This document shows positions 1-59,109 of a DNA stretch of 59,109 nucleotides, piece by piece; the stretch's first letter is position 1, and each line of letters begins with the position of its first letter. The position numbers were made by a program, and so were the translations under genes. Under the pieces are notes generated by a model. It did no database searches. It was given only the letters and a program-made list of their open reading frames with translations, and was not told the origin of the DNA. The DNA comes from a virus. The stretch is taken from the IMG/VR virus record IMGVR_UViG_3300029542_000004, positions 1 through 59,109 of that record, one strand, 5' to 3'.

Positions 1-99
1 GCTGCGCGTCCGACTTGATTTGAAGCTCAATGCTCTCTGCCATTTTCTCACCTCCCTGTAATAAAAAAGAGCTACCCTAAAGTAGCTCTCATGTATTTA
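1..99. repeat. 99-nt terminal direct repeat, identical to 59011-59109; contig closes into a 59,010-bp circle
   Basis: Read directly: bases 1-99 recur base-for-base at 59011-59109. The tape-measure start at 59053 corresponds to position 43. Confidence 0.95.
62..89 (-). terminator. Intrinsic terminator between the endolysin stop and the tape-measure start
   Basis: 8-bp stem AGAGCTAC (68-75) / GTAGCTCT (82-89) with a 6-nt loop, followed on the minus strand by TTTTTTAT. Duplicate copy at 59072-59099. Confidence 0.55.
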
Positions 100-1146
100 G
101 TCTTTGAGCAGATAGTATGTCGTAATCAATCCAACATATCCATCTTGCTTAAGACCTCTATTCTTTTGAAATACCATGACACATTTAGTGAGATAATCAC
201 TCCACTCTTTGTAATCAGTATCAAGTTTGTAAAAATGATACTTGTCATGCAGAGTTTTTCTTAGCCACTTAATGGCTGTCGGGCAGTTATGCTTCTGACC
301 GCTCCACAGATTGTGATTTTTAGCAAATCTCTGTGAATTAACTCCAAATCTGCCATCCTCTTTAAGCTCATTTGTGTCAAATCCGATGTTCATGGCATGT
401 TGCCATTTTCTTACATCATCATTATCGAGGTAATATTCCTCATTGCCTTTCCAAGCGTTATTCTTTACCGGAGTTACTATTGGTGTCGGAGTTGCTATTG
501 GTGCCGGATTGTTCTCTATTCCGTCACCCTTATCAAGCTCAATATAGAGTAAGTTAGCGTCAGTGCTGTTATTCAGACCGCTACAAGTAAATGCACTCGA
601 ATACTGCCAGCCATACAGAGGATGTTGAATAACAGGCTTCTTAGCACTGTTAGGTTCATCACCAATAGACATTCCCTTAGTGGATGGATAACGTGCAATC
701 CAAAACGGACAATTAATCTGATTTGCGTATGGTGCAATGTACTGATTGTAAAAGCTAAGCCCTGTGTATACACCGAAGTTAAGCCCGGCACTCTTGATAA
801 CACTCTGATATGTGTTGATAATATCAATAAGTGTCTGTCCAAGTCCTTGCTGGCACTTATCCTCAACATCTAACCAAACAAAAGTTTTCCGTCCGTTAAG
901 TGTCTGAATGACCTTATTTGCGTCTGTCTTTGCTTTCTCTACTGTTGTAGCGTATGAGTAGTTATAAACACCTTGTATTGGCATTCCTACATCAGTACAG
1001 CCTTTCCAGTTTTGCTCAAAGGTTTTATCCGGATTAAGGTCTTTGCGGATTATTTTTAGGATTGCAAATTGCACTCCAGCCCATTTAACCTTACTCCAAT
1101 CAATATTTCCTTGATATGACGATACGTCAATTCCTTTATATGCCAT
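97..1146 (-). CDS. Endolysin: GH25 muramidase with a C-terminal peptidoglycan-binding-like domain
   Basis: The N-terminus GIDVSSYQGNIDW...WLDVE fits the GH25 signature. A Pro/Thr linker follows. The C-terminus has two DGxxG motifs (EDGRFGVNS, QDGYVGLIT) like PG_binding_1. Confidence 0.85.
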   Translation of the reverse strand: MAYKGIDVSSYQGNIDWSKVKWAGVQFAILKIIRKDLNPDKTFEQNWKGCTDVGMPIQGVYNYSYATTVEKAKTDANKVIQTLNGRKTFVWLDVEDKCQQGLGQTLIDIINTYQSVIKSAGLNFGVYTGLSFYNQYIAPYANQINCPFWIARYPSTKGMSIGDEPNSAKKPVIQHPLYGWQYSSAFTCSGLNNSTDANLLYIELDKGDGIENNPAPIATPTPIVTPVKNNAWKGNEEYYLDNDDVRKWQHAMNIGFDTNELKEDGRFGVNSQRFAKNHNLWSGQKHNCPTAIKWLRKTLHDKYHFYKLDTDYKEWSDYLTKCVMVFQKNRGLKQDGYVGLITTYYLLKD

Positions 1147-1158
1147 ATTTTCACCTCA

Positions 1159-1958
1159 TTAATCAGGACTTTCAGGTAATCCTGACTGTCTTAATGCGTT
1201 AATTCGTTGCTTCATCTCATAAACGGCAATTTCCTCATTAGACTCCTTGTATTTAGGCTCGTTATCTTTTGAGTATTGCTCATTTAATGATTTCTCAATG
1301 TATTTTGCTCTTGCTTTGTTGCCATTCAATGCCCTGTCGATAGCTGTAAGAGTTGCACTTAATCCGTATGTGCCCCACCAAGCCCACATGTTGGAGTCGG
1401 CTTCTTTTTGCTCGAGCATATAAGCCTTTGAATAAGGCTCTAAATCAGCCGGACAAGACATATCTATGTCCTCAACGCTAAATCCATAGCCTTTAGTTGC
1501 CAAAAGCCAATATGGGCGGATTTCGTTACAATATACTTCCCACGTAAGCTCTTTTACTTCTTGATTGGCTTCTTCTTGGCTGTCTGTACCTCTTTCGCCA
1601 ACATCTTTGATAAAAAACTGTTTTTCTCCATTTCAGCCGACAAATCGTTGTAGAGCGACATTATATCTCCACCCTCTTCATTCTCTGGGTCGAGATAATC
1701 GTCAAGCAAATCATACATCTTCGCTAATTGCTTCTCTTTTGCTTCTTTATCGTCAAAATCAAAGCCAAATTCGTCAGCGTGAAACTTTTGCAAGCCCACG
1801 AGCAAAAACTCCGGTAAAAATCCAAGCATGTTGTCAATGACTTCAAGTCCCTCGCCCTTTTGCTCCATTCCTACGAGCCTTGGGATAATTTTATTCTTAT
1901 ATACCGGTGCATATCCGAATTTAACTGTATACTCTTTTCCGTCTAATTTAATTTTCAT
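1159..1958 (-). CDS. Tail assembly chaperone G-T fusion made by a -1 programmed frameshift (about 266 aa)
   Basis: The frame of ORF 1159-1503 is -1 relative to ORF 1554-1958. It stays open upstream through the slippery site at 1611-1617, checked codon by codon. Confidence 0.6.
1554..1958 (-). CDS. Tail assembly chaperone (gpG-like)
   Basis: 134-aa acidic ORF directly after the major tail gene and ahead of the tape measure. It carries the slippery heptamer near its 3' end. Confidence 0.65.
   Translation of the reverse strand: MKIKLDGKEYTVKFGYAPVYKNKIIPRLVGMEQKGEGLEVIDNMLGFLPEFLLVGLQKFHADEFGFDFDDKEAKEKQLAKMYDLLDDYLDPENEEGGDIMSLYNDLSAEMEKNSFLSKMLAKEVQTAKKKPIKK
1611..1617 (-). promoter_or_regulatory. 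-1 ribosomal frameshift slippery heptamer T_TTT_TTA
   Basis: Minus-strand AGT TTT TTA TCA in the G frame (..NSFLSK..). The X_XXY_YYZ pattern is in the correct phase. Confidence 0.6.
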
Positions 1959-2101
1959 TTTATCTTTCCCTTTCTCCCTAATTTATATAGGGAAAGAGGC
2001 AGTATTAAAACTGCCTCAATTACCTTACTATATTGTATCTTCAAGTTCGCTGTCAGCCGTGCTATCATCATAGCCAACCGCTACGGCTTTTTCCGATTGG
2101 C

Positions 2102-2602
2102 TCACCCTTTTTTTGTGAGTGTGATTGCTGTTGGATAACCTTGGTCATCCTCCGTTACCGCAACATCGTAGTTATCCTCAATCCACTTAGGTACTGTCTG
2201 CACTGATACAGTCGCAGTTCCTGTTAAGTGGTCATTAGAAGCCTCGTCTGGGACGAATGATTCCTGTCCAATAAAAGCACAGATACCCTCTGAACCTTTT
2301 CCATCTGTACCATAGAGAATGATGAAGTCAAGCTTCTTGCCCTCGTTAGTTACCATCTCATCCTTGTACTTTTTCTCAAAAGCTCCCTCAACTTCCATAG
2401 AGCCGGCTGAACGTCTACCCATTTCCTGTGTCTCTACTAAATCCTCAAGGGTTGAAGTATCTACCATGTTCTGTGAACCGAATGGTGAGGGAATTGATTT
2501 TGCTCTAAGTAAGAGCTTGTAAGTTCCAGCCCAATAATCGCCACTTGTGGCGGATGCGGTTGGTGTCTTGTAAGCAATTCTACTTTTTAAACCTGTTGCC
2601 AT
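2102..2602 (-). CDS. Major tail protein
   Basis: 166-aa ORF immediately upstream of the chaperone pair. The beta-rich sequence resembles siphovirus major tail proteins. Confidence 0.6.
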   Translation of the reverse strand: MATGLKSRIAYKTPTASATSGDYWAGTYKLLLRAKSIPSPFGSQNMVDTSTLEDLVETQEMGRRSAGSMEVEGAFEKKYKDEMVTNEGKKLDFIILYGTDGKGSEGICAFIGQESFVPDEASNDHLTGTATVSVQTVPKWIEDNYDVAVTEDDQGYPTAITLTKKG

Positions 2603-2650
2603 TTGTATTACCTCCTAATTTTTCATAAAAAAATAAGAGCCAAAAAGCTC

Positions 2651-3067
2651 TTATAATCTATCATTCCAGTCAAATGACCGCCTAGCACGTAATGTTGCTG
2701 TCCATAATTTGCCGTTTTTTCTAGCGAATGGGGCTGTTGTCAGCTTGAATGACATAGCTTTGTATTCATTAGCCACTGTCTGTGCCACATTCAAGGCTTC
2801 TGAACGGCTTTTATTCGTTGTAACAATTACTTGTGCCGTAAATAATACTGTATTTATTCTTTCGCACTCTAAATCCTCATTCTGTTCTATAGGTTCGAGT
2901 GCTTGAACTAGCACTGTTGGGAAACTAGCCACTGCACTGTCCGACTGTTCCTCTTGTGTGAATTTTAGCTTGGGATATTTAGTTTTCAATTTCTTCTCAC
3001 ATCGGGTTTTCACAATTGCATATGTGAGATTTTCAAGGTCGTAAACCCATTGATTTTGACTCGCCAC
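2651..3067 (-). CDS. Neck or tail-completion protein (putative)
   Basis: Assigned by position between the capsid and tail genes. No motif recognised. Confidence 0.35.
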   Translation of the reverse strand: MASQNQWVYDLENLTYAIVKTRCEKKLKTKYPKLKFTQEEQSDSAVASFPTVLVQALEPIEQNEDLECERINTVLFTAQVIVTTNKSRSEALNVAQTVANEYKAMSFKLTTAPFARKNGKLWTATLRARRSFDWNDRL

Positions 3068-3076
3068 TTTATCACC

Positions 3077-3610
3077 TCAACTAAAAATTTTTCGTGCCGT
3101 TTTCATAATGTCATTTTCCATTTTTAAAAATGCTCGATACATCGGCATTGTAGGTGTAATGCCGTATGAATGGTGCAATTCTCCGCTTTCGTCTCTCCAA
3201 TACCAGCCCTCGCTGTCAAATGCGTGTGTCTGTCCTGGAAAAGTGCCTTGACCGCCTCTTGTGTCATTGAAATGTGGTTTAGCTTTCCAGCCTGAGCCGT
3301 ATTCAGCCATGAGCAAAGGTGATACATCAACTGTTTTGAGTCCGTCAGCCGTTTGCCATGTGCTTTGTATCTGCCCTGTTTCCGTGGCAAGCACAATAGC
3401 CGTACAGCCGTCTGTAGAGTCTTTAATTTCGTAACTAAACGTGATATAGTGTCCAAAATTGCCTGTATTTGCTCGTGCTACAGCAATGCCATTACTAGCA
3501 AGCTCTCCGACAAACGCTATGCACTTGTCCTGTAAGCGGTCTTTGTATCTTTCAAGCTTGTCTATCGCATCTTGTATAGATTTTTCTGTTAGGGAAATGT
3601 CAAGTTTCAT
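3077..3610 (-). CDS. Neck or head-tail joining protein (putative)
   Basis: Assigned by position in the neck module, with tight spacing to its neighbours. Confidence 0.35.
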   Translation of the reverse strand: MKLDISLTEKSIQDAIDKLERYKDRLQDKCIAFVGELASNGIAVARANTGNFGHYITFSYEIKDSTDGCTAIVLATETGQIQSTWQTADGLKTVDVSPLLMAEYGSGWKAKPHFNDTRGGQGTFPGQTHAFDSEGWYWRDESGELHHSYGITPTMPMYRAFLKMENDIMKTARKIFS

Positions 3611-3612
3611 AA

Positions 3613-4038
3613 TTACACTTCTTTCACAACTGCTTTGAGCATGTATTTAACCGAATAGAGAGAGGGTTTTACTCCCACTATTGTAAAGTCTGCGGAAGTT
3701 GAATCAACTAATCCGTTGGCATCCTTTGTAGGCTCGCTATCAAGCCAAATAACGTCACCTTTTTTAAAAGGGTATTCTCCTCTGTCTGTCAGCAAAACAG
3801 CGTCAAAATCAGCCGTATTAAAGCCATATTCCTTGTTCTGTGCTTCTCCTCCGTCAAACGATATATTTGCCCGAAAATCAACCGGCTCCGAAAAGCCTGT
3901 TTCCTCATGGGTGTAATATATCTTCTCTCCGTCCTCCGTTTCGTAAAACTTTAGATTTCCGTCCTCGTCTTTTTCATAGACTGTGACAGTTTGACCTTGA
4001 AGCGCGTACTTCATAGCCTGCTTATTAATGTCAAGCAT
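3613..4038 (-). CDS. Neck or head-closure protein (putative)
   Basis: Assigned by position in the neck module. There is a 1-nt gap to the holin gene. Confidence 0.35.
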   Translation of the reverse strand: MLDINKQAMKYALQGQTVTVYEKDEDGNLKFYETEDGEKIYYTHEETGFSEPVDFRANISFDGGEAQNKEYGFNTADFDAVLLTDRGEYPFKKGDVIWLDSEPTKDANGLVDSTSADFTIVGVKPSLYSVKYMLKAVVKEV

Positions 4039-4039
4039 A

Positions 4040-4366
4040 TTACTTCACATCCTTGCCAAATCGCTTCCATAGTTCAGACAGCTTTTCCCATCCATACATT
4101 GAAACAAATGCTACAACAAATCCTGCCATAATTGCCGCAAGAATCATATACCACAGTATTGTCATCTGAATATACTGCATATAAGCAACAAATGCCGCTA
4201 CAGTAATACCGATTGACAGTACAAATACTACAATATCTGTAGGCACTTTATTGAATACTCCAATGCCCTTAATTACCTGTGTAATTACAGACACCATAAA
4301 AGCTAATGCCCCGATGATTGCTAACACGATTGTCATGTTTGTGATTAATACCTGCATAATTTCCAT
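4040..4366 (-). CDS. Holin (multi-TM, phiLC3 / holin_4-like)
   Basis: Three hydrophobic helices and a charged C-terminal tail (WEKLSELWKRFGKDVK). The start is moved to the ATG at 4366, behind AAGGAGG. Confidence 0.65.
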   Translation of the reverse strand: MEIMQVLITNMTIVLAIIGALAFMVSVITQVIKGIGVFNKVPTDIVVFVLSIGITVAAFVAYMQYIQMTILWYMILAAIMAGFVVAFVSMYGWEKLSELWKRFGKDVK

Positions 4367-4370
4367 TCTG

Positions 4371-4694
4371 CTATACCTCCTTATCTTCATTAAGTCGTTC
4401 TTCCAATCCGTCTATTCGGTGGTGCGCCGACTTTACACTTTCCTCAACCTTAATAATCCTGTTATCGTGAGAGTTAAGTTCTTTTCTCATTTCTGTAACT
4501 TCGTTTTTTATCTCTGTTGTGTTGCTTGATATTGTGTCAAGTTTCATATTTATGCGTGTATTTTCCTTTACACGCTCTGTAAGTTCTGCATTGTCAGACT
4601 TTTTGTTGTTCTTAAGATTAAATCCCAACGTAAACAGTCCGAAAAAGACGGAAAAAGCAACTGAAATAATGCTTATAATTACTGCTATTGGCAT
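4371..4694 (-). CDS. Membrane-anchored coiled-coil protein in the XhlA-like position, a possible lysis accessory
   Basis: N-terminal TM helix (PIAVIISIISVAFSVFFGLF) followed by a coiled coil, just upstream of the holin. The start is ambiguous (4694, 4712 or 4739). Confidence 0.4.
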   Translation of the reverse strand: MPIAVIISIISVAFSVFFGLFTLGFNLKNNKKSDNAELTERVKENTRINMKLDTISSNTTEIKNEVTEMRKELNSHDNRIIKVEESVKSAHHRIDGLEERLNEDKEV

Positions 4695-4808
4695 TGATAT
4701 ACCGCCTTTCATAATTAATAATGGCACACCGCCCACCACCCTTAATGTGTGCCGCCTGCTACCATATTGCCGACATCAGCAAAATGGTAACGCACAATCT
4801 TCTTTTGC

Positions 4809-5216
4809 TTATAGCACTTTGACAAAAGGAAATACTCCGACAAACAGTTTATCTCTGTCTTTCCATGTACGGCTCACTCCGCCCTCACTTAATGCGCTCA
4901 TGTAGTTCTCCCCGGCTTGTGAATGGTCGTAGACAGCAAGATTGATAACAACATTTTCAAACTGCTTTAAGTCGGCAGTTATATCATCATCAGTGAAAGT
5001 GTCCGGATAGCACCTTTTCGCTTTTACATCTTCCGTGGCTTGCTTAATGAGCTGTTCAATGAGTGGGTTATCTTCCTTTTTGTCGAACACTACCACATCA
5101 GATGTTGTTTCATCATCATTCGTGACTGTATCAATATGAAATTGTTTGAGTCTGATTTTGACTTGCTCTAATGTGGTGTATTCCATGCCAAGCTCCTTAT
5201 AATCCAAACTTTTCAA
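4809..5216 (-). CDS. Head-tail adaptor or connector (gp6-like)
   Basis: 135-aa ORF downstream of the capsid gene. The N-terminus TLEQVKIRLKQ is typical of phage head-tail connector proteins. Confidence 0.5.
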   Translation of the reverse strand: MKSLDYKELGMEYTTLEQVKIRLKQFHIDTVTNDDETTSDVVVFDKKEDNPLIEQLIKQATEDVKAKRCYPDTFTDDDITADLKQFENVVINLAVYDHSQAGENYMSALSEGGVSRTWKDRDKLFVGVFPFVKVL

Positions 5217-5448
5217 TTAACATTTTCTTCAAGTCGCTGCCATTTATCTCTGTGGCATTTTCAATACCATTTTCGCTCGCAAGCTTCTTTAGGTCGGCTG
5301 TTGACATTCTGTTAATTTCTGTCTTTGTGTATGGTGTTTCAGGTGGGTTCATAAAATCAGAAGGCACCGAATTGCTATTGCTTTCCGGTACCTCGTCTCC
5401 GACTTTATACCACACTCCATCATGCTTTATAGAGTGCGTTGCTATCAT
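5197..5448 (-). CDS. Hypothetical protein with a Rho_N/SAP-like C-terminus
   Basis: STADLKKLASENGIE...DLKKMLIEKFG motif. It directly follows the capsid gene. Confidence 0.4.
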   Translation of the reverse strand: MIATHSIKHDGVWYKVGDEVPESNSNSVPSDFMNPPETPYTKTEINRMSTADLKKLASENGIENATEINGSDLKKMLIEKFGL

Positions 5449-5453
5449 AAGCC

Positions 5454-6545
5454 TTAATCCTCCTTAACTTTGAGAACCATAACGCTATCCATACCCTCGA
5501 ATGTAGGTAATCCAATCATAGATACGATACAGTGAGTATTGATAGGATGATTTGTAGCGTATGTGTATACAGATACACCTGTCTCAACAAGTGAGAGGTT
5601 TCCGTCTGTGATACTTCCGCTTCTTTCCTCGGGTGTCTTACCAAATGTGTAATCGCCAAGGAATACTCCGGCAGACTGTGCAGATACAATGCCTGTTGGT
5701 ACAAAGTACTGTGTCTGTCCTGTCTCGTCAACATAGAGCTTATCGTATACTTCAATCTCGATACCATATCCTCTAAGGTATTCAGTAACCTGTCCTTGCT
5801 GTAATCTGATACCGCCATTGTAGGCAGTAATACCAAGTACCTGTTTCTTTGTGTCCTCTGCCTTAAGCACCATCTCCCAAGTCTCTGTATTCATGGTGAA
5901 ACGTGTAAGTGAGTAGCCTGTAGCCTTTGCAAAATCTCTACGAGCTGTGATAAGGTCATCGAGTGGTGCACATGTGGTAGGCTTATCCCATGCACTTGTG
6001 CCAGTAATTGACTTAAAGTGCTTTTCCTTATGCTCTGTGCCATTGTCGGCTGTGTAATCAACGACATAGTTCTTATCGCCAAGCACAACCTTTACTTTTG
6101 GTACACCATCTGTAGGTGCAAGTAACTGCCAAATCTGTCTCTCCGGTACAACTAATGCACCCTCAATTAACATCATTGGTTTCTTTGAGATTTCACGTAA
6201 TACGTTATTGGCAAGGCTTGAGTTCTCAGAAGTTCTGTAATTGTCGTACTCCTGTTCCTCTTTCTCTGTTACCATATATCCCTCGCGATAAAATGGCATT
6301 GAGTTCTGAATGTCAGAGAAACCTCCAACATCTCTTAACTCTGCCTGTGCGTCAAAGTTTGAAGCTTTGAGTGATACCGGCAGTCCGTTCTTACCCTTGA
6401 TAAATCTAAGGTCGAGTGAGTCCTGTTTACGTGTTCCGAATTTCTGTCTGCCAAGATAAGGGGCAGTTCCTAATGTCTTTTTGTAGTTATCCCACATTAC
6501 ACCGAGACTTCTCGCTGTAAATGCTTCTGCTAATGGTAATGCCAT
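5454..6545 (-). CDS. Major capsid protein
   Basis: 363-aa ORF after the scaffold and decoration-like genes. Size and position fit a lambda gpE-like capsid family. Confidence 0.75.
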   Translation of the reverse strand: MALPLAEAFTARSLGVMWDNYKKTLGTAPYLGRQKFGTRKQDSLDLRFIKGKNGLPVSLKASNFDAQAELRDVGGFSDIQNSMPFYREGYMVTEKEEQEYDNYRTSENSSLANNVLREISKKPMMLIEGALVVPERQIWQLLAPTDGVPKVKVVLGDKNYVVDYTADNGTEHKEKHFKSITGTSAWDKPTTCAPLDDLITARRDFAKATGYSLTRFTMNTETWEMVLKAEDTKKQVLGITAYNGGIRLQQGQVTEYLRGYGIEIEVYDKLYVDETGQTQYFVPTGIVSAQSAGVFLGDYTFGKTPEERSGSITDGNLSLVETGVSVYTYATNHPINTHCIVSMIGLPTFEGMDSVMVLKVKED

Positions 6546-6561
6546 GTTCTTCTACCTCCTT

Positions 6562-6912
6562 TTAAACCTGACTTGCTACAATCTTTGGCGCGCCATAGAA
6601 AGTAACTCTAGGTGTTGCAGTTCTAGCTTCATCTGCGATTGAAAGTGTCTTAACTTTCTCCCAATCAATAGTTCCCTGATATACATATGTTCCAGGTGCG
6701 TCACCCATTGTTACATCTACATCGTGTAACAGATAACCCTTGCACTCTGCGTCATTGCTTGGGAATGGTGTACCGGCCGGCACAATCTTCATTCCGTTTC
6801 CATCTGCGCTTGTTACCATAGTCTGTGGCACAAGGCACGCTGCACCCTCATAAGGGAAAAATTTTAAAATTCCTTTACCCTGTGTAAAGTCTCTTACGAT
6901 TGGTTTTCCCAT
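6562..6912 (-). CDS. Head decoration-like protein (putative)
   Basis: 116-aa ORF between the scaffold and capsid genes. Confidence 0.4.
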   Translation of the reverse strand: MGKPIVRDFTQGKGILKFFPYEGAACLVPQTMVTSADGNGMKIVPAGTPFPSNDAECKGYLLHDVDVTMGDAPGTYVYQGTIDWEKVKTLSIADEARTATPRVTFYGAPKIVASQV

Positions 6913-6927
6913 CGTTCTACCTCCTGT

Positions 6928-7482
6928 TTAAATTACATAGCTGTTTTGACTTTCAGCACTTGCAACTGTGCCAAACGAGATTTGTTCTGCATTGGCTACA
7001 TCTGCTGGCTTTGAGTCGGGTTCATTATTGTTACCGCCATTGTTTGGATTAGGAGTATCTTTGAGTGCATTCTTCTCATACTCCGCTATCGCATTGGCTT
7101 TCATGTCGGAAATAATCTTGCCAAGTGATGTTGTGTCAAAAGAGCCATCCTCTTTTACTACTGTCTTTGCCTGTTCTGCAGTAATTCCAAAATCAGACAT
7201 TGCACTCTCTCGTAAATCTCTGACAGCATTATCTTTCTGTAGCTTGGCAATCTGCTGATTGGCTGTCTCTAAGGCTTTATTTGCCTTTTCAAGCTCCGTC
7301 ATGTTGCCATTCTGTAGCTCATCAAGCTGTGTCTGTAGCTCGTCAGCTTTGTCTGCTTTAGCCTTATACTGATTGGCTTTCTCTTTCTCTCTTGCCATTT
7401 CCTCACCGCTCTTGTTCAGCAGATTTGTTATCTGCTCATCCGTTGCGTCCGGAAAAAGCTTCAAAACATCATTTCTTGTCAT
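6928..7482 (-). CDS. Scaffolding protein
   Basis: Acidic, coiled-coil-rich 184-aa ORF (QLDELQNG..LQKDNA) upstream of the capsid gene. Confidence 0.6.
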   Translation of the reverse strand: MTRNDVLKLFPDATDEQITNLLNKSGEEMAREKEKANQYKAKADKADELQTQLDELQNGNMTELEKANKALETANQQIAKLQKDNAVRDLRESAMSDFGITAEQAKTVVKEDGSFDTTSLGKIISDMKANAIAEYEKNALKDTPNPNNGGNNNEPDSKPADVANAEQISFGTVASAESQNSYVI

Positions 7483-7613
7483 TTCAATTACCTCCGTAAC
7501 TCACGCTTTTGTTATCGCTGGTCGCACCAGCCGAGTTTTTCTGTTGTTTAACGCACAACTGCAAATTTTGTATAATAAAAAGCAACCTATAAGTTTCCCT
7601 TACAAGTTGCTCA

Positions 7614-8252
7614 TTATTTGTAATATTTAAGACTGCATCTGCACCCTGCTATTTCTTTTACCTGTGCCCCTAAAGAATGGTCTTTTGGAAACATCATAAG
7701 TGAATTTCCAACCTCAAACGGCTCAAAAATATCAATTCTCTTTCTGTCAACATCTGCATGTGTAGGTCTGACATGTGAATCTTCTTTTGAGCGCCACTCT
7801 TTTGTTTTGTAACCTTGTTTTACCATTTCGGTTTGCAATCTGTAATTGCCGACTGCATTAGCTTCATTCGCAGCTACATTTTTTGCTCGCTTCTGTGAAG
7901 TAAAATACCCTACTTCAGTATTTTGTGTGGTAGCGTCAACTACCTCATTCACAATGTACCGAGCATAATCCGTAATGTATGAGGGTGTTTTCTTTGCTTT
8001 ACAGTACTGCGTGGCAATGCTCTCATATCTGATGATAAATTCTTTGGTGATAGCGGTTATCTCTGTTTCTTCTTTGCCGGATAGCAAGGCAAATAGCATA
8101 ACAAAGATTTTTTCAAACTTTTCAGCAAGCTTTTTTCTATCTTCCTTTTCCTCGTCAGATAAATCCATCTCACCAAAATATGTATCATAATCTATGTCTT
8201 GTATTTCATTTTTGTTAAGTGTGTGGATTTCATCTGCCATATCAAGCTCCAA
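7614..8252 (-). CDS. Minor head protein (Phage_Mu_F / SPP1 gp7-like)
   Basis: C-terminal motif SHVRPTHADVDRK...F, located right after the portal gene. Confidence 0.7.
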   Translation of the reverse strand: MELDMADEIHTLNKNEIQDIDYDTYFGEMDLSDEEKEDRKKLAEKFEKIFVMLFALLSGKEETEITAITKEFIIRYESIATQYCKAKKTPSYITDYARYIVNEVVDATTQNTEVGYFTSQKRAKNVAANEANAVGNYRLQTEMVKQGYKTKEWRSKEDSHVRPTHADVDRKRIDIFEPFEVGNSLMMFPKDHSLGAQVKEIAGCRCSLKYYK

Positions 8253-8269
8253 AATAAATTGACAGCCAA

Positions 8270-9721
8270 TTATTCATCGGCTGTCTTTCCATTGTTCGTA
8301 TCATCGTTATTATTGTTAGGTGTAGCTGTTGTCTGCTGTTCTTCTGGAAATAACATTTCCATTCGCTTAGCACTTTCAAGAGTAACTTGTTCAGGGTCAC
8401 TAAACATGTCAATCGTCTTGACAGCTCTCTTGTAATTGATACCGCACCTAAGTAATATTTCAAGCACTTCTGCTTTAACAAGCATGTTGTCTAGCTTATT
8501 ATGATTAATGTGTATCTCAACATCACTAGGCATAAGCGTAAAGCCCTTATTGATTCTCAGCCTGTTAAGAATAAGCCTAAGTGCCATTCTCTCTGATTTC
8601 TTGAGTATAGGCTCATTAATAGCCGTCCTAAGCCCGGCATCGTAATGTCCGTTTCGCAGTTCTACGGCAGAACCGGTGTCACCGCCTGTGTTGCCCTGAC
8701 GATTTGCGAGACCTTGAATACTTAAAAATCTTTCAAAAAGGTCAGTGAATACTACCTGTCCCTCTGTCTGATTAAGCTCGCTCGTCATTACATCAACATC
8801 AGCTTTATTGTCTGAACCATTGTTAGATTTAACTACCAATGCTCCCTCTTGTCGCATTTTTCTGAATGTATCTATATCAATCTCGCAATTAACAAATTTC
8901 ACCCATGCAGACACAAACTGCTCAACTCCATTAATTCTGTCCGATGTAAGCACGTTAATAGCGTCTGTGATTGCAATAGTCATTTCAATGTCAGATAATC
9001 GCCTTGCATTGTTTGGATATTCAATCACCGGAATTGCTCTGTTGCCGTTTATTCCGCTTGCATAAATCTTGTCGTTGCGAATATCAAACCACTCATTGTC
9101 AGTGAACACATAATAAATATCTGCTCCGTTCTCGTCCTCTCCGATTTGACAAGAGAATGCCGGACGTCCGTTTGAGTAGTATGCTACAAAGGTGTACATT
9201 GGATTTTCGGACGATAAATAAAAATCGCTTTCATCAAGCAACTGCCCTTGTCCGTCATCGTTACCGATGAATCTGTAGCCGGTACCGCATATGCTTCTCC
9301 AACGATGTATGTCTATATCGCACTCTTGTTTACTTTCAGAGTCCATCGTGATGTTAAGCTGTGTGATTTCCTCTGACTTGTGGTTATCAGTGCCACGTAG
9401 CACATATTGGATTGGCTCGGCACACATCTCTGCGGTTTTGCGCTCAACAAGCTCATACGCAAGATTTACAGCAATCTTGTTATTGATTTCCGGGCGGTTC
9501 ACTTTCTGCCGATACAAAATCGGTTGGTCACCACGATAGTATCTGTCAAGATACTCAATCTCAATAGCGTTTTGCTCGTGAATCACAAGTGCTTTATTCA
9601 GTTCTTCGATTATGTTGTTTTTTGTGATTTGCCTTTTCCTCGTAAAAATAACTTGTCTGCCGTAATTATTCTGACAGACAGCCGAAAAAGGTCTTACGTT
9701 CTTATGAGCATATCTATACAT
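8270..9721 (-). CDS. Portal protein (SPP1 gp6-like)
   Basis: Large ORF with a YYRGDQPILYR-type motif. The start is moved to the ATG at 9721, which overlaps the upstream stop (TGATG). Confidence 0.8.
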   Translation of the reverse strand: MYRYAHKNVRPFSAVCQNNYGRQVIFTRKRQITKNNIIEELNKALVIHEQNAIEIEYLDRYYRGDQPILYRQKVNRPEINNKIAVNLAYELVERKTAEMCAEPIQYVLRGTDNHKSEEITQLNITMDSESKQECDIDIHRWRSICGTGYRFIGNDDGQGQLLDESDFYLSSENPMYTFVAYYSNGRPAFSCQIGEDENGADIYYVFTDNEWFDIRNDKIYASGINGNRAIPVIEYPNNARRLSDIEMTIAITDAINVLTSDRINGVEQFVSAWVKFVNCEIDIDTFRKMRQEGALVVKSNNGSDNKADVDVMTSELNQTEGQVVFTDLFERFLSIQGLANRQGNTGGDTGSAVELRNGHYDAGLRTAINEPILKKSERMALRLILNRLRINKGFTLMPSDVEIHINHNKLDNMLVKAEVLEILLRCGINYKRAVKTIDMFSDPEQVTLESAKRMEMLFPEEQQTTATPNNNNDDTNNGKTADE

Positions 9722-9936
9722 CAATAAAACCTCATGCCACTTGCAGAAGTTCTCTGCGGAACCTCTTTTATCTGAAATTCTTGTGCGCCAGCCCAAAACC
9801 ATATCCATTTACGGCAGTGCGTACACATTACTTTATGGTGCTTCTTATCATTTTTATTCACCCACGTTAGCAATTTACCGCAACGAGGGCACATTACACT
9901 TCGTTTTCCTGTTGGTACAATATTCTGATTATTCAT
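9721..9936 (-). CDS. Zinc-ribbon protein
   Basis: CPRCG...CTHCRK pairs. Translationally coupled to the portal gene. Confidence 0.5.
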   Translation of the reverse strand: MNNQNIVPTGKRSVMCPRCGKLLTWVNKNDKKHHKVMCTHCRKWIWFWAGAQEFQIKEVPQRTSASGMRFY

Positions 9937-9956
9937 GTCACCCTCGATTCACTAAA

Positions 9957-9985
9957 AATAGCACCCACAATCTGTGAGTGCTATT
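9957..9985 (-). terminator. Hairpin with T-run between the candidate late promoter and the first late gene
   Basis: Stem AATAGCAC (9957-9964) / GTGCTATT (9978-9985) with an inner CAC/GTG pairing. The minus strand continues TTTAGT. Confidence 0.45.
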
Positions 9986-10035
9986 TCTAAAAGAGATTTT
10001 TCACAATGAACGAATTACGATTTTTTCATAGTTAT

Positions 10036-10090
10036 ATTATAACTGTCAATTTTTTAAGTGTATATATGCAATGATATGCAAAACTATGCA
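10036..10090 (-). promoter_or_regulatory. Candidate late promoter: three phased TGCATA repeats plus a TATAAT -10 box
   Basis: On the minus strand TGCATA occurs at 10090-10085, 10080-10075 and 10070-10065, exactly 10 nt apart. TATAAT lies at 10041-10036. Confidence 0.4.
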
Positions 10091-10092
10091 CA

Positions 10093-10527
10093 CTACTGCA
10101 CATTTTCAAGGTATTCTTTTCCGTAAAGCCTTTCAAACTCTTGCAAGGCTCTGCCGTGGATTGTAAATATTTTTCTTATGCTCCAATTTGTAGCCTGGGC
10201 GATTTCTTCAAAAGTGTTTTGATTAACATATCTCATTGAGAGTACATGATAGTAGTCAGTATTCTCCATACTATCAATTTGACCGATAATATGGTTTCTT
10301 TTTCTCATAAATTCATCAACAAGTCTGTCTGTATCTTTTTCCAAGTCCACAATTTTAGTTACTGTACTGCCTAATTTATCTTTGTCAGATGAAACATCAA
10401 CTGCCTCTTTGTCTGTTGAAACAGTAACGCTACATGCTATTGTCTTAAGCCTGTATATTTCAGACAGCTTATTTTGTATCATTTTATCTAATCTGCTAAT
10501 TTGATTTAAGTAAGTTTTTGTATTCAT
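10093..10527 (-). CDS. Sigma-70 region-4-like / ArpU-DUF1492-like late transcriptional regulator
   Basis: C-terminus YYHVLSMRYVNQNTFEEIAQATNWSIRKIFTIHGRALQEF looks like an HTH of sigma region-4 type. Confidence 0.5.
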   Translation of the reverse strand: MNTKTYLNQISRLDKMIQNKLSEIYRLKTIACSVTVSTDKEAVDVSSDKDKLGSTVTKIVDLEKDTDRLVDEFMRKRNHIIGQIDSMENTDYYHVLSMRYVNQNTFEEIAQATNWSIRKIFTIHGRALQEFERLYGKEYLENVQ

Positions 10528-11147
10528 AATTTCGCTCTCCTCATTGCATACTTATAATTAATAAATTCTTCCCAATATATCTTGTCGAACCGAGTGTCTC
10601 TAAATCTATTATCAAACTTTCTTTTATCAACTATAAAGTCTAAACCCTCTTTTAATCCCAATAGAATATAATCAGGCACAAACGAAGCCGGTATTCTCAC
10701 AATCTCATAGTCATTGTCAATACAGCTCATTATCTTTCTTTCTCTTAAAAAATCCTTATTTTCATCTGTGTGATATAGTTCGCCGTCAACTTCAACAATC
10801 TTCTTTAAATCCGGTATGAAAAAGTCTACTTTGCACTCGCCTATTTTGTAATTCGGATAATATTTAATGTTTTCCTTTTCAAGCTGTATAGCAAAGCAAA
10901 TTTCATTTACGCTATTAAAAACATAGCCCTCTGACATTATTTTTCGTGCAACCTCGCAAGCTTCTTGTTCATAGTCTAAGTCTTTAATTCTTTTTCGTTT
11001 TGCCTTTTTCTCTATTTTTTCTTTTGCTTTATCCACATTTGTAAGTTGTTTCAACAATTTTATTTTCCTGTCGCATTCCTCACAAACATATTTTTGCTTT
11101 TTGTTATTCTCAATAATGGCTTCGCACATAAAACATGTATTTGTCAT
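10524..11147 (-). CDS. Zn-finger plus DUF559/Vsr-like (PD-(D/E)xK) endonuclease
   Basis: N-terminal CxxC..CxxC. C-terminus KVDFFIPDLKKIVEVDGELYH...EIVRIP matches the DUF559-type nuclease core. Overlaps the TerL stop. Confidence 0.5.
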   Translation of the reverse strand: MTNTCFMCEAIIENNKKQKYVCEECDRKIKLLKQLTNVDKAKEKIEKKAKRKRIKDLDYEQEACEVARKIMSEGYVFNSVNEICFAIQLEKENIKYYPNYKIGECKVDFFIPDLKKIVEVDGELYHTDENKDFLRERKIMSCIDNDYEIVRIPASFVPDYILLGLKEGLDFIVDKRKFDNRFRDTRFDKIYWEEFINYKYAMRRAKL

Positions 11148-12886
11148 TAATAAAGCCCTCCTCTGAACGGATTGTGTACTGCTTCAACCTTTGCTATTCT
11201 ACTGCATTGCGTCATTCTTAAGGCAAAGTTTGAAAAAACATCAGGAACATCATCAAGCTGTTTTTTGCCTGTTACTGAATATCGCTTCAGTAGTGATACC
11301 ATTACTCCATAAGGCTCATTGGGCTTATAAAGTGATTGGTCTTTGAAAATAATATGTTGTAAAATCCAGTTAGAACACTGAAAAATACGTGCTTCCTTAT
11401 TTGTCTCTGTCGGTACATCAGTGATGTTGCATATCCACCCTTTGTTTTCAACTCGCTTATTAACTTCCATAGCCACTCTGTCACCACCGGCATTACGCTC
11501 AAACTCACACTCTTGTACCTGATTATTCACTAATGTGTTTGACGCATTTTCATACTGCATTTCATAGTCTGCCGTATTATCACATACGCAATCAACGCAG
11601 TAATAGTCCTCGCCATATTTTTGCAGTATTGGCATAACAAAATAGTCTGTGCCTTTTCCCTTGGTATCGCATTGAGCTGTGATAATTTCCGGCTCGCCAT
11701 GTGGAAGATTGAAGTATCTGCGGATTTTATCATCGGGAAACAATAGGCCCTCACGCTCGATAGGTTCCTGTTTATACAAACATCGGTAAGATATTTCGTC
11801 CATGAGTAATTGTTGGTCGGCAAAAAACTCTTTTGTAAAACCGCCATACTCATAATCAAAATTACTTTCCCCTGTCACCGGGTCTACATCGGGAACCGAT
11901 ATTGTTTTGACTCTCGGGTTTCCGACATACATGTTTTGAATGCGTCCGATAACATCATGCACGCTCCAACGAGTGGCAATATGTATCTCTTTGCACGGTT
12001 TTCCGTCTGTATCTTGTGTCTTACGCTGCCTTGCGTCTACTGCGTATTTATCCCATAATTTATCAAGTATTGTAGGATTTAAGGCTTCCTCAATTCCGCC
12101 TATCATATCATCAACTAGCAAAAATTTACTTGCACGGACTTTTCCAGCATTCTTGCTTCCAACAGAAGTACATTGTACTGACGGAAAAGGTTTGTATTTG
12201 CCAATATTGAATTGTTCCATTTTGGCATTCGTGCTTGTAACTGATAGATTAGGGAAAATATCGTGCCATGCATAATCATCATCATTAGTAACAATATCGT
12301 ATACACCATCGTAGTACATTCGTGTAATATCGCCACTGTGTGAATAAAATAGGCTGTAGTCTTTTGGAAACCAGCCGGCAACTGCCGAATGAAAAAATTT
12401 CTCAATCGTACTCTTTCCAGCTCCTGGCACTAGGCTCACGCACAATATGTCGTATTTATCATCAATCATGCCTTGTAAAGCATCCACAAGTCCGATTTTG
12501 ATTAGTTGTTTCCTACGTGGCATATAAAATCGGTCTTTAGGCTCACGCTTTTTTTCTATGTACTGAAAATAGCTGTCAACTATTTTGTTTTGAGCTTCAA
12601 GCAACAAAACCTCATATTTTTTGTTTATCAGCTCATATGTGGTTTTGTGGTCGAATGCGTATTTTTCCAAGTCCCAAATCGTACCACCTGTTTTAGCCGT
12701 GCAGAAGCCCTCTATAAGCTCTTTTGCCCTCTTAGTGAGCCGTAGTCCATACTCAATATCTTTCTCGCCATTTATGGCTACACTGCAAGCGTCTACATAG
12801 GCATTAGTTACTTGCTCGTCTATTCCTTTATTCTCTATGTAGTTTTCATATCCGTTTACTGTGGAAATAAGGCTCTGACTAGCCAT
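11147..12886 (-). CDS. terL: Terminase large subunit
   Basis: Walker A VPGAGKST, Walker B-like LLVDDMIG and a C-terminal nuclease region. The start is moved to the ATG at 12886, behind GGAGGTG. Confidence 0.85.
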   Translation of the reverse strand: MASQSLISTVNGYENYIENKGIDEQVTNAYVDACSVAINGEKDIEYGLRLTKRAKELIEGFCTAKTGGTIWDLEKYAFDHKTTYELINKKYEVLLLEAQNKIVDSYFQYIEKKREPKDRFYMPRRKQLIKIGLVDALQGMIDDKYDILCVSLVPGAGKSTIEKFFHSAVAGWFPKDYSLFYSHSGDITRMYYDGVYDIVTNDDDYAWHDIFPNLSVTSTNAKMEQFNIGKYKPFPSVQCTSVGSKNAGKVRASKFLLVDDMIGGIEEALNPTILDKLWDKYAVDARQRKTQDTDGKPCKEIHIATRWSVHDVIGRIQNMYVGNPRVKTISVPDVDPVTGESNFDYEYGGFTKEFFADQQLLMDEISYRCLYKQEPIEREGLLFPDDKIRRYFNLPHGEPEIITAQCDTKGKGTDYFVMPILQKYGEDYYCVDCVCDNTADYEMQYENASNTLVNNQVQECEFERNAGGDRVAMEVNKRVENKGWICNITDVPTETNKEARIFQCSNWILQHIIFKDQSLYKPNEPYGVMVSLLKRYSVTGKKQLDDVPDVFSNFALRMTQCSRIAKVEAVHNPFRGGLY

Positions 12887-12988
12887 AAAGAAAAGCACCT
12901 CCACTTTTTCAGCAAAGGTGCTTATAGACCTCTGCCTATAACTGTTTTAGGGTAGCGTTGCAAACTTATATGCAACGGTTCTGATATT

Positions 12989-13210
12989 TTATGATTGTTC
13001 TCCGTAATAGAATCCAGTCACTTCATAAAATTTTTTAGAATAAATTATGTAACTGTATTGGTTACTTCCCGGTCTTTTATAAGCTATTCCCCAATCAACA
13101 AGCTTATTCTGCAATAGCAAACGTACTGTCTGAGCGTCAACATTCAGAGCTTTCGCAGCAACCGCCACCGGAACATTAGCTTTCTTAAATACAAGATTGT
13201 CCATCGTCAT
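12989..13210 (-). CDS. Small HTH DNA-binding protein
   Basis: VAVAAKALNVDAQTVRLLLQN helix-turn-helix, immediately upstream of terL. Confidence 0.45.
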   Translation of the reverse strand: MTMDNLVFKKANVPVAVAAKALNVDAQTVRLLLQNKLVDWGIAYKRPGSNQYSYIIYSKKFYEVTGFYYGEQS

Positions 13211-13559
13211 TTTTCCTTTCTAAAGAAATCTTCTTGAAAGAGTCTTCGTCTGTCTCTTGCTCAGATTTTAAAAAATCACATATGTATGCAAAATCACGCC
13301 AAAGTCTTCCATTGTCTCTATATGATACCCATGATTTATCTGTTGTCAAATCAAAAATTTTCGCTTCTAATAAACCTGTGATTTTGCTATATAGATGGCA
13401 ATATTGTTCTTCTGAAAGATTTGGGAAATATTCCCTTAATATTTCAAATGCACATTCGCTGAATCTGTCAAGTGCAGCTTTTTTATGTTCGTCAAGGTTT
13501 TTATATTCTCTTCTTAAGCGGCGTTTAATAATAAATATCTTAATTTTTTCTTTAAGCAT
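13185..13559 (-). CDS. Hypothetical protein
   Basis: ORF in operon orientation. No motif recognised. Confidence 0.4.
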   Translation of the reverse strand: MLKEKIKIFIIKRRLRREYKNLDEHKKAALDRFSECAFEILREYFPNLSEEQYCHLYSKITGLLEAKIFDLTTDKSWVSYRDNGRLWRDFAYICDFLKSEQETDEDSFKKISLERKNDDGQSCI

Positions 13560-13575
13560 ATCAAATTCTCACCTT

Positions 13576-14232
13576 TCAAATTGTGTAAGTCTTGTCTTTT
13601 GATTTGACTTTTCCTTTTTCTTTCCCTTTTTCGTAATTTTTTATAAATACTACTTTACCGCTTTTATAATGCCTGTAATGTCCTCTTACGCTCCAACAAG
13701 GGCAATTTATAATATGTTTACCCGATAATATTGTTAATCCGTTTTCGTTGACATAATCAACGATTTCATCAAGTAAATAAATTTTATCTGTGGTACCGCT
13801 AGTAATTTTTGTTGTTTTCTCTACTTCCTCTTTTTTCTCTTTTGAGGTTTTGGGCTTTATGATTTTATCCCTTGGGGTATTCATTATGTATATCATTGTT
13901 CTGAAAACTAATTGCGCTATGTCGTGTCCTATCTCCGTATATTTCTTTTCTTCGCTACTGCAATAAACAGTCATACCATCATACTGACTTCCATCTACTT
14001 CGATTTGGTATGCTATGCCTTTTACCCATTCATTTCCTCGTCTAACAAGTTGTATCTCTGTTCCGCTTATATCTCCTATGTCATTAGAATGAAAAAACAC
14101 AGCAAAGCCCAAAGTCATTTCGGCATTCAAGGTATATACCAATGCAAATTCATCATAAATAAAATTTTCTAACGAACCGCTAAATTCTTCATTAAACATT
14201 TTGTGTTCAAGAGGAATTTTTATTATATTCAT
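13576..14232 (-). CDS. Hypothetical protein with a basic C-terminus
   Basis: 218-aa ORF with a Lys-rich tail and a CPCW..H..H segment. Confidence 0.45.
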   Translation of the reverse strand: MNIIKIPLEHKMFNEEFSGSLENFIYDEFALVYTLNAEMTLGFAVFFHSNDIGDISGTEIQLVRRGNEWVKGIAYQIEVDGSQYDGMTVYCSSEEKKYTEIGHDIAQLVFRTMIYIMNTPRDKIIKPKTSKEKKEEVEKTTKITSGTTDKIYLLDEIVDYVNENGLTILSGKHIINCPCWSVRGHYRHYKSGKVVFIKNYEKGKEKGKVKSKDKTYTI

Positions 14233-14316
14233 AATATCACTCCTAAACCGATAGTCTTTTACCTTTATCTTTCTAAGGTCAGCAACTACAATTAGTCCGT
14301 AGTCGGTAATACATGT

Positions 14317-14823
14317 TTACAAAATATTCATTTTCTTGAACGTAGAAAAGATTTTCGGGGCTTGAATTGCAAACCAGTCAACCATTTCCTCATTCTTTGC
14401 CCATGCACCATCAAACCGATTTGAACTATCAGACAGTCCACTCTCATTCAGAAAAGCGTGCATAATTTCATGTCTTAAGGTCTTTTTGCGATATGTTTCC
14501 TGAGCTTTTTCGTCCATGCCTGCAAAATATTTTTCTTCGGACATATCGGCAACTACAATCAACTTGTTTTCTTCTTCGCAATAGCCCGCAAGACCTTTTT
14601 TCTCCATGTAACTGTCTTCTGACACTTTGTGGATTTCAATTCTATATTCTGCTCCAAGAATATCTATTTTCATTGTATCATCGTAAATAAGTAACTCGTT
14701 CTGTGATTTTTTTGTTGCCAACTTGGCTTTGCCTAATTCCTCTTGAAGCCTTATTATTTCTTTTTCGGTTTCCTCAATTACTCGGTGTTCCACAATCTCA
14801 CTCCTTGTCCAGTTTATCCGCAT
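14317..14823 (-). CDS. HExxH metallopeptidase-like protein
   Basis: LRHEIMHAFLNESG zinc-binding motif. Confidence 0.5.
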   Translation of the reverse strand: MRINWTRSEIVEHRVIEETEKEIIRLQEELGKAKLATKKSQNELLIYDDTMKIDILGAEYRIEIHKVSEDSYMEKKGLAGYCEEENKLIVVADMSEEKYFAGMDEKAQETYRKKTLRHEIMHAFLNESGLSDSSNRFDGAWAKNEEMVDWFAIQAPKIFSTFKKMNIL

Positions 14824-14989
14824 ACCTTGTCATTTCAATTCGTGTTCCGTTTTCATCCTTTGTATATACATTTACGTGTCTTGTAGAACTGCTCGTTGAA
14901 TCTCCAAGCGTTATTTCCGTTTTATCATCATCAAACTTGTAACATTTACGCATTTCTTCAATGCAGTTATTCATTTCTGTTATTTTCAT
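14798..14989 (-). CDS. Hypothetical protein
   Basis: Small ORF with an RBS (AAGGAGTAA), in an operon. Confidence 0.4.
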   Translation of the reverse strand: MKITEMNNCIEEMRKCYKFDDDKTEITLGDSTSSSTRHVNVYTKDENGTRIEMTRYADKLDKE

Positions 14990-14993
14990 ATTC

Positions 14994-15173
14994 TTACTCC
15001 TTAAAGCAATCTTTCAGCGCTTGCCTGTCTGCCTCATTATCTGCCACAATAACAGGTTCATCTTCTAAAGTGGAACAATCTATAATCTTACCATTTCTAC
15101 CGCCTATTTCGTGCGATTGTGCTTCTCTAAGTGCTTCACGCTCTATTGATTTAATTACTTCTGCCATGCTCAT
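14994..15173 (-). CDS. Hypothetical 59-aa protein (below the ORF-track cutoff)
   Basis: Hand-translated as MSMAEVIKSIEREAL...DCFKE. Fills the gap between annotated ORFs. Confidence 0.35.
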   Translation of the reverse strand: MSMAEVIKSIEREALREAQSHEIGGRNGKIIDCSTLEDEPVIVADNEADRQALKDCFKE

Positions 15174-15384
15174 TATAATAAACCTTAAATCCTTTCATCG
15201 CATAATCAGAAACAGCCTTTTTTAGCTCCTCATTGGTGGAATAGGTCTCCTTCAAAAGAATAGCTATGCCTTTTTTGCTGATTGCATAAATTCCAAACGG
15301 AACCTGTTTACTTGCAACATGTAAAACAGCTTTTAATTGTTCTGCCTTCATTTCATATACGCTATTTCCGACTGTCAGTTTCAT
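15151..15384 (-). CDS. Hypothetical protein
   Basis: ORF in operon orientation. Confidence 0.4.
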   Translation of the reverse strand: MKLTVGNSVYEMKAEQLKAVLHVASKQVPFGIYAISKKGIAILLKETYSTNEELKKAVSDYAMKGFKVYYNEHGRSN

Positions 15385-15583
15385 TTCTCATAAATCCCCT
15401 TGTTTCTTCGACTATTTTAGAATCCCTAGCAGAATTCACTTCAATACGGCTTTGTGGCAGTCTGCCAAACTTTTTCAAAGCATATTTTTCCACTGCTTCT
15501 CTTGAAATGTCTATGCCAAAATTTCTCAATGCTTCTTTAGATGGCGGTTGATACTCAGATAAAGGATTGTCAATGTTGTTCAT
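15362..15583 (-). CDS. Hypothetical protein
   Basis: ORF in operon orientation. Confidence 0.4.
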   Translation of the reverse strand: MNNIDNPLSEYQPPSKEALRNFGIDISREAVEKYALKKFGRLPQSRIEVNSARDSKIVEETRGFMRNETDSRK

Positions 15584-15740
15584 TTCTCATAAATCTCCAA
15601 AAATCTTTCATGCACTCATTACATAAATCGTAGGTCGTATTCAATACGCCATTTCTTGTGATTGAGTTCACGCCCAACAGCCCTACTTCTATCTCTTTTC
15701 CGCACCTGTCGCAAGTGCGCCATTCTTTTTGATGTTTCAT
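15570..15740 (-). CDS. Small zinc-ribbon protein (56 aa)
   Basis: Hand-translated as MKHQKEWRTCDRCGKE...CNECMKDF. Confidence 0.4.
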   Translation of the reverse strand: MKHQKEWRTCDRCGKEIEVGLLGVNSITRNGVLNTTYDLCNECMKDFWRFMRNEQH

Positions 15741-15752
15741 AAAATCCCTCGC

Positions 15753-15953
15753 TTACAAATCAAGTTTATTCAAATAATCTGTTCCACTATTTTCAAGTGC
15801 CTTGCTAATGCCGTTAATCATATTGGCAATGCTCTGTTCGACTTCCTTTATCTTTTCAACATTTCCACCACATTGAAACGACAAATAGCTTTTCTGCCAA
15901 TCGCTTCCATTTACAACTATATTATTGTGGACATCTTTCTGCGTAATCATCAT
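15753..15953 (-). CDS. Hypothetical protein
   Basis: ORF in operon orientation. ATGA overlap with the upstream ORF. Confidence 0.4.
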   Translation of the reverse strand: MMITQKDVHNNIVVNGSDWQKSYLSFQCGGNVEKIKEVEQSIANMINGISKALENSGTDYLNKLDL

Positions 15954-16163
15954 TCCACCAACTTTCTACCGCAGATAGGGCAAAATTTTATATCTTCGAT
16001 TTCAATTCCAGCCATAAAGGGGTCGCTACATCCTACAAATAAATGAAATGCATTTTCAAATTCAACAATTTGTGTTTCATTTTTTTTCTGGATAATATCC
16101 GCCTTTAAAAGCTCCTTGCTTGATTTTTTCCAATTTTCCTATTTTGCAACAAAATTCACACAT
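15950..16163 (-). pseudogene. Zinc-ribbon gene interrupted at an A8 homopolymer
   Basis: MCEFCC...YYPEKK* stops at the A8 run (plus-strand T7 at 16081-16087 plus the adjacent base). The +1 frame continues NETQIVEF...KFCPICGRKLVE, which completes a CxxC..CxxC ribbon. Confidence 0.4.
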
Positions 16164-16164
16164 A

Positions 16165-16440
16165 TTACACCTCAATCAGAGTAAATTTTCGTTTTTTAAC
16201 AATTTTGTCTCCATGAAGCATTCCGTCTATGTCTCTGCCACACCCCATATTGATTGTGTCTACATCATATTTGCCTAAATACGCTTGATATTCTTTTCCG
16301 GCAATAGAAATAGTTCCAAGTGGATTTTTGTTTTCAAAACTTGCATTAAAGTCACTATAGTCATAAGGTGTACCACAATAAGGGCATTTATTAAGTTTTC
16401 TGTCAATCGGCGCGCCACAGTTCACACAATTTGTGTTCAT
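16165..16440 (-). CDS. Zinc-ribbon protein
   Basis: CVNCGAPI...CPYCGTPY at the N-terminus. Confidence 0.5.
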   Translation of the reverse strand: MNTNCVNCGAPIDRKLNKCPYCGTPYDYSDFNASFENKNPLGTISIAGKEYQAYLGKYDVDTINMGCGRDIDGMLHGDKIVKKRKFTLIEV

Positions 16441-16487
16441 TAGTTACTCTTCCTTTGCCTTAAAAAGTGTGTCAGGAAATGGAATAC

Positions 16488-16637
16488 CTAAAAATGCATA
16501 TTTGCGTACTTCCTAAATGTTGGTCTGCTCATGCCGGCCATTTTTGCAGCTTTCGATTGTGAACATCTGCCGTATGCGTATTCCGTTAATGCTTCTTGGA
16601 ATAGTTTGGCATTTCGTGTCTTAACTCCCTTTGCCAT
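16488..16637 (-). CDS. Small HTH protein (49 aa)
   Basis: Hand-translated as MAKGVKTRNAKLFQEALTEYAYGRCSQSKAAKMAGMSRPTFRKYANMHF. RBS AAGGAGA. Confidence 0.45.
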   Translation of the reverse strand: MAKGVKTRNAKLFQEALTEYAYGRCSQSKAAKMAGMSRPTFRKYANMHF

Positions 16638-16663
16638 AGAGACATCTCCTTATTTTTTGATAA

Positions 16664-16743
16664 TCGAATAGACAGGAATCGAACTTGTGACTCCCTCCGC
16701 TACCATTACCGCAGTGGGTTTCTCCCAACTGAACTACTATCCG
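16664..16743 (-). ncRNA. tRNA-like element with an aberrant anticodon arm
   Basis: Acceptor CGGATAG/CTATTCG, D-loop AGTTGGGA and T-arm ACAAG-TTCGATT-CCTGT are present. The anticodon region is 7 nt too long and does not form a standard 5-bp stem with a 7-nt loop. Confidence 0.35.
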
Positions 16744-17122
16744 AAAAGGCAAGATTCACTCCATCAAAAGGTTTCCCAAAACACATTACAGAATTTTGAA
16801 AGTGTCTTGCCCATTGCTTTCGGTCGCGCGTACCTACTAGCAACTTGTTTTTGTGTATTTTCTTTTATCTTCCGAAACCGCTCTATTGCGGACCGGCCAG
16901 CGTTACGCAACCGCTATTCAAGATATAACAGCTCACACTAAACCGACATATGATTGATGTGGTGTGGATTTGAACCACACATAAGCCGTGCACTGCTCAC
17001 ATTGGAGGGAATTGAACCCATAGGTAAAATCAACCATGCGTTTTTACTCGTTTACCTGTCTCCTGCCCATCTGTCACTTACCCTTTTGTATACACATCAA
17101 CAGTCAGCGTCATGCTGACTAA

Positions 17123-17205
17123 CGCCGACATCGTGACTCGAACACGAACAACATTTCTGTTGGATAGCTTAGCAAGCTACTGAAATACCTTTATCCCATA
17201 TCGGC
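17123..17205 (-). tRNA. tRNA-Ser (anticodon GCU)
   Basis: Acceptor GCCGATA/TGTCGGC, anticodon arm GTAGC-TTGCTAA-GCTAT, long variable arm CAACA-GAAA-TGTTG and T-arm TCGTG-TTCGAGT-CACGA. Confidence 0.75.
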
Positions 17206-17363
17206 AAGCGAGTGTTTTTTTACTTGGTTTCCACTCACCCAAGGATTTTTTAGTCAGCCGCAAGCGGCTCAATCCAGTTCCCTACGCTAGGTTTATCTAG
17301 AATATTAACTAGCGTCTGCATTTCTCTAATAAACGCCCTCGGAGTGTACTGGCAATATCACCA

Positions 17364-17438
17364 ATCGGCAAGGTTGGGAATCGAACCCACGACAAATCAG
17401 CTAATAGCCGACTGCTCTACCATTGAGCTACATGCCGA
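17364..17438 (-). tRNA. tRNA-like gene with apparent anticodon AUU and an irregular acceptor stem
   Basis: D-arm GCTC-AATGGTA-GAGC, anticodon arm GTCGG-CTATTAG-CTGAT and T-arm GTGGG-TTCGATT-CCCAA. The acceptor is TCGGCATG/CTTGCCGA, with a T-T mismatch and one extra base. Confidence 0.45.
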
Positions 17439-17681
17439 TAAACAAAACTAACCTAATAGCTCTGTTTAAGCAAAAAATACGAAAAATTTCATTAAAGGGA
17501 AGAACCCTTAATTGCAGAAATGATACTATGTAACAGTTAGTCGGCACCTTTAGGCAGGGACATGCGTTATGATTTTCTGTTGTTTATTGGTAGAGTGTTG
17601 CCCGGCTGTTTACCCGACTTGTATCTCACGCAACACCTTGTAGCTGCTACCATATCTTACGCTATATTTTATTTCTGCAAG

Positions 17682-17754
17682 CTGGCTTGATAGGACTCGA
17701 ACCTACAACTACTTGATTAACAGTCAAGTGTTCTACCTGTTGAACTACAAGCCA
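17682..17754 (-). tRNA. tRNA-Asn (anticodon GUU)
   Basis: Acceptor TGGCTTG/CAAGCCA, D-arm GTTC-AACAGGTA-GAAC, anticodon arm CTTGA-CTGTTAA-TCAAG and T-arm GTAGG-TTCGAGT-CCTAT. Confidence 0.85.
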
Positions 17755-18105
17755 ATAATGAGGGTGAAGTCTAAGGAGTGGCAACACCCTCCGGAGATAT
17801 AAATTTGTATGTGCTGTAGGAAAAGAACTAGGAAACCTACAGCAAAGGACATGTGAGGGATTGCACCCCACCTAAGACTCACTGATTTGAGTTGCCCTAG
17901 TTTAACAATTAATTAAAGGGGGTATATATGTCTACTCTGCCTATTACAGATGTCTTTACGACAGGTTGGTTTTCACGCTCGTGTATTGTGGGATTATACA
18001 CGATTAAACCCTCACGAGCCTTGTGACGGCTCTTAACAGCTTTCCGCTATGAGGGCGAAAGGAACTACTAAGTCCAATGTCGGGGGAACCAAGTAAAACC
18101 CCGAA

Positions 18106-18178
18106 CAGGGCATGTTGGATTTGAACCAACGAAATGCGGGAATCAAAATCCCGTGCCTTACCGCTTGGCGAATGCCCT
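18106..18178 (-). tRNA. tRNA-Gln (anticodon UUG)
   Basis: Acceptor AGGGCAT/ATGCCCT, D-arm GCC-AAGCGGTAA-GGC, anticodon arm CGGGA-TTTTGAT-TCCCG and T-arm GTTGG-TTCAAAT-CCAAC. Confidence 0.85.
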
Positions 18179-18180
18179 AT

Positions 18181-18339
18181 TTACTGCCACATGAAAGCTA
18201 TGGCAAGTATCTGACCAAGCATAATCTCAACGCAAGTGAGCATTGCGGTAGTATCGGTTTTTTGGTTTAATGCTGAACCTGCCACCCCCAACACAGTTAC
18301 TATCAGCCATACTGTTGTTGCGATTTTTAATACAAACAT
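18181..18339 (-). CDS. Small membrane protein (52 aa)
   Basis: Hand-translated as MFVLKIATTVWLIVTVLGVAG... RBS GAGGTG. Ends 3 nt before tRNA-Gln. Confidence 0.4.
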   Translation of the reverse strand: MFVLKIATTVWLIVTVLGVAGSALNQKTDTTAMLTCVEIMLGQILAIAFMWQ

Positions 18340-18342
18340 GAT

Positions 18343-18792
18343 TTACACCTCATTTTCTTTAAATACTGACTCAGCTATGCACGCAAGAACTAAAAACACT
18401 ATTGAGACTACCATTGAGCATCGGTCAGAAAAGAGTATTCCGTAAAACATACAAAATAAAATTATCCATGTATACAGGCCCTTAAGAAACATTGGCATGA
18501 ATTTATAAACAATCTTGTCGAAAATCTTCCATTTGCGCTTAGATTTAAGCTCACGAGCCTTATCCATGTACCACTCTGCCTTGCTCATATCCTCTGCTAC
18601 AGAACCTTTATGTCCGGCACGATATTCATACTTGTATGCAGTAATCTCACACCATTTAGCCACATCCTTAAGCCCGTAAATGTCAATCATTTCATCAATG
18701 CACTCTTTATGATTAGGCAAGTTATAGTGGCTAGGGTGATTTACCATATCCGAATTAATTTTGCTAGACTCAAATCCTGTTAATTTCATCAC
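18343..18792 (-). CDS. DUF3310-family protein with a C-terminal TM extension
   Basis: HPSHYN...ECIDEM...AYKYEYRAGHKG...DMSKAEWYM matches the DUF3310 pattern. Confidence 0.6.
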   Translation of the reverse strand: MMKLTGFESSKINSDMVNHPSHYNLPNHKECIDEMIDIYGLKDVAKWCEITAYKYEYRAGHKGSVAEDMSKAEWYMDKARELKSKRKWKIFDKIVYKFMPMFLKGLYTWIILFCMFYGILFSDRCSMVVSIVFLVLACIAESVFKENEV

Positions 18793-19203
18793 TGTTAGCT
18801 CCTTTACTGTTATATATTATATATAACTGATATTTTATCATAATTGTATGTATATATATTATTATTGTGTATGTTGTTTAATTAATATACAACTTATGTT
18901 ATAATAATAAATACTGCTTGGCGCGATTTAGGGTATGAGTAAGAGTCTTTTTGTTTTTGAGGATATTTTGGGGGCTAAGTGGGGCGGTTTTTCACTTTTC
19001 ATATACACCCCCAGGGCGCCCAATACGTGCGCTGCTTAAGTCTCAAACATCAAGCATTTTAAATTGTATCTATTGCATGTACAATTCATCTCTATGCTTT
19101 CAACTCTTCGCTAAACAACTGTTTTGTGAATAGTTGTAATAATTCGATAGTCCGCAAAGCCTTATAAATCAAGGGCTTAGAATTGTATCTGTTGTATATA
19201 CAA

Positions 19204-19881
19204 TTACTTTGCATTATCAACCATGTTATTATCCGATAATGCTTTAATATTCTGACTATTTGAACCGCCCAACTGTGGTAATTCATTGGCGGTTAGTGCT
19301 CGTGCTTGCGTAGCCTCGTAGCCAACACCCGGTTGATTCATGGCAAATTCATTGTTGCCAACGAACATGGCGCCAACTGGACTATTAGCATCATATGCCT
19401 TGTCCGTGATGCAATCTCTGCGTGTTCCTTGCAGCTTTTTCCAAACATTAAAACTCGTAGAGCTTGGCGAATGTCCAGACCATAGGCTTATGGTAGTATC
19501 TGGTATATTAATAACATAGCTAAATGCTAATATACTACACAATTTATTATATATATTACTAAAATAAATATATTCATCACATATACTATTAATTAACTCA
19601 TAATCATATCTATTATTATTTGTCTCGGGGATAGCAGAATTATTATTATTATATAATTTTCTGTCTTTCAATACGCTAGTATCTGGAAATAGTATTTCTC
19701 CAACTCTTTTGCAGACAGCTTTCCAAGGTCTTTGACCCTCGGTTTTTAAATCATCAATCTTTAATTCTTCGCAGGCTCTGGAGATGGCATCCTCAAAGTC
19801 AGATCTGTACACTTGATAACTGCCACAATCAACAACTAAGTGTTCTGCTATATTTCCGCTGACTCTTTCTAATTCTGCCAT
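19204..19881 (-). CDS. Terminase small subunit-like (gp3_package-like) protein
   Basis: The segment ICDEYIYF...LAFSYVINIPDTTISLWSG...VGAMFVGNNEFAM resembles TerS HTH and C-terminal motifs, from memory. An AT-rich Asn run sits mid-gene. Confidence 0.4.
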   Translation of the reverse strand: MAELERVSGNIAEHLVVDCGSYQVYRSDFEDAISRACEELKIDDLKTEGQRPWKAVCKRVGEILFPDTSVLKDRKLYNNNNSAIPETNNNRYDYELINSICDEYIYFSNIYNKLCSILAFSYVINIPDTTISLWSGHSPSSTSFNVWKKLQGTRRDCITDKAYDANSPVGAMFVGNNEFAMNQPGVGYEATQARALTANELPQLGGSNSQNIKALSDNNMVDNAK

Positions 19882-20029
19882 TCTTTACACCTCCAATTCT
19901 TAAAAATAAAAAGCCTGCACAACCTAGAATTTAAAAGCTCTAAGCTGTACAGGCTAACCGGCATCTGCATATGCGCTCACACTTGGCAAAAGTATGTTCC
20001 GCGCTTAAATTGTTGATGTAAATATACAC

Positions 20030-20225
20030 CCTTAATATATATTTGTCAAATAGATTTTAAAATATTACTGGCTATATATTAAGCTAAATATATTTAATCA
20101 AGTATTATATATTTATATATTATATATATAATATTATATTTTCTTGTTTAATATTAAATAAATAAAAAATAAAGGGTTAATATAATATTATACTCTTCTA
20201 TAAAACCGTTAGGTTTTATTAATAT
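20030..20225. other. Extremely AT-rich tract; candidate DNA-unwinding element
   Basis: Long runs of TATATA and ATTA with almost no G or C, directly abutting the iteron block. Confidence 0.4.
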
Positions 20226-20230
20226 ATATA

Positions 20231-20311
20231 CTTACCTAACCTTACCTTACCTATACTACGGATACAGATTGTATACAGACCTGTATACATCATGTATACA
20301 TTTTGGATACA
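20231..20311. repeat. Origin-type iteron block, copy B (intergenic)
   Basis: CTTACCT repeats followed by five (G/T)GTATACA-type iterons. Their ATACA cores start at 20262, 20273, 20285, 20296 and 20307, a spacing of 11-12 nt. The block is homologous to 37571-37660. Confidence 0.55.
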
Positions 20312-20435
20312 ACCATCAATTTTCTTGTTTATTTTTCCACTCTATAAATTTTAAAGTTGCAAAAAATAAGCCTTGAGTGGCTCAAAAAAGAAATACCCGG
20401 CATAGTTGCCGCATGGTTCTTATTTTCCAAAATTT

Positions 20436-20468
20436 GCAATAAAAAGAGTCGTTCAAAAACGACTCTTT
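20436..20468 (-). terminator. Intrinsic terminator ending the 21474-20489 operon
   Basis: 11-bp stem AAAGAGTCGTT (20443-53) / AACGACTCTTT (20458-68) with loop CAAA. The minus strand continues TTTTTATTG. Confidence 0.6.
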
Positions 20469-20488
20469 GAAAAACAATATTTAATTTT

Positions 20489-20719
20489 TTATGCATCCAA
20501 TTCAATGCTAAATTCATCTTTAAGTGTCTTTTCAAACCCTGGCACTAATTCACAATACCTTTTTAAAAAACTCTCGTTTGAGCAGGGTGCAAGTTCAAAG
20601 TGCACACGCTCTCTTGTTTCGTCGTCCATGAGTGCAACAATTGCACTCATGATGTTATCATTAATTTTTTCACTCATTGTATATCTCCTTTCAAACTTCC
20701 ATCTTAATCCTCTTTGCAA
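20489..20719 (-). CDS. Hypothetical protein
   Basis: ORF in operon orientation. Confidence 0.45.
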   Translation of the reverse strand: MQRGLRWKFERRYTMSEKINDNIMSAIVALMDDETRERVHFELAPCSNESFLKRYCELVPGFEKTLKDEFSIELDA

Positions 20720-20949
20720 TCCTCTATTCTGAAAAATCCATTATCAATTTCCCCAACTTCTTTGTTGCCGTTGTAAAAATAAAAATCATCGGGGTCAAAT
20801 TGATATAGATTATATAGCGAGGTTTTGTTGGCAAGATATTTTTCGCCGTCTTTGCTAAGATAAAATTCTGTTACTTCGTTATCGATTGGACTAATTATTT
20901 TATCTCCATGCCTTAAGTTATCAAAACTCTCAATTTTTTTCCTACTCAT
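20704..20949 (-). CDS. Hypothetical protein
   Basis: ORF in operon orientation. Its C-terminus ..FRIEDCKED is paralogous to the next ORF's ..WRIEDCEEN. Confidence 0.45.
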   Translation of the reverse strand: MSRKKIESFDNLRHGDKIISPIDNEVTEFYLSKDGEKYLANKTSLYNLYQFDPDDFYFYNGNKEVGEIDNGFFRIEDCKED

Positions 20950-20975
20950 TTATATCTCTCCTTCCGGTTTCCACC

Positions 20976-21194
20976 TTAATTCTCTTCGCAATCCTCTATT
21001 CTCCAATTGGGCCTCATTCCTTGAGCTTCCCACACAAGATAATCTTTCATATCGTCAATATCTTCAATTTCCGCCCATTTGTCATGTTCCTCTTCAAACT
21101 CTGCGTTTGGTTCAAACCACGCTTTGACCTCTTCAAAGGTCTTTGGCTTACTATATTCGGCTCTGTTGTCTGCGTCAACTATTCTGTATTTCAT
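20976..21194 (-). CDS. Hypothetical protein
   Basis: ORF in operon orientation. It shares the RIEDCxE C-terminus with 20704-20949. Confidence 0.45.
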   Translation of the reverse strand: MKYRIVDADNRAEYSKPKTFEEVKAWFEPNAEFEEEHDKWAEIEDIDDMKDYLVWEAQGMRPNWRIEDCEEN

Positions 21195-21251
21195 ACTCTT
21201 TATACCTCCAATAAAATAAACTATTTCTTTGCTACGACATAACTATAACAT

Positions 21252-21669
21252 TTTGTGCCTTGTATGTCAATTACTTTTTTGTGCCTTATTTTAATATTTT
21301 TTCTTCGCGTTCTAATTTTTCCGCTACGGCTAATTTAATAAAATCGTTAGCACTGTATTTTAGGGCTTTAATTCTGTCTTTTGTGCCTTTAGCAAAGCGA
21401 CAGTTTACACGTTCAAATTTATCATCATATTTATAGTTGGCTTTTCTGCGTGCCTCTGTGGTCTTATATTCCATATGTTTTGTACCTCTTTCATCTATAT
21501 AGTTACATTCATTATATATTTTTGTGCCTTGTAAGTCAAGTAATAATAATTGCTTCTATATAATAGCGCTTTAAATATTTTTGTGCCTTGTATATATTGT
21601 ATAATAGTTTTATTGTTTTGTGCCTTACATTTTGTGTATTTTGTCAATTGTTTTGTGCCTTACATTTTG
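21252..21669. repeat. Six copies of TTTGTGCCTT flanking the RHH gene; candidate operators
   Basis: Copies start at 21252, 21278, 21521, 21580, 21617 and 21652. The last two sit inside a 23-nt direct repeat ATTGTTTTGTGCCTTACATTTTG (21612-34 and 21647-69). Confidence 0.6.
21286..21474 (-). CDS. Ribbon-helix-helix (Arc/CopG-like) DNA-binding protein
   Basis: 62-aa ORF. KFERVNCRFAKGTKDRIKAL fits a beta-strand followed by helices. Confidence 0.5.
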   Translation of the reverse strand: MEYKTTEARRKANYKYDDKFERVNCRFAKGTKDRIKALKYSANDFIKLAVAEKLEREEKILK

Positions 21670-21731
21670 ATATACTTTAGTCAAGTCGAAAGACAATGAA
21701 CAAAATAGTTTACAATATGGAGGTAAAAAAT

Positions 21732-21974
21732 ATGTTTGTATCAGTGAAAGACCTTACAGAAGCACTTGACCAGGATTTTATTTATCTTGCTGATGGTGTA
21801 GCGTCAAAAGAAGCGCACAGCAAAGAAGAGTTTGGCAAATGGCTGTCATATATTACCAATAAGATTAATAACAGGATTGAGAAATTAAAGCAAATCAGCA
21901 GTAGCGAAAAGCTAATTGCAAAATATGTTTGCAAAGCAAACAAACTAAAGGCGATGTGTTTGAAATCTGTATAG
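21732..21974 (+). CDS. Hypothetical protein (plus-strand island)
   Basis: The start is moved to the ATG at 21732, behind GGAGGTAAAAAAT. Confidence 0.45.
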   Translation: MFVSVKDLTEALDQDFIYLADGVASKEAHSKEEFGKWLSYITNKINNRIEKLKQISSSEKLIAKYVCKANKLKAMCLKSV

Positions 21975-22069
21975 CATAGCCGAAACGCTCCACCATGGAG
22001 CGCCCACCGCGGGGCGGTCGCCCGGCTCTGATGATGGCAGACCACAACGAAGAAAGCGAGGTTTTGAAC

Positions 22070-22294
22070 ATGAAAAAATATATTATGGTCGTAACGGATG
22101 AACAGATAAAGAGAAGCAAGGCACGCAGAAAAGCTGTCGAATCATTGGAGCATAACCCAATGTGTTACAACTGCAAGAGTTTCGGCAAGTCTTGCAATGG
22201 TTCAACAAATAAAATATATAGCGGATGTATCTATAAAGAGGTTGACGAATCGAAACCGTCTATATATGCACAGATTGCGGAACAAGTGAAATAG
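22070..22294 (+). CDS. Cys-rich hypothetical protein
   Basis: MKKYIMVV... with CYNCKSFGKSCNG...GC. The start is at the ATG after GAGG. Confidence 0.45.
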   Translation: MKKYIMVVTDEQIKRSKARRKAVESLEHNPMCYNCKSFGKSCNGSTNKIYSGCIYKEVDESKPSIYAQIAEQVK

Positions 22295-22381
22295 TCGAAA
22301 CAGCGGAATTTCCACCGTCTGCAGGAATTGCCCCACCTGCACCGATGAGACAGGGCGCGCAAAGAAAGGACGGTTGATTAT

Positions 22382-22657
22382 ATGACAAAAGCTGAACTAC
22401 TGAAAGAATTTGACAAACTGCAAAACGAAAAAGAAATACGCATTGAGGGCATACACTGCAATAGTAATAAAAGTACAATAAAAAATGCTATTGAGTGCCT
22501 AAAATGCCCGGATGAACTGTTAGAGAAATACTTAATGGTTGTAAGTCTCAAATATGAAAATATCGGGCGCACAATTGCAGAAAATGGAGACTTTAAGCGC
22601 CACTCTTTCAACCGGCTTTATGTATTTAATACAGCTAGACAGATTTTAGCAAATTAG
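22382..22657 (+). CDS. Hypothetical protein
   Basis: ORF in the plus-strand island. Confidence 0.45.
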   Translation: MTKAELLKEFDKLQNEKEIRIEGIHCNSNKSTIKNAIECLKCPDELLEKYLMVVSLKYENIGRTIAENGDFKRHSFNRLYVFNTARQILAN

Positions 22658-22677
22658 CATATCGGAGAGGACACAGC

Positions 22678-22770
22678 ATGAGAGATTTTATCGAGCTTTT
22701 AAAGGCTTTCGGGCTTTTCGTGTCATGCCTTGTTATTGGGTATGGCGGTTTGTTTTTATTTTTTTATTAG
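22678..22770 (+). CDS. 30-aa hydrophobic peptide (putative)
   Basis: Hand-translated as MRDFIELLKAFGLFVSCLVIGYGGLFLFFY. RBS GGAGAGG. Confidence 0.3.
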   Translation: MRDFIELLKAFGLFVSCLVIGYGGLFLFFY

Positions 22771-22783
22771 AGAGGTGGAGAAA

Positions 22784-22993
22784 ATGAAATACAATGAACC
22801 ATTAACAGAAGAATATTACGCAGAGCAAAAACGACTTTGGGACGAAATGAACAGTAGAAATAAAATTAACAATGCGTCAGTATTAACGAACGAGCAAAGG
22901 TTTGGAGTTCAAAATCCAATATTATCAAAAGAAGCAAGTTATTTTTTAGCATTAGGAGTAGCAAGGATTATAATTGATAAATTAGCAGAATAA
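22784..22993 (+). CDS. Hypothetical protein
   Basis: The start is at MKYNEPL, behind GAGGTGGAG. Confidence 0.45.
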   Translation: MKYNEPLTEEYYAEQKRLWDEMNSRNKINNASVLTNEQRFGVQNPILSKEASYFLALGVARIIIDKLAE

Positions 22994-23012
22994 GAGGATA
23001 TGCAACGTGAAT

Positions 23013-23033
23013 TATTATAATTCACGAGCTAAT
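23013..23033 (+). other. Perfect 9-bp hairpin
   Basis: CGTGAATTA-TTA-TAATTCACG, directly after the stop of 22784-22993. Confidence 0.5.
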
Positions 23034-23034
23034 A

Positions 23035-23094
23035 GCGATACTAATTAACATGGTGTATTTTAGCCGGTTCGAGTCCGGCTATTAGCTTTATATA
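23035..23094 (+). ncRNA. D-armless tRNA-like minihelix
   Basis: 7-bp acceptor GCTAATA/TATTAGC and a canonical T-arm GCCGG-TTCGAGT-CCGGC. Only 28 nt lie between them, forming the stem GATAC/GTATT with a 13-nt loop. Confidence 0.35.
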
Positions 23095-23399
23095 TAAGGC
23101 TTTTAAGGCCTTGTATTAATTAATTTAATATTTTTCATAGGTGCTTTTATATGGCTTTACGGCTGTATATATTGTACTCCGTCCGCGCGTCCGGTAAATA
23201 ATCGCGTCAAGAGGTCTTATAAATGCCTTTATATTTATATCAGGCTCAAGAGGTGCAACGCCTGAAAAAATAATTGTGCGCCCTTATAGGTGCTTTGCGT
23301 TATACACCTAATAAAAACAGATTAACGCACGCATGAACCGCGAGAAGGCCAAAAAGTAACATGTAAACCATGTACTAAAACAGAAAAGAGGGTTAATGA

Positions 23400-23669
23400 A
23401 TGGTCAACGAGCTAAAAAGCCTTGATGCTGTAGAACGTGAAATAAGAGCGCGCTACAATGGAAAATATACGAGCGCGCCGGAATATCAGGCAAGCGAGCG
23501 CGCCACACGTAAAGCAATAACGGACATTTTTAGAACTGTCGCAGAGTCGGGCACGTGTGACGATATTACCGCGCTTATTAGTGGCAAGGAATACCGCCGG
23601 ACGGCTTTCTCCAATTATCTACAGCATAAAAACTATATAAGCCCAATAATTAAGGCTTGTTATAGATAG
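23400..23669 (+). CDS. Hypothetical protein
   Basis: ORF with RBS AGAGGG. Locally richer in GC. Confidence 0.45.
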   Translation: MVNELKSLDAVEREIRARYNGKYTSAPEYQASERATRKAITDIFRTVAESGTCDDITALISGKEYRRTAFSNYLQHKNYISPIIKACYR

Positions 23670-23679
23670 GGGGTGTATT

Positions 23680-23934
23680 ATGTCTAATTATGAATACTTG
23701 GGGAAAAAAGAAATATATAAGCGAGTTCAGGCGCTAGGCTATGAAGTATCGAAAATAAGCGATTTTAATTATATCAAGTATGACTGCATAGAGTGGATGG
23801 AGTCGCACGAGTTAAAAATAACAGTTCAAAGATCCGGTGAATGGTTGCAAGTTGTCGAAAAGCGTGCGCACGTTCACCCGGTTACGCTTTTTTGCGACTA
23901 TCAAGCCGGGAAATATATCACGCGTTACCACTAG
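23680..23934 (+). CDS. Hypothetical protein
   Basis: ORF 10 nt after the previous stop. Confidence 0.45.
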   Translation: MSNYEYLGKKEIYKRVQALGYEVSKISDFNYIKYDCIEWMESHELKITVQRSGEWLQVVEKRAHVHPVTLFCDYQAGKYITRYH

Positions 23935-23955
23935 GGATATCTTATATCCCTTTTT
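23934..23955 (+). terminator. Intrinsic terminator of the plus-strand island
   Basis: GGGATAT-CTT-ATATCCC followed by TTTTT. Confidence 0.7.
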
Positions 23956-24080
23956 GCCGTGCCAAAAATCAAGTGCGCAGCCGTTGGAGCTGTCGCAAGT
24001 TGTCCGGCTATAAGTCCGGGTGCTGTCGTACATTGACAAATTAACAAAAATATTCTATGATTTTATGATATACACATTTA

Positions 24081-24216
24081 AAGCCGTGTATTTGAAGTTT
24101 TAAGGGCTTTTAAGCGTGCTAACGTGGATTTTATCGAGTGCGCTATAATAAGCCGTAAAACAAGCCGTTTACAACGCTTTGCGATATAGCTGTAGAGCTT
24201 TAAGCCGTCAAGCCGT
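24081..24216. repeat. Five copies of AAGCCGT in a non-coding stretch
   Basis: Copies at 24081, 24150, 24162, 24202 and 24210, read directly. Confidence 0.5.
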
Positions 24217-24410
24217 GCCGGGTGTGAGTTGTTACAAGTCAGGCACACCAACTCACGAAAAATGTTTGAATTTTCAGAAAACTTCACTCAATTAAAGCGT
24301 GGTGCGAGTTCTTTGCAAGTTCTCGACAAGTTTTTGTAAAATTTTGCAAACGGATTTTTGAAATCGAAAAATCTAAAAGGTACGGGGGTATCAAAATATT
24401 TTAGGATTTT

Positions 24411-24554
24411 TTAGGATTTTGAATTTTGAATTGCCAAAAAATAAATGCTCTTAGCACTGTAGTCGCTCTCTCCTAGCTTCTCAATCAATTTCTGCCGTGT
24501 CATTTCCGGATTAGTCCGGTGTATATATTCTAATAGCCTGTCTATTTTATCCAT
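24411..24554 (-). CDS. Small hypothetical protein (47 aa)
   Basis: The start is moved to MDKIDRLLEY, overlapping the upstream stop. Confidence 0.35.
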   Translation of the reverse strand: MDKIDRLLEYIHRTNPEMTRQKLIEKLGESDYSAKSIYFLAIQNSKS

Positions 24555-24870
24555 ATTTCTGCTCCAATAAATCAAATATTTTGTCAGCTGTGTATACAAT
24601 ATTCCGTCCGTACAAGCTCATAAAGTCTGCGATTATTTCCTCTGTTTCTATGTCAATGTCACAGCCATATGAGAATGAGTACACATGCACTAGCTCGTGA
24701 CATAGTATCTTGTCAGCCATGTAATCAGACACATTATCAGCTATCGTTACTGTTTTAGTTGTATTGTCGGTTACTCCCAAACTTATTGTGCCGTCCGACC
24801 GCCTTAATTCGCTCGATATTGGCTTTTTGAATTGTATGTGCCACAATATATCATTAACTCTTATATCCAT
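24547..24870 (-). CDS. HExxH metallopeptidase-like protein (ImmA/SprT-like)
   Basis: ILCHELVHVYSFSYG motif. Confidence 0.5.
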   Translation of the reverse strand: MDIRVNDILWHIQFKKPISSELRRSDGTISLGVTDNTTKTVTIADNVSDYMADKILCHELVHVYSFSYGCDIDIETEEIIADFMSLYGRNIVYTADKIFDLLEQKYG

Positions 24871-24922
24871 GCTTATACCCTCTGAAAATGGCTATGAGTA
24901 TTACTACCCATAGCCTTAATAA

Positions 24923-25576
24923 TTACAGTTTTGACGCAAGATTGCTCATCTTGGTGCGCAAAAGATTGCGTTCATCGGGCGTCATGTCATTCAAAAGCTC
25001 CGATATATCTCCACTCAATTCACGGATATACATGTCAAGGGCTTTCATTTTATGCTCTTTGTCCTCCGTAGAGGCTCCTTTGTGCATTTCCTTTGTCTCG
25101 GTATAATGTCTCTTTGCTCTGTCATAATTGCTTTCACTCACATGTGGTGCAATCGGTTCAGAGTAGTACATCTTTCCTCGGCTCTTATCCATGTCGCGCA
25201 TATACTCCATGTCGTTGTAGTTTACCGGCATGTGATAGTATGGTGGTTCAGTATATCCTCTGCGGATTCCCCTACCTTTTGGCGCAAATCTGCCGTTTGC
25301 ATAACGGTATTCATCATAGTATCTTCTACCGCCCTCTTCTCCGTATTCGTCTTTTAAGGCTCTAAGCAGTTCCTTATTGTACTCTTCTTCCTCTTCATCA
25401 GCCTTTTTCATAGCCTTGGAAATTATTGAGTGATACTCTGCTTCTGCAAGGTCTTTAATCATATCCACGACCTCACCCATTTCGGAAGTGTCAACATTTT
25501 CAATACCCTTTTCAAACTCATTGACAGCTTTCTCTGTAAGGCACTCCTGCATTTTGTGTATTCTTTCAATATGCAT
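24923..25576 (-). CDS. Acidic, Tyr/Arg-rich low-complexity protein
   Basis: EEEEEYNKE...GGRRYYDEYRYANGRFAPKGRG...PPYYHMPVNYNDMEYM. Confidence 0.45.
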   Translation of the reverse strand: MHIERIHKMQECLTEKAVNEFEKGIENVDTSEMGEVVDMIKDLAEAEYHSIISKAMKKADEEEEEYNKELLRALKDEYGEEGGRRYYDEYRYANGRFAPKGRGIRRGYTEPPYYHMPVNYNDMEYMRDMDKSRGKMYYSEPIAPHVSESNYDRAKRHYTETKEMHKGASTEDKEHKMKALDMYIRELSGDISELLNDMTPDERNLLRTKMSNLASKL

Positions 25577-25587
25577 CTTCTCACCCC

Positions 25588-26007
25588 CTACGCTTCACGA
25601 ACAGCAATTAAGTTACTATTCTGTACTTCAATAGCCTGCGTAGATGTATTCTGCACTGCTACAGTACTGCAACAGTTACAAGGTACATCCACGTATGCCT
25701 GTGCAGAGACGTTAAACATATTCAAAACTGCTGCCGGAGTAACTATCATTCTTGTAGACTGTAAAGGCTCTCCATCTACTGCAATGGCAAGTGAGATAGC
25801 TTCTACTGTGCCACCTGTAGGTATCTGAATGTTGCCGGAATACGATACTAAAAATCTAGCCTTGCACTGATTTGTAATACCTCTTAGCTTGATAATTCCG
25901 CTTCCAGTCCTGTGTACGATACATTTTGTTCCGTTTACGGCTGTCTCTGTAAATGCCACATCTTCTCCGGCTGAAACAGTCTGTAATGCAATTCCTGTTA
26001 TTTCCAT
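25588..26007 (-). CDS. Beta-rich protein, possibly with a C1q/BclA-C-terminal-like fold
   Basis: The start is at MEITGIAL, behind AGAGAGG. Alternating beta pattern with an NCC motif. The fold assignment is only a weak impression. Confidence 0.35.
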   Translation of the reverse strand: MEITGIALQTVSAGEDVAFTETAVNGTKCIVHRTGSGIIKLRGITNQCKARFLVSYSGNIQIPTGGTVEAISLAIAVDGEPLQSTRMIVTPAAVLNMFNVSAQAYVDVPCNCCSTVAVQNTSTQAIEVQNSNLIAVREA

Positions 26008-26247
26008 TATCTTTACCTCTCTTTCACAAAATAAGGGCAAACATTATAGTCTGCCCTTTATCTTCCCAACATTTGTGTCGGTAACATCAAGTAATACTGT
26101 TTAGCAGACATAATCTCGACTAACTCTCGACTAAACTTGGACTAATCCTCGACTAAAAATGGTTTTTAATCGGTTTAGATTGAGTTAAACTCAATTAAGA
26201 TACTCAATTATTTATTTTTGCGTAGCTGCTATTTTTAGCTGCTACTT

Positions 26248-27021
26248 TTAGCAGCCACATCCGGTATTGCATCCGCATCCGTAAGCATATCCGTAAAGGT
26301 TGCTTGCCGGGAATGATGGTACCGGTGTAGGTCTTACTGCATCAATAATCTGATTTGTCTGCGCTGCCATTGTGGTAGTCAAAAGTGCGTTCTGTCTATC
26401 CTGTGAAGCAGCTCTGCGTAAATCATTATTCTCTGCCTGTAATGTAGCTATCTTGTCATTAGTCAGGAAATCAAGGATAGCTCTCGTTCCTGCCTGCTGG
26501 CTGTCAATAATATCTCTTGTATTATTGTTCATTGTGTTCTGCAAAGCGCAGGTGTTGGTTGCCATATTGTAGTTTACGCCCTGAATGGCTTCTCTTGTCT
26601 CGCAGCAACAGTTGGCAAGCTGTGACTGTAAAGCGTTTGTATTCTGCATATTAGCGACTGTATCAGCGTTGATAGCCTGTTGGATGCCGAAGCCTGTCTG
26701 CATGATATTTGTGTTAATACCGTTAAAGCCTGTGAGCATACTATTGTTCATAGCATAAAAGCCATCGCATAAGCCGTTTGAGATACCATCAAGTTTTGAG
26801 ATAACCGCCTGGTTGTCAAAACCTCTCTGAATTTCACTGCCGACACCACCATTCATTCCGTTTCCTCCGAATCCGTTACCGAATCCACCCCATCCGAAGA
26901 TAGCAAAGATGACGATAATAAACCATAACCATGAGCCTTCTGCGCCCCATCCGTTGTTATTTCCGTTTCCGTCAATGTTCGCAACGAGCGGAACGGATGC
27001 ACAATTACCTGTGTTAAACAT
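26248..27021 (-). CDS. Gly/Asn-rich membrane protein with a Cys-rich C-terminus
   Basis: TM helix WLWFIIVIFAIFGW, then GFGNGFGGNGMNGG, an internal NCCCE and the terminal GCGCNTGCGC. The start is at the ATG behind GGAGGTAAA. Confidence 0.45.
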   Translation of the reverse strand: MFNTGNCASVPLVANIDGNGNNNGWGAEGSWLWFIIVIFAIFGWGGFGNGFGGNGMNGGVGSEIQRGFDNQAVISKLDGISNGLCDGFYAMNNSMLTGFNGINTNIMQTGFGIQQAINADTVANMQNTNALQSQLANCCCETREAIQGVNYNMATNTCALQNTMNNNTRDIIDSQQAGTRAILDFLTNDKIATLQAENNDLRRAASQDRQNALLTTTMAAQTNQIIDAVRPTPVPSFPASNLYGYAYGCGCNTGCGC

Positions 27022-27074
27022 AGAATTTACCTCCATAATTCATTTTTATATACATAATCTTGCAAGAATTAGTA

Positions 27075-27302
27075 TCACATTCCTAATTGACTTTTAAACG
27101 ACTCAAAAGCCTTATCTGCGTCAATTCCCTTTTCTTTGCACAAATTCCTAGCCATCTGTTCAATGCCCTTGGAATCCCCTTTTTGAGCCATCTGCATAGC
27201 ATTTCTAGCCATTGGATTGCTCATTACACTGTTATTCCCCACTATCTGTTGTAAAAACTGCTGTGGGTTTTTCATGCCTTGTAACATCTGCATAGGATTC
27301 AT
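27075..27302 (-). CDS. Met/Gln-rich small protein
   Basis: MNPMQMLQGMKNPQQFLQQ... Confidence 0.45.
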   Translation of the reverse strand: MNPMQMLQGMKNPQQFLQQIVGNNSVMSNPMARNAMQMAQKGDSKGIEQMARNLCKEKGIDADKAFESFKSQLGM

Positions 27303-27823
27303 TAAGACTCACTCTCCTTTTGCGTCCTTGAAGCTTTTCTCTGTGTTCCTAAAGATTTATCAAATCTATCTTCTAACTGCCCTATCTTCTCTGATAACTC
27401 TTCAAACTTATTCAGAAATAGCTGTGTACTTTCGTCTGATAGGGTAAATTTGGTATTTTCTGTATTAACCATAGAATTTACTGTCTGATTATCTTTAGGG
27501 GCTGTATAAGGCTTATACACAATCGTGTTGATAGTTCCGTCAGCATTCCAACCCTTAACATATATCTCCGACATATCCTGCTTCGGGAAAAATGCCATTG
27601 AGCCATCCATAGGAACCTCGTTAGCGTTGATATTTTCAACTGCCTGTACAATTCTTCCGTTAATGCCTGCTATCTGCTGTGGCATAGGCTGCTGATTCAT
27701 CTGCATAGGCTGCTGTTGTAAGCTCTGCTGATAATTTTGCAAAAAGTTCATTCTATCCATATACGGATTTTGAGATTGCACATAAGGATTATTCATCATA
27801 GGTGCCTGATAAGGATTGTTCAT
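27302..27823 (-). CDS. Protein with a Q/N/P/M-rich N-terminus and a globular C-terminus
   Basis: MNNPYQAPMMNNPYVQSQNPYMD...QQQPMQMNQQPMPQQ, then a structured domain. Confidence 0.45.
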   Translation of the reverse strand: MNNPYQAPMMNNPYVQSQNPYMDRMNFLQNYQQSLQQQPMQMNQQPMPQQIAGINGRIVQAVENINANEVPMDGSMAFFPKQDMSEIYVKGWNADGTINTIVYKPYTAPKDNQTVNSMVNTENTKFTLSDESTQLFLNKFEELSEKIGQLEDRFDKSLGTQRKASRTQKESES

Positions 27824-27941
27824 TGTCTGCCTCCTCTAAAACTTCCTCTATTGCTTTAATGACAAGAGATAATGTCATCAGGTCGATTTTTTGTAACTCA
27901 CTTTTAGCAAATATTTGTTCTCTCACTTCATCGTCAAACAT
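27789..27941 (-). CDS. Small acidic protein (50 aa)
   Basis: Hand-translated as MFDDEVREQIFAKSEL... RBS AAGGAGA. Confidence 0.35.
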   Translation of the reverse strand: MFDDEVREQIFAKSELQKIDLMTLSLVIKAIEEVLEEADNEQSLSGTYDE

Positions 27942-27973
27942 AACATCATCTCCTTATGCCTAAATTGTGGCAT

Positions 27974-28006
27974 AAAAAAAGAGAAGAGCATTCCCATGTT
28001 CTTCTC
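27974..28006 (-). terminator. Intrinsic terminator downstream of int and attP
   Basis: Stem GAGAAGAGCA (27981-90) / TGTTCTTCTC (27997-28006), followed on the minus strand by T7. Confidence 0.6.
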
Positions 28007-28044
28007 ATATTTGTGTCATATAATGGCTTTTCTATATACAATTT

Positions 28045-28321
28045 TTACTACACACTTTTTGGGGTGGTTACTACACAGTTACTACACACTTTTTGTATTA
28101 AAATACATTAAAATACATAGAATTTTATATTTTTTACGATTTTACGAAAACTCCGCAGACCCTTTATTTTCCTAGGATTGCGCCATTATTTACGAAATCG
28201 TATGGCACTCCTTGATATACATAGTAGTTAAGCCAGTTTTAGTACAAAAATGCCCTACGAGCGTTGGTTTTTCAACATTCTGTAAATTGAGAGTGTGTAC
28301 TACTACACACTTGCTACACAC
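28045..28321. repeat. attP region with arm-type repeats (T)TACTACACA
   Basis: Direct copies at 28045-54, 28068-77 and 28079-88, and again at 28301-10 and 28311-21, plus an inverted GTGTGTA at 28293-99. They flank an AT-rich core next to the int stop. Confidence 0.45.
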
Positions 28322-29501
28322 ATTTTCTTCTATATTCTATGATTTTGTTGTCGGTGCTAACGATTTTTTCAATGTCAGCAAACGACTTTTCGGGTGTAAC
28401 ATGTGTATACAAGTCCATTGTCATTTTCAGTGTTGCATGACCCAAATATGATTGAACGACTTTCGGCTCTATTCCTGACTCAAAACATCTTGTCGCAAAC
28501 GTATGTCTAAATGTGTGACCGCTAAAAAATGGAAATTCATTGTCACTGCTTCTTGTGTCATTTATCCGTCTTACAACCGAACGTATAGAGTCGCTATATA
28601 TAACCGAATTAATCGGTGTATTGAACCTTGTAACAAACAAATATTCGTTCTGCTCTTTGGGTCTGCGTGCTGAAACTATCTTTTTAAGCTCAAATTGTTT
28701 CGTCAGATATTCCCTGCACACACTATTAATTGGTACGTGTCGGTAACTCTGTTTGGTTTTTGGTGGCTCAACATGAAATGTCTTGCCTTTATCTTCGAGG
28801 TATTTCTGATACACAAGTGTCTTATTAACATCAATATATCCCTCGTCCATATGTATATCTGCAATCGTGAGCGCAAACAGTTCTCCTGGGCGCAAGCCTG
28901 TATTAACTGCCACATTATACATGTTGTCGTAAAAAGTGCCTTTGCACGCTTCAAAAAATTCGCTCTGTTGCTCTACCGTCAATGCAAATGCATTAACTTC
29001 CTTGTCTGCCCTCAACTTTACACCTTTCGCTGGATTCTTAATCATCAGGTCATCTTCCATAGCTCTACTAAACATGTCATTTAAAATAACCTTGATTTTG
29101 CTCTGCCTCTCATACTTATAATTATCGTCAGAAGCTTTGTCGATAAGTAACTGCACATCTGACTTGCGAATAGATGTTATTTCGTGGTTTCCTAGGTATG
29201 GTGAGATGTTCTTCTTATATATATGTGTGTACTCCCTAATGGTATTGGGGCGCACTCTTTTTTTCTTGTATACGCTCATCCACCTGTCAAACCACACATC
29301 AAGAGTAATGCTGTCTCTAACACTTGTGAATTGTTGATTGTCGGTCACTGCTTTGCTAAGCTCCTTTCGCAGTTCCGACAACTTGCTATTGTAGATTGTC
29401 TTGTTCTTGCCGAACCTATCTTTGTATCTGCCCTGATAAAGTCCGTCCTTGCGCTGGGTTATTCCGACTCCCAGCTCTTTTCCTCTCAAATCCTTTCCCA
29501 T
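28314..29501 (-). CDS. int: Tyrosine integrase
   Basis: C-terminus HTFRHTFATRC...LGHATLKMTMDLYTHV carries the R-H-R-Y catalytic signature. The N-terminus has a SAM-like domain. Confidence 0.9.
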   Translation of the reverse strand: MGKDLRGKELGVGITQRKDGLYQGRYKDRFGKNKTIYNSKLSELRKELSKAVTDNQQFTSVRDSITLDVWFDRWMSVYKKKRVRPNTIREYTHIYKKNISPYLGNHEITSIRKSDVQLLIDKASDDNYKYERQSKIKVILNDMFSRAMEDDLMIKNPAKGVKLRADKEVNAFALTVEQQSEFFEACKGTFYDNMYNVAVNTGLRPGELFALTIADIHMDEGYIDVNKTLVYQKYLEDKGKTFHVEPPKTKQSYRHVPINSVCREYLTKQFELKKIVSARRPKEQNEYLFVTRFNTPINSVIYSDSIRSVVRRINDTRSSDNEFPFFSGHTFRHTFATRCFESGIEPKVVQSYLGHATLKMTMDLYTHVTPEKSFADIEKIVSTDNKIIEYRRKCV

Positions 29502-29585
29502 ACTGATTTATGGCTCCTTTCAAAATTAAAAGCCATTATATGATAATTTCTATATTACTACATAATGGCTTATAATTCAATATAT

Positions 29586-29987
29586 CTATATGCTATCTGT
29601 CTTTTCGAGATATTTCTCAAACTCCTTGCGCTTGACTAATCGCTTGCCTCTTCCAACAAAAAGTACAAAAGGGCATGAGGGATTATTAAGCATTTCATTG
29701 ATTCTGTTAATTCCGATATTACTGTATTCCACAGCCTCATCAATTGTCAGCGTTACTTTTTCCCATATTGGCACTTTGTTAATCATTGCCTGACTCCTTT
29801 CTATCTTTTCTTTAATGTCTGCCACTCTCCGGGAAGTGGTTGTTTTTGAAATTAATAATCTCTGCGATACCTCTTCAAGGCTTTTGTCAGCAACTAGCAA
29901 TTTAAAAACTTCCGCTTCTTCATCGGTGAAATTGGCATTTTTCATAATTTCTTCAAGTTCCGGCTTAGTAAGTTTTGAAAACTTCAT
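29586..29987 (-). CDS. Excisionase-like / dual-HTH recombination directionality factor candidate
   Basis: N-terminal sigma-r4/LuxR-like HTH (EEVSQRLLISKTTTSRRV) and a C-terminal excisionase-type HTH (LTIDEAVEYSNIGINRINEM). Adjacent to int. Confidence 0.5.
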   Translation of the reverse strand: MKFSKLTKPELEEIMKNANFTDEEAEVFKLLVADKSLEEVSQRLLISKTTTSRRVADIKEKIERSQAMINKVPIWEKVTLTIDEAVEYSNIGINRINEMLNNPSCPFVLFVGRGKRLVKRKEFEKYLEKTDSI

Positions 29988-30122
29988 AAGCCTATCTCCT
30001 ATTCTTCGGTTTTGTTTGCACTGTGTATACAAGTATTCGAGTATCGGCATGAACTGTTACACGGCTTGTTGCCCTTGTATACACATTGTCTTTCAATTGG
30101 CTCTATATCACTTATAGTTCTG

Positions 30123-31286
30123 CTATTCATCTGCGCTCCCATCTCCTTGCTTGATATTCAAATTCTTAAACATGGCACACATAACATCTACAACTATACT
30201 GTTTCCAAACTGCTTGTATAACTGCGTGTTACTGTTTACTGCTGCCATTTTGGATATGCCCTCGTCTGATACTCCCATAAGCCTGCCACATTCTCTCGGT
30301 GTTAGCTTTCTGATGCGATATTGTGTAGCAATATGGTTATTTGCATATCCGTGTGTGCCAGCTACAAGATTAGCTGATATGCCGTTATCAGAAATAACCG
30401 TACCACATTGGGAACCATTGCTTGATATTTGACCGACTTTTTGGATATTATTTTCAAGCAATAAATTATCCTTTTGTACTGTTGTCAGCGTATTAGATAT
30501 ATTATCTTGCCTAGGTTCTAATTCTGTCATATTATGTCTGCTCTCCTGTACCTGTCCGCTTTCATATGCTTTTCTTATTTGTTTGCCGTATTCCGTGCGC
30601 TTTGGTGTTAATACCTGACTTTCCATAACAAGGTTATCTTTCTGCACACTTGTCAGACAATTACTGGTTCCTTGCGTATTCACTTCTAACCTCTGTTCTG
30701 TCGGACTACCAACGGACCTGTCAGACGGATTATCAGGATTTCTGCCACGCATAGCAACTATGCGCATATTGTCTTTATGACTACCTATGCCTTTATAATA
30801 TCGTGATGTCACTGTGCTTGCAGTAGGTGTATTAATGTCACATATTTCCGCATTATCTAAGCTGTCTAAGTGTCCGTTAGGCATTTTATCTAATTTGCAT
30901 GGAATTTGCTCTTCAAGAATTTTCGGCTCTTGATTACCGCCTTGCATTGTACTCAATGTTGGACTACACCCCCTCGTATCATAAATTCTGCCAGTTTGAG
31001 GATTTCTGAAATTCTTTTCCTCGGCTATGTTGCCTATCTGTACCACTTCCATAACACTTCTCGGTTTCTTATATTCTCTTGCCGTAATTGATGGCATTAT
31101 GTCCGTGTAAGTTCTCCATTTTCCATTTTCAAGCCCTCTTTGACTACCGTCTAAGATTATTTGTTCCATAAATACTACTCCTAAATCGTGTTTTTCAGCT
31201 TTTACACATCGGGAAATCCCCCCCTCAATAATGCCTTTTTGAAATCTGTCTGAAACTTCTGTATATATGCTTCCTAATACTTCCAT
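30123..31286 (-). CDS. C5 DNA methyltransferase, C-terminal fragment (multiple TRD-like blocks plus motifs IX-X)
   Basis: RKLTPRECGRLMG and GNSIVV at the end. Repeated TRD-like blocks: SITAREYKK, SPTLSTMQGG, TSRYYKG, LTSVQKDN, LTTVQKDN. Confidence 0.75.
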   Translation of the reverse strand: MEVLGSIYTEVSDRFQKGIIEGGISRCVKAEKHDLGVVFMEQIILDGSQRGLENGKWRTYTDIMPSITAREYKKPRSVMEVVQIGNIAEEKNFRNPQTGRIYDTRGCSPTLSTMQGGNQEPKILEEQIPCKLDKMPNGHLDSLDNAEICDINTPTASTVTSRYYKGIGSHKDNMRIVAMRGRNPDNPSDRSVGSPTEQRLEVNTQGTSNCLTSVQKDNLVMESQVLTPKRTEYGKQIRKAYESGQVQESRHNMTELEPRQDNISNTLTTVQKDNLLLENNIQKVGQISSNGSQCGTVISDNGISANLVAGTHGYANNHIATQYRIRKLTPRECGRLMGVSDEGISKMAAVNSNTQLYKQFGNSIVVDVMCAMFKNLNIKQGDGSADE

Positions 31287-31498
31287 TCAATCACTCCATT
31301 CATAAATTGATTCCCAAAACCTTTATAATCCCTCGCCATAAGAGTTGTTGCAATATCAATCTGCTTTTCAATCTGTGTTGCTTGATTGCTTAACAACAAG
31401 GTTTCCGTCTGACCGCAAGTTTGATATTCCGCAGTCGTATCTTGTCTTGATACAGTTTGCGACTTCTCTCTGTTGTGGTTTATTGATTGTTCCATCAA
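31274..31498 (-). CDS. C5 methyltransferase internal fragment (one TRD-like block), out of frame with both neighbours
   Basis: IATTLMARDYKGFGNQ block. This frame is -1 relative to ORF 31495-32352, and ORF 30123-31286 is -1 relative to this fragment. Confidence 0.5.
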   Translation of the reverse strand: MMEQSINHNREKSQTVSRQDTTAEYQTCGQTETLLLSNQATQIEKQIDIATTLMARDYKGFGNQFMNGVIEWKY

Positions 31499-32352
31499 CG
31501 CAAGTCTGCTCTGCTCTGCTCTGCTCTGCTAGGGATTGTATCTGGCAATGTTCCGTTGTCAATAAGTGTCTGAATAAGTTTCTGTGCCTTTTCATTGTTA
31601 ATGTAGTATTTCTCGTCCACATTATCCTCTAAATAGTCCTTTAACCGCTTTGTGAGTGGTATAGGGTTAGGAAACTTGTAATTATATTCTCCTAAGAACG
31701 AGAACATAAAACATCTTTCCCTATTCTGTGCTACACCATAGTTTTTAGCGTTCAAGTCTTGATAGTAATTTGTGTAACCCAGGCTTTCAAGGAAATCTAG
31801 CCATTTTCTAAAGTCGGGCATATTATCCTGACTATGTACTTGTGGCACGTTCTCCATGAACAAAATCTGTGGCAATTCTCCGTTGCTATCTCTGATTTCT
31901 GTTAGTATTCTCTCAACTTCCCACAGTAGGCCGCTTCTTGTACCACTGCCCTTAGACATTCCGGCTTGTTTTCCGGCAACTGATAAATCCGTACAAGGGA
32001 ATGAGTAAGTAAGTAAGTAAGTGAATGCATTTGTGTCGCAGATATTCAAACCTTCTGCATGAACCTTTGTTATATCCATTGTAGGAAAATCTGTGCCATG
32101 CACTGCGTTATAGCTTGCTATGGCATACTTATCAAACTCCACAACTCTGTAATGCTCAAATTTAGCACCTATTCTCTTTAGTGCCATTGCCTGACTTCCG
32201 TAGCCAGCAAATAATTCTATCAAGCGGATAGGCTTTGTAATACTAATCGGTTCTCTTGTGAAGTCAAATAAAGACATTTGATTATCGCAAGAATAATTTT
32301 CAAAATTCATTTTCTCTTGCCAAAAGGAAACCTTGGTTTTATGTCGCGACAA
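31495..32352 (-). CDS. C5 DNA methyltransferase, N-terminal catalytic fragment (motifs I-VIII)
   Basis: LFAGYGS (I), FPCTDLS (IV), FMENVPQ (VI) and QNRERCF (VIII). The start codon is uncertain (TTG at 32352 or ATG at 32310). Confidence 0.8.
   Translation of the reverse strand: MSRHKTKVSFWQEKMNFENYSCDNQMSLFDFTREPISITKPIRLIELFAGYGSQAMALKRIGAKFEHYRVVEFDKYAIASYNAVHGTDFPTMDITKVHAEGLNICDTNAFTYLLTYSFPCTDLSVAGKQAGMSKGSGTRSGLLWEVERILTEIRDSNGELPQILFMENVPQVHSQDNMPDFRKWLDFLESLGYTNYYQDLNAKNYGVAQNRERCFMFSFLGEYNYKFPNPIPLTKRLKDYLEDNVDEKYYINNEKAQKLIQTLIDNGTLPDTIPSRAEQSRADLR
31506..31530 (-). repeat. Pentanucleotide repeat (AGCAG)x5 at the MTase frame junction
   Basis: Plus strand CTGCT x5, read directly. 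It encodes SRAEQSRA and is followed 8 codons later by the stop. Confidence 0.9.
32004..32022 (-). repeat. Tetranucleotide repeat (ACTT)x4.75 inside the MTase N-terminal fragment
   Basis: Plus strand AGTAAGTAAGTAAGTAAGT. It encodes TYLLTYS, just upstream of motif IV. Confidence 0.85.
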
Positions 32353-32375
32353 CCTATTCCTTTCTGATAAATTAA

Positions 32376-32531
32376 TTAATGTTTAATATTTTCACTACGC
32401 CACTGCTCTTGTATCTCATCATCGGTCTTATCTCGCCCACGAATGTCGTACCACGCAAACGCTACCTCTGTCAGCCCGATTATGCCGAATACTATGAGGG
32501 CAGTGTACACTGCTGTTGCTATGTTGGTCAT
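32376..32531 (-). CDS. Small membrane protein (51 aa)
   Basis: Hand-translated as MTNIATAVYTALIVFGIIGLTEVAFAWYD... RBS AAGGAGTGA. Confidence 0.4.
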   Translation of the reverse strand: MTNIATAVYTALIVFGIIGLTEVAFAWYDIRGRDKTDDEIQEQWRSENIKH

Positions 32532-32537
32532 TCTGTA

Positions 32538-32732
32538 TCACTCCTTAGTCTTAATATCCAAAGTGTTTTCAATCTCCCTCAAACTTTCCTGTACATCTGC
32601 AATCTGCAAATAACTAAACGGACTGTCGCAACCACTGACATAGTGATTGATTTCAACACATTTTTGATGGACTAATTGCTTTAGTTCGATTGCGAATTTC
32701 CTTTTTTCTCTTATTGCGTCACTCTCTGCCAT
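32538..32732 (-). CDS. Hypothetical protein
   Basis: ORF in operon orientation. Confidence 0.4.
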   Translation of the reverse strand: MAESDAIREKRKFAIELKQLVHQKCVEINHYVSGCDSPFSYLQIADVQESLREIENTLDIKTKE

Positions 32733-32733
32733 G

Positions 32734-33033
32734 TTATCCCTCGATTCCCGCAGTTTTGCTGTAAAGTCCTAGCTTTTTCATTTTTTTAAGAAAAAGCTTC
32801 ATTTCATATCCTGTAAGACCAACATTAGTGTTTCCAATCTTCTTTTCGTCCATCAAGTCTCTGTCGTATGACTGTAAGATGTGGCGGCCTGAAGCTTTAT
32901 GCCAAATGTCAACGCGCTGCCAATAATTGTACTTTGTATTGTAGCGTTCATATTGAGCACCATGCTTATCTTCACAGATTTTGTTGAATCCAATCTCTTT
33001 TAATTTTTCGTCTACGTTTTTAAATATTCTCAT
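32734..33033 (-). CDS. Hypothetical protein
   Basis: The start is moved to MRIFKNVDEK, right after the YopX stop. Confidence 0.4.
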   Translation of the reverse strand: MRIFKNVDEKLKEIGFNKICEDKHGAQYERYNTKYNYWQRVDIWHKASGRHILQSYDRDLMDEKKIGNTNVGLTGYEMKLFLKKMKKLGLYSKTAGIEG

Positions 33034-33034
33034 A

Positions 33035-33418
33035 TTATTCCTCACTTTCCAATAACCCTGCATTGTCAAAAATGTTGCCGATAACTTCATATTCAGTATC
33101 ATATTCAAGCCTGTGCTTATAATATTTTTCGCTAGGAATTGTACATATAATTTCAAAGTCTCTAAATGTTATTAGCACATTCACCTTGCTATTATTTATT
33201 TTTACAATATCATTCTCCCAAATCAACTTGCCGTTCTTGTCTTTTAAGCCTGTGCATTGGCAGATTGTGGATGTGTCTATTTCAATAGCATATAAATCAG
33301 ATGCATAACTTGGAACTATATAGTATTTTTCTTTTCCTGTATGTCCATATCTTATAATGTAGCCAACAACCCATTCTCCGTTATCAGTCCTCCTTGCCTT
33401 GTACAAATATCTGTCCAT
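33035..33418 (-). CDS. YopX-family protein (copy 1)
   Basis: MDRYLYKARR..GEWVVGY...CQCTGLKDKNGKLIWENDIV. Paralogous to 40735-41109. Confidence 0.65.
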   Translation of the reverse strand: MDRYLYKARRTDNGEWVVGYIIRYGHTGKEKYYIVPSYASDLYAIEIDTSTICQCTGLKDKNGKLIWENDIVKINNSKVNVLITFRDFEIICTIPSEKYYKHRLEYDTEYEVIGNIFDNAGLLESEE

Positions 33419-33426
33419 ACTCTCTC

Positions 33427-33687
33427 CTATTCTTGCAAATCTTCAATTTCTTCTTCGGTCGCTTCTCCGTCAATCGTTTCGGTGCAATATCTCCACCCGG
33501 CTTGATAACCATACATTGTGAATTTTTTGCCACATTTATCACAAGTGTATGTGTTAGTATCTTCGGTATAGCAATCGACATGATCATCACCTATGTATGT
33601 ATCTTCATAAGACGGCTCGTATTCTTCGCCACAATAGGGACAGATGATATTCTCGCCATCTTCTTCATTCCAATAACTACTGCTCAT
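33427..33687 (-). CDS. Zinc-ribbon protein
   Basis: CPYCGEEY...CDKCGKKF. The start is at MSSSYW, behind AGGAGAG. Confidence 0.45.
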   Translation of the reverse strand: MSSSYWNEEDGENIICPYCGEEYEPSYEDTYIGDDHVDCYTEDTNTYTCDKCGKKFTMYGYQAGWRYCTETIDGEATEEEIEDLQE

Positions 33688-33695
33688 ATTCTCTC

Positions 33696-34298
33696 CTATT
33701 CTGCTTCTGATTGAAGCCAATCAGATATGCATTTCTTGCACATCCCAACATCCGCATGACATTCGTCTTTATGCATAACTTCAAGGCAGCTATCAAATAA
33801 TGTATCTGCTAATTCTTCATCCGACATATTCCTTATCTTGTCGGCATTGGTCTGTTTATCGCTTTCCACAATTTCAAAATATGTATCAATGTAACCTAAT
33901 ACAGTTTTTAAATCGTAAGAACTATATCCGATAGAATAATCCTTTTTGCCAATCTGTCTGTACTTCAATTCATAATAAGGCTTATTGTTCAGCATTCGCG
34001 CGATTATTTCTAAGCTGTTTACCCTAGCCTTATTTATCTTTGCTGTTCTGCAATCAAATGTGTAACAAGGCTCATCATCTCTTGAATTGCTGTTGTGCTG
34101 GCAGTTACAAGAAATCTTTTCTTCGCTATCATCAAATGCTTTTAAAAACATTTCAGCAATTTCTTTTTCGTATCTATCACACATACCTTTGCAATCAATA
34201 TCTGCGATAACCCTTGAAAAGAAATCTTTGAATTTGTCAGCAATATAATCTCCTGTGAAATCTTTAGGTATGTCAATTACTACTTTCATCTTCTCCAC
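33696..34298 (-). CDS. Hypothetical protein whose C-terminus is paralogous to 41118-41303
   Basis: C-terminus NADKIRNMSDEELAD...CKKCISDWLQSEAE versus NADRIRNMSDEELAE...CNKCKLEWLQSEVE. Confidence 0.45.
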   Translation of the reverse strand: MEKMKVVIDIPKDFTGDYIADKFKDFFSRVIADIDCKGMCDRYEKEIAEMFLKAFDDSEEKISCNCQHNSNSRDDEPCYTFDCRTAKINKARVNSLEIIARMLNNKPYYELKYRQIGKKDYSIGYSSYDLKTVLGYIDTYFEIVESDKQTNADKIRNMSDEELADTLFDSCLEVMHKDECHADVGMCKKCISDWLQSEAE

Positions 34299-34668
34299 CT
34301 CTCAATTCTTTCAGTCTTGATTCTGCTTTTTCCTCTGTAGAAAAATACTTGCAATTTTCCTTGTCAATATCCTCAATCTCGTATATCGCAAGTTCTCTTA
34401 TAGGCCTTTTCATAACCATTGCATACTTAGGATTGTTTATATCAACAATGTAATACACATATTTGCAAGGCAATTTAACAAGTCTGCCATGTTCCTCTAA
34501 CTGCTGATACTCTTTGGATTTTTCAAGCCATTCAGCTAACTGTTCACAATCTTCTGCGCTTTTAATGCAAGCGACACGCATAGGATTATTTATATCAAAG
34601 AAATCTGCGTGGTAACGATGCTTTCTAGCTGATTCTTGCGCACGTTCTATAAATTCATCAATATTCAT
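34273..34668 (-). CDS. Hypothetical protein
   Basis: ORF in operon orientation. Confidence 0.4.
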   Translation of the reverse strand: MNIDEFIERAQESARKHRYHADFFDINNPMRVACIKSAEDCEQLAEWLEKSKEYQQLEEHGRLVKLPCKYVYYIVDINNPKYAMVMKRPIRELAIYEIEDIDKENCKYFSTEEKAESRLKELRGGEDESSN

Positions 34669-35051
34669 TACTGCTCCTTATCCGGAAGCTTAGCCAGTTT
34701 CCATGGTGTACACCTATCGCCACTCCACGATGTTGTTCCATTGCTCCAAGCATAAACTATCCCATTCTCATATTTCGCAAAATACCTTTTAACCCATCTG
34801 TGGTCGTTGCTATCGTTTACCAGTATCGGTGTATCAACTGCAACTTTTGACCAGTCAACAGGCGGTTCAACATATTCACTATTTGCCCATTTTTTTCTTG
34901 CGCCTTTGCAACATTCAGTATAGAATAAACAATCTCTGCACTCTAAGCTGTTGCACGCTATCGGCTCTAATGTTGCTTTGTTAACTGCTAATCTGCCACC
35001 ACTGCAAGCAATATCTAAAATCTGTTCTGCGAATTTCTCTCTATTTGTCAT
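34668..35051 (-). CDS. Hypothetical Cys-rich protein
   Basis: The start is moved to MTNREKF, behind AAAGGAG. Confidence 0.4.
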   Translation of the reverse strand: MTNREKFAEQILDIACSGGRLAVNKATLEPIACNSLECRDCLFYTECCKGARKKWANSEYVEPPVDWSKVAVDTPILVNDSNDHRWVKRYFAKYENGIVYAWSNGTTSWSGDRCTPWKLAKLPDKEQ

Positions 35052-35205
35052 AGTTTTGTACTCCTTTCCCATAATCCGGCATATGTTTAAATCTTTCATA
35101 TGCCTTATTGTCTCTGTGTTTTTCCATGTAGGCTTTTTGCCTATCGTCTCTCATCTGCTTTATGTGAGCATTTTGAGTACTGTCGTTATCCCATGCATAA
35201 GTCAT
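35041..35205 (-). CDS. Small basic protein (54 aa)
   Basis: Hand-translated as MTYAWDNDSTQNAHIKQMRDDRQKAYMEKHRD... TAATG coupling with the upstream gene. Confidence 0.3.
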   Translation of the reverse strand: MTYAWDNDSTQNAHIKQMRDDRQKAYMEKHRDNKAYERFKHMPDYGKGVQNYDK

Positions 35206-35816
35206 TAATCAATCACCTTTATGTGCCTTTCGTCAACGTAATTAACTTCATCGGCAAGGCATTGCGCCACCTTTGGCAATGTCAGACCAAATTGATTAAA
35301 TTTATACAACGTGTCGATTAAATCCCTAAATTCTGCGATAAACTCTTTAATTTCCTTAACCGACAATTTAAACATCAGCTTAAGTGCCGTACACGCTAAA
35401 GCCATGTAGCTGTATGCCGTGTCATTTAAAAGCTGTCTCGTGTCGTTTATCGTAAGTGGATTATTTCTCTGATAAATCCTAATCAACTGTTGCATCGGGA
35501 TTAAATTAATCTCTTTCTGTACATCAATGCCGTATCTCACTTTCAAAAGTTCAGCAAGCGTTTCAGTTTTCATTTCATTTTCAGCCTGTGCTCTTTCAAG
35601 GTACTCATTTATGGTTCTTTCAAGCCTTACAATGCGCTTATTGCCAAATCCATGGTGCAAGTACAGTACATAGTAGCCTAAGTCCATAAAGTCTGTGAAA
35701 GACCGCCCTACGAGCTTCCTACGGTTATTGCTGCTTTTCAGCGTAATTTTTTCTGATTTTGTCCATGTAAAATCCGGCTCTTTGTGCTTTTTCTTTGGCT
35801 TTATTTTGTTGCTCAT
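35205..35816 (-). CDS. Hypothetical protein
   Basis: 203-aa ORF. The start is uncertain because it overlaps 35725-36018 by 92 nt. Confidence 0.4.
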   Translation of the reverse strand: MSNKIKPKKKHKEPDFTWTKSEKITLKSSNNRRKLVGRSFTDFMDLGYYVLYLHHGFGNKRIVRLERTINEYLERAQAENEMKTETLAELLKVRYGIDVQKEINLIPMQQLIRIYQRNNPLTINDTRQLLNDTAYSYMALACTALKLMFKLSVKEIKEFIAEFRDLIDTLYKFNQFGLTLPKVAQCLADEVNYVDERHIKVID

Positions 35817-36018
35817 ATTTCTTCATTCTTTCTTCAAGTTCTCGTTTTGTCCTGATAAAACAGGCTTCGGTAGTTTCTTCTGTGACTTTTACAAGTTCTT
35901 TACCGCGCCACCGGATAGTTATTTTTGCTTCCTTGCTATTTGTCTTGTAGAACATTCGCAAGTCATATTTTCTTTGCAGTGGTCGGTAAAACTCGTAAAA
36001 ATCTTTCAAGGTGTCCAT
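35725..36018 (-). CDS. Hypothetical basic protein
   Basis: ORF in operon orientation. Confidence 0.4.
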   Translation of the reverse strand: MDTLKDFYEFYRPLQRKYDLRMFYKTNSKEAKITIRWRGKELVKVTEETTEACFIRTKRELEERMKKYEQQNKAKEKAQRAGFYMDKIRKNYAEKQQ

Positions 36019-36617
36019 TGTGGACTCCTTTCTTTTATCTTCTGTCGTGCCAAGTTTGCCTTTTCACAAGTTGCATTCTTAACGTTCTGCTGATAGTGTT
36101 TTTCACAGACCTTATATCCGGGCTTTACCGGATTATCACAGAAAAAACATAGTCCTTGTTCATACCTGCCAGTTCTTTCAGGCATTTTAACTCGTGCTCT
36201 TCTCATTGTTTCTCTGCAAAATGTGCAAGTGGTATGTCCTGGGTCTGCTTTCCTTTTACGGCAGCGTGTGCATATGCCATTCTCCTTATCTTTTTCGTAT
36301 CGTGCTTTTCGCCATGCTTTTTGTCGCTCATTGTATTTTTCAACATCAGCAGAACGTATCTTTGACATGGTTTCTGCTGATTTCGCCCTACACTCAACAC
36401 AACTTTTTTCGTCACCATACAACAAGTTCTTGCCACATCTAGGGCAAACACCAACCGCCTGTAATTTTTTATAAAGCTCTCGTCCATATGCTGTCTGACT
36501 GTTTTTACATGCCGTACAAACCACACCTTCTCTGTCAAGCGGTTTCCCGCAATGCACACAAAGGTTACTGGCTTTCCGCTCCTCATATCTCCGTCTGGAA
36601 TACTTATCTTTTATCAT
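36006..36617 (-). CDS. Multi-zinc-ribbon protein (repeated CxxC pairs)
   Basis: At least five CxxC...CxxC units: CVHCG/CTAC, CPRCG/CVEC, CTRC/CTFC, CFFC/CEKH. Confidence 0.5.
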   Translation of the reverse strand: MIKDKYSRRRYEERKASNLCVHCGKPLDREGVVCTACKNSQTAYGRELYKKLQAVGVCPRCGKNLLYGDEKSCVECRAKSAETMSKIRSADVEKYNERQKAWRKARYEKDKENGICTRCRKRKADPGHTTCTFCRETMRRARVKMPERTGRYEQGLCFFCDNPVKPGYKVCEKHYQQNVKNATCEKANLARQKIKERSPQWTP

Positions 36618-36670
36618 TTTTCGCTAGGAGTAAAGCCAGCTTTAATTGTGCGCACAAACCTCTTTACCTC

Positions 36671-37321
36671 CTATCTTTTCATCTGCTCGATACGTTCCTT
36701 AATTTCTTTTGGCATTGGAATACCTTTAATTGGCTTATTTTGGCTTTTATTATCTTCTAACGATAATTTTATCGCCTCACGATTTTTAGTGCCAATTTGA
36801 GCCGAGTACGAGCTTCTATTGGTGTTTTCAATCAATGTCTTTATATCCTTTGGCATTTTTTGATATTCCTTTGCTCGATTAACAACTACCCTATAAGTCC
36901 TCATAAAGTTCGACTGCACTACGTTTTCAATGCTCTTGCTGTCTGTCAGCGCCCAATTCCGCAAGTTATCTGGACTCCCGACAGTCTTTTGCACGAGTGG
37001 TGGTAACTTGTTAAATTCTTCAACTGCACCATAATAGCCATTTCGTATTGCCCTGCTAACAAGGAACCATGCTTCCATCTCGTTTAGTTCCTGTGGATTC
37101 TGAATGGTGTATATTGTATTTATCAACTGCCCTATGCTTGGTGCAAAACCACTTGTATCGGATGTTATGTAGGCTCTCAAACCCATTTGCACAACGTTGT
37201 AATCCATATCCTTAAGCATCGTATACCACGTATCAACTGCCACTGTTTTATCCGGTGGTTTAAAATTCGGATATGCCGACTGGATAACCATTAAGAGTTT
37301 AATTGTTTCATCTCTTGTCAT
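36671..37321 (-). CDS. Helicase loader (SPP1 G39P-like)
   Basis: N-terminus TRDETIKLLMVIQSAYPNFKP...TVAVDTWYTMLKDMDY resembles the loader/inhibitor of G40P family. TAATG coupling to the organizer gene. Confidence 0.55.
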   Translation of the reverse strand: MTRDETIKLLMVIQSAYPNFKPPDKTVAVDTWYTMLKDMDYNVVQMGLRAYITSDTSGFAPSIGQLINTIYTIQNPQELNEMEAWFLVSRAIRNGYYGAVEEFNKLPPLVQKTVGSPDNLRNWALTDSKSIENVVQSNFMRTYRVVVNRAKEYQKMPKDIKTLIENTNRSSYSAQIGTKNREAIKLSLEDNKSQNKPIKGIPMPKEIKERIEQMKR

Positions 37322-38010
37322 TAAGCATTTCTCCATTCATCAAACACATTTTCTTTATTTTCCTGTTTTCGACTTCTTTCCCAGGTCCGGACTGCTGCTT
37401 TCCAGTCTTTCATTTTGTTTTTGCCAATCATCCAGCCTTTGGATTCATAAAAATCAATAAATGATTGAGCATCAATGTTATTGTTTCTCTCAATGCAGTA
37501 CTGCTCGACTTCTTCAACACTTGGGGGGATAAAGCGTTTTGCTTTTTCCCCTCTCACACTCTCCCCTTTACTATCCTTAACTATACTATCCTCTCCTAAC
37601 CTAACCTTACCTATACTATTCTTACCTACGGATACATCTTGTATACACTTTGTATACATCTTGCTTTCGTCAAGCGTGTATGCTTTGTTTTTCTTGACTC
37701 CAAGCATGGATTTTTCGTCTACATAATCAGTAGGTCTGTATCTGTCGGACTGTATGTAATTGTGCATTTTCCAGTGCTTAATAACGATAATTCCGCTTTC
37801 AAATAAGATTACAAACGATTTTGCAATCAACAGTTTAAAATCATCATCACTAGCACCGCACATTCGCTGTATTTTCTTGGGATTATTAACAAATCCATCA
37901 TCGTCAGCATTCATAGATAGGTGAAAGTAAAGCATTTGAGTACTGCTCGGCATATCGAGAAAAGCGTCACTTTCAGTTATTTTCTTAGCAAACATTCTAC
38001 GTTCTGCCAT
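37321..38010 (-). CDS. Phage replisome organizer
   Basis: N-terminus MFAKKITESDAFLDMPSSTQMLYFHLSMNADDDGFV is a replisome organizer N-domain. C-terminus AQSFIDFYESKGWMIGKNKMKDWKAAVRTW. Confidence 0.75.
   Translation of the reverse strand: MAERRMFAKKITESDAFLDMPSSTQMLYFHLSMNADDDGFVNNPKKIQRMCGASDDDFKLLIAKSFVILFESGIIVIKHWKMHNYIQSDRYRPTDYVDEKSMLGVKKNKAYTLDESKMYTKCIQDVSVGKNSIGKVRLGEDSIVKDSKGESVRGEKAKRFIPPSVEEVEQYCIERNNNIDAQSFIDFYESKGWMIGKNKMKDWKAAVRTWERSRKQENKENVFDEWRNA
37571..37660. repeat. Origin-type iteron block, copy A (inside the organizer gene linker)
   Basis: CTATACT and CTTACCT repeats followed by GGATACA / TGTATACA / TGTATACA. Their ATACA cores start at 37632, 37643 and 37654, 11 nt apart. 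Confidence 0.55.
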
Positions 38011-38014
38011 TTAA

Positions 38015-38293
38015 TTAATCTCCTATTTTCTTCAAGTTTCGCCCTTGTTTGAATTTCACCCATTCTTCAATCTCAACATTGGTTACGGCAAAAATCTGTT
38101 TCAAAATTTCCAAACAGATAATTACATCTGCCATTTCCTCAACAAGATTGCTCCTGTCACCTATACCTCTAATTTCCTTGCTGATTGCCTGTGACAGCTC
38201 GGAAAGCTCTTCCATGCATACCACCGACTGCATTCCCTCGCCATAATGCTTTATGCTTTTGGAAACTATTGATTTATCAACATTAATCTCCAT
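38015..38293 (-). CDS. MazG-like nucleotide pyrophosphohydrolase
   Basis: MEELSELSQAISK...LVEEMADVIICLE shows the EExxE..D pattern. Confidence 0.6.
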   Translation of the reverse strand: MEINVDKSIVSKSIKHYGEGMQSVVCMEELSELSQAISKEIRGIGDRSNLVEEMADVIICLEILKQIFAVTNVEIEEWVKFKQGRNLKKIGD

Positions 38294-38315
38294 TTTTATT
38301 TCCTTTCTTTGGTTT

Positions 38316-38507
38316 TTAGTCAACTTTCAAAACTTCTTTCATAGCATTAGCCATATCACAGATACCCTTGATATAGCCGATAGTAATCGTCTTGTAGCTG
38401 TCATCACATTCGGTAACATTATTGTCCACAAAGTCAGTTACTATGTCGTCAATCAACCTTACGGCATTGTGATTTATTGTGCTTTCGTCAATCTTCATCA
38501 TTGCCAC
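38316..38507 (-). CDS. Hypothetical protein
   Basis: ORF in operon orientation. Confidence 0.4.
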   Translation of the reverse strand: MAMMKIDESTINHNAVRLIDDIVTDFVDNNVTECDDSYKTITIGYIKGICDMANAMKEVLKVD

Positions 38508-39093
38508 CTACTTTCAATAAATCCATAAACTTCTCATACTGCTTCTGCGACACCTTGTTATTAGCTTTATCTTCTCTCAATTCGATTTTAAGGTGCTTTT
38601 CCACTATATTGGATAATTCCCTTGCAAGGTTCTTTCTGCCCTGCTGTATGCCCTGTAAATAGCCTTTGGGTGCTTTTCTCTCGCCTATTGAACCACTATC
38701 ACGATTTCCACCCTGTCCGCCAATGCTAACATTTCTAAGCTGATAGCCTTTGTCAGCATATAGCTTGATGTAATACTTCTCCTTTTCGTCAAGCTGACTT
38801 TCGGGAAAATTCAGAAATTCAACTCTCCAGCCATAAGGATTTTTCTCTTTGTCGTACAGCTTGTGTTTGCGTAAACTAAGGTCTATGTGCTGTTCGTAGC
38901 CTACAAGGTGGCTTGCCAATCTGCTAAGTGTATGTACCGCCTGTCCGATATACGCATACTTAAATCCGTTTTCATCTTCTCGGAGTAGGAAGTATATCCC
39001 GCTTTTGTCATTCAGTTTTGGATTGAGCTTCAATAGTCGCTTTTTATTTTCCTGTTCTATTGCCTTGGCTCTTGCTATGTTCTGATAATTCAA
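38488..39093 (-). CDS. GIY-YIG nuclease-domain protein
   Basis: SGIYFLL...YAYIGQA...EKYYIKLY...YQLRN. Confidence 0.6.
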   Translation of the reverse strand: MNYQNIARAKAIEQENKKRLLKLNPKLNDKSGIYFLLREDENGFKYAYIGQAVHTLSRLASHLVGYEQHIDLSLRKHKLYDKEKNPYGWRVEFLNFPESQLDEKEKYYIKLYADKGYQLRNVSIGGQGGNRDSGSIGERKAPKGYLQGIQQGRKNLARELSNIVEKHLKIELREDKANNKVSQKQYEKFMDLLKVGGNDED

Positions 39094-39398
39094 GAGTTGC
39101 CACCTGCCTTTACTATTTCCACAGCTTCTTCAAAACACTCATCTATCAAAGCTTGAAAACCAGGTGCCATAAATCTAAATCCCGGTATTCTTTTTATTGC
39201 CAAATCAAGTGCAGTCTTTGAAGTCAACTTTAATTGTTCCACAACTTTGTCTACATCATAAGCGGTCGGCTGATTATTCAGCCATGCTTTAACGATACAA
39301 TTGTTACAGTATTCGCCTTTTTGCAATTTAGGACACAACGCATTGCAATAATTCTTCATTGCTGTGCTTCTGCTTATTAAATCACTCATTCTTACCAC
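39090..39398 (-). CDS. Hypothetical protein (paralogue pair A)
   Basis: Shares QPTAYDVDKVVEQL and EIVKAGG with 39382-39615. Confidence 0.4.
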   Translation of the reverse strand: MVRMSDLISRSTAMKNYCNALCPKLQKGEYCNNCIVKAWLNNQPTAYDVDKVVEQLKLTSKTALDLAIKRIPGFRFMAPGFQALIDECFEEAVEIVKAGGNS

Positions 39399-39615
39399 CT
39401 GCCTTCACTATCTCGATTGCCTTATCAATCCACTTAACATCAGCGTTCATATTCTCATATAGCATATAAGCCTTAGTTTCTTCTAACTGCTCCACAACCT
39501 TGTCTACATCGTAGGCGGTCGGCTGTGCATCCACAAAATCAAGAATCGCTTTCATCTGGCTTTTGTTATAGTGCTGCTCCTGAAAATTTAAGTCATCTGC
39601 GTCAATTAATCTCAT
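39382..39615 (-). CDS. Hypothetical protein (paralogue pair A)
   Basis: See 39090-39398. Confidence 0.4.
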   Translation of the reverse strand: MRLIDADDLNFQEQHYNKSQMKAILDFVDAQPTAYDVDKVVEQLEETKAYMLYENMNADVKWIDKAIEIVKAGGKNE

Positions 39616-39908
39616 TCTTCATCGCTCCAATCTAATTTTTGACCGCAATTCATGCAATGAAAGCAGAAAGTCTTATTATCAGCCGGTATTCTGTCTGTCA
39701 AAATTTCTCCACATGTCGGGCAGCACAAGTACTTCTCTTCCAAATCTTCAAAATACTGCTTCATGATAGGTTTCTTGGGTATCTGTTTTTCAAGCGCATG
39801 TATTGCCACATCTAAAGCCTCGGCTCTTTTTTGCGGAATAATACCGCCTCTCGGTCTTATTCCATGTAGTTCCTTAATTGCTTCGCTCTCTTCCATATTA
39901 TTCCTCAC
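39612..39908 (-). CDS. Zinc-ribbon protein (paralogue pair B)
   Basis: Shares DVAI(H/Q)ALEK, QIPKKP and C..CGQK(L/I)DWS with 39898-40296. Confidence 0.4.
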   Translation of the reverse strand: MRNNMEESEAIKELHGIRPRGGIIPQKRAEALDVAIHALEKQIPKKPIMKQYFEDLEEKYLCCPTCGEILTDRIPADNKTFCFHCMNCGQKLDWSDEE

Positions 39909-40296
39909 TTTCTTCTGACCAATCTATTTTCTGACCACAATTATCACAATATTTCTGCTTATCAAATAAACCTTTCCCATTGCAACAAGGACATAAAGCA
40001 AATTCTTTATCTTCTGTAAAATCCGGTTTCTTCGGTATCTGCTTTTCTCTCGCCGTCCGGCACTCTTCCACAGTCCCAATCTTGCGATATTGACGCCAAT
40101 CACTTAATACTTCAAAATAATCGCTTTTCATATCCTGTAATTCTTCCGGCGTACCGATTTCCCGGTACTGTTGTACTTTTTCAAGTGCCTGTATTGCCAC
40201 ATCAACAGCATCGTGCAATACCTGAGAATGTATTTCACCGCCTATTTCTAAATCAAACTGTATTGCTTCTATTGCTTCACTCTCTTTCATACTCAC
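39898..40296 (-). CDS. Zinc-ribbon protein (paralogue pair B)
   Basis: See 39612-39908. Confidence 0.4.
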   Translation of the reverse strand: MSMKESEAIEAIQFDLEIGGEIHSQVLHDAVDVAIQALEKVQQYREIGTPEELQDMKSDYFEVLSDWRQYRKIGTVEECRTAREKQIPKKPDFTEDKEFALCPCCNGKGLFDKQKYCDNCGQKIDWSEESEE

Positions 40297-40302
40297 ACCT
40301 CT

Positions 40303-40734
40303 TTAATTAAATGGTAATCCCTCATCAGCTACGCCATCTGGAATTGACATAAAGCTATCTGAATTAGTATTACCGCCCATAATTCCGTTACTGTTATTGT
40401 TCTGCTGATTAGCACGACTTTCACAAAATTCGTGTTTTTCAACAACACAATCATTAGTGTAGACTTTCTGTCCGTCTTTGTTAGTATAATTGCCTGTCTG
40501 CCATCTGCCCTCAACGATAATCTTAGTTCCCTGATGTAAATACTTCTCTGCAAACTCTCCATTCTTGCCAAATGCGATACAGTTAATAAAGTCTGCTGCC
40601 TGTTCGCCCTCTTTCTTAAAAGCTCTGTCAACAGCTAATGTATATCTTGCTACTGCCATACTTCCGTTTACTGTCTGTGAATATCTAATCTCTGGCTCTC
40701 TAGTCAGTCTCCCACATAGAATTACACGATTCAT
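40303..40734 (-). CDS. ssb: Single-stranded DNA-binding protein
   Basis: MNRVILCGRLTREPEIRY... OB fold, a Gly/Asn linker and an acidic tail DEGLPF. Confidence 0.85.
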   Translation of the reverse strand: MNRVILCGRLTREPEIRYSQTVNGSMAVARYTLAVDRAFKKEGEQAADFINCIAFGKNGEFAEKYLHQGTKIIVEGRWQTGNYTNKDGQKVYTNDCVVEKHEFCESRANQQNNNSNGIMGGNTNSDSFMSIPDGVADEGLPFN

Positions 40735-41109
40735 CTAATTTTCCTCGCTTTCTAATAACTCTGGATTGTCAAATCTGTTGCCGACAACCTCCACTTCAAG
40801 GCTTTTAGTGCTCCATAAATTCCGTTTCGCACCGATAGGTAATTTGGCTGGCTTGACACAATCATATTCATCTCTGACAATATCATTTTCCCAAATCAGC
40901 TTACCATTCTTGTCTTTCAAACCTGTGCATTGGCAGATTGTGGATACATCAACTCTTGGGGCAATATCTGTTGTTATGCAAGTTCCTGTGGAATATTGAA
41001 TCTCCATAATTATCCTGTACAACTTGTCCCTGTTATCGTACACTAAATAACCTTGCACCCATTCTTCATTATCAAGCCTCTTTGCCTTAAATAAATATCT
41101 ATCTTCCAT
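40735..41109 (-). CDS. YopX-family protein (copy 2)
   Basis: MEDRYLFKAKR..EEWVQGY...STICQCTGLKDKNGKLIWENDIV. Confidence 0.65.
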   Translation of the reverse strand: MEDRYLFKAKRLDNEEWVQGYLVYDNRDKLYRIIMEIQYSTGTCITTDIAPRVDVSTICQCTGLKDKNGKLIWENDIVRDEYDCVKPAKLPIGAKRNLWSTKSLEVEVVGNRFDNPELLESEEN

Positions 41110-41117
41110 ATTCTCTC

Positions 41118-41303
41118 CTATTCCACTTCTGATTGAAGCCATTCGAGTTTACATTTATTGCAATCATAATCATGCCAACCATGAATGCATTCATCGTATG
41201 GGTCTTTCATGTATGGACAAGGCATCGACTCCGCCAACTCTTCATCCGACATATTCCTTATTCTGTCGGCATTGGTGTGTCTGTTATCTGTTAATCTCTC
41301 CAT
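41118..41303 (-). CDS. Small Cys/His protein
   Basis: Paralogous to the C-terminus of 33696-34298. Confidence 0.45.
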   Translation of the reverse strand: MERLTDNRHTNADRIRNMSDEELAESMPCPYMKDPYDECIHGWHDYDCNKCKLEWLQSEVE

Positions 41304-41419
41304 TACTGCTCCTTTCCACTTTTAATTATTTTCAACTTTTCTCCTCATCACTGATTCAAAGCATGTATTTCTGTTCTGTATTAGGATATTTTTCCTTTTC
41401 AGAATTATATATTTATTAT

Positions 41420-41710
41420 TTACATCTTGATTTTATATACCCTAATTGGTTGTCCTTCGCTTTTATCGCTTTCTTGTGGGTAATATGTATTACCAATCCA
41501 TTCAAATTTTAAATATACTAATTCAAAATCATTTTTTTCAATGCTGCAGTTTTTAGGCAATCCATGAAAAATTTTACTATGGTTAAAACAAGCCTCTACA
41601 TCATTGTCCTTATACCAATTCATATTTATCAAAAATTGTGTTTTATCATTACTGATACCGCTATAAAAGTTTCTCATTCGCAGCTCCAATCTGTCCAAAT
41701 CTTCTACCAT
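41420..41710 (-). CDS. Hypothetical protein
   Basis: ORF in operon orientation. Confidence 0.4.
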   Translation of the reverse strand: MVEDLDRLELRMRNFYSGISNDKTQFLINMNWYKDNDVEACFNHSKIFHGLPKNCSIEKNDFELVYLKFEWIGNTYYPQESDKSEGQPIRVYKIKM

Positions 41711-41802
41711 ATTGGGTAATAATTTCCTTTATCATCCGCAACCCAATAACCTGTGCTCCAAGTGTCAGTTAATGGGTCGTATACTTTTCTGCCTTTAATC
41801 AT
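41704..41802 (-). CDS. 32-aa peptide (putative)
   Basis: Hand-translated as MIKGRKVYDPLTDTWSTGYWVADDKGNYYPIW. Overlaps both neighbouring genes. Confidence 0.25.
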   Translation of the reverse strand: MIKGRKVYDPLTDTWSTGYWVADDKGNYYPIW

Positions 41803-42028
41803 TCTTAGCCTTTCTTCTCATAACTAACTCAAAATCTGTCTCTGGATATGTAATAGAATACTCTTGTTTTCCCTCCATATTCGCCATGAACCATTCAAAT
41901 ACAGAAGCTATTGCACTATCTGTTATATCTGTTTTCTGCCCTATCCACATGTGCTTATCCGTATCTAGGGTTCCGTAATAAATCCGGTTAGTAAGAGGAC
42001 TTACTCCTGTTCCTTTCTTTTTAGCCAT
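41795..42028 (-). CDS. Hypothetical protein
   Basis: ORF in operon orientation. Confidence 0.4.
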   Translation of the reverse strand: MAKKKGTGVSPLTNRIYYGTLDTDKHMWIGQKTDITDSAIASVFEWFMANMEGKQEYSITYPETDFELVMRRKAKND

Positions 42029-42040
42029 ATATTCTCCTTT

Positions 42041-42771
42041 CTAAAAAGGGCACTCATTAGGATTAGCAAGTAGCCATTCCTTGTTGCGCTCTGCGACATC
42101 CACATTCGCCCCACAAGCAGCTTTTTTCATTTTCTCGATAAAACTATCTCTATCAGAATTCTCACTTGATAAATGGCACATTATGACGTTCTGCAAACTA
42201 TCTGAATAATTTACCTTAACGAAATCACAAGCTGTGTCAATGGATAAGTGACCTCTGAATACGTGATTAGCTTTGCCTGCGTTATCCCTGTCGATTAAAT
42301 CCTTGTCATAATTCACACCTAAGAGAATGTGGTTTATGTCTTTAAACTTCCACTTGACAACCTCGCAATCGGTTATGTAAAGCATTCTCCCCATTTCCTT
42401 GTGAGTAATCAGAAAGCCGAATATCGGACAGGGTGTTCCGTCTGCATTTGTATGTGTCCAGCTTCCGTCTATTGTTGTCAAATCAAAGGGTTTTACTGTA
42501 AATTCGCCCATATTCATTGACATATAATCAATCTTCAAATATGGTGCATAAATCGGTATTCCCATAACCTTAAAATCGTTTAATGACTTGCTATGGTCTA
42601 GAGGTGGGCATGACTTATAATCATGCCCTTTATCCCCCTTATGTGCCAATCTAAGCCTTTTTTAATCTCCTTAATTGAGATTCCGCAATCAAGGATAAGT
42701 GTTTCTCCACTGTTGGAAGTTAAGGTGTAGCAGTTCCCCGTACTTCCTGTGGCTATACATTTAAGTTTCAT
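42041..42771 (-). pseudogene. MBL-fold metallo-hydrolase gene broken by a 2-nt insertion in the HxHxDH motif
   Basis: The frame from the ATG at 42771 reads MKLKCIATGSTGNCY...MIISHAHL*. The -1 frame continues DHSKSLNDF... The DNA is CAC CTC TA GAC CAT, so removing TA restores SHAHLDHSK. Confidence 0.6.
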
Positions 42772-42953
42772 CATTTCGCACCTACTGTCATAATTGCTGG
42801 ATTTACAGCTCCGTCTCCGTCATAGTCATACTTTTTGTTATGCCACTTTCTCAAATACTCTCCGTATTCCCAACATTGTGAAAGAATACTAACTGCACAT
42901 CCGTACCAATCCTTGTATTCTTTCTCTTTACCTTTAATAATTTTCATACTCAC
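42771..42953 (-). CDS. Hypothetical protein
   Basis: ORF in operon orientation. Confidence 0.4.
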   Translation of the reverse strand: MSMKIIKGKEKEYKDWYGCAVSILSQCWEYGEYLRKWHNKKYDYDGDGAVNPAIMTVGAK

Positions 42954-43309
42954 ACCTCGATTTCATTATCCTGTGGGAACTGAAAAACGGCATTGTTGAT
43001 AAAATCTACTTTTGACGGCTGATTTTCTGCTCGCACCATAATGCCACGTTTCTTTAATCTTTCAAATTCCTTTGCCACATCTTCTGAAATAGCGACATTC
43101 TGCATTACGATAGGCATACCGATATATGCTTCTCTTAGCATTTCCATGGCCTTATACGCTTTCTCTTTGGAAGAGTACTTGCCTAATACGTATTTCTCTC
43201 CATTGTATAGTGCTATAACGCTCTCCATTGCGTGGCACACAACTAACTGCTCATAAGGCAAATCAACATTGCCGTGCTGTGAAATTACTCTCATATCAGC
43301 TCTCCTCAC
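42950..43309 (-). CDS. Hypothetical protein
   Basis: ORF in operon orientation. Confidence 0.4.
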   Translation of the reverse strand: MRRADMRVISQHGNVDLPYEQLVVCHAMESVIALYNGEKYVLGKYSSKEKAYKAMEMLREAYIGMPIVMQNVAISEDVAKEFERLKKRGIMVRAENQPSKVDFINNAVFQFPQDNEIEV

Positions 43310-44120
43310 TCTGCATGAATGGCGGTAGCTCCTCTGACTGCTTGTCGGCTATGTCGGTCGGCTCTACATCAATTATGCTGTCCTCGTCAAAATCTACGCT
43401 ATTTGCGTTCTGCTCAATATCATTTTCAGCTAACTTCTGTGGGTCAGTTTCAATCTCCATTCCGCTTAAGAATGTGTTCTGCTGTGTTGGATTCTCAAAA
43501 TCCAACTCAATGTGCTTGCAAAGCCTGTGAAGTACAGTTTTCTTATACATCTCACCTGTGAAATTTTTCCAAGCTGGGCTATTGCTTGCCTTACTTGACT
43601 TTCTTGTGTTTTCAAGGTCTGCAAGACTCATTGTGTCATACTGCATACCGCCATCAGCATATAAGCAAACGGCAAACGCACCGATTATTTTTCCATCATT
43701 GAATGGAAGCGGTTTAAAATCAAAAGTCTGTTCTCCACTTACAATCTTTTCCTCAAAGCTGTCTCCCTGACGAACCAACTTTGCATAAATGTCCTTAATC
43801 GGTCTGATAGAATACTTCTTTGCCAATTTCTTAGCACCTCTGTAATCCGTCTGATAGTTAAGCTGATTTCCATAAGGCACCAAGTAACACTCCTTTGAGT
43901 AAAAATCCAAGCCAAGATAAGCGCCTTTTAAAAGTCCGGCTGTGAGCTGTGATTGGCTGTATTTCTGTAATGCTGGGTTATCATTAATGAGTGCTAATGC
44001 ATTCTGCACGAACCTAGCCTTGTTAAAATCCTTTGGTAGCGCTTCCGATACGTTGTCGAGCTTATCCGTTAGCACCATGCTAAATGTTTTCTTTTCCGCA
44101 ACTGCTGTATTCTCTGCCAT
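43296..44120 (-). CDS. recT: RecT-family single-strand annealing protein
   Basis: FVQNALALINDNPALQKYSQSQLTAGLLKGAYLGLDF...YLVPYGNQLNYQTDYRG. Confidence 0.75.
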   Translation of the reverse strand: MAENTAVAEKKTFSMVLTDKLDNVSEALPKDFNKARFVQNALALINDNPALQKYSQSQLTAGLLKGAYLGLDFYSKECYLVPYGNQLNYQTDYRGAKKLAKKYSIRPIKDIYAKLVRQGDSFEEKIVSGEQTFDFKPLPFNDGKIIGAFAVCLYADGGMQYDTMSLADLENTRKSSKASNSPAWKNFTGEMYKKTVLHRLCKHIELDFENPTQQNTFLSGMEIETDPQKLAENDIEQNANSVDFDEDSIIDVEPTDIADKQSEELPPFMQSEES

Positions 44121-44131
44121 AATTAATCCTC

Positions 44132-44287
44132 CTAAATCTCATTGAAAACCTGAACCGCAAACAGTTCATTAGGTGTCTGCTTGAATAGAACTCCGTCAGA
44201 TATGACTGTGTACATATATCCGTCATACTTAAGCTCTACGGTATGCTTTTTACCGCCCATATAATAATTTCTCTTCTTAATACTCAT
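44132..44287 (-). CDS. Small hypothetical protein (51 aa)
   Basis: Hand-translated as MSIKKRNYYMGGKKHTVELKYDGYMYTV... Confidence 0.3.
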   Translation of the reverse strand: MSIKKRNYYMGGKKHTVELKYDGYMYTVISDGVLFKQTPNELFAVQVFNEI

Positions 44288-44528
44288 GTCTATACCTCCT
44301 ATAATCCAAGTAACTTTTTGAGTTCTTCTTCATTCTCTCGGTTTCTTCTCTCATTTTCTTGACTTCGTCGCTTAACTGCTCCCTGCTTTTATCAGCAAGT
44401 CTAATCACTGTTTTGTACTCTTCCTCTGAAACTGTCTCTTTAAGCGCACGTAAAACAGTAACCGCTTCTGCCATAACGTTGCTTCTTGTACCTCTAAATG
44501 TAACTTCTCCGTCTTCTGCTTTAATCAT
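44277..44528 (-). CDS. Hypothetical coiled-coil protein
   Basis: ORF in operon orientation. Confidence 0.4.
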   Translation of the reverse strand: MIKAEDGEVTFRGTRSNVMAEAVTVLRALKETVSEEEYKTVIRLADKSREQLSDEVKKMREETERMKKNSKSYLDYRRYRHEY

Positions 44529-44530
44529 TT

Positions 44531-46486
44531 CTATACCTCCATATTTTCAATCACAAGCTCTTTGTCCTGTGTGTACTTTAACATAATCAACTGGTTATCA
44601 ATCTGTGGTATTCTCCAATCGTCAACGCTCTCTGTATCATCAATGATAATTGGAAAATTAACGTTTGCCGCTTTCTGAAAAGCTCGGCATATGTCAACTT
44701 CCGTTAACATCCTCGCACCATGATTGAGATTTCTCGCATATGCTTCACCATTGTAAACAAAGTCGCAGCACTCCTCGGTATCACCATTTAAGAGCGGTCT
44801 AAACAGCTTTGCTGTGGCAAAATTCAGATACTTATTAACATCAGCCTGTAAGAGTTCGTTTTTCTTACGTGTGAACTCTTTCAGCAAGTCAAGCTTTCTC
44901 TCCCAATCGGCTATCTCTTGATTGAGGTCTGTTCTCTTTGTCTCAAGGTCGGCTATGCTATCATCTATACGCTTGTTATTTGCCACACCAAGCTCAATCC
45001 TCGCATTAGTCGATGAAACTTGCCTTAACAGTTCGCTTCGCTCGTTTTTGAGTTTTCTGATAAGTTCTGATGTATCGTTTTCATCTGCAAGAGCTTTCTC
45101 CTTTTCCTCGATTTTAGCTTTAAGTGTCTGATACTCGCTGTTGCCTGTCATGTCAACATCAGTAGGTACTTTTCTAAGCTCTTTAGCAACAATGTCACAC
45201 TTTTCTGTCAGCTCCTTAAGCTCTACCCCAAGGTCAGCTATTTCTTTCTTTTTATCCTCAATAGCTTGTTTAAGCTCCTTGCTATCGTTTGACAGTGCAT
45301 TGCCCCTATCTTCAAGCTCTTTAAGGCTCTTTGCTTTTAGAGCGTCAAATTCGGCTCTTAAGACCTCCACCTTATCTTCCGGCAATCTCTGACCACACAT
45401 CGGGCAATTAACACTGCTTTCATCAAAGGAAAGTGCCTTTGCTTTTTTCCAGTCAGCACGTACCTTTGCTAAGTTCTCTGTGCAAAATCTAACCGAACCT
45501 TCAAAGTTTTCAATGTTAGCTTTTTTGGCTCTTATCATTGACTCTCCTTTGTGAATTGAAGCATTGAAGTCATCAAGCTGTGCCTGTAGCTCCATACGCT
45601 TTTTCTGATTGTCAGCATTGGCTTCTCTCTCCATGTCTGAAAGCTCAAATTTAAGGTTCATAATGTCCTCTGTAGCTTTCTGCTTGTCCTCTAAAATCTT
45701 GTTGTAGTCAGATAGCTTATCTTCAATTTCCTTAAGCTGTGGCTCATAGGTTTTCTTTTGTAATTCAAGCTCTGCAAGGTCTGTATACTCATTGGTGGAA
45801 TGGATTGTATCAATCCTCGTTGAGATTTCGTCTCTTTCCTTAATCAGTCCTTTACTACCGTTCCTACCACCTGTGCCGTTTAGCTTGCCACGACATACTT
45901 TTTTAAGCTGGTCTACACCGCCATCATCAAACATTGGCTTAAGTTCAGCGAACTGTGGAAACATATCGCAGATTTCTTCATCGGTACGTGTTCCAAAATA
46001 GCTTGCAAGTGCTAATCTCTGCTCTGCCTGTGACTTGTTAAGTAATGTCATGGAATTTAAGCAAAATGGTAATACTCCAAGCTCTGCCATGTTGTCATTG
46101 ATGTACTGATTGTAGTCTGCCATTTTGTAAGGCACATCATTGATTGAGTAATCAGTAACACTGCCTGTAATCTCACCCTTTTTGTTGCGTTTCTGCCTTG
46201 TAACCTTTTTCAGAGTCTTTGCTTTTCCGTCAATCTCAAAGGTAACAGCCCTCACAATGTCAACATCGTCAATCTCGACTCCGTTTTCATCGTGCGGTCT
46301 TATGCCTGTAATTTCTCTGTCATTCTCATCGTGGCAATTCAGCACATCAAGGATAATTCTCTTAACTGTTGATTTGCCGACTTCATTCTGACCGGACAAC
46401 ACAGTTTTCATTGAAAAATCTGTGTCTAATGTGTTTTTGCCATAGAATTTACAAAAATTCTGCGCAAATACGTGTGTAATCTTCAT
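44531..46486 (-). CDS. Rad50/SbcC-like AAA ATPase with coiled coil and zinc hook
   Basis: Walker A GQNEVGKST, a long coiled coil, a central CPMCGQ and a C-terminal IIIDDTES Walker B-like motif. Confidence 0.7.
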   Translation of the reverse strand: MKITHVFAQNFCKFYGKNTLDTDFSMKTVLSGQNEVGKSTVKRIILDVLNCHDENDREITGIRPHDENGVEIDDVDIVRAVTFEIDGKAKTLKKVTRQKRNKKGEITGSVTDYSINDVPYKMADYNQYINDNMAELGVLPFCLNSMTLLNKSQAEQRLALASYFGTRTDEEICDMFPQFAELKPMFDDGGVDQLKKVCRGKLNGTGGRNGSKGLIKERDEISTRIDTIHSTNEYTDLAELELQKKTYEPQLKEIEDKLSDYNKILEDKQKATEDIMNLKFELSDMEREANADNQKKRMELQAQLDDFNASIHKGESMIRAKKANIENFEGSVRFCTENLAKVRADWKKAKALSFDESSVNCPMCGQRLPEDKVEVLRAEFDALKAKSLKELEDRGNALSNDSKELKQAIEDKKKEIADLGVELKELTEKCDIVAKELRKVPTDVDMTGNSEYQTLKAKIEEKEKALADENDTSELIRKLKNERSELLRQVSSTNARIELGVANNKRIDDSIADLETKRTDLNQEIADWERKLDLLKEFTRKKNELLQADVNKYLNFATAKLFRPLLNGDTEECCDFVYNGEAYARNLNHGARMLTEVDICRAFQKAANVNFPIIIDDTESVDDWRIPQIDNQLIMLKYTQDKELVIENMEV

Positions 46487-46502
46487 TGCATTTCCTCTCT
46501 TT

Positions 46503-46706
46503 CTATTTGTTTATGGTTTTTAGAATCAAGTTCCCATGTAGGCTTGATTTTTTAACAACTCTCAGGTATGAGTCCGATTCTGATACGAAAAGCCACTCAT
46601 TAGCCACGCAATGAGTCTTGTCAAGTAATAGCTTCTGCTCTCTAGTCAGTGGTTTGAGTTTGTATCTCGTATCACCTAACTTAATTCGTCTTACATTGTC
46701 GCTCAT
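46503..46706 (-). CDS. Hypothetical protein
   Basis: ORF in operon orientation. Confidence 0.4.
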   Translation of the reverse strand: MSDNVRRIKLGDTRYKLKPLTREQKLLLDKTHCVANEWLFVSESDSYLRVVKKSSLHGNLILKTINK

Positions 46707-46854
46707 TTAGTTTCTCCGTTTCTTTGTCTAGTAACGCTTGAAAGTCAAATGATTTGTCTTTGTGCCGTTTAGCTCGATATAGTTCTTGTAGGTAATCGTT
46801 AGCACTCTGACGCTTCAATTGGCTACCAATCGCAGTAGATGTCAAGATTTCCAT
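46681..46854 (-). CDS. Hypothetical protein
   Basis: The start is moved to MEILTST, behind GGGAG. Confidence 0.35.
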   Translation of the reverse strand: MEILTSTAIGSQLKRQSANDYLQELYRAKRHKDKSFDFQALLDKETEKLNERQCKTN

Positions 46855-47326
46855 TTCCACTCCCTTCGTCATATACAATCCCTTGTATGCCAACAGGAGT
46901 ATCAACTACAGTTCCGTGTGGTAAATCATCACTCGCAATTACTACATACTCGTTTTCATCTACAACAAGTCCATGCTCGTTTAGATGCCTGCCCGGTATA
47001 TTGAGCCCACCTCCAGGTAACACTCTCTGTGAGTACCACGTATATGTGTAATTGCCATATCTGACTCGCCCTAGCTTCTTAAACCGGCTACAACTGTATT
47101 TCTTACGGCAAGTTGGAACTGTTGGTTCTTTATAGGTCTGCTCAACTACAACCGGCTCATTCTGAATTACTGTTGGCTCAACCTTTCCAAGCATTACATC
47201 ATTTAAATAGGAAGTAACTCCGGCTGTCAGCTCAATTTTGCTATCTGCTTTCGTTGCTATTGGCTTTAAGGTCATAGTTCCAATTATTGAAATTGATAAC
47301 ATCAATATCAGGTTTCTTTTTCTCAT
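46823..47326 (-). CDS. Secreted 3D-domain (MltA/YocH-like) peptidoglycan-binding or lytic protein
   Basis: Signal peptide MRKRNLILMLSISIIGTMTL. C-terminus LPHGTVVDTPVGIQGIVYDEGSGNGNLDIY carries the three-Asp 3D pattern. Confidence 0.55.
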   Translation of the reverse strand: MRKRNLILMLSISIIGTMTLKPIATKADSKIELTAGVTSYLNDVMLGKVEPTVIQNEPVVVEQTYKEPTVPTCRKKYSCSRFKKLGRVRYGNYTYTWYSQRVLPGGGLNIPGRHLNEHGLVVDENEYVVIASDDLPHGTVVDTPVGIQGIVYDEGSGNGNLDIYCDW

Positions 47327-47522
47327 GCGGTTCGCCCTCCTCTATGAGACAAAATGCAATTAGTATCAGCCAAAATACTGTTACGATTGCCCCAACGATA
47401 ATACTCGCTGTCTTAATTCCGTATGCCACCGATAATCCAAGGAAAAATGCAAATGCTAATGCTCCGAAAATCGAATAGCCACAACCGGTGTAAAACTTCT
47501 CTTTCAAAGTTCTTTTTCTCAT
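47241..47522 (-). CDS. Two-TM membrane protein
   Basis: GYSIFGALAFAFFLGLSVAYG and IIVGAIVTVFWLILIAFCLI. Confidence 0.45.
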   Translation of the reverse strand: MRKRTLKEKFYTGCGYSIFGALAFAFFLGLSVAYGIKTASIIVGAIVTVFWLILIAFCLIEEGEPHEKKKPDIDVINFNNWNYDLKANSNESR

Positions 47523-47534
47523 ACAATCACCTCA

Positions 47535-48257
47535 CTATGCAAAACTCTGTTGAGCGTTTGCGTCCTGAATAAGCTCATCAAGATACTTAGGCACGACATA
47601 GCAATCAATAAACTCATGCACATCGTCTATGTACTTCCTCTTGATGCTTTTATAAGTAGATACGCAACCATACTCACGCTTTAACTGTGTCCATATATCA
47701 GAAAATGTCTTATGCCTGATACTGTTATCCCTGTATGCTTCGCTCTGCTTGCCACCAAGGATATTTACAACTCTGCGCTTAACGTGCTGTTGTATCTCGT
47801 CAATATCGCAACTGTAAAGTGGTACATTTTCTTTAAGCTCGCTCACATCATCTTTGATGTCGTTTACTTTCTGCTCTAATTCTGTGTAGCCCTGTGCCAA
47901 AAGCTGTATCTGTCCGCCTGTGGTCTTTGGCATTCCGTAACTTCCTGTCTTTCTGATTGATGGAAGTACTTCACTCGTAACCCACTTGCGAAACTTCCTT
48001 GCGTTTTCTTTTCTGCTATCAAGAATTACATCATACAAACCATCTTCATTAACAAATATGGTGTTCTGTATTCTTCCAAGTGAATCTGGGATGGGGTAAT
48101 TTGAAATTACCTCGTCATCAAGTCTCTGTTTTACTCCCTTTGCTGTAAGTTCTAATATTCTGCATAAATCTCCAAGGCAGAATAAAACTTCATCATCTTT
48201 AGAGATGGTTCTGATTTCTCCGAACTCTTCATTGTTGAAAATTTGTAAATCGTTCAT
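47535..48257 (-). CDS. Antirepressor (Bro-N domain with a C-terminal domain)
   Basis: MNDLQIFNNEEFGEIRT...RKFRKWVTSEVLPSIRKTG. The start is at the ATG behind AAAGGAGAAAAC. Confidence 0.7.
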   Translation of the reverse strand: MNDLQIFNNEEFGEIRTISKDDEVLFCLGDLCRILELTAKGVKQRLDDEVISNYPIPDSLGRIQNTIFVNEDGLYDVILDSRKENARKFRKWVTSEVLPSIRKTGSYGMPKTTGGQIQLLAQGYTELEQKVNDIKDDVSELKENVPLYSCDIDEIQQHVKRRVVNILGGKQSEAYRDNSIRHKTFSDIWTQLKREYGCVSTYKSIKRKYIDDVHEFIDCYVVPKYLDELIQDANAQQSFA

Positions 48258-48314
48258 GTTTTCTCCTTTCTGTGTTATAATCTCCTCATTAGATAACAAG
48301 GAGGTGAGTTACCT

Positions 48315-48497
48315 GTGAAAGACTTTAATGATTTTATTGCAAAATTAGATTCAAGCTATTTCGATAAGTTAGAAAAAATCTTAAACGAAAGACCAGAAAT
48401 AGCTAACGCCCCGTCCGAAAGCGCAAGGATTCGTGCCGAGTCGTCTGTAATTGCAATGATACTTATTGGGAAATATCATGAATGGCTCCAACAATAG
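48315..48497 (+). CDS. Hypothetical 60-aa protein on the opposite strand
   Basis: GTG start behind a strong AAGGAGGTGA. Its 3' end overlaps the convergent ORF 48463-48648. Confidence 0.4.
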   Translation: MKDFNDFIAKLDSSYFDKLEKILNERPEIANAPSESARIRAESSVIAMILIGKYHEWLQQ

Positions 48498-48648
48498 CAT
48501 TTTTCATGTATTCTCCATAGCCGTGTGATGTAGCCTCTGCTCTTTCATTTCGAGGCTTCTCCACGCCTAAACTCTGCTCAATACGTTTTAAAGTACTGTC
48601 AATGCTTTTTAATGTGTTGAGCATTTCTTTTCTCACGAACAACCTCAT
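48463..48648 (-). CDS. Hypothetical protein
   Basis: The start is moved to MRLFVRKE, behind AAGGAGCAGAA. Confidence 0.4.
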   Translation of the reverse strand: MRLFVRKEMLNTLKSIDSTLKRIEQSLGVEKPRNERAEATSHGYGEYMKNAIVGAIHDISQ

Positions 48649-48664
48649 TTCTGCTCCTTTCTTT

Positions 48665-48877
48665 CTAATCCACGAAACTTTCAACCGGCTCATCAAGATA
48701 GCTTGCAATTTTAATCATTGTGTCTAACTTAGGCTTGCTTTTATCTCTCTTCCAGTCTGAAAGTAACATAGGTGAAAAGTTCAAGTCTGTTGCTACTCGG
48801 TATGATGTGATACCCTTTTTCTTCAAAATTTGCTCAAATCTCGAATATGATTGAGCATATTTCTTAGAATTATTCAT
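48665..48877 (-). CDS. Cro-like XRE-family HTH regulator
   Basis: ILKKKGITSYRVATDLNFSPMLLSDWKRDKSKP. Divergent from the cI-like gene. Confidence 0.7.
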   Translation of the reverse strand: MNNSKKYAQSYSRFEQILKKKGITSYRVATDLNFSPMLLSDWKRDKSKPKLDTMIKIASYLDEPVESFVD

Positions 48878-48890
48878 TTTTTACGCTCCT

Positions 48891-48994
48891 TTCCTTAAAA
48901 ATATATTGATTTTATTAAGGAAATCCGTTACAATGAAACTTACCAAGATAACAAAATAACAAAATTAAAACCTAGGTTTTAAGGCTTTCCTTAA
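48891..48994. promoter_or_regulatory. Operator-type palindromes built on the TTAAGG(AA) half-site
   Basis: TTCCTTAA (48891-98) N16 TTAAGGAA (48915-22), and TTAAGG-CTTT-CCTTAA (48979-94). Confidence 0.45.
48906..48934 (+). promoter_or_regulatory. Sigma-70-type promoter toward cI (TTGATT-N17-TACAAT)
   Basis: Hexamers at 48906-11 and 48929-34, with a counted 17-nt spacer that contains TTAAGGAA. Confidence 0.4.
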
Positions 48995-49003
48995 TCTAGG
49001 TCT

Positions 49004-49032
49004 AGTATATTATGGTTTTCTTTAATTGTCAA
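49004..49032 (-). promoter_or_regulatory. Sigma-70-type promoter toward cro (TTGACA-N17-TATACT)
   Basis: Minus-strand hexamers at 49032-27 and 49009-04, with a counted 17-nt spacer. Confidence 0.45.
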
Positions 49033-49076
49033 GCATTATTTTAAAGTTTTCCATAATAATTTATGAGGGATTTTTT

Positions 49077-49436
49077 ATGTATGAATATTATCAGAAATTA
49101 CTAGACGAAAAAGGCTTGAAAAATGCCGATGTTTCAAGAGCTACAGGCATTTCAAACATGACTCTATCCGACTGGAAAAGAGGAAAGAGCGAGCCAAAAA
49201 CTAAGAATATGCAGAAAATTGCTGATTTTTTAGGAACTACCTTGTCATATCTAGTTACAGGTGAAGAAAGTAATCCTATATTTGAACAAGCAAATATAGA
49301 TTATGAACTTTCAAATATAGACAGCAAGCTCAAAGATTATGTATTTAAGTTATCTAAATTGTCGGATAAAGAGCAAGAAAGTATTATGAATTTAATAGAT
49401 GTGATGTATGAAAATACTCAAAATAAATCAAATTAA
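49077..49436 (+). CDS. CI-like XRE-family repressor
   Basis: LLDEKGLKNADVSRATGISNMTLSDWKRGKSEP. The start is moved to the ATG at 49077, behind GAGGGA. Confidence 0.7.
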   Translation: MYEYYQKLLDEKGLKNADVSRATGISNMTLSDWKRGKSEPKTKNMQKIADFLGTTLSYLVTGEESNPIFEQANIDYELSNIDSKLKDYVFKLSKLSDKEQESIMNLIDVMYENTQNKSN

Positions 49437-49457
49437 TAAGAAAGGTGGTATTTTATT

Positions 49458-49685
49458 ATGAGTAAAACTGTTAAATGTCCTAAATGGGGTTGCGATGGTG
49501 TTGGCATACCTGTTGATACCAAGAAAAAATTCTCATTCGGTAAAGCACTTGTTGGTAACACAGTAGGTGGTCTCTTCGGGCCTGTCGGTGCCGTTGTCGG
49601 TACTGCTACCGGAATTAAAGGTAAGAGCGGCAAAACAAAGTTTGTGTGTTCAAAGTGCGGTAACGTTTGGGAAAAGAAAATATAA
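49458..49685 (+). CDS. Zinc-ribbon / glycine-zipper small protein co-oriented with cI
   Basis: CPKWGC...CSKCG flank GNTVGGLFGPVGAVVGTATGIKG. Confidence 0.5.
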   Translation: MSKTVKCPKWGCDGVGIPVDTKKKFSFGKALVGNTVGGLFGPVGAVVGTATGIKGKSGKTKFVCSKCGNVWEKKI

Positions 49686-49690
49686 CCACA

Positions 49691-49720
49691 AGGCAGAGTT
49701 TTTACTCTGCCTCTATTTTT
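49691..49720 (+). terminator. Intrinsic terminator after the cI operon
   Basis: 9-bp stem AGGCAGAGT (49691-99) / ACTCTGCCT (49704-12) with loop TTTT, followed by CTATTTTT. Confidence 0.6.
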
Positions 49721-49806
49721 CCTTTAATAAATATGTACAAGTACAGCAACAGGTCTTTATCCTCCACACCCTCAATCATTTTAATTATTTCATCCTTATA
49801 TTCCAT
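49702..49806 (-). CDS. 34-aa peptide (putative)
   Basis: Hand-translated as MEYKDEIIKMIEGVEDKDLLLYLYIFIKGKIEAE. RBS GGAGGTGG. Its 3' end lies in the terminator hairpin. Confidence 0.25.
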   Translation of the reverse strand: MEYKDEIIKMIEGVEDKDLLLYLYIFIKGKIEAE

Positions 49807-49969
49807 ACAATACCACCTCCGATACATCATATTATAGAACATTTGTTCTTAAACGTCAATAAGGACGGCAGAAAAATCCACCGCCCTACCGAAACTTGAA
49901 GAGTTCTCTTGTTTGAGAACATCATTACTGTAACACTTTAAAGTGTTTTATTTTGTCGAAATATGCCGA

Positions 49970-50107
49970 CTATACAACTTTTTGCGAAGTAATGTACTCA
50001 TATTCCTCTTGCGATATTTTACCGCTTGCCACCCTGTCGAGTAGTTCTTCCTTGGTTACTCTGTCACTCTCGTATAGCCTTTTAAGGCTTTCAACTAAAA
50101 TTCTCAT
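49970..50107 (-). CDS. XkdX-like small tail-associated protein (45 aa)
   Basis: Hand-translated as MRILVESLKRLYESDRVTKEELLDRVASGKISQEEYEYITSQKVV. The ...IS.EEY..IT motif is typical of the XkdX family. Confidence 0.5.
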   Translation of the reverse strand: MRILVESLKRLYESDRVTKEELLDRVASGKISQEEYEYITSQKVV

Positions 50108-50108
50108 A

Positions 50109-50414
50109 TTAAAGCACCCCCTCATCCATTAACTGCCTTGTATAGTTGTCTATTGCTTCTTCATCAGAATGTTCGTTAATCTCTTTTGCCTGTTCCATAG
50201 CAATAAGATACTGTGAGTATTCGTCCTGTGTCAACTCACGTTCTTCGTACTCCCAATGCTTAGGCTTGTAAGTAAAATCATCCTCGCTCCCTGTTGCTTC
50301 AACCGATTTAATATTTTTTCGCTGATAAACGATATTCGGAGAAGATGTTATATCAATATCAAGTGGCTTGTCCGATTGCATACTTTCTACGAGCTTGTAT
50401 TCTGTCATATTCAA
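50109..50414 (-). CDS. Hypothetical acidic protein (XkdW-like position)
   Basis: ORF between the RBP and the XkdX-like gene. Confidence 0.4.
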   Translation of the reverse strand: MNMTEYKLVESMQSDKPLDIDITSSPNIVYQRKNIKSVEATGSEDDFTYKPKHWEYEERELTQDEYSQYLIAMEQAKEINEHSDEEAIDNYTRQLMDEGVL

Positions 50415-50468
50415 TGCACCTTACCTTTCTGTTTATTACTAAAATTTTAATATGTTCCCTGTTGCAAG

Positions 50469-51737
50469 TTATTTGTAGGAAAGAGAAGCCCCGACGCTCC
50501 ACACCGCAAAACCAGCCACGGTGTCCAAGGTCACGGAAAACGCGCCACAACGACGGCCGCTGGCCAGGAAGCCACCGAAACGAGGAAAGGCTATTATTGC
50601 AATATTAAACCAACAGCCATCAGGATAATAGGTCGATGATGAGCCTGTAATTGATGTTGGAAACATGCCTAATGCCGTGTATAACATATCTTTGATATAT
50701 CCGCCACTTGTACCACTAGGAGTTGAATTAGGCATCTCGATATATCCTGTTCCGTCAGTGTTGTAGTTGGTTGCACTACTTCCGTCTTTTACGGATGGGG
50801 ATAATTTAACCTTTGCTGTACCATTAGCAAGGATAAGTCCAACTGTTCTTCTCCACTGATTGCCGTAATAGTTCTCCATACCGAATACTTTAACTCCAGC
50901 TTTTCCGGCATTTTCACCCCAAAATAAGCCTTTGCTATTCATTGTACCGGTCTTAAGCAATAAGTTTTCATTAAAATCATTTTCACTCATGCCTTGCCCG
51001 AATACATCTTGTGTGTCGGTAGATTTTCCCATGATGATAAGTAAAATATTAATCAAAAGTCTGTCAACATATTGCTCGATTTCATATCCTGTGCCATTGG
51101 CTCTTGCATATGCCATTTCTTGACTGAGTGTCTTTGATTTAATGGCTGTCTGACCGCTTATTGAGCGTAGCTTATTGTTACTGTCAAGTGAACCGTTATA
51201 AATCGGTGTGTAAAAATGAGATTTTTCATTGCCGTTAATGTCAATAAAATTCAAATTTTTAAAATCTTTATCCGCTTGGTAGTTAGCAACATAAAGGCTT
51301 GCACTGTTTGGATTGCCCTTGTCGGGTGCGATTTTCCACCATATAATGTCTGTGCCATTGCCCCATTCCATCATAGCATTTCCATCGTAATCAACGTTTG
51401 CTATATCTGACGCACTGCCATCTATTTTTTTAGCCAAGTCGTTTTCATTGAGGTAATAGTCAACTTGCCCATTGGTCTTAAGCATACATGGTTTTGGCAT
51501 AAAAAAGGCATTCGCCCATGAGCCATAATCAAAAGTTCCGTTCGTGAAATTCATGTGTGCCGGAGTCATGCCTACTGCGTCCGCTAAATATCTGACTCTT
51601 GTTTTGGGACTACTATCCGCGCCATTAATGTGAACACCATAAATAACTCTTCCCTCGCTTAATTTTGTGCCAAGGGCTTTAATACTCTCAACAATTGCTT
51701 GCCCTGTTGTGTCTGATATAATGTCTATTCCGCTCAT
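50469..51737 (-). CDS. Receptor-binding / tail fibre tip protein with a C-type-lectin-like (DGR-target-like) C-terminus
   Basis: Last large tail gene. C-terminus GSSSTYYPDGCWFN...RFGG....G..CGAF........VGASLSYK. Confidence 0.5.
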   Translation of the reverse strand: MSGIDIISDTTGQAIVESIKALGTKLSEGRVIYGVHINGADSSPKTRVRYLADAVGMTPAHMNFTNGTFDYGSWANAFFMPKPCMLKTNGQVDYYLNENDLAKKIDGSASDIANVDYDGNAMMEWGNGTDIIWWKIAPDKGNPNSASLYVANYQADKDFKNLNFIDINGNEKSHFYTPIYNGSLDSNNKLRSISGQTAIKSKTLSQEMAYARANGTGYEIEQYVDRLLINILLIIMGKSTDTQDVFGQGMSENDFNENLLLKTGTMNSKGLFWGENAGKAGVKVFGMENYYGNQWRRTVGLILANGTAKVKLSPSVKDGSSATNYNTDGTGYIEMPNSTPSGTSGGYIKDMLYTALGMFPTSITGSSSTYYPDGCWFNIAIIAFPRFGGFLASGRRCGAFSVTLDTVAGFAVWSVGASLSYK

Positions 51738-51739
51738 AT

Positions 51740-52255
51740 CTAATCCTCCTTGCTTACATTGAGTAATCCGGCACTTGTCACGGAAAAAGTAATACCTCTT
51801 CCGTTTGCTTTTTGCTCGACAAGTCCGGCTTGCTGTTCTGCTCTTTGCGCGGCTTCATTTGCAGCCTTTGTAGCTGCGTTTGCTTGACTTACCGCCGTAT
51901 CAATCTTTCCTGAAGCTTGTGCGACCTCGTTTGCTTTTTGTGAAGCGGTTTGCGCTGATTTTTGAGCCTGTGAAGCAGAATCGCTTGCCGAGGTGGCTTT
52001 TTCTGTCGCAGTTTGCGCTGATTTTTGAGCCTGTGATACAGATTGAGCTATGTCGTCAAGATAACTTCGAATAAGTCTTTGAATTTCAACGTCAAAATCC
52101 TCAACAGTTCCCATTCGCTTAACTACTCCGGGTGCGAAGCACATCCATATCTGCTGTTTTTTTGTGTCGGAGTCAGTCGATACCGCCCATTCCCCAGCTT
52201 TCATTTTTGAGGGGTCAAACTGCGCGTATGCCCCTCTTCTCATTTGAATTGCCAT
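51740..52255 (-). CDS. Tail-associated protein with an Ala/Gln/Ser coiled-coil repeat
   Basis: SQAQKSAQTA is repeated. The DNA repeat TTTGCGCTGATTTTTGAGCCTGTGA occurs twice, 63 nt apart (about 51950 and 52013). Confidence 0.45.
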   Translation of the reverse strand: MAIQMRRGAYAQFDPSKMKAGEWAVSTDSDTKKQQIWMCFAPGVVKRMGTVEDFDVEIQRLIRSYLDDIAQSVSQAQKSAQTATEKATSASDSASQAQKSAQTASQKANEVAQASGKIDTAVSQANAATKAANEAAQRAEQQAGLVEQKANGRGITFSVTSAGLLNVSKED

Positions 52256-52258
52256 AAG

Positions 52259-54868
52259 TTACACCTCGCTTTTATCAATGCCTAATTTCTGACACAACCT
52301 TGAAAACTTATCTTCCAATTCATCTATGTGTTTTTGCATTTTATAAATCTTCTGCTCGTTTCCGGCAAGCCTTAAGATTAAGAATTGCTCATAGTTCATG
52401 CCATAGTACAGTGTATCATCATCCGATGTTGCTTTGTTTTGGAAAATCATATCAAGTTTTTCATTGACATGTCCTTTATCTTTAAGGTTTTCGATTATAT
52501 CCTGTGCCATTGCTCCAAAATATAACGGTTTGTCTGAATATCCTTGCCTGTTAAGATTGTATTGGAATAAATCAACTGAACTCACTGCATCAATATAATC
52601 TTGGCTAATTGCTTTAATGTTCTTTTTTAAGCGCTTATCCGAAGAACTCCATACCCAAGTAGTATCAACTTGGAAACTCAAGGCGCTGCCATTCCAACCG
52701 CAATGGTATGTATGCCCTGTTGCGTCACCACACATTGCATATCCTCTATCGGTTTCTCTAAATTTATCAGAGCCTATCTCTTGAGCATACATTGTCTGTG
52801 CACCTATAGAGCCTGTGGCTCCATAAAGTGTAATCAAATTCTCACCATTTTTAACAATTCGCAAGACCGCACCATTCATCCAAAGCTCATAATTGTTTCC
52901 TGAATTGTCAGTAGCTGTTAAATCAATCGTTGAATTACTTAAATTTCCGTTCAGTGCAATACTTCCACCGGACATATTAAAATTTGAAGCGGTTACTTTT
53001 CCATCGTTGTCAACTACAAACACTCCATTTCCAATATCAATTGTTCCGCCAACAATATTCTTGCCAGTAATTGTTGTTCCTGTGATGTCCTCCGCGTCAA
53101 CTGAACCAGCCTTAACATCAAGTGCATTTACATAGCTTGTAGTCACTGTGTCTTTGGTTATTTGAGTGACTTTAGCAGTAGTGTCAGCCACATTATCCCA
53201 AGCAATTTTCACACTGCTATCAAGTGTCAATCCTTTGTTATCCAGCGTTACAAGTGTCTTTCCGTTTGCGTCTTTGACATACTGCTTGCCGTTTGTGTTA
53301 TTCTCACCGCCTAAAGTGAGTGTTCCACCATGCGCCCAGTCAAAATTAATGCCAATAGCTGACATAATATTGAAAACAGCGTTTCCGTCTTTGTCAACTC
53401 CAGCATTCCACGTTTTACCATAGTCACTTGATACAGCCATGCCATTAGCCGTCATTTTCCACTGTATGTTGCTCGAATTAAGGTCGGCTTTATTATGCAT
53501 AATGTAAATAATTGAGCCATCCTCTTGCACCTGTTCAGTCTTAAAAAGTCCGAGCGATTGAGACATTAGCTGTGTCAGCAATTGCATTTGCTTATCATAT
53601 ACACTTAGTTTTGCCTGTGCAACTTCCCTAGCCTGTACGATAGCCTTTGTCTCATTACTAAATTTATCAGCACTATTTCTTGAAGCATTTTCGGCATCGC
53701 ACGAAATTTTAGTGCCACTTCCAACTGTAAATGTTCGGTTGGAGATAAAACAGCTATAGGTATTCTGCTTGCGGTCTGTCACAAGTGCCACATCTCCGCT
53801 CTCAATCAGTGGGTTTGACAAGAGTGTAGCGTCAAGAGGTCTAAACCTCATGCCACCGATTTTTTTGAAGATATAGTTTGCAACTGTCTGTGCCTTGTCT
53901 GCCGGAATGAAGGGATTGTCAGAGATTGAGACTACATATCCCTCTTTTCCGGCAAGTGTATTAACATCTTTTGCCTTATCCTCTTTTGAGGTTACAATAA
54001 CTTTAACACCTGTGATAACAACATCATCAGTCGCAACATTCAAGTCTTTTTGCGTGTAAACATTGTGGTAATTTCTCGCTTCTGTAAATGTTCCACCATC
54101 AACGCTATCTCCGCTTGAATAATCGGTGAAATTTCCACCATTCAGTGTATCTCCGTCAGAGTATGGTGTAGTTTTTGTGCTAAAAGTTCCACCATCGTAA
54201 CCTTGGCTGTCAAACTGACTCATATCATACCAACCGATAAACAATTCACCATCGTGACCGCACTTGCCCCATAATCCACTTAACTGTAAGATGTAAGCTA
54301 TTACCTGTCCATATGTGAGTTTTTGATTATCACTTGGTATCTCATTAATCGTGTAATCAGAGTTATCAAATCTCGCCATAGTAAAAGGTACATCACACTT
54401 AATACAAGCGTCTCTGACTACCTCATACGCTGTCGTAGGGTAACTTAAATTGCTATCGTACTCGCGATTGAAATTGTTAATATTGTCAAGGCAAGTAAGC
54501 GTTATGAGTGAGCCATCATAGCTTGTCTCGCTGACTCTATACTCACCGATTTTTAGTTTTTCACTTGTGCCGTCAGAAAAGCTTTTTGAAACGTATGCTG
54601 TTACGCTTGCCTTGTCAAAATCATACTTGCTGTAATCCTCGTAAATGTTATTCAGCTTAATTTTCAGTTTTCCGGCAATCAAAGCCCCAATTGTAAAAGT
54701 GCCATTGCTTGATGTTGAGTCATTAACCTCGAAGCCATTCGCCCACAGCTCACTATCACTAATAGGGATTTTTTCACCATTAGTTGTAACTATGTCGGCA
54801 AAGCAATTTACGTTTATGTCATTGTCAAGCATTACTGCCCTTTGCCATTTAGCCGATACGTTAAGCAT
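52259..54868 (-). CDS. Tail fibre / Tal-like protein with a C-terminal S74 intramolecular chaperone domain
   Basis: C-terminus SSDKRLKKNIKAI...LFQYNL...GAMAQDIIE matches the endosialidase chaperone (Peptidase_S74) pattern. Confidence 0.7.
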   Translation of the reverse strand: MLNVSAKWQRAVMLDNDINVNCFADIVTTNGEKIPISDSELWANGFEVNDSTSSNGTFTIGALIAGKLKIKLNNIYEDYSKYDFDKASVTAYVSKSFSDGTSEKLKIGEYRVSETSYDGSLITLTCLDNINNFNREYDSNLSYPTTAYEVVRDACIKCDVPFTMARFDNSDYTINEIPSDNQKLTYGQVIAYILQLSGLWGKCGHDGELFIGWYDMSQFDSQGYDGGTFSTKTTPYSDGDTLNGGNFTDYSSGDSVDGGTFTEARNYHNVYTQKDLNVATDDVVITGVKVIVTSKEDKAKDVNTLAGKEGYVVSISDNPFIPADKAQTVANYIFKKIGGMRFRPLDATLLSNPLIESGDVALVTDRKQNTYSCFISNRTFTVGSGTKISCDAENASRNSADKFSNETKAIVQAREVAQAKLSVYDKQMQLLTQLMSQSLGLFKTEQVQEDGSIIYIMHNKADLNSSNIQWKMTANGMAVSSDYGKTWNAGVDKDGNAVFNIMSAIGINFDWAHGGTLTLGGENNTNGKQYVKDANGKTLVTLDNKGLTLDSSVKIAWDNVADTTAKVTQITKDTVTTSYVNALDVKAGSVDAEDITGTTITGKNIVGGTIDIGNGVFVVDNDGKVTASNFNMSGGSIALNGNLSNSTIDLTATDNSGNNYELWMNGAVLRIVKNGENLITLYGATGSIGAQTMYAQEIGSDKFRETDRGYAMCGDATGHTYHCGWNGSALSFQVDTTWVWSSSDKRLKKNIKAISQDYIDAVSSVDLFQYNLNRQGYSDKPLYFGAMAQDIIENLKDKGHVNEKLDMIFQNKATSDDDTLYYGMNYEQFLILRLAGNEQKIYKMQKHIDELEDKFSRLCQKLGIDKSEV

Positions 54869-54880
54869 TAAATCACCGCC

Positions 54881-55237
54881 TTATACTTCTATGAGAGAAA
54901 AGCTTAATACCTCATACCTCTTATTGCCAACAGTCCATATCTTGATAGGTGCAGTTCTGTCACCCACATAGAATGTACGTGTTTCATCAGTACCGCTCAT
55001 AGCGTCAGGATATGCTACCGATATATATTCCGGATTTACCATTTGAAGTATCTTTGCTGTCCTAGCCTTGTCTGTACCATTCCACGACAATTTAATTTGT
55101 CGTTTCTGCGCTATTCTATTCTTGTGCATTTTGCCGTCTTGTGTTCGTCCACTATCAATTGCAGACACATCAATCAAGCCCCATTCAAAGCTTGATGGAG
55201 TAGGTAATTCCACTCCGTCTACTAACATCATTGCCAT
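54881..55237 (-). CDS. Distal tail protein-like (small)
   Basis: Immediately follows the tape measure. The start is moved to MAMMLVDG, behind GAGGT. Confidence 0.45.
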   Translation of the reverse strand: MAMMLVDGVELPTPSSFEWGLIDVSAIDSGRTQDGKMHKNRIAQKRQIKLSWNGTDKARTAKILQMVNPEYISVAYPDAMSGTDETRTFYVGDRTAPIKIWTVGNKRYEVLSFSLIEV

Positions 55238-55279
55238 ATTGTTACCTCGCAAAAAGACACCCACGCAAGGGTGAGTGTC

Positions 55280-58200
55280 TTAGCCAAATTCATTTGCTAC
55301 AATATATCGTTGTCCGTGCTTTGCTTTACCTACCTGTGTCATGCGATAGAGCGTTTCACTGTCGCACTTAAACACATTTTCGATGATAGGTGCAGAATTT
55401 CCGCCAGTGTTAGAGTTCATCATTACTTGTGCCATGCCCTCCATGACAGCCTGTTTAATTCCCTCTGTAATCTGTTGATTGTTTGCAACTACATTTCTAC
55501 CATTTGAGAATTTACCGACTAACTCATTGTGATTAATAAAAGCCATGCCGTCCTCTCCCCTCGGGAAAATTCCACCACTAGCGAGCCTTGGAATGTGCAC
55601 TTTCGGGACTAACGATACTCCGTTCCAATTTGCACCAGCCACCTTAGCGGCCATAGAAACAACTTTGTTAAATCCTCTTAATAAAGAGTTAATTCCACTG
55701 ACAACAAAATTAACGCCGTTTTCTATTTTAGAAATAACGTAGTTCATGGCTCCTGTAACGCCGCCTCTTATTGAACTCCACACATAATTAAACGCGTTTG
55801 TAATTCCGTTTTTCATGATATTAAAGCAGTTTGTGATAGGTGAAATAACATTGCCATTAAACCAACTCGCTACTCCTTGCCACGTAGATATAACAAAGTT
55901 CTTTGCTACGCTAAGTGCCGATGTTATGCCAGCTTTCAACATATTAAAAAAGTTTGAAATCGGTTGTATTACTGTACCGCTAAACCAACTTGCCACCCCT
56001 TGCCATGTTGAAAATACAAAATCTTTTGCTGTCTGTATCGTTGTCTGTATAAACGTTTTTAAAAAGTTAAACAGATTTGAAATTGGAGTAATCACATTAT
56101 TATTAAACCAGCTTGAAGCTACTATCCAAATTGCTTGAATTATTATCCAAACACCTTGAAAAATCTGTTGTGCTCGTGTAGCAAAGCCTTTAAAAAAGCC
56201 AACTATCGGCTCAATTACTGTGGAACTAAACCATTTCGAAGCTCCTTGCCACACAGTTACTATGTCTTTCCATAGAGAACCGAAAAAGCCACTTATGGTT
56301 TTCCACATATCTTTAAAAAACGAAACTACAGGCTCAATGACATTTCCATTGAACCAATCGCCAACCGTTGAAAATAGTTCACAAATTGTGTTCCAATTAT
56401 CTTTTACTAAAACAACGATTGTTGATACTGCCGCCACTATTGCTCCAACAATTACTGCTGGCAATGCTGCCACGCCAGCTAATATTGCTCCGATTGTGGC
56501 TAATGCAACACCTATCACCATTAAAATCTCATTTACCCAGCTAAATCCGTCTTTTAGCATTTTGACAAAATTCACAATAGATAAAATTGTTCCGGCTATT
56601 GCCGAAAAAGCAGAGCCGATTGTTGCTAATAGGTCTGCTGCCCCTGTTCCGAATGCAGCCGTTATTGCATCACCCAAACTTAAACCACTGAATAATCCCT
56701 CTATGAGTAATCCAAGATTTGTTGATAGTGAAGCAAAAATGGTTTTAAATGCTTGCATTATTGCCGTTCCAATGCCAGCTCCTTCTACAAGCTCAAATCC
56801 AATTTTTGAAGCTATTGCCTGTGCTATCGCTTTTGATAATGATTTTCCAATAAAAGCGAGTGCCACTGAACCCAATTTTAACGAAATTATCTTTTTTATC
56901 AGCAATGTGCCAACTATTATCTCAACAGTTTTAATGTCTAAATTGCTTAAAAAGTCCGTAATTCCTTTGAGTACGTCTTTCCACGACACATTTTTAATTG
57001 CCGTGGTTAGCATGGTGTATATTCCTTGTGCCCATGCGTTAATAGTTTTTGCTAGTAACGCAAAATCAAAATTCTCAAAAAATCCATTAATGCCGTTAGC
57101 AATCGACAAGCCAAAATTAGTCCAATCGAATGTTGTGCCGAATGAATTGAGGAAATGCAAAGCTGTGTTTAGCGAACCGGCTATTGTTGCACCTAAATCG
57201 TAAAAGAGCCTTGGGCTGATTAAACCATTAAGGAAGTCTGCAAGTCCTTTTCCGAAATTGTCAGCTTTCTGATAAATCTTCTTCCAATCAATGCTCTCCA
57301 TAGCACTCGCAAGAGCGTCACCGATGTACTTTCCGAGTGAGTAAAGGTCTTTGATTGATGATTTATATTTTTCGATCAATCCATCGGTCTTTTTCAGTGA
57401 GCTATCAACGCCACCGCCAGCTCCACCGCTACCTGAACCGCCACTGCCTGAACCGCCACCACTGCCACTATCGCTGTTATCGTCAAGTGCGTGTATCTCA
57501 TCTATGCTAAGCAATGTCTTTTTCAGTTTTTGGGCTTTCTTATTGGAACTATCAGCGTTATCACCAATATCGCCCACTCCGTCAGCTATGTCCTCCATGC
57601 CGTCAGCCGTGGCACCGCGACCGCTTATCTCGATAGTCCATCCGAAGATTGCTCCGAGTGCGTCAGCTACAGTTCTTGTAAAGCTGATAACCTTGAGCAT
57701 TACTTTGCTTAAGGCTTGAACAAATGGTTTTAGAGCATTGATTACTACGCTACCTATGATACTGCCCCATGCTTGAAACTCTTGCTTAAGGACTCTTACA
57801 CTGTTAGCCCAGGTGTTCGCGGTCTTAGCGAAATCACCTTGCGCAGCTTGTGTATTTGCCATGACATAGTTGTACCTTAAGAGTACCTTTTCGGCTTGCG
57901 TCATTGACTTGATATTTGCGTCAAGTCCGTTTTTCATAGCCCACTCTGAAAGTGTAGCTTGTGTTAAGTCAAGTCCGTATCTCCTTAATGGTGCAATTGT
58001 TCCCGAAAAAATAGATTGTAAGCTCTTTGCAACATCAGCTTGGTCTACATCGTAGAATGAAGCCATATCACCGGCTAATCTTGTAAGATTAAGTGACATA
58101 TCAGCCATGCTGTCTGTAGTCTTGTATAGCGTGTTATTTTGGCTCATAAGAGCTTTATTTGCCACTGCCGTACCATTTGCCACTTGCTCTGACGAAATGC

Positions 58201-59053
58201 CTATAGAAGTACCTAACGCTTGGAAACGGCTTGATATTTGCTTAACCGTCAGTTCAGACATTCCAAAGTCTTGAATTGATGTTTTTGTAAAATCATCAAC
58301 CTTGCTTGCCATATCACCAAACGTGGTATCTACTACGTTTTGAACCTCTGTTAATTGGCTCGCTAAATCAACTGCACCGCCTATTTTTCCTACAGCTCGC
58401 ATAACCAACCAATAAGTTGCGTAAAACTTACCGATAGTTGAAGCTAAGCCCCTGAATCCACTTCTTGTACTCTTAATTGACTTGGTTGTGTTTGAAAAGC
58501 CTGTTACAAGTGACCTACTAGCCGAACCGACTTTCGAGCCTTGCTGTGACAGATTAGCAAGTGCATTAGTCATTTGAATAATGTTGTTGCTGACTCTCGG
58601 TGCGCTAGATAATGTTGTCATTACCTCTTTCAAGGCACTGCCGAGGTTTCTGATGTTATCCGCAGCATAACCGGCTGATTTTGAACCAAGCTTTGAGATT
58701 GAAGCTGTTAGCTGTGTAATCTCTACTGATTGCTTTGAGATGCTCGCAAAACCCGACAATTCTGTTGCCATGCTCTTTAAGGCACTTGCCGAGCTGACAA
58801 GTCTTGCAGTATCAAGGTTGCCGAGCTTTTCCATGTTGGTTGCAATCTTGCTAAAGGTACGTGTGTTAATACTGCTCACGCTTCTAAGTGATGTTGCAAG
58901 TTGTGACATTCCGCTCGCAAAATTGCTTATGCTTGCACCATTGAGGGAATTGAGAGTATTTCCAAGTTCTTGCAACTTACTTTGTAAATTGCTTATGGCT
59001 CTAGTCGCTAGCTGCGCGTCCGACTTGATTTGAAGCTCAATGCTCTCTGCCAT
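55280..59053 (-). CDS. Tape measure protein
   Basis: 1257 aa, with helical and TM-like segments, a GS linker (GSGGGSGSGGSGSGGAGGG) and five W/F-rich repeats of about 40 aa near the C-terminus. Confidence 0.85.
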   Translation of the reverse strand: MAESIELQIKSDAQLATRAISNLQSKLQELGNTLNSLNGASISNFASGMSQLATSLRSVSSINTRTFSKIATNMEKLGNLDTARLVSSASALKSMATELSGFASISKQSVEITQLTASISKLGSKSAGYAADNIRNLGSALKEVMTTLSSAPRVSNNIIQMTNALANLSQQGSKVGSASRSLVTGFSNTTKSIKSTRSGFRGLASTIGKFYATYWLVMRAVGKIGGAVDLASQLTEVQNVVDTTFGDMASKVDDFTKTSIQDFGMSELTVKQISSRFQALGTSIGISSEQVANGTAVANKALMSQNNTLYKTTDSMADMSLNLTRLAGDMASFYDVDQADVAKSLQSIFSGTIAPLRRYGLDLTQATLSEWAMKNGLDANIKSMTQAEKVLLRYNYVMANTQAAQGDFAKTANTWANSVRVLKQEFQAWGSIIGSVVINALKPFVQALSKVMLKVISFTRTVADALGAIFGWTIEISGRGATADGMEDIADGVGDIGDNADSSNKKAQKLKKTLLSIDEIHALDDNSDSGSGGGSGSGGSGSGGAGGGVDSSLKKTDGLIEKYKSSIKDLYSLGKYIGDALASAMESIDWKKIYQKADNFGKGLADFLNGLISPRLFYDLGATIAGSLNTALHFLNSFGTTFDWTNFGLSIANGINGFFENFDFALLAKTINAWAQGIYTMLTTAIKNVSWKDVLKGITDFLSNLDIKTVEIIVGTLLIKKIISLKLGSVALAFIGKSLSKAIAQAIASKIGFELVEGAGIGTAIMQAFKTIFASLSTNLGLLIEGLFSGLSLGDAITAAFGTGAADLLATIGSAFSAIAGTILSIVNFVKMLKDGFSWVNEILMVIGVALATIGAILAGVAALPAVIVGAIVAAVSTIVVLVKDNWNTICELFSTVGDWFNGNVIEPVVSFFKDMWKTISGFFGSLWKDIVTVWQGASKWFSSTVIEPIVGFFKGFATRAQQIFQGVWIIIQAIWIVASSWFNNNVITPISNLFNFLKTFIQTTIQTAKDFVFSTWQGVASWFSGTVIQPISNFFNMLKAGITSALSVAKNFVISTWQGVASWFNGNVISPITNCFNIMKNGITNAFNYVWSSIRGGVTGAMNYVISKIENGVNFVVSGINSLLRGFNKVVSMAAKVAGANWNGVSLVPKVHIPRLASGGIFPRGEDGMAFINHNELVGKFSNGRNVVANNQQITEGIKQAVMEGMAQVMMNSNTGGNSAPIIENVFKCDSETLYRMTQVGKAKHGQRYIVANEFG
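55790..56400 (-). repeat. Tandem repeats of about 40 aa inside the tape measure
   Basis: The unit (S/T)xWQGxxxWFxxxVIxPIxxFF recurs five times. Confidence 0.5.
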
Positions 59054-59109
59054 TTTCTCACCTCCCTGTAATAAAAAAGAGCTACCCTAAAGTAGCTCTC
59101 ATGTATTTA
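59011..59109. repeat. Second copy of the terminal 99-nt repeat
   Basis: Identical to 1-99. Confidence 0.95.

Follow-up and report, generated by a model that had tools for sequence, protein, structure and literature searches.

The window analyzed here, the whole 59,109-nt stretch of DNA, carries phage hallmark genes (integrase, methylase, terminase, portal, capsid and lysin) and belongs to a siphovirus-like phage of the gut that is temperate. A phage tRNA array, with five minus-strand tRNA genes inside 1.5 kb, lies downstream of neither module alone but between the early/replication genes on one side and the packaging genes on the other. The first-pass annotation, made from the letters of this DNA, described the tract as GC-enriched, devoid of real ORFs and flanked by a small HTH gene and a small membrane gene, and these descriptions held. 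Windows over 16500-18499 have 41.6-43.6% GC, against 31-39% in most neighbouring windows. Short ORFs are present on both strands, and those overlapping the tract are all short and mostly antisense to, or overlapping, the tRNAs. Of the two flanking genes, one encodes a protein of 49 aa whose HTH matches stay below threshold, and the other is a hydrophobic ORF of 52 aa that has no annotation. Three tRNAs had been recognized, Gln(UUG), Asn(GUU) and Ser(GCU); all were found by ARAGORN, which called five in total, the Leu(UAA) and AUU tRNAs having been missed. Because the tRNAs number five and not three, the spacers, previously put at 100-350 nt, are indeed long but measure 350, 243, 158 and 377 nt. 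The features of the island are listed in the order in which they are read on the minus strand.

18105-18179, minus strand: tRNA-Gln(UUG) (ARAGORN; Rfam tRNA model, 58 bits)
18080-18104, minus strand: hairpin in the tRNA-Gln 3′ trailer, UCGGGG...CCCCGA (MFE and centroid folds; 91.8% identity across relatives)
18057-18067, minus strand: CU-rich element, UAGUUCCUUUC, immediately preceding motif 1 (reverse complement Shine-Dalgarno-like)
18002-18058, minus strand: motif 1, a 57-nt two-helix junction RNA (covariation, covariance model)
17979-18003, minus strand: lineage-variable hairpin after motif 1, UCGUGUAU-AAUCCCACA-AUACACGA (MFE fold, alifold)
17755-17978, minus strand: conserved multi-hairpin domain, ~230 nt (identity across relatives, alifold)
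17681-17754, minus strand: tRNA-Asn(GUU) (ARAGORN; Rfam, 72.7 bits)
17438-17680, minus strand: spacer module with a Y-shaped helix GUGUUGC...GCAACAC and the block AACAACAGAAAAUCAUAACGC...CGACUAACUGUU (fold)
17365-17437, minus strand: tRNA-Asn paralog with anticodon AUU and discriminator A (ARAGORN; Rfam, 42.5 bits)
17207-17364, minus strand: spacer module with a CUUG-loop hairpin and two more hairpins (fold; ~21 relative loci)
17122-17206, minus strand: tRNA-Ser(GCU) (ARAGORN; Rfam, 46.2 bits)
17102-17120, minus strand: hairpin between tRNA-Ser and the TL RNA, AGUCAGC-AUGAC-GCUGACU (fold)
16954-17099, minus strand: TL RNA, 146 nt, tRNA-Leu-like, without an anticodon arm (covariation, anchor search, folds)
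16745-16953, minus strand: spacer module, with a long hairpin at its end, GGGCAAGA...UCUUGCCU (fold; ~42 relative loci, 90% identity)
16663-16744, minus strand: tRNA-Leu(UAA), class II (ARAGORN; Rfam, 30.5 bits, just over the threshold of 29)

GOLLD and ROOL RNAs occur beside or around tRNAs in prophages, and the tract had been put forward as a possible large structured RNA, either of this kind or equally an unclassified one. On the former view a single large ornate RNA would span the tract and enclose the tRNAs. The general features agree with this view: a prophage setting with tRNA neighbours, no ORFs and GC enrichment. Furthermore, the ~310-nt interval from tRNA-Gln to tRNA-Asn is kept as a block with a predicted long-range closing helix. 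Rfam covariance models were run on the whole window at gathering thresholds, and on both strands of 16400-18400 at E≤10. Neither the GOLLD nor the ROOL model matched in the whole window at the gathering threshold, or in 16400-18400 at E≤10, and this search, which had been named as the check, gave no other non-tRNA family for the island. ARAGORN called no tmRNA, and Rfam gave only a 13-nt, 10.6-bit tmRNA fragment. In addition, GOLLD and ROOL are single folds of 400-800 nt, whereas the island is modular and shuffled. Its modules are present, absent or swapped independently among ~80 close relatives, the ~310-nt interval being the sole conserved unit within this phage lineage, and in other lineages unrelated sequence comes after motif 1. 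The idea of one large RNA across the tract is thus largely refuted, and we consider it very improbable.

Motif 1 is built from a 7-bp helix P1 (18056-18050 with 18014-18008), a near-invariant, unpaired strand of 17 nt (18049-18033, UAGYGGAAWGCUGUUAA), and a hairpin P2 of 5 bp (18032-18028 with 18020-18016) with the 7-nt loop GUCRCAA. Among 44 distinct variants, 93.4% of the cells pair, both sides have changed at 8 of the 12 pairs, and the covariation is 0.401 versus 0.156 in shuffles (0/500). Eighteen G·U cells were found on the tRNA strand and 0 on the opposite strand. The motif 1 covariance model, R1, detects a single copy here (83.3 bits, E = 6e-21), and none of the 29 relatives that were selected through their proteins and span the region lacks the motif. 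It recurs in unrelated arrays, where the downstream sequence is quite different. Of its 135 distinct contexts, which are in gut phages, 119 place it 30-76 nt after tRNA-Gln, and it comes after a tRNA in all but 11; four of these 11 were read, and each has T-arm-like sequence just upstream. Within the scanned distance of motif 1, 365 tRNAs lie on the same strand and 0 on the opposite strand. Copies in prophages or MAGs are from Lachnospiraceae, Acetatifactor and Firmicutes CAG:882, and the lineages other than this phage's that carry motif 1 have Clostridia as hosts. The layout of P1 and P2 (7+5 bp) is that of a tRNA acceptor/T-arm minihelix, and 17 nt of the motif also occur, without a mismatch, in the D-stem/anticodon half of certain phage tRNA-Asn genes. 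The P2 loop differs from the canonical T-loop, and the Rfam tRNA model gave no match at 18002-18058 at E≤10. Two further elements of structure were considered and rejected. A pseudoknot helix, "A", between an upstream CUUUC and the GAAAG of the conserved strand does not covary with the A/U polymorphism of GGAA[A/U]G and is missing in some lineages, although it may still form in the window; a pistol-like topology is contradicted by the hairpin covariation, which speaks against the pistol P2 alternative. Motif 1 is apparently undescribed, and an anonymous prior entry is possible in a catalogue of ~10,000 candidate viral RNAs (PMC10690425).

The CU-rich element next to motif 1 raises the question of which strand is read. 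A Shine-Dalgarno-like complement is found beside motif 1 in 29 of 32 lineages, and in 17 of the 32 it is followed by an ATG (3-13 nt), versus ~1 in shuffles. On the plus strand, the complement of motif 1 would form the same P1/P2 junction just upstream of this Shine-Dalgarno sequence and start codon, and a junction whose highly conserved joining strand lies beside a Shine-Dalgarno sequence is the classic shape of a translational riboswitch. Motif 1 could then be a riboswitch-like cis-regulatory leader that controls a mini-ORF or antisense transcription across tRNA-Gln. Against this, all 18 G·U cells would become A·C on the plus strand, with none reversed. The ORFs at these starts have 1-66 codons, are unconserved and run antisense through the upstream tRNA, and hence were rejected as real opposite-strand genes. 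On the tRNA strand it is RNA genes that come after motif 1, and the neighbouring tRNAs (within the scanned distance) and flanking ORFs (by eye) are all on that strand. Riboswitch models of Rfam matched neither strand of 16400-18400 at E≤10. We therefore regard a plus-strand leader as distinctly unlikely. Pairing of the CU-rich element with sequence further downstream to form a closing helix (RNAduplex versus shuffles, mean z of +0.28 in 31 lineages), and a role of this element plus CAU as antisense to another start region of the locus (no match with up to 7 mismatches in 30 nt), were also discarded.

A small RNA in which covarying helices flank a near-invariant unpaired strand, placed downstream of tRNAs, could also be a new self-cleaving ribozyme with a role in processing the tRNA 3′ trailer or a polycistronic precursor. 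In its order of elements, P1(5′)-J-hairpin-P1(3′)-variable hairpin, it is similar to the first half of the HDV fold. Hammerhead ribozymes are found in these phages (in the whole 59-kb window, the only one detected by Rfam is at 21978-22046), and relatives carry RAGATH-27 and RtcB. The minimal HDV-like theta ribozymes, which adjoin tRNAs of gut Caudoviricetes infecting Bacillota, are a precedent for small structured RNAs directly downstream of tRNAs, and some theta-linked tRNAs are suppressors (PMC10879173); the relatives here carry a tRNA(UUA). Theta ribozymes, however, lie within ~5 nt of the tRNA 3′ end (PMC10879173), whereas motif 1 is 30-76 nt away and its cleavage is only putative. The HDV-like, pistol, hatchet, twister, twister-sister and hammerhead models gave no match in 16400-18400 at E≤10. 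By eye, motif 1 has no conserved P2 or P1.1 partner, as needed for a nested double pseudoknot, and no conserved C at the J4/2-equivalent, and its conserved joining strand, without an HDV counterpart, occupies a place that is variable in HDV-like ribozymes. A ribozyme is accordingly quite improbable.

The spacers had been described as structured RNA unlike ordinary tRNA-array spacers, and they proved to be conserved, folded and non-coding. The Gln-Asn spacer has a fold z of -3.58, with 0 of 100 shuffles as good. The values for the other three (17438-17680, -1.68; 17207-17364, -2.10; the Leu-side, 377-nt spacer, -1.45) are only suggestive. Helices reported earlier at 16748-54/16805-11, 17102-08/17114-20 and 17284-90/17309-15, and the CUUG hairpin at 17253-66, pair as listed and recur in the MFE folds, as do 17813-20/17836-43 and those of 17970-18030. 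The comparative evidence for structure far outweighs the thermodynamic evidence: the suggested covariation check on homologues revealed compensatory changes in the helices of both motif 1 and the TL RNA. At 17979-18003 the lineages inspected by eye have hairpins of different sequence, several of them with an AUCCCAC loop, and the stem of the 17102-17120 hairpin reads GUCGG/CUGAC or GUCGG/CCGAC in relatives. The module at 17438-17680 is carried by only 5-16 of the relative loci compared. As a separate observation, its block AACAACAGAAAAUCAUAACGC...CGACUAACUGUU looks conserved, and similar blocks were seen by eye in L121.

The ~230-nt domain at 17755-17978 is the best-conserved DNA of the neighbourhood, with 96.2% identity over ~73 distinct relatives versus 93% for tRNA-Gln and 76.6-87.4% for the flanking genes. 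A closing helix is predicted between GAGCGUGAA (17980-17972) and UUCACCCUC (17768-17760), and the domain includes a 9-bp hairpin (17813-17843) and a T-arm-like hairpin (17853-17871). Alifold gave only one-sided, wobble-preserving changes and no double-sided covariation in the domain, because the relatives are too similar. For a tRNA-like junction at 17845-17955, the closing stem AAAGACAU/AUGUCCUUU was rejected in favour of the alifold stem AGGGCA/UGUCCU, since the former has A·C mismatches in six relatives. Conservation of this degree could be due to unannotated small proteins or to a DNA element (an origin, pac site or attachment site), given the short ORFs on both strands and the packaging module downstream of the tract. 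However, the domain tolerates 1-, 4- and 7-nt indels among 96%-identical relatives, the ORFs overlap the tRNAs, and the strand-asymmetric G·U wobbles indicate selection on RNA and not on duplex DNA, which makes this explanation hardly credible.

The first-pass annotation had also pointed to orphan T-arm and acceptor modules, and these exist; the TL RNA accounts for two of the three. The one at 16955-16975 does contain a T-loop and a 3′ acceptor strand but is no orphan, since it belongs to a complete tRNA-like gene. The one at 17000-17020 is inside the variable centre of the same RNA, and the third is the T-arm-like hairpin of the conserved Gln-Asn domain. In the TL RNA, UGAUGUG (17099-17093) and CACAUCA (16961-16955) form the acceptor stem, and the A at 16954 is the discriminator; GUGUGG-UUCAAAU-CCACAC (16980-16962) makes up the T arm, UAC-AAAAGGGUAA-GUG the D arm, and a variable multi-hairpin region of ~90 nt the centre. 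The MFE folds retain the acceptor, T and D arms. Over 36 distinct pairs of 5′ and 3′ halves the T stem is 99.5% paired and the acceptor 99.6%, with both sides changed at 5 of 7 acceptor pairs; some members had been collected with a filter demanding acceptor complementarity, a bias that is mitigated, but not fully, by an anchor-only search in which 43 of 44 in-register members showed 7/7 acceptor pairing. The anchors of this search excluded the acceptor, and eight different acceptor helices were found, all complementary. Covariation was 0.461 versus 0.150 in shuffles (0/500), and the D stem covaries as GCG/CGC, ACG/CGU, GAG/CUC, GUG/CAC and CUG/CAG, and also UGC/GCA. At least 10 classes of insert occupy the centre between identical halves, among near-identical phages. 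In several loci TL begins 3-4 nt past the preceding tRNA, as adjacent tRNA genes do.

The top half of TL is thus that of a tRNA, with a 7-bp acceptor, a T loop of the UUCRANY type, and U8, A14, GG and A21 in the D loop. As a whole it is not an ordinary tRNA: it has 146 nt, versus 70-95 nt, and its centres differ completely between members. ARAGORN made no call at 16954-17099, intron mode included, and the Rfam tRNA model did not match it at E≤10. When compared with 362 distinct tRNAs, the TL D arm had a tRNA-Leu as its best match (score of 13 versus ≤8), the tRNA-Leu consensus used being UGGCGGAAUUGGYAGACGC with discriminator A73. Of 55 members, 45 carry A as the discriminator; U1-A72 is invariant, where tRNA-Leu usually has G1-C72. 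TL carries A3-U70, and not the G3·U70 of tmRNA. An intron-containing tRNA was dismissed, since intron mode calls only 3 of 30 variants, and inconsistently. A tRNA-Leu(AAG/GAG) with a 14-nt anticodon-loop insert was likewise dismissed for the 114-nt TL class: no bulge-helix-bulge was found, and the other classes have no anticodon arm. Blastn found no TL match in GenBank phages.

Among known RNAs, YrlA, a Y-RNA-like RNA of bacteria and phages, also mimics the acceptor, D and T arms, replaces the anticodon stem by another module and is often near RtcB (PMC4201824), which here is found in relatives. YrlA is, however, circularly permuted, with a loop-closed acceptor, and ends in a Ro-binding stem (PMC4201824), whereas TL has the normal topology. 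No Ro/Rsr gene was seen, and the YrlA model scored 22.9 bits (threshold 69) in a match that overlaps tRNA-Asn and not TL. Allo-tRNAs and tRNA-Sec have acceptor/T branches of 8/4, 9/3 or 8/5 and long variable arms (PMC5389517); TL has 7/6 (13 bp), a D arm resembling that of class II, and a "variable" region of great length. Decoding and a 7-nt anticodon loop are retained in allo-tRNAs (PMC5389517), whereas in most TL variants an anticodon stem-loop cannot be recognised and the centres show no relation between variants.

Variation is also concentrated in the AUU tRNA paralog. Its homologues have the anticodon AUU, GUU, AAU or AAC, and 12 of 17 anticodon-arm sites vary versus 12 of 42 elsewhere (Fisher p = 0.004), with stem pairing kept. 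Another tRNA paralog bears a 39-44-nt insert in its anticodon loop. Phage tRNAs that evade anticodon nucleases similarly vary in the anticodon loop and stem and conserve the body (PMC10264068; PMC11464382). Those published tRNAs retain their anticodon and change at flanking loop positions (PMC10264068; PMC11464382), whereas here the anticodon itself shifts from GUU to AUU, AAU or AAC, and therefore decoding identity would change or be lost.

It could be argued that the spacers are neutral debris, that is, decaying tRNA pseudogenes, fragments and recombination scars, and that the ordinary tRNAs supplement codons. The array is highly mosaic among close relatives, tRNA-like fragments are nested one in another, the fold z is weak in three of the four spacers, and recombination, instead of selection, could keep the TL halves identical. 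Decay does not, however, account for the compensatory changes that deeply diverged lineages show in the two helices of motif 1 and in the acceptor, D and T stems of TL, for an almost invariant unpaired strand of 17 nt, for spacer modules that outconserve tRNA-Gln and the neighbouring genes, or for the anticodon-stem pairing of the variable tRNA. We judge debris to be unlikely.

The reading that we prefer, with a probability of roughly 0.5, is that the tract is a mosaic island in which genes for tRNAs and for tRNA mimics lie together on the minus strand of a temperate phage of the gut, transcribed by read-through and processed by RNase P and RNase Z. At the island no promoter or terminator signal above chance was found, and transcription would therefore come by read-through from upstream genes. 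Wherever a top half has the shape of a tRNA, as in the tRNAs, TL and perhaps motif 1, host RNase P and RNase Z would then cut, and release the tRNAs plus stable tRNA-mimic RNAs. Such read-through, with processing as judged from shape, is fairly probable. The tRNA region of phage T4 also encodes small stable RNAs, species 1 and species 2. As predicted here, tRNAs and extra structured RNAs are co-transcribed from one cluster, and the tRNA machinery can process the additional RNAs because their ends are tRNA-like; in sequence and fold the T4 RNAs are unrelated to those described here, and the present island, from gut Clostridia phages, has instead a recurrent 57-nt junction and a tRNA-Leu-like scaffold with cassette-like centres.

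The function of the island can be proposed only tentatively. The Gln, Asn, Ser and Leu tRNAs may supplement or replace host tRNAs, and the variable Asn paralog, TL and motif 1 may be nuclease-resistant substitutes, or decoys or sponges, for host enzymes that recognize tRNA shape. Candidate targets are defence nucleases that cleave the anticodon or variable arm, or acceptor-end toxins. Phage tRNAs counter tRNA-cleaving defences, some of which cut tRNA-Tyr in its variable loop or remove anticodon arms (PMC10264068, PMC11555353, PMC11464382, PMC13096335, PMC12445682). A decoy or substitute role would explain why molecules with a constant top half vary exactly in the anticodon/variable region, and also the frequent presence in relatives of the RNA ligase RtcB, which adjoins the array in at least 20 of them, 3-4 kb downstream. 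On the other side, RtcB is absent from the window, classical codon supplementation suffices for the four ordinary tRNAs, the P2 loop of motif 1 is not a canonical T-loop and the tRNA model misses motif 1, and the opposite-strand Shine-Dalgarno and ATG signal stays outside the tRNA-mimic island model and counts against it. With a constant top half that has U1-A72 and usually A73, TL RNAs are possibly leucylatable.

Motif 1 and TL are two covariation-supported families that are absent from Rfam 15 and, at blastn sensitivity, from GenBank phages, and both occur commonly in phage contigs from human and animal guts and in Lachnospiraceae prophages. Standard annotation overlooks such RNA genes and leaves the region labelled empty. 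It is conceivable, though rather unlikely, that gut Clostridia phages carry an unrecognized class of tRNA-scaffolded cassette RNAs (TL) plus motif 1, which would be excised by tRNA processing and act as decoys, sponges or regulators against tRNA-targeting immunity, or that motif 1 represents a novel class of ribozyme or ligand sensor. The constant scaffold with a swappable centre, together with a tRNA that evolves fastest in its anticodon arm, points to selection where host nucleases cut. Phage tRNA clusters are now seen as a means of counter-defence and codon supply, and this island suggests that they may harbour non-decoding tRNA mimics as well.

The tract at 16638-18180 is a mosaic island in which one strand carries tRNA genes together with conserved genes for structured RNAs that are derived from tRNAs or associated with them. 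The ~59-kb genome that carries it encodes, according to Pfam, an integrase, a C5 methylase, a terminase, an SPP1-type portal, a major capsid protein and a GH25 lysin, and the phage is temperate and siphovirus-like. Nearly all genes of the window lie on the minus strand. The first-pass annotation had described the tract as free of ORFs, with spacers rich in GC, and for the tract as a whole this was borne out: only short ORFs, most of them overlapping tRNAs, were found, and the GC content was 41.6-43.6%, compared with 31-39% in most neighbouring windows. The presence of a DUF3310 gene at 18343-18792 was confirmed. The three tRNAs proposed earlier (Gln, Asn and Ser) are present, but their number was too low, as ARAGORN detected five, all on the minus strand.

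Features of the tract (tRNAs as called by ARAGORN)
18105-18179, minus strand: tRNA-Gln(UUG)
18002-18058, minus strand: motif 1, a 57-nt two-helix junction RNA
17681-17754, minus strand: tRNA-Asn(GUU)
17365-17437, minus strand: odd tRNA with anticodon AUU
17122-17206, minus strand: tRNA-Ser(GCU)
16954-17099, minus strand: TL RNA, a 146-nt tRNA-Leu-like RNA without anticodon arm
16663-16744, minus strand: tRNA-Leu(UAA)

In Rfam scans, four of the five tRNAs were confirmed at the gathering threshold over the whole window, and the fifth scored 30.5 bits in a scan of the focused region. With five tRNAs rather than three, the true spacers measure 350, 243, 158 and 377 nt. The helices paired by eye in the first-pass annotation do exist in the sequence and were recovered in MFE folds. 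When fold z-scores were computed against dinucleotide shuffles, the Gln-Asn spacer was the only one clearly over-structured (z = -3.58, with 0 of 100 shuffles equally good); the remaining three gave -1.68, -2.10 and -1.45.

It had been suggested that the tract could be a large structured RNA, either of the GOLLD or ROOL class or unclassified. Rfam 15 gave no GOLLD, ROOL, ribozyme, riboswitch or sRNA match on 16400-18400, even at E≤10. The only near-hits were at chance level: YrlA over tRNA-Asn (22.9 bits, threshold 69) and a 13-nt fragment of tmRNA. Elsewhere in the window, a type II hammerhead ribozyme was detected at 21978-22046 on the plus strand (55.2 bits, threshold 37), within a ~3.8-kb stretch (20733-24546) that lacks ORFs of at least 100 aa and in which the GC skew changes sign. 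One or two such hammerheads are also present in relatives (two in Dulem virus 39; also L005, L060 and L121).

GenBank phages showed similarity at the tRNA level only, except Dulem virus 39, which comes from lemur faeces and is distantly related, with synteny. About 30 close relatives were obtained from IMG/VR through a neighbouring 225-aa protein, and ~200 more contigs were gathered with three short DNA patterns. Six prophage or MAG copies were found, distributed over Lachnospiraceae, Acetatifactor, Firmicutes CAG:882 and contigs whose binning is less reliable. Between close relatives the array varies as a mosaic, with tRNAs and spacer modules present, missing or exchanged independently, which argues against a single large RNA.

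The arrays of relatives carry other elements. Dulem virus 39 (L001) has a RAGATH-27 RNA at 46033-46116 (77.2 bits, threshold 76.1), between a 213-aa ORF and tRNA-Ser within its tRNA array; no counterpart was found in the window at E≤10. Two other motif 1-bearing lineages have int-alpA RNAs (RF02996) in or near their arrays (L036, 5890-5956, minus strand, 58.9 bits; L005, 936-1002, minus strand, 38.6 bits). An ochre-suppressor-type tRNA(UUA) was found in L013 (1521-1606) and L036 (tRNA-Stop, tta), and a tRNA(UCA), labelled SeC by ARAGORN, in L111 (4652-4723, tca); these tRNAs hint that some phages of the group read through or recode stop codons. Immediately upstream of the tRNA-Gln/motif 1 unit, diverse lineages (L006, L012, L015, L053, L055, L057, L060) seem, from a reading by eye of the first 40 residues, to share a small Zn-ribbon-like protein (...GKEIxDECxxCGxxLxCELFxxGHGI...ERxNVxEM). 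MazG-like (MTGNEYQ...) and DUF3310-like ORFs were also seen by eye upstream of tRNA-Gln in several loci.

Comparison of the window with Dulem virus 39 revealed a 58-nt block, 90% identical, with compensatory changes in two helices. Among 44 distinct variants, motif 1 consists of a 7-bp helix (P1) formed around the near-invariant strand UAGYGGAAWGCUGUUAA, followed on its 3′ side by a 5-bp hairpin (P2) with the loop GUCRCAA; between P2 and the 3′ strand of P1 there is a single G. Pairing was kept in 93.4% of cells, with double-sided changes in 8 of 12 pairs, the two outer pairs of P1 being the weakest. The covariation score was 0.401, compared with 0.156 in shuffles (0/500), and pairing fell to 27-50% in slid controls. 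The wobble pairs assign the motif to the tRNA strand: 18 cells are G·U there, stemming from at least five independent events, and the reverse complement has no wobble pair. The covariance model found exactly one copy in the window (83.3 bits), as it did in Dulem virus 39 and in every protein-selected relative covering the region (29/29).

Motif 1 lies 3′ of tRNA-Gln(UUG) in 119 of 135 distinct contexts; otherwise the upstream tRNA is tRNA-Met (3), tRNA-Ser(UGA) (1) or a UUA suppressor (1), and in 11 contexts none was called. Wherever a tRNA was called the distance is 30-76 nt, and the 365 neighbouring tRNAs in the 135 contexts all share the strand of the motif. Four of the contexts with no upstream tRNA call were read (L006, L121, L240, L247), and all four have a T-arm-like sequence just 5′ of the motif. 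Motif 1 is laid out like a tRNA acceptor/T-arm minihelix (7-bp helix, "UA", and a 5-bp hairpin with a 7-nt loop against the 3′ strand), and its conserved strand has a 17-nt identity to the D-stem/anticodon half in some tRNA-Asn genes of phages. Since the Rfam tRNA model gave no match and the loop differs from a canonical T-loop, the tRNA mimicry suggested by this layout is a lead and not a finding.

A different signal was found on the opposite strand. When the 45 nt that precede motif 1 are read as plus strand, 29 of 32 lineages show an SD-like sequence, and 17 of 32 an SD with an ATG at 3-13 nt, compared with ~1 in shuffles; the SD-ATG signal falls at 18015-18067 in the window and at equivalent positions in the lineages. 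The ORFs that follow have 1-66 codons, are unconserved and antisense to the tRNA, and some are AUG-UAG start-stop pairs. Pairing explanations for the CU-rich element beside motif 1 were tested and failed.

A 30-nt island (16953-16982) was 100% identical in many relatives despite flanks that could not be aligned, and belongs to TL RNA. The conserved 5′ half in relatives is UGAUGUG-UG-GCGRAAUGGGUAAACGC (diverged in the window, UGAUGUG-UA-UACAAAAGGGUAAGUG), the 3′ half is GUGUGG-UUCAAAU-CCACAC-CACAUCA-A, and the 30-190 nt between them are completely variable. In MFE folds of 11 insert classes the T arm formed in all, the closing acceptor stem in 10 and the D hairpin in most. In a search anchored solely on the D-arm and T-arm patterns, acceptor pairing was 7/7 in 43 of 44 in-register members, with eight acceptor sequences, and 6/7 in the remaining one. 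Over 36 distinct half-pairs, the acceptor was 99.6% paired, with double-sided changes in 5 of 7 pairs, and the T stem 99.5% paired; covariation was 0.461 against 0.150 (0/500), some members coming from a complementarity-filtered scan. The D stem also covaries (GCG/CGC, ACG/CGU, GAG/CUC, GUG/CAC, CUG/CAG and, by reading, UGC/GCA). U1-A72 is invariant, U8, A14, GG and A21 are present, and 45 of 55 members have A as discriminator. Among 362 distinct tRNAs of the collected loci, the D arm is closest to that of tRNA-Leu, and in some loci TL begins 3-4 nt 3′ of the preceding tRNA. ARAGORN called no TL as a tRNA in standard mode, and only 3 of 30 variants, inconsistently, in intron mode. Judged from sequence and predicted pairing, TL is a tRNA-like gene, and it accounts for the orphan T-arm and acceptor modules noticed earlier at 16955-16975 and 17000-17020.

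Homologues of the AUU tRNA, an Asn-derived paralog, share 88-99% identity in the body and carry the anticodons AUU (30 loci), AAU (11), GUU (7) or AAC (2). Variation affects 12 of 17 sites in the anticodon arm, compared with 12 of 42 elsewhere (p = 0.004), and anticodon-stem pairing is maintained through wobble or compensatory changes. One tRNA of this body family (L215, 894-998, minus strand) has a 39-44-nt insert in the anticodon loop with a T-arm-like GGUUCAAUUCC hairpin; it scored 49.3 bits with the Rfam tRNA model and was not called by ARAGORN in bacterial mode.

Over ~73 distinct relatives, identity was 96.2% at 17755-17975, within the Gln-Asn spacer, and 95.7% in motif 1, compared with 92.8% in tRNA-Gln and 76.6-87.4% in the flanking genes. 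For this Gln-Asn domain RNAalifold predicted a long-range closing helix (GAGCGUGAA / UUCACCCUC), inside which lie several hairpins as well as a three-way junction that includes a T-arm-like hairpin (17853-17871). The changes are one-sided and mostly keep wobble pairs, hence no double-sided covariation was seen; the indels, of 1, 4 and 7 nt, speak against a coding role. By eye, the sub-elements GUC(A)GUAAAGAC and GUGAAAAYCAACC recur 3′ of motif 1 in other lineages, where they often precede TL RNA, and a TL-type T arm lies downstream of motif 1 in 35 of 135 contexts. Three CCCUCA-type segments (18056-18050, 17858-17852, 17766-17760) and three GAGGG-type segments (18014-18008, 17792-17786, 17872-17866) were also seen by eye in the Gln-Asn interval; in principle these could form alternative pairings, e.g., the P1 5′ strand with GGAGGGU at 17792.

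The T4 tRNA cluster encodes additional tRNA-like RNAs, species 1 and 2. Together with YrlA, these are precedents of the same kind, tRNA-like RNAs beyond the ordinary tRNAs, and phage tRNA clusters with extra tRNA-like RNAs are already known. Rfam 15 holds no match to either motif 1 or TL, and blastn against GenBank phages gave none for TL. The catalogue of PMC10690425, with some 10,000 candidate structured RNAs from viruses, may already list both anonymously.

Promoter-like and terminator-like sites in the tract were not in excess over chance, which is compatible with the island being transcribed by read-through from upstream genes; RNase P and RNase Z would then excise the RNAs at their tRNA-shaped top halves. 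At least 20 relatives (L001, 48460-49665; also L014, L061, L081, L108, L091, L113 and others) have a gene for the RNA ligase RtcB 3-4 kb downstream of their tRNA array, a gene that the window lacks (best tblastn E = 0.8). Several recent papers report phage tRNAs that counter host tRNA-targeting defences (PMC10264068, PMC11555353, PMC11464382, PMC13096335, PMC12445682). Given these precedents, the RtcB gene of the relatives, and variation concentrated in the anticodon and variable region, it may be, more speculatively, that the non-decoding mimics and the anticodon-variable paralogs serve the phage as substitutes or decoys against such defences.

Follow-up and report, generated by a model that had tools for sequence, protein, structure and literature searches.

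The minus strand of the 59,109-nucleotide viral sequence analyzed here (the window) encodes, at positions 30123-32352, a C5 methyltransferase in pieces, and three simple-sequence tracts, (AGCAG)x5, (ACTT)x4.75 and G7, all lie inside it. The gene probably specifies an anti-restriction cytosine-5 methyltransferase of a temperate Lachnospiraceae phage, one that is composed of two subunits, carries its recognition modules (TRDs) as cassettes, and employs contingency tracts for bet-hedging. The comparison of related loci shows that three or four simple-sequence tracts in the gene act as contingency loci and, on the same comparative evidence, the breaks in the gene are a conserved design rather than decay. 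That these elements together constitute a combinatorial specificity switch, in which one repeat serves three frames, poly-G tracts drop single leading TRDs, and the ACTT repeat turns the enzyme off, is a plausible reading that is put forward tentatively.

Catalytic motifs and gene organization

Three minus-strand open reading frames, each in a different frame, extend over 31495-32352, 31274-31498, and 30123-31286. Their positions, motifs, and frames are as given in the original prediction, and alignments with the PF00145 profile and with M.HhaI agree. The first of these, the N ORF (31495..32352), encodes 285 amino acids from a TTG at 32352, with an alternative ATG start at 32310, and contains motifs I-VIII (FAGYG, PCTDLS, ENV, and QNRER) together with a conserved VDEKYYINNEKAQKLI segment. 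It matches PF00145 at positions 2-215 with an E value of 2e-47 and aligns with residues 12-212 of M.HhaI. The C ORF (30123..31286), 387 amino acids in length, is formed by seven TRD modules followed by motifs IX and X, and its C-terminal end is characterized by RKLTPRECGRLMG and GNSIVV. It matches PF00145 at positions 173-322 (E value of 9e-12), and its residues 289-375 align with M.HhaI residues 233-317, such that the two ORFs jointly span residues 12-317 of M.HhaI. Motifs I (FxGxG), IV (PC), VI (ENV), VIII (QxRxR), IX (RxLTPxE), and X (GNS/A) were all found, in canonical order and divided between the two ORFs. By motif content and order, the locus is assigned as a DNA (cytosine-5) methyltransferase of the PF00145 family.

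The exact 285-residue N protein is present on 17 public contigs and falls in a cluster, built at 90% identity, whose 921 distinct sequences represent all three of the tail types described below. A total of 259 relatives were found in IMG/VR, and 80 were kept. More than 90 related Lachnospiraceae phage or prophage loci display the same layout, and the MAG labels of the relatives point to Lachnospiraceae/Roseburia hosts. Some copies of the methyltransferase sit on contigs of 141-265 kb. The gene adjoins xis and int, and given these neighbors its expression in lysogens is conceivable.

The junction between the two subunits

A close-up view of the second junction (31274..31297, minus strand) reveals a Shine-Dalgarno (SD) sequence, GGAG, at 31294-31297, separated by 7 nt from the start codon of the C ORF, an ATG at 31284-31286. 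Just past the ATG comes the TAG of the upstream frame, referred to here as frame X, at 31274-31276, and the two ORFs overlap by 13 nt. The spacing of the SD sequence is typical of the phage of the window, in which 20 of 33 genes have one. Across the relatives, the junction motif AATGGAGT[GA]ATTGAATGGAA is almost invariant despite at least four different first modules downstream. What had been taken for a break is, as judged from this conservation, a stop/ATG overlap with its own ribosome-binding site rather than a lesion. The original suggestion that the gene might function as a split enzyme fared better: the overlap and its SD sequence are conserved, and they are kept, as is the split itself, in repeat-less relatives of 54-68% identity. 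Among these distant relatives, N ORFs occur both with and without TRDs; indeed, the loci L087 and L088 provide natural N subunits without any TRD. Of the 80 IMG/VR relatives examined, just 2 have the single-ORF form, and the rare intact single-ORF relatives are L026, L057, L085, and L094.

Because the overlap is almost invariant and has its own ribosome-binding site, the arrangement looks like that of a two-subunit enzyme of the M.AquI type, with two adjacent ORFs (motifs I-VIII, and TRDs plus motifs IX-X) each apparently furnished with its own translation signals. M.EcoHK31I, too, employs an overlapping reading frame. Both M.AquI and M.EcoHK31I are natural two-polypeptide C5 enzymes, and fragments of M.SssI, M.HhaI, M.BspRI, and M.BsuRI are known to complement each other (PMC3404938). 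[quoted passage not shown] M.AquI and M.EcoHK31I are bacterial, monospecific, and not controlled by repeats, unlike the window enzyme, and whereas their subunit assembly has been proven, here we infer it: the N and C proteins would assemble into one enzyme in the manner of the α and β subunits of M.AquI.

The nucleotide-level conservation of this junction might also be expected if the frames were joined without any change in the DNA, by programmed ribosomal frameshifting or transcriptional slippage, either in the repeats or at this junction, to yield a single-chain enzyme, and G-runs such as those in the C ORF are able to cause polymerase slippage. No X_XXY_YYZ slippery heptamer was seen at the junction when the sequence was read by eye, however; the SD sequence and the ATG fully account for the conserved bases, and the tract lengths in the DNA themselves differ between loci. 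A single-chain product formed in this way is very improbable.

Recognition modules

Nine TRD modules were delineated overall, seven within the C ORF and two upstream of it. On the minus strand, the C ORF modules are positioned at 31170-31286 (A), 31047-31169 (B), 30912-31046 (C), 30756-30911 (D), 30621-30755 (E), 30453-30620 (F), and 30324-30452 (G), followed by motifs IX-X at 30126-30323. The original prediction was right in envisioning a chain of many TRDs; it counted six in the C ORF and overlooked the first, ISRCVKAEKHDLGV. Relatives contain differing subsets of the modules in a fixed order, and the modules designated C, E, F, G, I, and R each adjoin motif IX in one relative or another. 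The C ORF of L119, for example, is 97% identical to that of the window and is without exactly one 56-residue module (F). At least 15 TRD sequence types occur in the family. Several contiguous and seemingly self-contained TRDs thus lie between motifs VIII and IX, as in the multispecific phage enzymes.

The list of TRD-like blocks was also incomplete in its upstream part. TRD-Y (31368..31502, minus strand), which reads CVDGTINKPQQREVANCIKTRYDCGISNLRSDGNLVVKQSSNTD followed by a stop codon, shares its frame with the C ORF. Its sequence, CVDGTINKPQQREVANCIKTRYDCGISN at 31371-31502, lies in a third frame that overlaps the 74-residue ORF at 31274-31498 (piece 2), and it is untranslated in the present five-unit state of the AGCAG repeat; six units would join it to the N ORF (piece 1). 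Frame X (31274..31504, minus strand) contains piece 2 and comprises a linker overprinted on TRD-Y (~31371-31504) and TRD-X (~31277-31370; IATTLMARDYKGFGNQFMNGVIE), ending at its TAG. Piece 2 does hold a TRD, as originally proposed, but rather than being a separate piece it forms the tail of the N protein in one of its alternative versions: it has no conserved start of its own, with an ATG in only 4 of 64 unique relatives. Indeed, neither TRD-Y nor TRD-X has a conserved start codon, and so each could be produced only through the repeat.

The TRD-Y frame is open for 39-48 codons in 63 of the 64 unique relatives and for 60 codons in the remaining one, and TRD-Y is fused in frame within the intact single-ORF enzymes L026 and L094. 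In 60 of the 64, frame X runs without a stop, and in register, between the repeat and the junction; the third frame beyond the repeat stops after two codons in 63. Read in frame Y, TRD-Y has a pN/pS ratio of 0.30, and TRD-X, read in frame X, has one of 0.41, with values of 0.8-1.2 in the other frames; by this measure, the ratios show each module to be under purifying selection in its own frame. Over the overlap with TRD-Y, frame X has a pN/pS of 0.88, which indicates no amino-acid constraint, and only its openness appears to be selected. Synonymous recodings of TRD-Y keep frame X open in 2.4% of cases for the window and in 2-14% across the types tested, and the frame was open in each of the 11 divergent types of TRD-Y that were tested. 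As a cassette, TRD-X is variable, with at least six types.

The AGCAG repeat and the choice of reading frame

The (AGCAG)x5 tract (31506..31530, minus strand), referred to as SSR1, is located in the linker after the N core and, whichever frame is read, encodes SRAEQ and is free of stop codons. With five units an immediate stop follows; four or seven lead to frame X, and six or nine to frame Y. The repeat positions and the hand arithmetic of the original prediction (four or seven units to read from piece 1 into the piece 2 frame, and +1 nt for a fusion at the second junction) were correct. The window is in the five-unit state, and its N ORF terminates right after the repeat at a TGA located two codons past the repeat and a single following A (...SRADLR-stop).

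Every relative with a repeat sequence has a unit of 4, 5, or 7 nt at the SSR1 site, never a multiple of three, the distant relatives of 54-68% identity without a repeat standing apart from this statement. The tracts are (ACAG) or (AGCAG) of ~1 to ~19 units, or others such as (AGCAA)x6 and (GAACAGA)x12, and relatives sharing the 15- and 10-nt flanks of the window have 4-11 units at this site. Even loci whose 800-nt flanks are 100% identical can differ in copy number. L019 and L020 share 1600 nt of identical flank and differ by 20 nt in the tract, and ~18 further pairs of loci with flanks at least 99% identical also have SSR1 tracts of different lengths. Among 71 distinct loci, 30 are in frame Y, 24 in frame X, and 17 in the stop state, in all combinations with the other switches. 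The proposed repeat switch is thus upheld by a tract at the same site that varies between identical flanks with all frames populated; a plain on/off action is not, as there are three outcomes.

For the lineage of the window itself, the repeat has five units in every contig, as retrieved by a search keyed on the exact 285-residue protein and hence blind to other counts, and the nearest relative with a different AGCAG count is only ~90% identical. The only tract change in public data for this lineage is G7/G6, not AGCAG. With five units, SSR1 of the window is among the shorter tracts observed, and its switching is probably slow.

It could be argued that the repeats are hypermutable and that the AGCAG/ACAG switch nevertheless has no functional effect, the short N protein being sufficient and the tails dispensable passengers. 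The near-even frame states (30/24/17) can be read as an absence of selection, the window itself is in the tail-less state, and a large subunit with little or no TRD has precedents in L087 and L088 and in M.AquI, whose larger subunit has just a portion of the variable region beside motifs I-VIII. Passengers would not be expected, however, to show purifying selection in TRD-Y and TRD-X, each in its own frame, or a frame X that is stop-free over TRD-Y in 60 of 64 relatives where 2-14% of recodings allow it. The variability of TRD-X as a cassette and the production of both modules only via the repeat likewise argue against this explanation, which we regard as unlikely while granting it some weight.

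The ACTT and poly-G tracts

The (ACTT)x4.75 tract (SSR2; 32004..32022, minus strand) encodes FTYLLTY just upstream of motif IV (FPCTDLS), and in the window it is in frame, leaving the N subunit on. Among 61 relatives, 52 match this length; six lack one unit, one lacks two, and two carry an extra one. In each of these 9 of the 61 loci, the whole-unit change disrupts the N ORF. The repeat stays perfect across lineages with different flanks. The G7 tract (SSR3; 31218..31224, minus strand) forms GAG GGG GGG (EGG) 21 codons into the C ORF and is also in frame. Note that GGG represents only 4.1% of the glycine codons in the phage of the window. The metagenome contigs L118, L120, and L121 have 0-2 mismatches to the window over 3.5 kb, yet they carry G6, and their C ORF ends after 27 residues. 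In relatives, SSR3 ranges from G5 to G10. A second G-run, G5 at 30969..30973 (minus strand; YDTRGCSP, module C), corresponds to a second variable poly-G tract of the relatives, which extends from G4 to G10 at ~+138 to +218 nt from the ATG. The ACTT and G7 tracts had been singled out as prone to slippage, and both do vary in length.

The 2.2-kb methyltransferase gene contains the longest G/C run of the whole 59-kb window, its sole 4-nt repeat of at least four units, and its sole 5-nt repeat of at least three units, a coincidence that is not attributable to chance. The AGCAG, ACTT, and G7 tracts are intragenic and predicted to shift the frame upon a change in length, and length varies among near-identical genomes with several frame states, as expected of simple-sequence contingency loci. 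Comparison of the loci shows that tract length changes much faster than point substitutions accumulate and that almost all frame disruptions map to the tracts. From these differences between assemblies we infer that switching is reversible within a population.

Some of the poly-G differences could be sequencing error, homopolymers being error-prone. That the tract-length differences in general are artefacts of assembly or sequencing is hardly credible: the longest tracts approach the read length and the L092 contig ends within its repeat, but the changes are of whole 4- and 5-nt units in tracts of 20-60 nt from many independent assemblies, and G6 was obtained by two assemblers from the same sequencing run, with another run giving G7.

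When read from the junction ATG, the C ORF is broken in about half of the relatives, and loss of the enzyme could be well tolerated. Of 41 broken C ORFs, 40 were restored by resizing one or two G-runs alone; a change in the second G-run was needed in 25 of the 41, in 13 there alone and in 12 at both tracts. Such breaks, three frames within 2.2 kb, and occasional true lesions (a nonsense codon in TRD-X of L007 and an ATG changed to ACG in L066) might suggest a decaying pseudogene, an inactivated methyltransferase gathering frameshifts. Against this stand a layout common to more than 90 loci, an N ORF cluster of 921 variants, C-ORF breaks confined to G-runs in all but one case, N-ORF breaks of whole ACTT units, coding-frame pN/pS ratios well below 1, and an almost invariant junction SD and ATG. 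Real lesions are few. The pseudogene reading is already contradicted by these comparative data and is highly improbable.

The break at G6 may not silence the C subunit entirely. An SD sequence, GGAG, at 31178-31181 is followed by an 8-nt spacer and an ATG at 31167-31169 (MEQIILDG), where module A gives way to module B (31167..31181, minus strand). In the G6 variants, public gene calls begin a 348-residue ORF exactly at this ATG, and translation could restart there. This possible restart bears on an alternative, namely a plain on/off switch with a single active configuration, such as frame X coupled into the C ORF, all others being off. The frame-X stop overlapping the C-ORF ATG is a classic coupling arrangement, and classical phasevarion Mod genes switch on and off. 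The C ORF has its own SD sequence with typical spacing, however, the TRD-Y protein is conserved in what would be an off frame and is used in frame by the intact enzymes L026 and L094, and the gene calls of the G6 variants restart precisely on a module boundary. We consider a plain on/off switch improbable.

Proposed mechanism

We favor a model in which slipped-strand mispairing at (AGCAG)n would pick the tail of the catalytic subunit: TRD-Y, TRD-X, or no TRD. TRD-X would be reached by reading through the linker overprinted on TRD-Y, and a TRD attached to the N protein would function with motifs IX-X from the other subunit. The (ACTT)n tract would toggle the catalytic subunit on and off, and the poly-G tracts would either remove one or more leading TRDs from the C subunit, with restart at the next SD-ATG, or silence that subunit wholly. 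In the window, the N protein would be on but short, TRD-Y and TRD-X silent, and the C protein on with seven TRDs. The purpose is probably bet-hedging. Methylation guards phage DNA against Type II restriction enzymes but lays it open to methyl-dependent restriction, and a mixed population would accordingly be safer.

Relation to known systems

The multispecific enzymes of Bacillus phages are single polypeptides with about 3-4 TRDs and are not known to have repeat switches. Those of the SPR, phi3T, rho11s, and SPbeta type are likewise phage-borne and have one catalytic core with self-contained TRDs arrayed in a line between motifs VIII and IX. A 510-residue enzyme of an SPbeta-like phage is 28% identical to the N piece, the VDEKYY..KLI segment included, and 31% identical to residues 156-376 of the C piece; on these identities, the window enzyme is distantly related to the Bacillus group. 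The window family differs in having up to nine modules and at least 15 types, in being divided into two ORFs and thus not a single polypeptide, and in having three or four hypermutable tracts that gate individual parts.

Phase-variable methyltransferases occur in bacterial R-M systems: a poly-G tract alters the specificity of NgoAV hsdS, and hpyAVIBM of H. pylori is a phase-variable C5 enzyme. Like the window gene, the Type III mod and Type I hsd phasevarions carry 4-5 nt units or homopolymers within ORFs, shift frame by slipped-strand mispairing, and differ in tract length between near-identical strains. They are, however, chromosomal genes of host-adapted pathogens, mostly N6-adenine-specific and on/off, whereas the window gene belongs to a phage of gut commensals and has several independent tracts, one of which would pick between two overlapping-frame TRDs or neither.

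Homopolymers in T2 and T4 have been described as contingency loci in phage genomes (bioRxiv 10.1101/2025.10.21.683753), and Campylobacter Fletchervirus carries poly-G tracts in receptor-binding genes. In these cases, as presumably here, hypermutable phage repeats yield population diversity against host defences. They are homopolymer on/off switches in glucosyltransferase, receptor-binding, or other genes, and among them no multi-unit repeat of 4, 5, or 7 nt and no selector of methyltransferase specificity has been described. Contingency loci in phages have been claimed only recently and only as homopolymers; the window family adds multi-unit repeats in a counter-defence gene, where, as judged from the relatives, they are evidently under selection.

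Hundreds of variants of the family occur in gut metagenomes of humans and animals. Such genes will routinely be annotated as pseudogenes, and their switching could confound efforts to link phages with hosts by methylation in gut metagenomes. With at least 15 types of TRD cassette, clean gain and loss of single modules, and both split and fused forms, the family offers a natural test system that could reveal how multispecific C5 enzymes use many TRDs with one catalytic core. If the three-frame reading is true, one repeat picks among DNA-recognition domains in overlapping frames, and this would be a new route to varying the specificity of a Type II-like methyltransferase. If the combinatorial reading is true, one phage genotype would give rise to dozens of heritable, reversible methylation repertoires, and the gene would act as the phage counterpart of a phasevarion, a hedge between Type II restriction and restriction that depends on methylation.

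Genomic context

The ~59-kb window, with a GC content of ~0.39 and nearly all of its genes on the minus strand, appears to be the complete genome of a temperate phage. The methyltransferase locus lies directly upstream of a Tn916-Xis-like gene (29586-30050) and the integrase gene (28314-29501), and is the last gene before both. A YopX-domain gene (33035-33418, minus strand) lies upstream of the methyltransferase and is separated from it by a few small ORFs. Elsewhere, five phage tRNA genes (Leu-TAA, Ser-GCT, Asn-ATT, Asn-GTT, and Gln-TTG) are clustered on the minus strand at 16663-18179. The ATT anticodon is unusual for asparagine and may reflect a degenerate gene copy or a wrong call. The AT-rich segment from 20100 to 20311, which is devoid of ORFs of at least 70 aa and falls inside a 2-kb region of GC 0.31, is crowded with short repeats, namely (TA)n, TAAA x5, CTTAC x4.4, and an 11-nt unit x4.5; it may serve as an origin or have a regulatory role. 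Positive GC and AT skew is confined to 22000-24000, where small plus-strand ORFs are found. This region looks like a divergently transcribed module, perhaps a lysogeny switch, amid a minus-strand genome.

A megablast search of the locus against 50,697 GenBank phages gave no match, and tblastn returned distant matches only, nearly all of them under 60% identity; no close relative has been cultured. The same phage family was observed on long, presumably bacterial contigs of 107,905 bp (L118), 265,413 bp (L115), 149,344 bp (L117), and 140,909 bp (L084), which would therefore be integrated prophages with flanks usable for host identification. This Lachnospiraceae-type phage gene is also present on several short contigs from MAGs labelled Bacteroidaceae or Paludibacteraceae, which may be binning errors.

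A methyltransferase divided between two ORFs

The original prediction was of a cytosine-5 methyltransferase in pieces with intragenic repeats, a description borne out by the ORFs, the alignments, and all three tracts. The N ORF (285 aa; 31495-32352, minus strand) covers PF00145 positions 2-215 (E = 2e-47) and M.HhaI residues 12-212. The C ORF (387 aa; 30123-31286, minus strand) covers PF00145 positions 173-322, and the 87 residues at its C-terminal end match M.HhaI 233-317. On the basis of these alignments, the two ORFs would jointly provide a cytosine-5 methyltransferase fold that is complete and has a variable region of great length.

From 259 relatives identified in an IMG/VR search, 80 loci were retained, mostly on contigs of 50-60 kb. 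No single ORF spanning the N core to motif X was found in 78 of them, and most of the 78 are visibly divided into N and C ORFs. The junction at which the C ORF begins, referred to as junction 2, has the sequence AATGGAGT[GA]ATTGAATGGAA, with a GGAG, a 7-nt spacer, the C ORF ATG, and the upstream stop just beyond that ATG. In the relatives it is near-invariant despite at least four different first modules downstream, and its SD-ATG spacing is the same as in ordinary genes of this phage. Lachnospiraceae/Roseburia MAG relatives of 54-68% identity, without any repeat, are split at the same point, GNGVIE[WC]; among them, TRDs are found on the N ORF in three (L089, L090, and L093) and are absent from it in two (L087 and L088). 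Intact single-ORF relatives are rare (L026, L057, L085, and L094). Junction 2 had been regarded as a frame break, a view that its near-invariant SD and ATG and the retention of the split in distant relatives do not support; the split is a conserved feature and not a lesion.

Other explanations for the divided gene were considered. No slippery heptamer for ribosomal frameshifting was seen on reading the junction 2 sequence, and the SD and ATG account for its conservation. Stop-codon reassignment was ruled out because the pieces lie in different frames, and an intron or intein because the 200 nt in between code for TRD-like sequence conserved at the protein level. An independent start for the 74-aa ORF between the two (31274-31498) was likewise rejected since its ATG occurs in only 4 of the 64 unique relatives.

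The chain of TRD cassettes

The C ORF contains seven modules, A to G, each closed by a TRD-like core. The six cores noted originally, under a claim of at least five, are all present; the seventh, ISRCVKAEKHDLGV, had been missed. Across the relatives the modules follow the fixed order N - Y - X - (A, K, or R) - B - C - (D or H) - E - F - (I or J) - G - IX, with many combinations of presence and absence, and modules C, E, F, G, I, and R each lie directly before motif IX in some relative. The C ORF of one relative, L119, is 97% identical to that of the window and lacks exactly 56 aa, corresponding to module F, which has been cleanly removed between the LT[ST]VQKDN sequences that end modules E and F. 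This contig shares the 285-aa N ORF of the window, and the deletion site is at 4200-4219 versus 30453-30620 in the window. Identity between the two falls from 98.9% upstream of the deletion to 95.7% downstream, which points to recombination, at the boundary of the module, with a different lineage.

The AGCAG repeat as a proposed three-way switch

The (AGCAG)x5 tract (31506-31530, minus strand) is the only 5-nt repeat of at least three units in the 59 kb. With the exception of the repeat-less 54-68% relatives, every relative carries a repeat at exactly this linker position. The (ACAG)/(AGCAG) tracts have roughly 1 to 19 units, with the maximum, (GACA)x19, in L091, and (AGCAA)x6 and, in a 62%-identity relative, a perfect (GAACAGA)x12 also occur. 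The units are 4, 5, or 7 nt, never a multiple of three, and are stop-free in all frames. In the 62%-identity relative (L092, 5746-5830, a MAG labelled Treponema) the contig ends within the repeat, on which the assembly broke.

Downstream of the repeat, frame Y encodes a TRD, CVDGTINKPQQREVANCIKTRYDCGISN..., and has 39-48 open codons in 63 of the 64 unique sequences and 60 in the other. Read in frame X, the same DNA gives a linker and then, as far as junction 2, TRD-X (TLMARDYKG); this frame is open and stays in register in 60/64, and the third frame reaches a stop two codons on in 63/64. The one additional block originally placed after the repeat thus stands as TRD-X, and that in frame Y had been overlooked. 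By frame arithmetic, five units in the window lead to the stop, four or seven to X, and six or nine to Y, in keeping with the prediction that loss of one unit or gain of two would join the first piece to the second.

Rival readings of the locus include a functionally neutral tail, a pure on/off switch, and recoding without a change in the DNA. In its own frame, TRD-Y has a pN/pS of 0.30 and TRD-X one of 0.41 (frames Y and X, respectively), as compared with 0.8-1.2 in the wrong frames; the value for the linker overprinted on TRD-Y is 0.88. Frame X is open in 11/11 divergent TRD-Y types, and only 2-14% of synonymous recodings would permit this. The intact enzymes of L026 and L094 contain TRD-Y in frame. 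Several tests of this kind support translation of both TRD-Y and TRD-X and, given that neither has a conserved start codon, both would have to be translated through the repeat. The 71 distinct complete loci are distributed as 30 in Y, 24 in X, and 17 in the stop state, and all three tail types are present among the 921 distinct sequences of the N ORF 90%-identity cluster.

By their nature, exact-protein look-ups can return only the 5-unit state of the window's own short tract, which was not seen to vary. Comparison with related phage contigs revealed variable tract lengths with all three frames populated: where the flanks are as in the window (15+10 nt) the tract has 4-11 units, L019 and L020 differ by five units despite 1600 nt of identical flank, and ~18 more pairs with flanks at least 99% identical differ in length. 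The closest other relative with a different AGCAG count is ~90% identical to the window, and variation at this tract is therefore shown for sister lineages only.

The ACTT and poly-G tracts

Two further slippage-prone tracts had been proposed within the gene, and both do vary, (ACTT) among relatives and G7 as G7/G6 in the phage of the window itself. The (ACTT)x4.75 tract (32004-32022, minus strand), the only 4-nt repeat of at least four units in the 59 kb, has the in-frame length in 52 of 61 loci; in the other nine it differs by -2, -1, or +1 whole units, interrupting the N ORF ahead of motif IV. A perfect ACTT repeat requires an improbable string of codon choices, and it is kept in lineages with differing flanks.

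The G7 tract (31218-31224, minus strand) is the longest G/C run in the 59 kb, and GGG accounts for only 4.1% of the glycine codons in this phage. Located 21-24 codons into the C ORF, this run varies from G5 to G10 across relatives and is found in two unrelated first modules; module C holds a second G-run. One contig, L100, shows no difference from the window (100% identity). Three others (L118, L121, and L120) match it over 3.5 kb with 0-2 mismatches but have G6 for G7; L118 and L121 derive from one sequencing run and two assemblers. The runs concerned are ERR1190851 for G7 and ERR1190856 and ERR2017567 for G6. In the G6 contigs the public gene calls begin a 348-aa ORF at MEQIILDG, an SD-ATG start precisely on the module A/B boundary.

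Decay of the gene, with relatives carrying the same breaks plus extra stop codons, is contradicted by the comparative data: among 41 C ORFs broken from the junction ATG, 40 regain full length by resizing one or two G-runs alone. The comparative data also contradict an artefact. Every combination of the three switch states is present among the relatives, and the reading-frame disruptions fall, with few exceptions, in three or four hypermutable tracts.

Relationship to known systems

Bacterial methyltransferases of Type I and Type III are well-known cases of repeat-driven phase variation. In phages such variation has been claimed only recently, as homopolymers. The SPbeta-like Bacillus phage enzyme, which is 28-31% identical to both halves described here, differs in being a single 510-aa ORF. 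Natural two-polypeptide C5 enzymes include M.AquI and M.EcoHK31I, and fragment complementation has been reported for M.SssI, M.HhaI, M.BspRI, and M.BsuRI (PMC3404938). Full-text literature searches turned up no repeat-switched or multi-TRD split phage C5 methyltransferase, no repeat choosing between overlapping-frame TRDs, and no earlier account of multispecificity, a split enzyme, and repeat-driven phase variation in one locus.

The comparisons show a conserved two-ORF, multi-cassette locus predicted to encode a C5 methyltransferase. It unites three features already known, those of multispecific phage C5 enzymes, of naturally split C5 enzymes, and of repeat-driven phase variation. We infer that the N and C subunits assemble, that the AGCAG repeat would determine whether the catalytic subunit carries a TRD and which one, and that the poly-G tracts would shorten or silence the C subunit. 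The purpose of such an arrangement may be bet-hedging against restriction.
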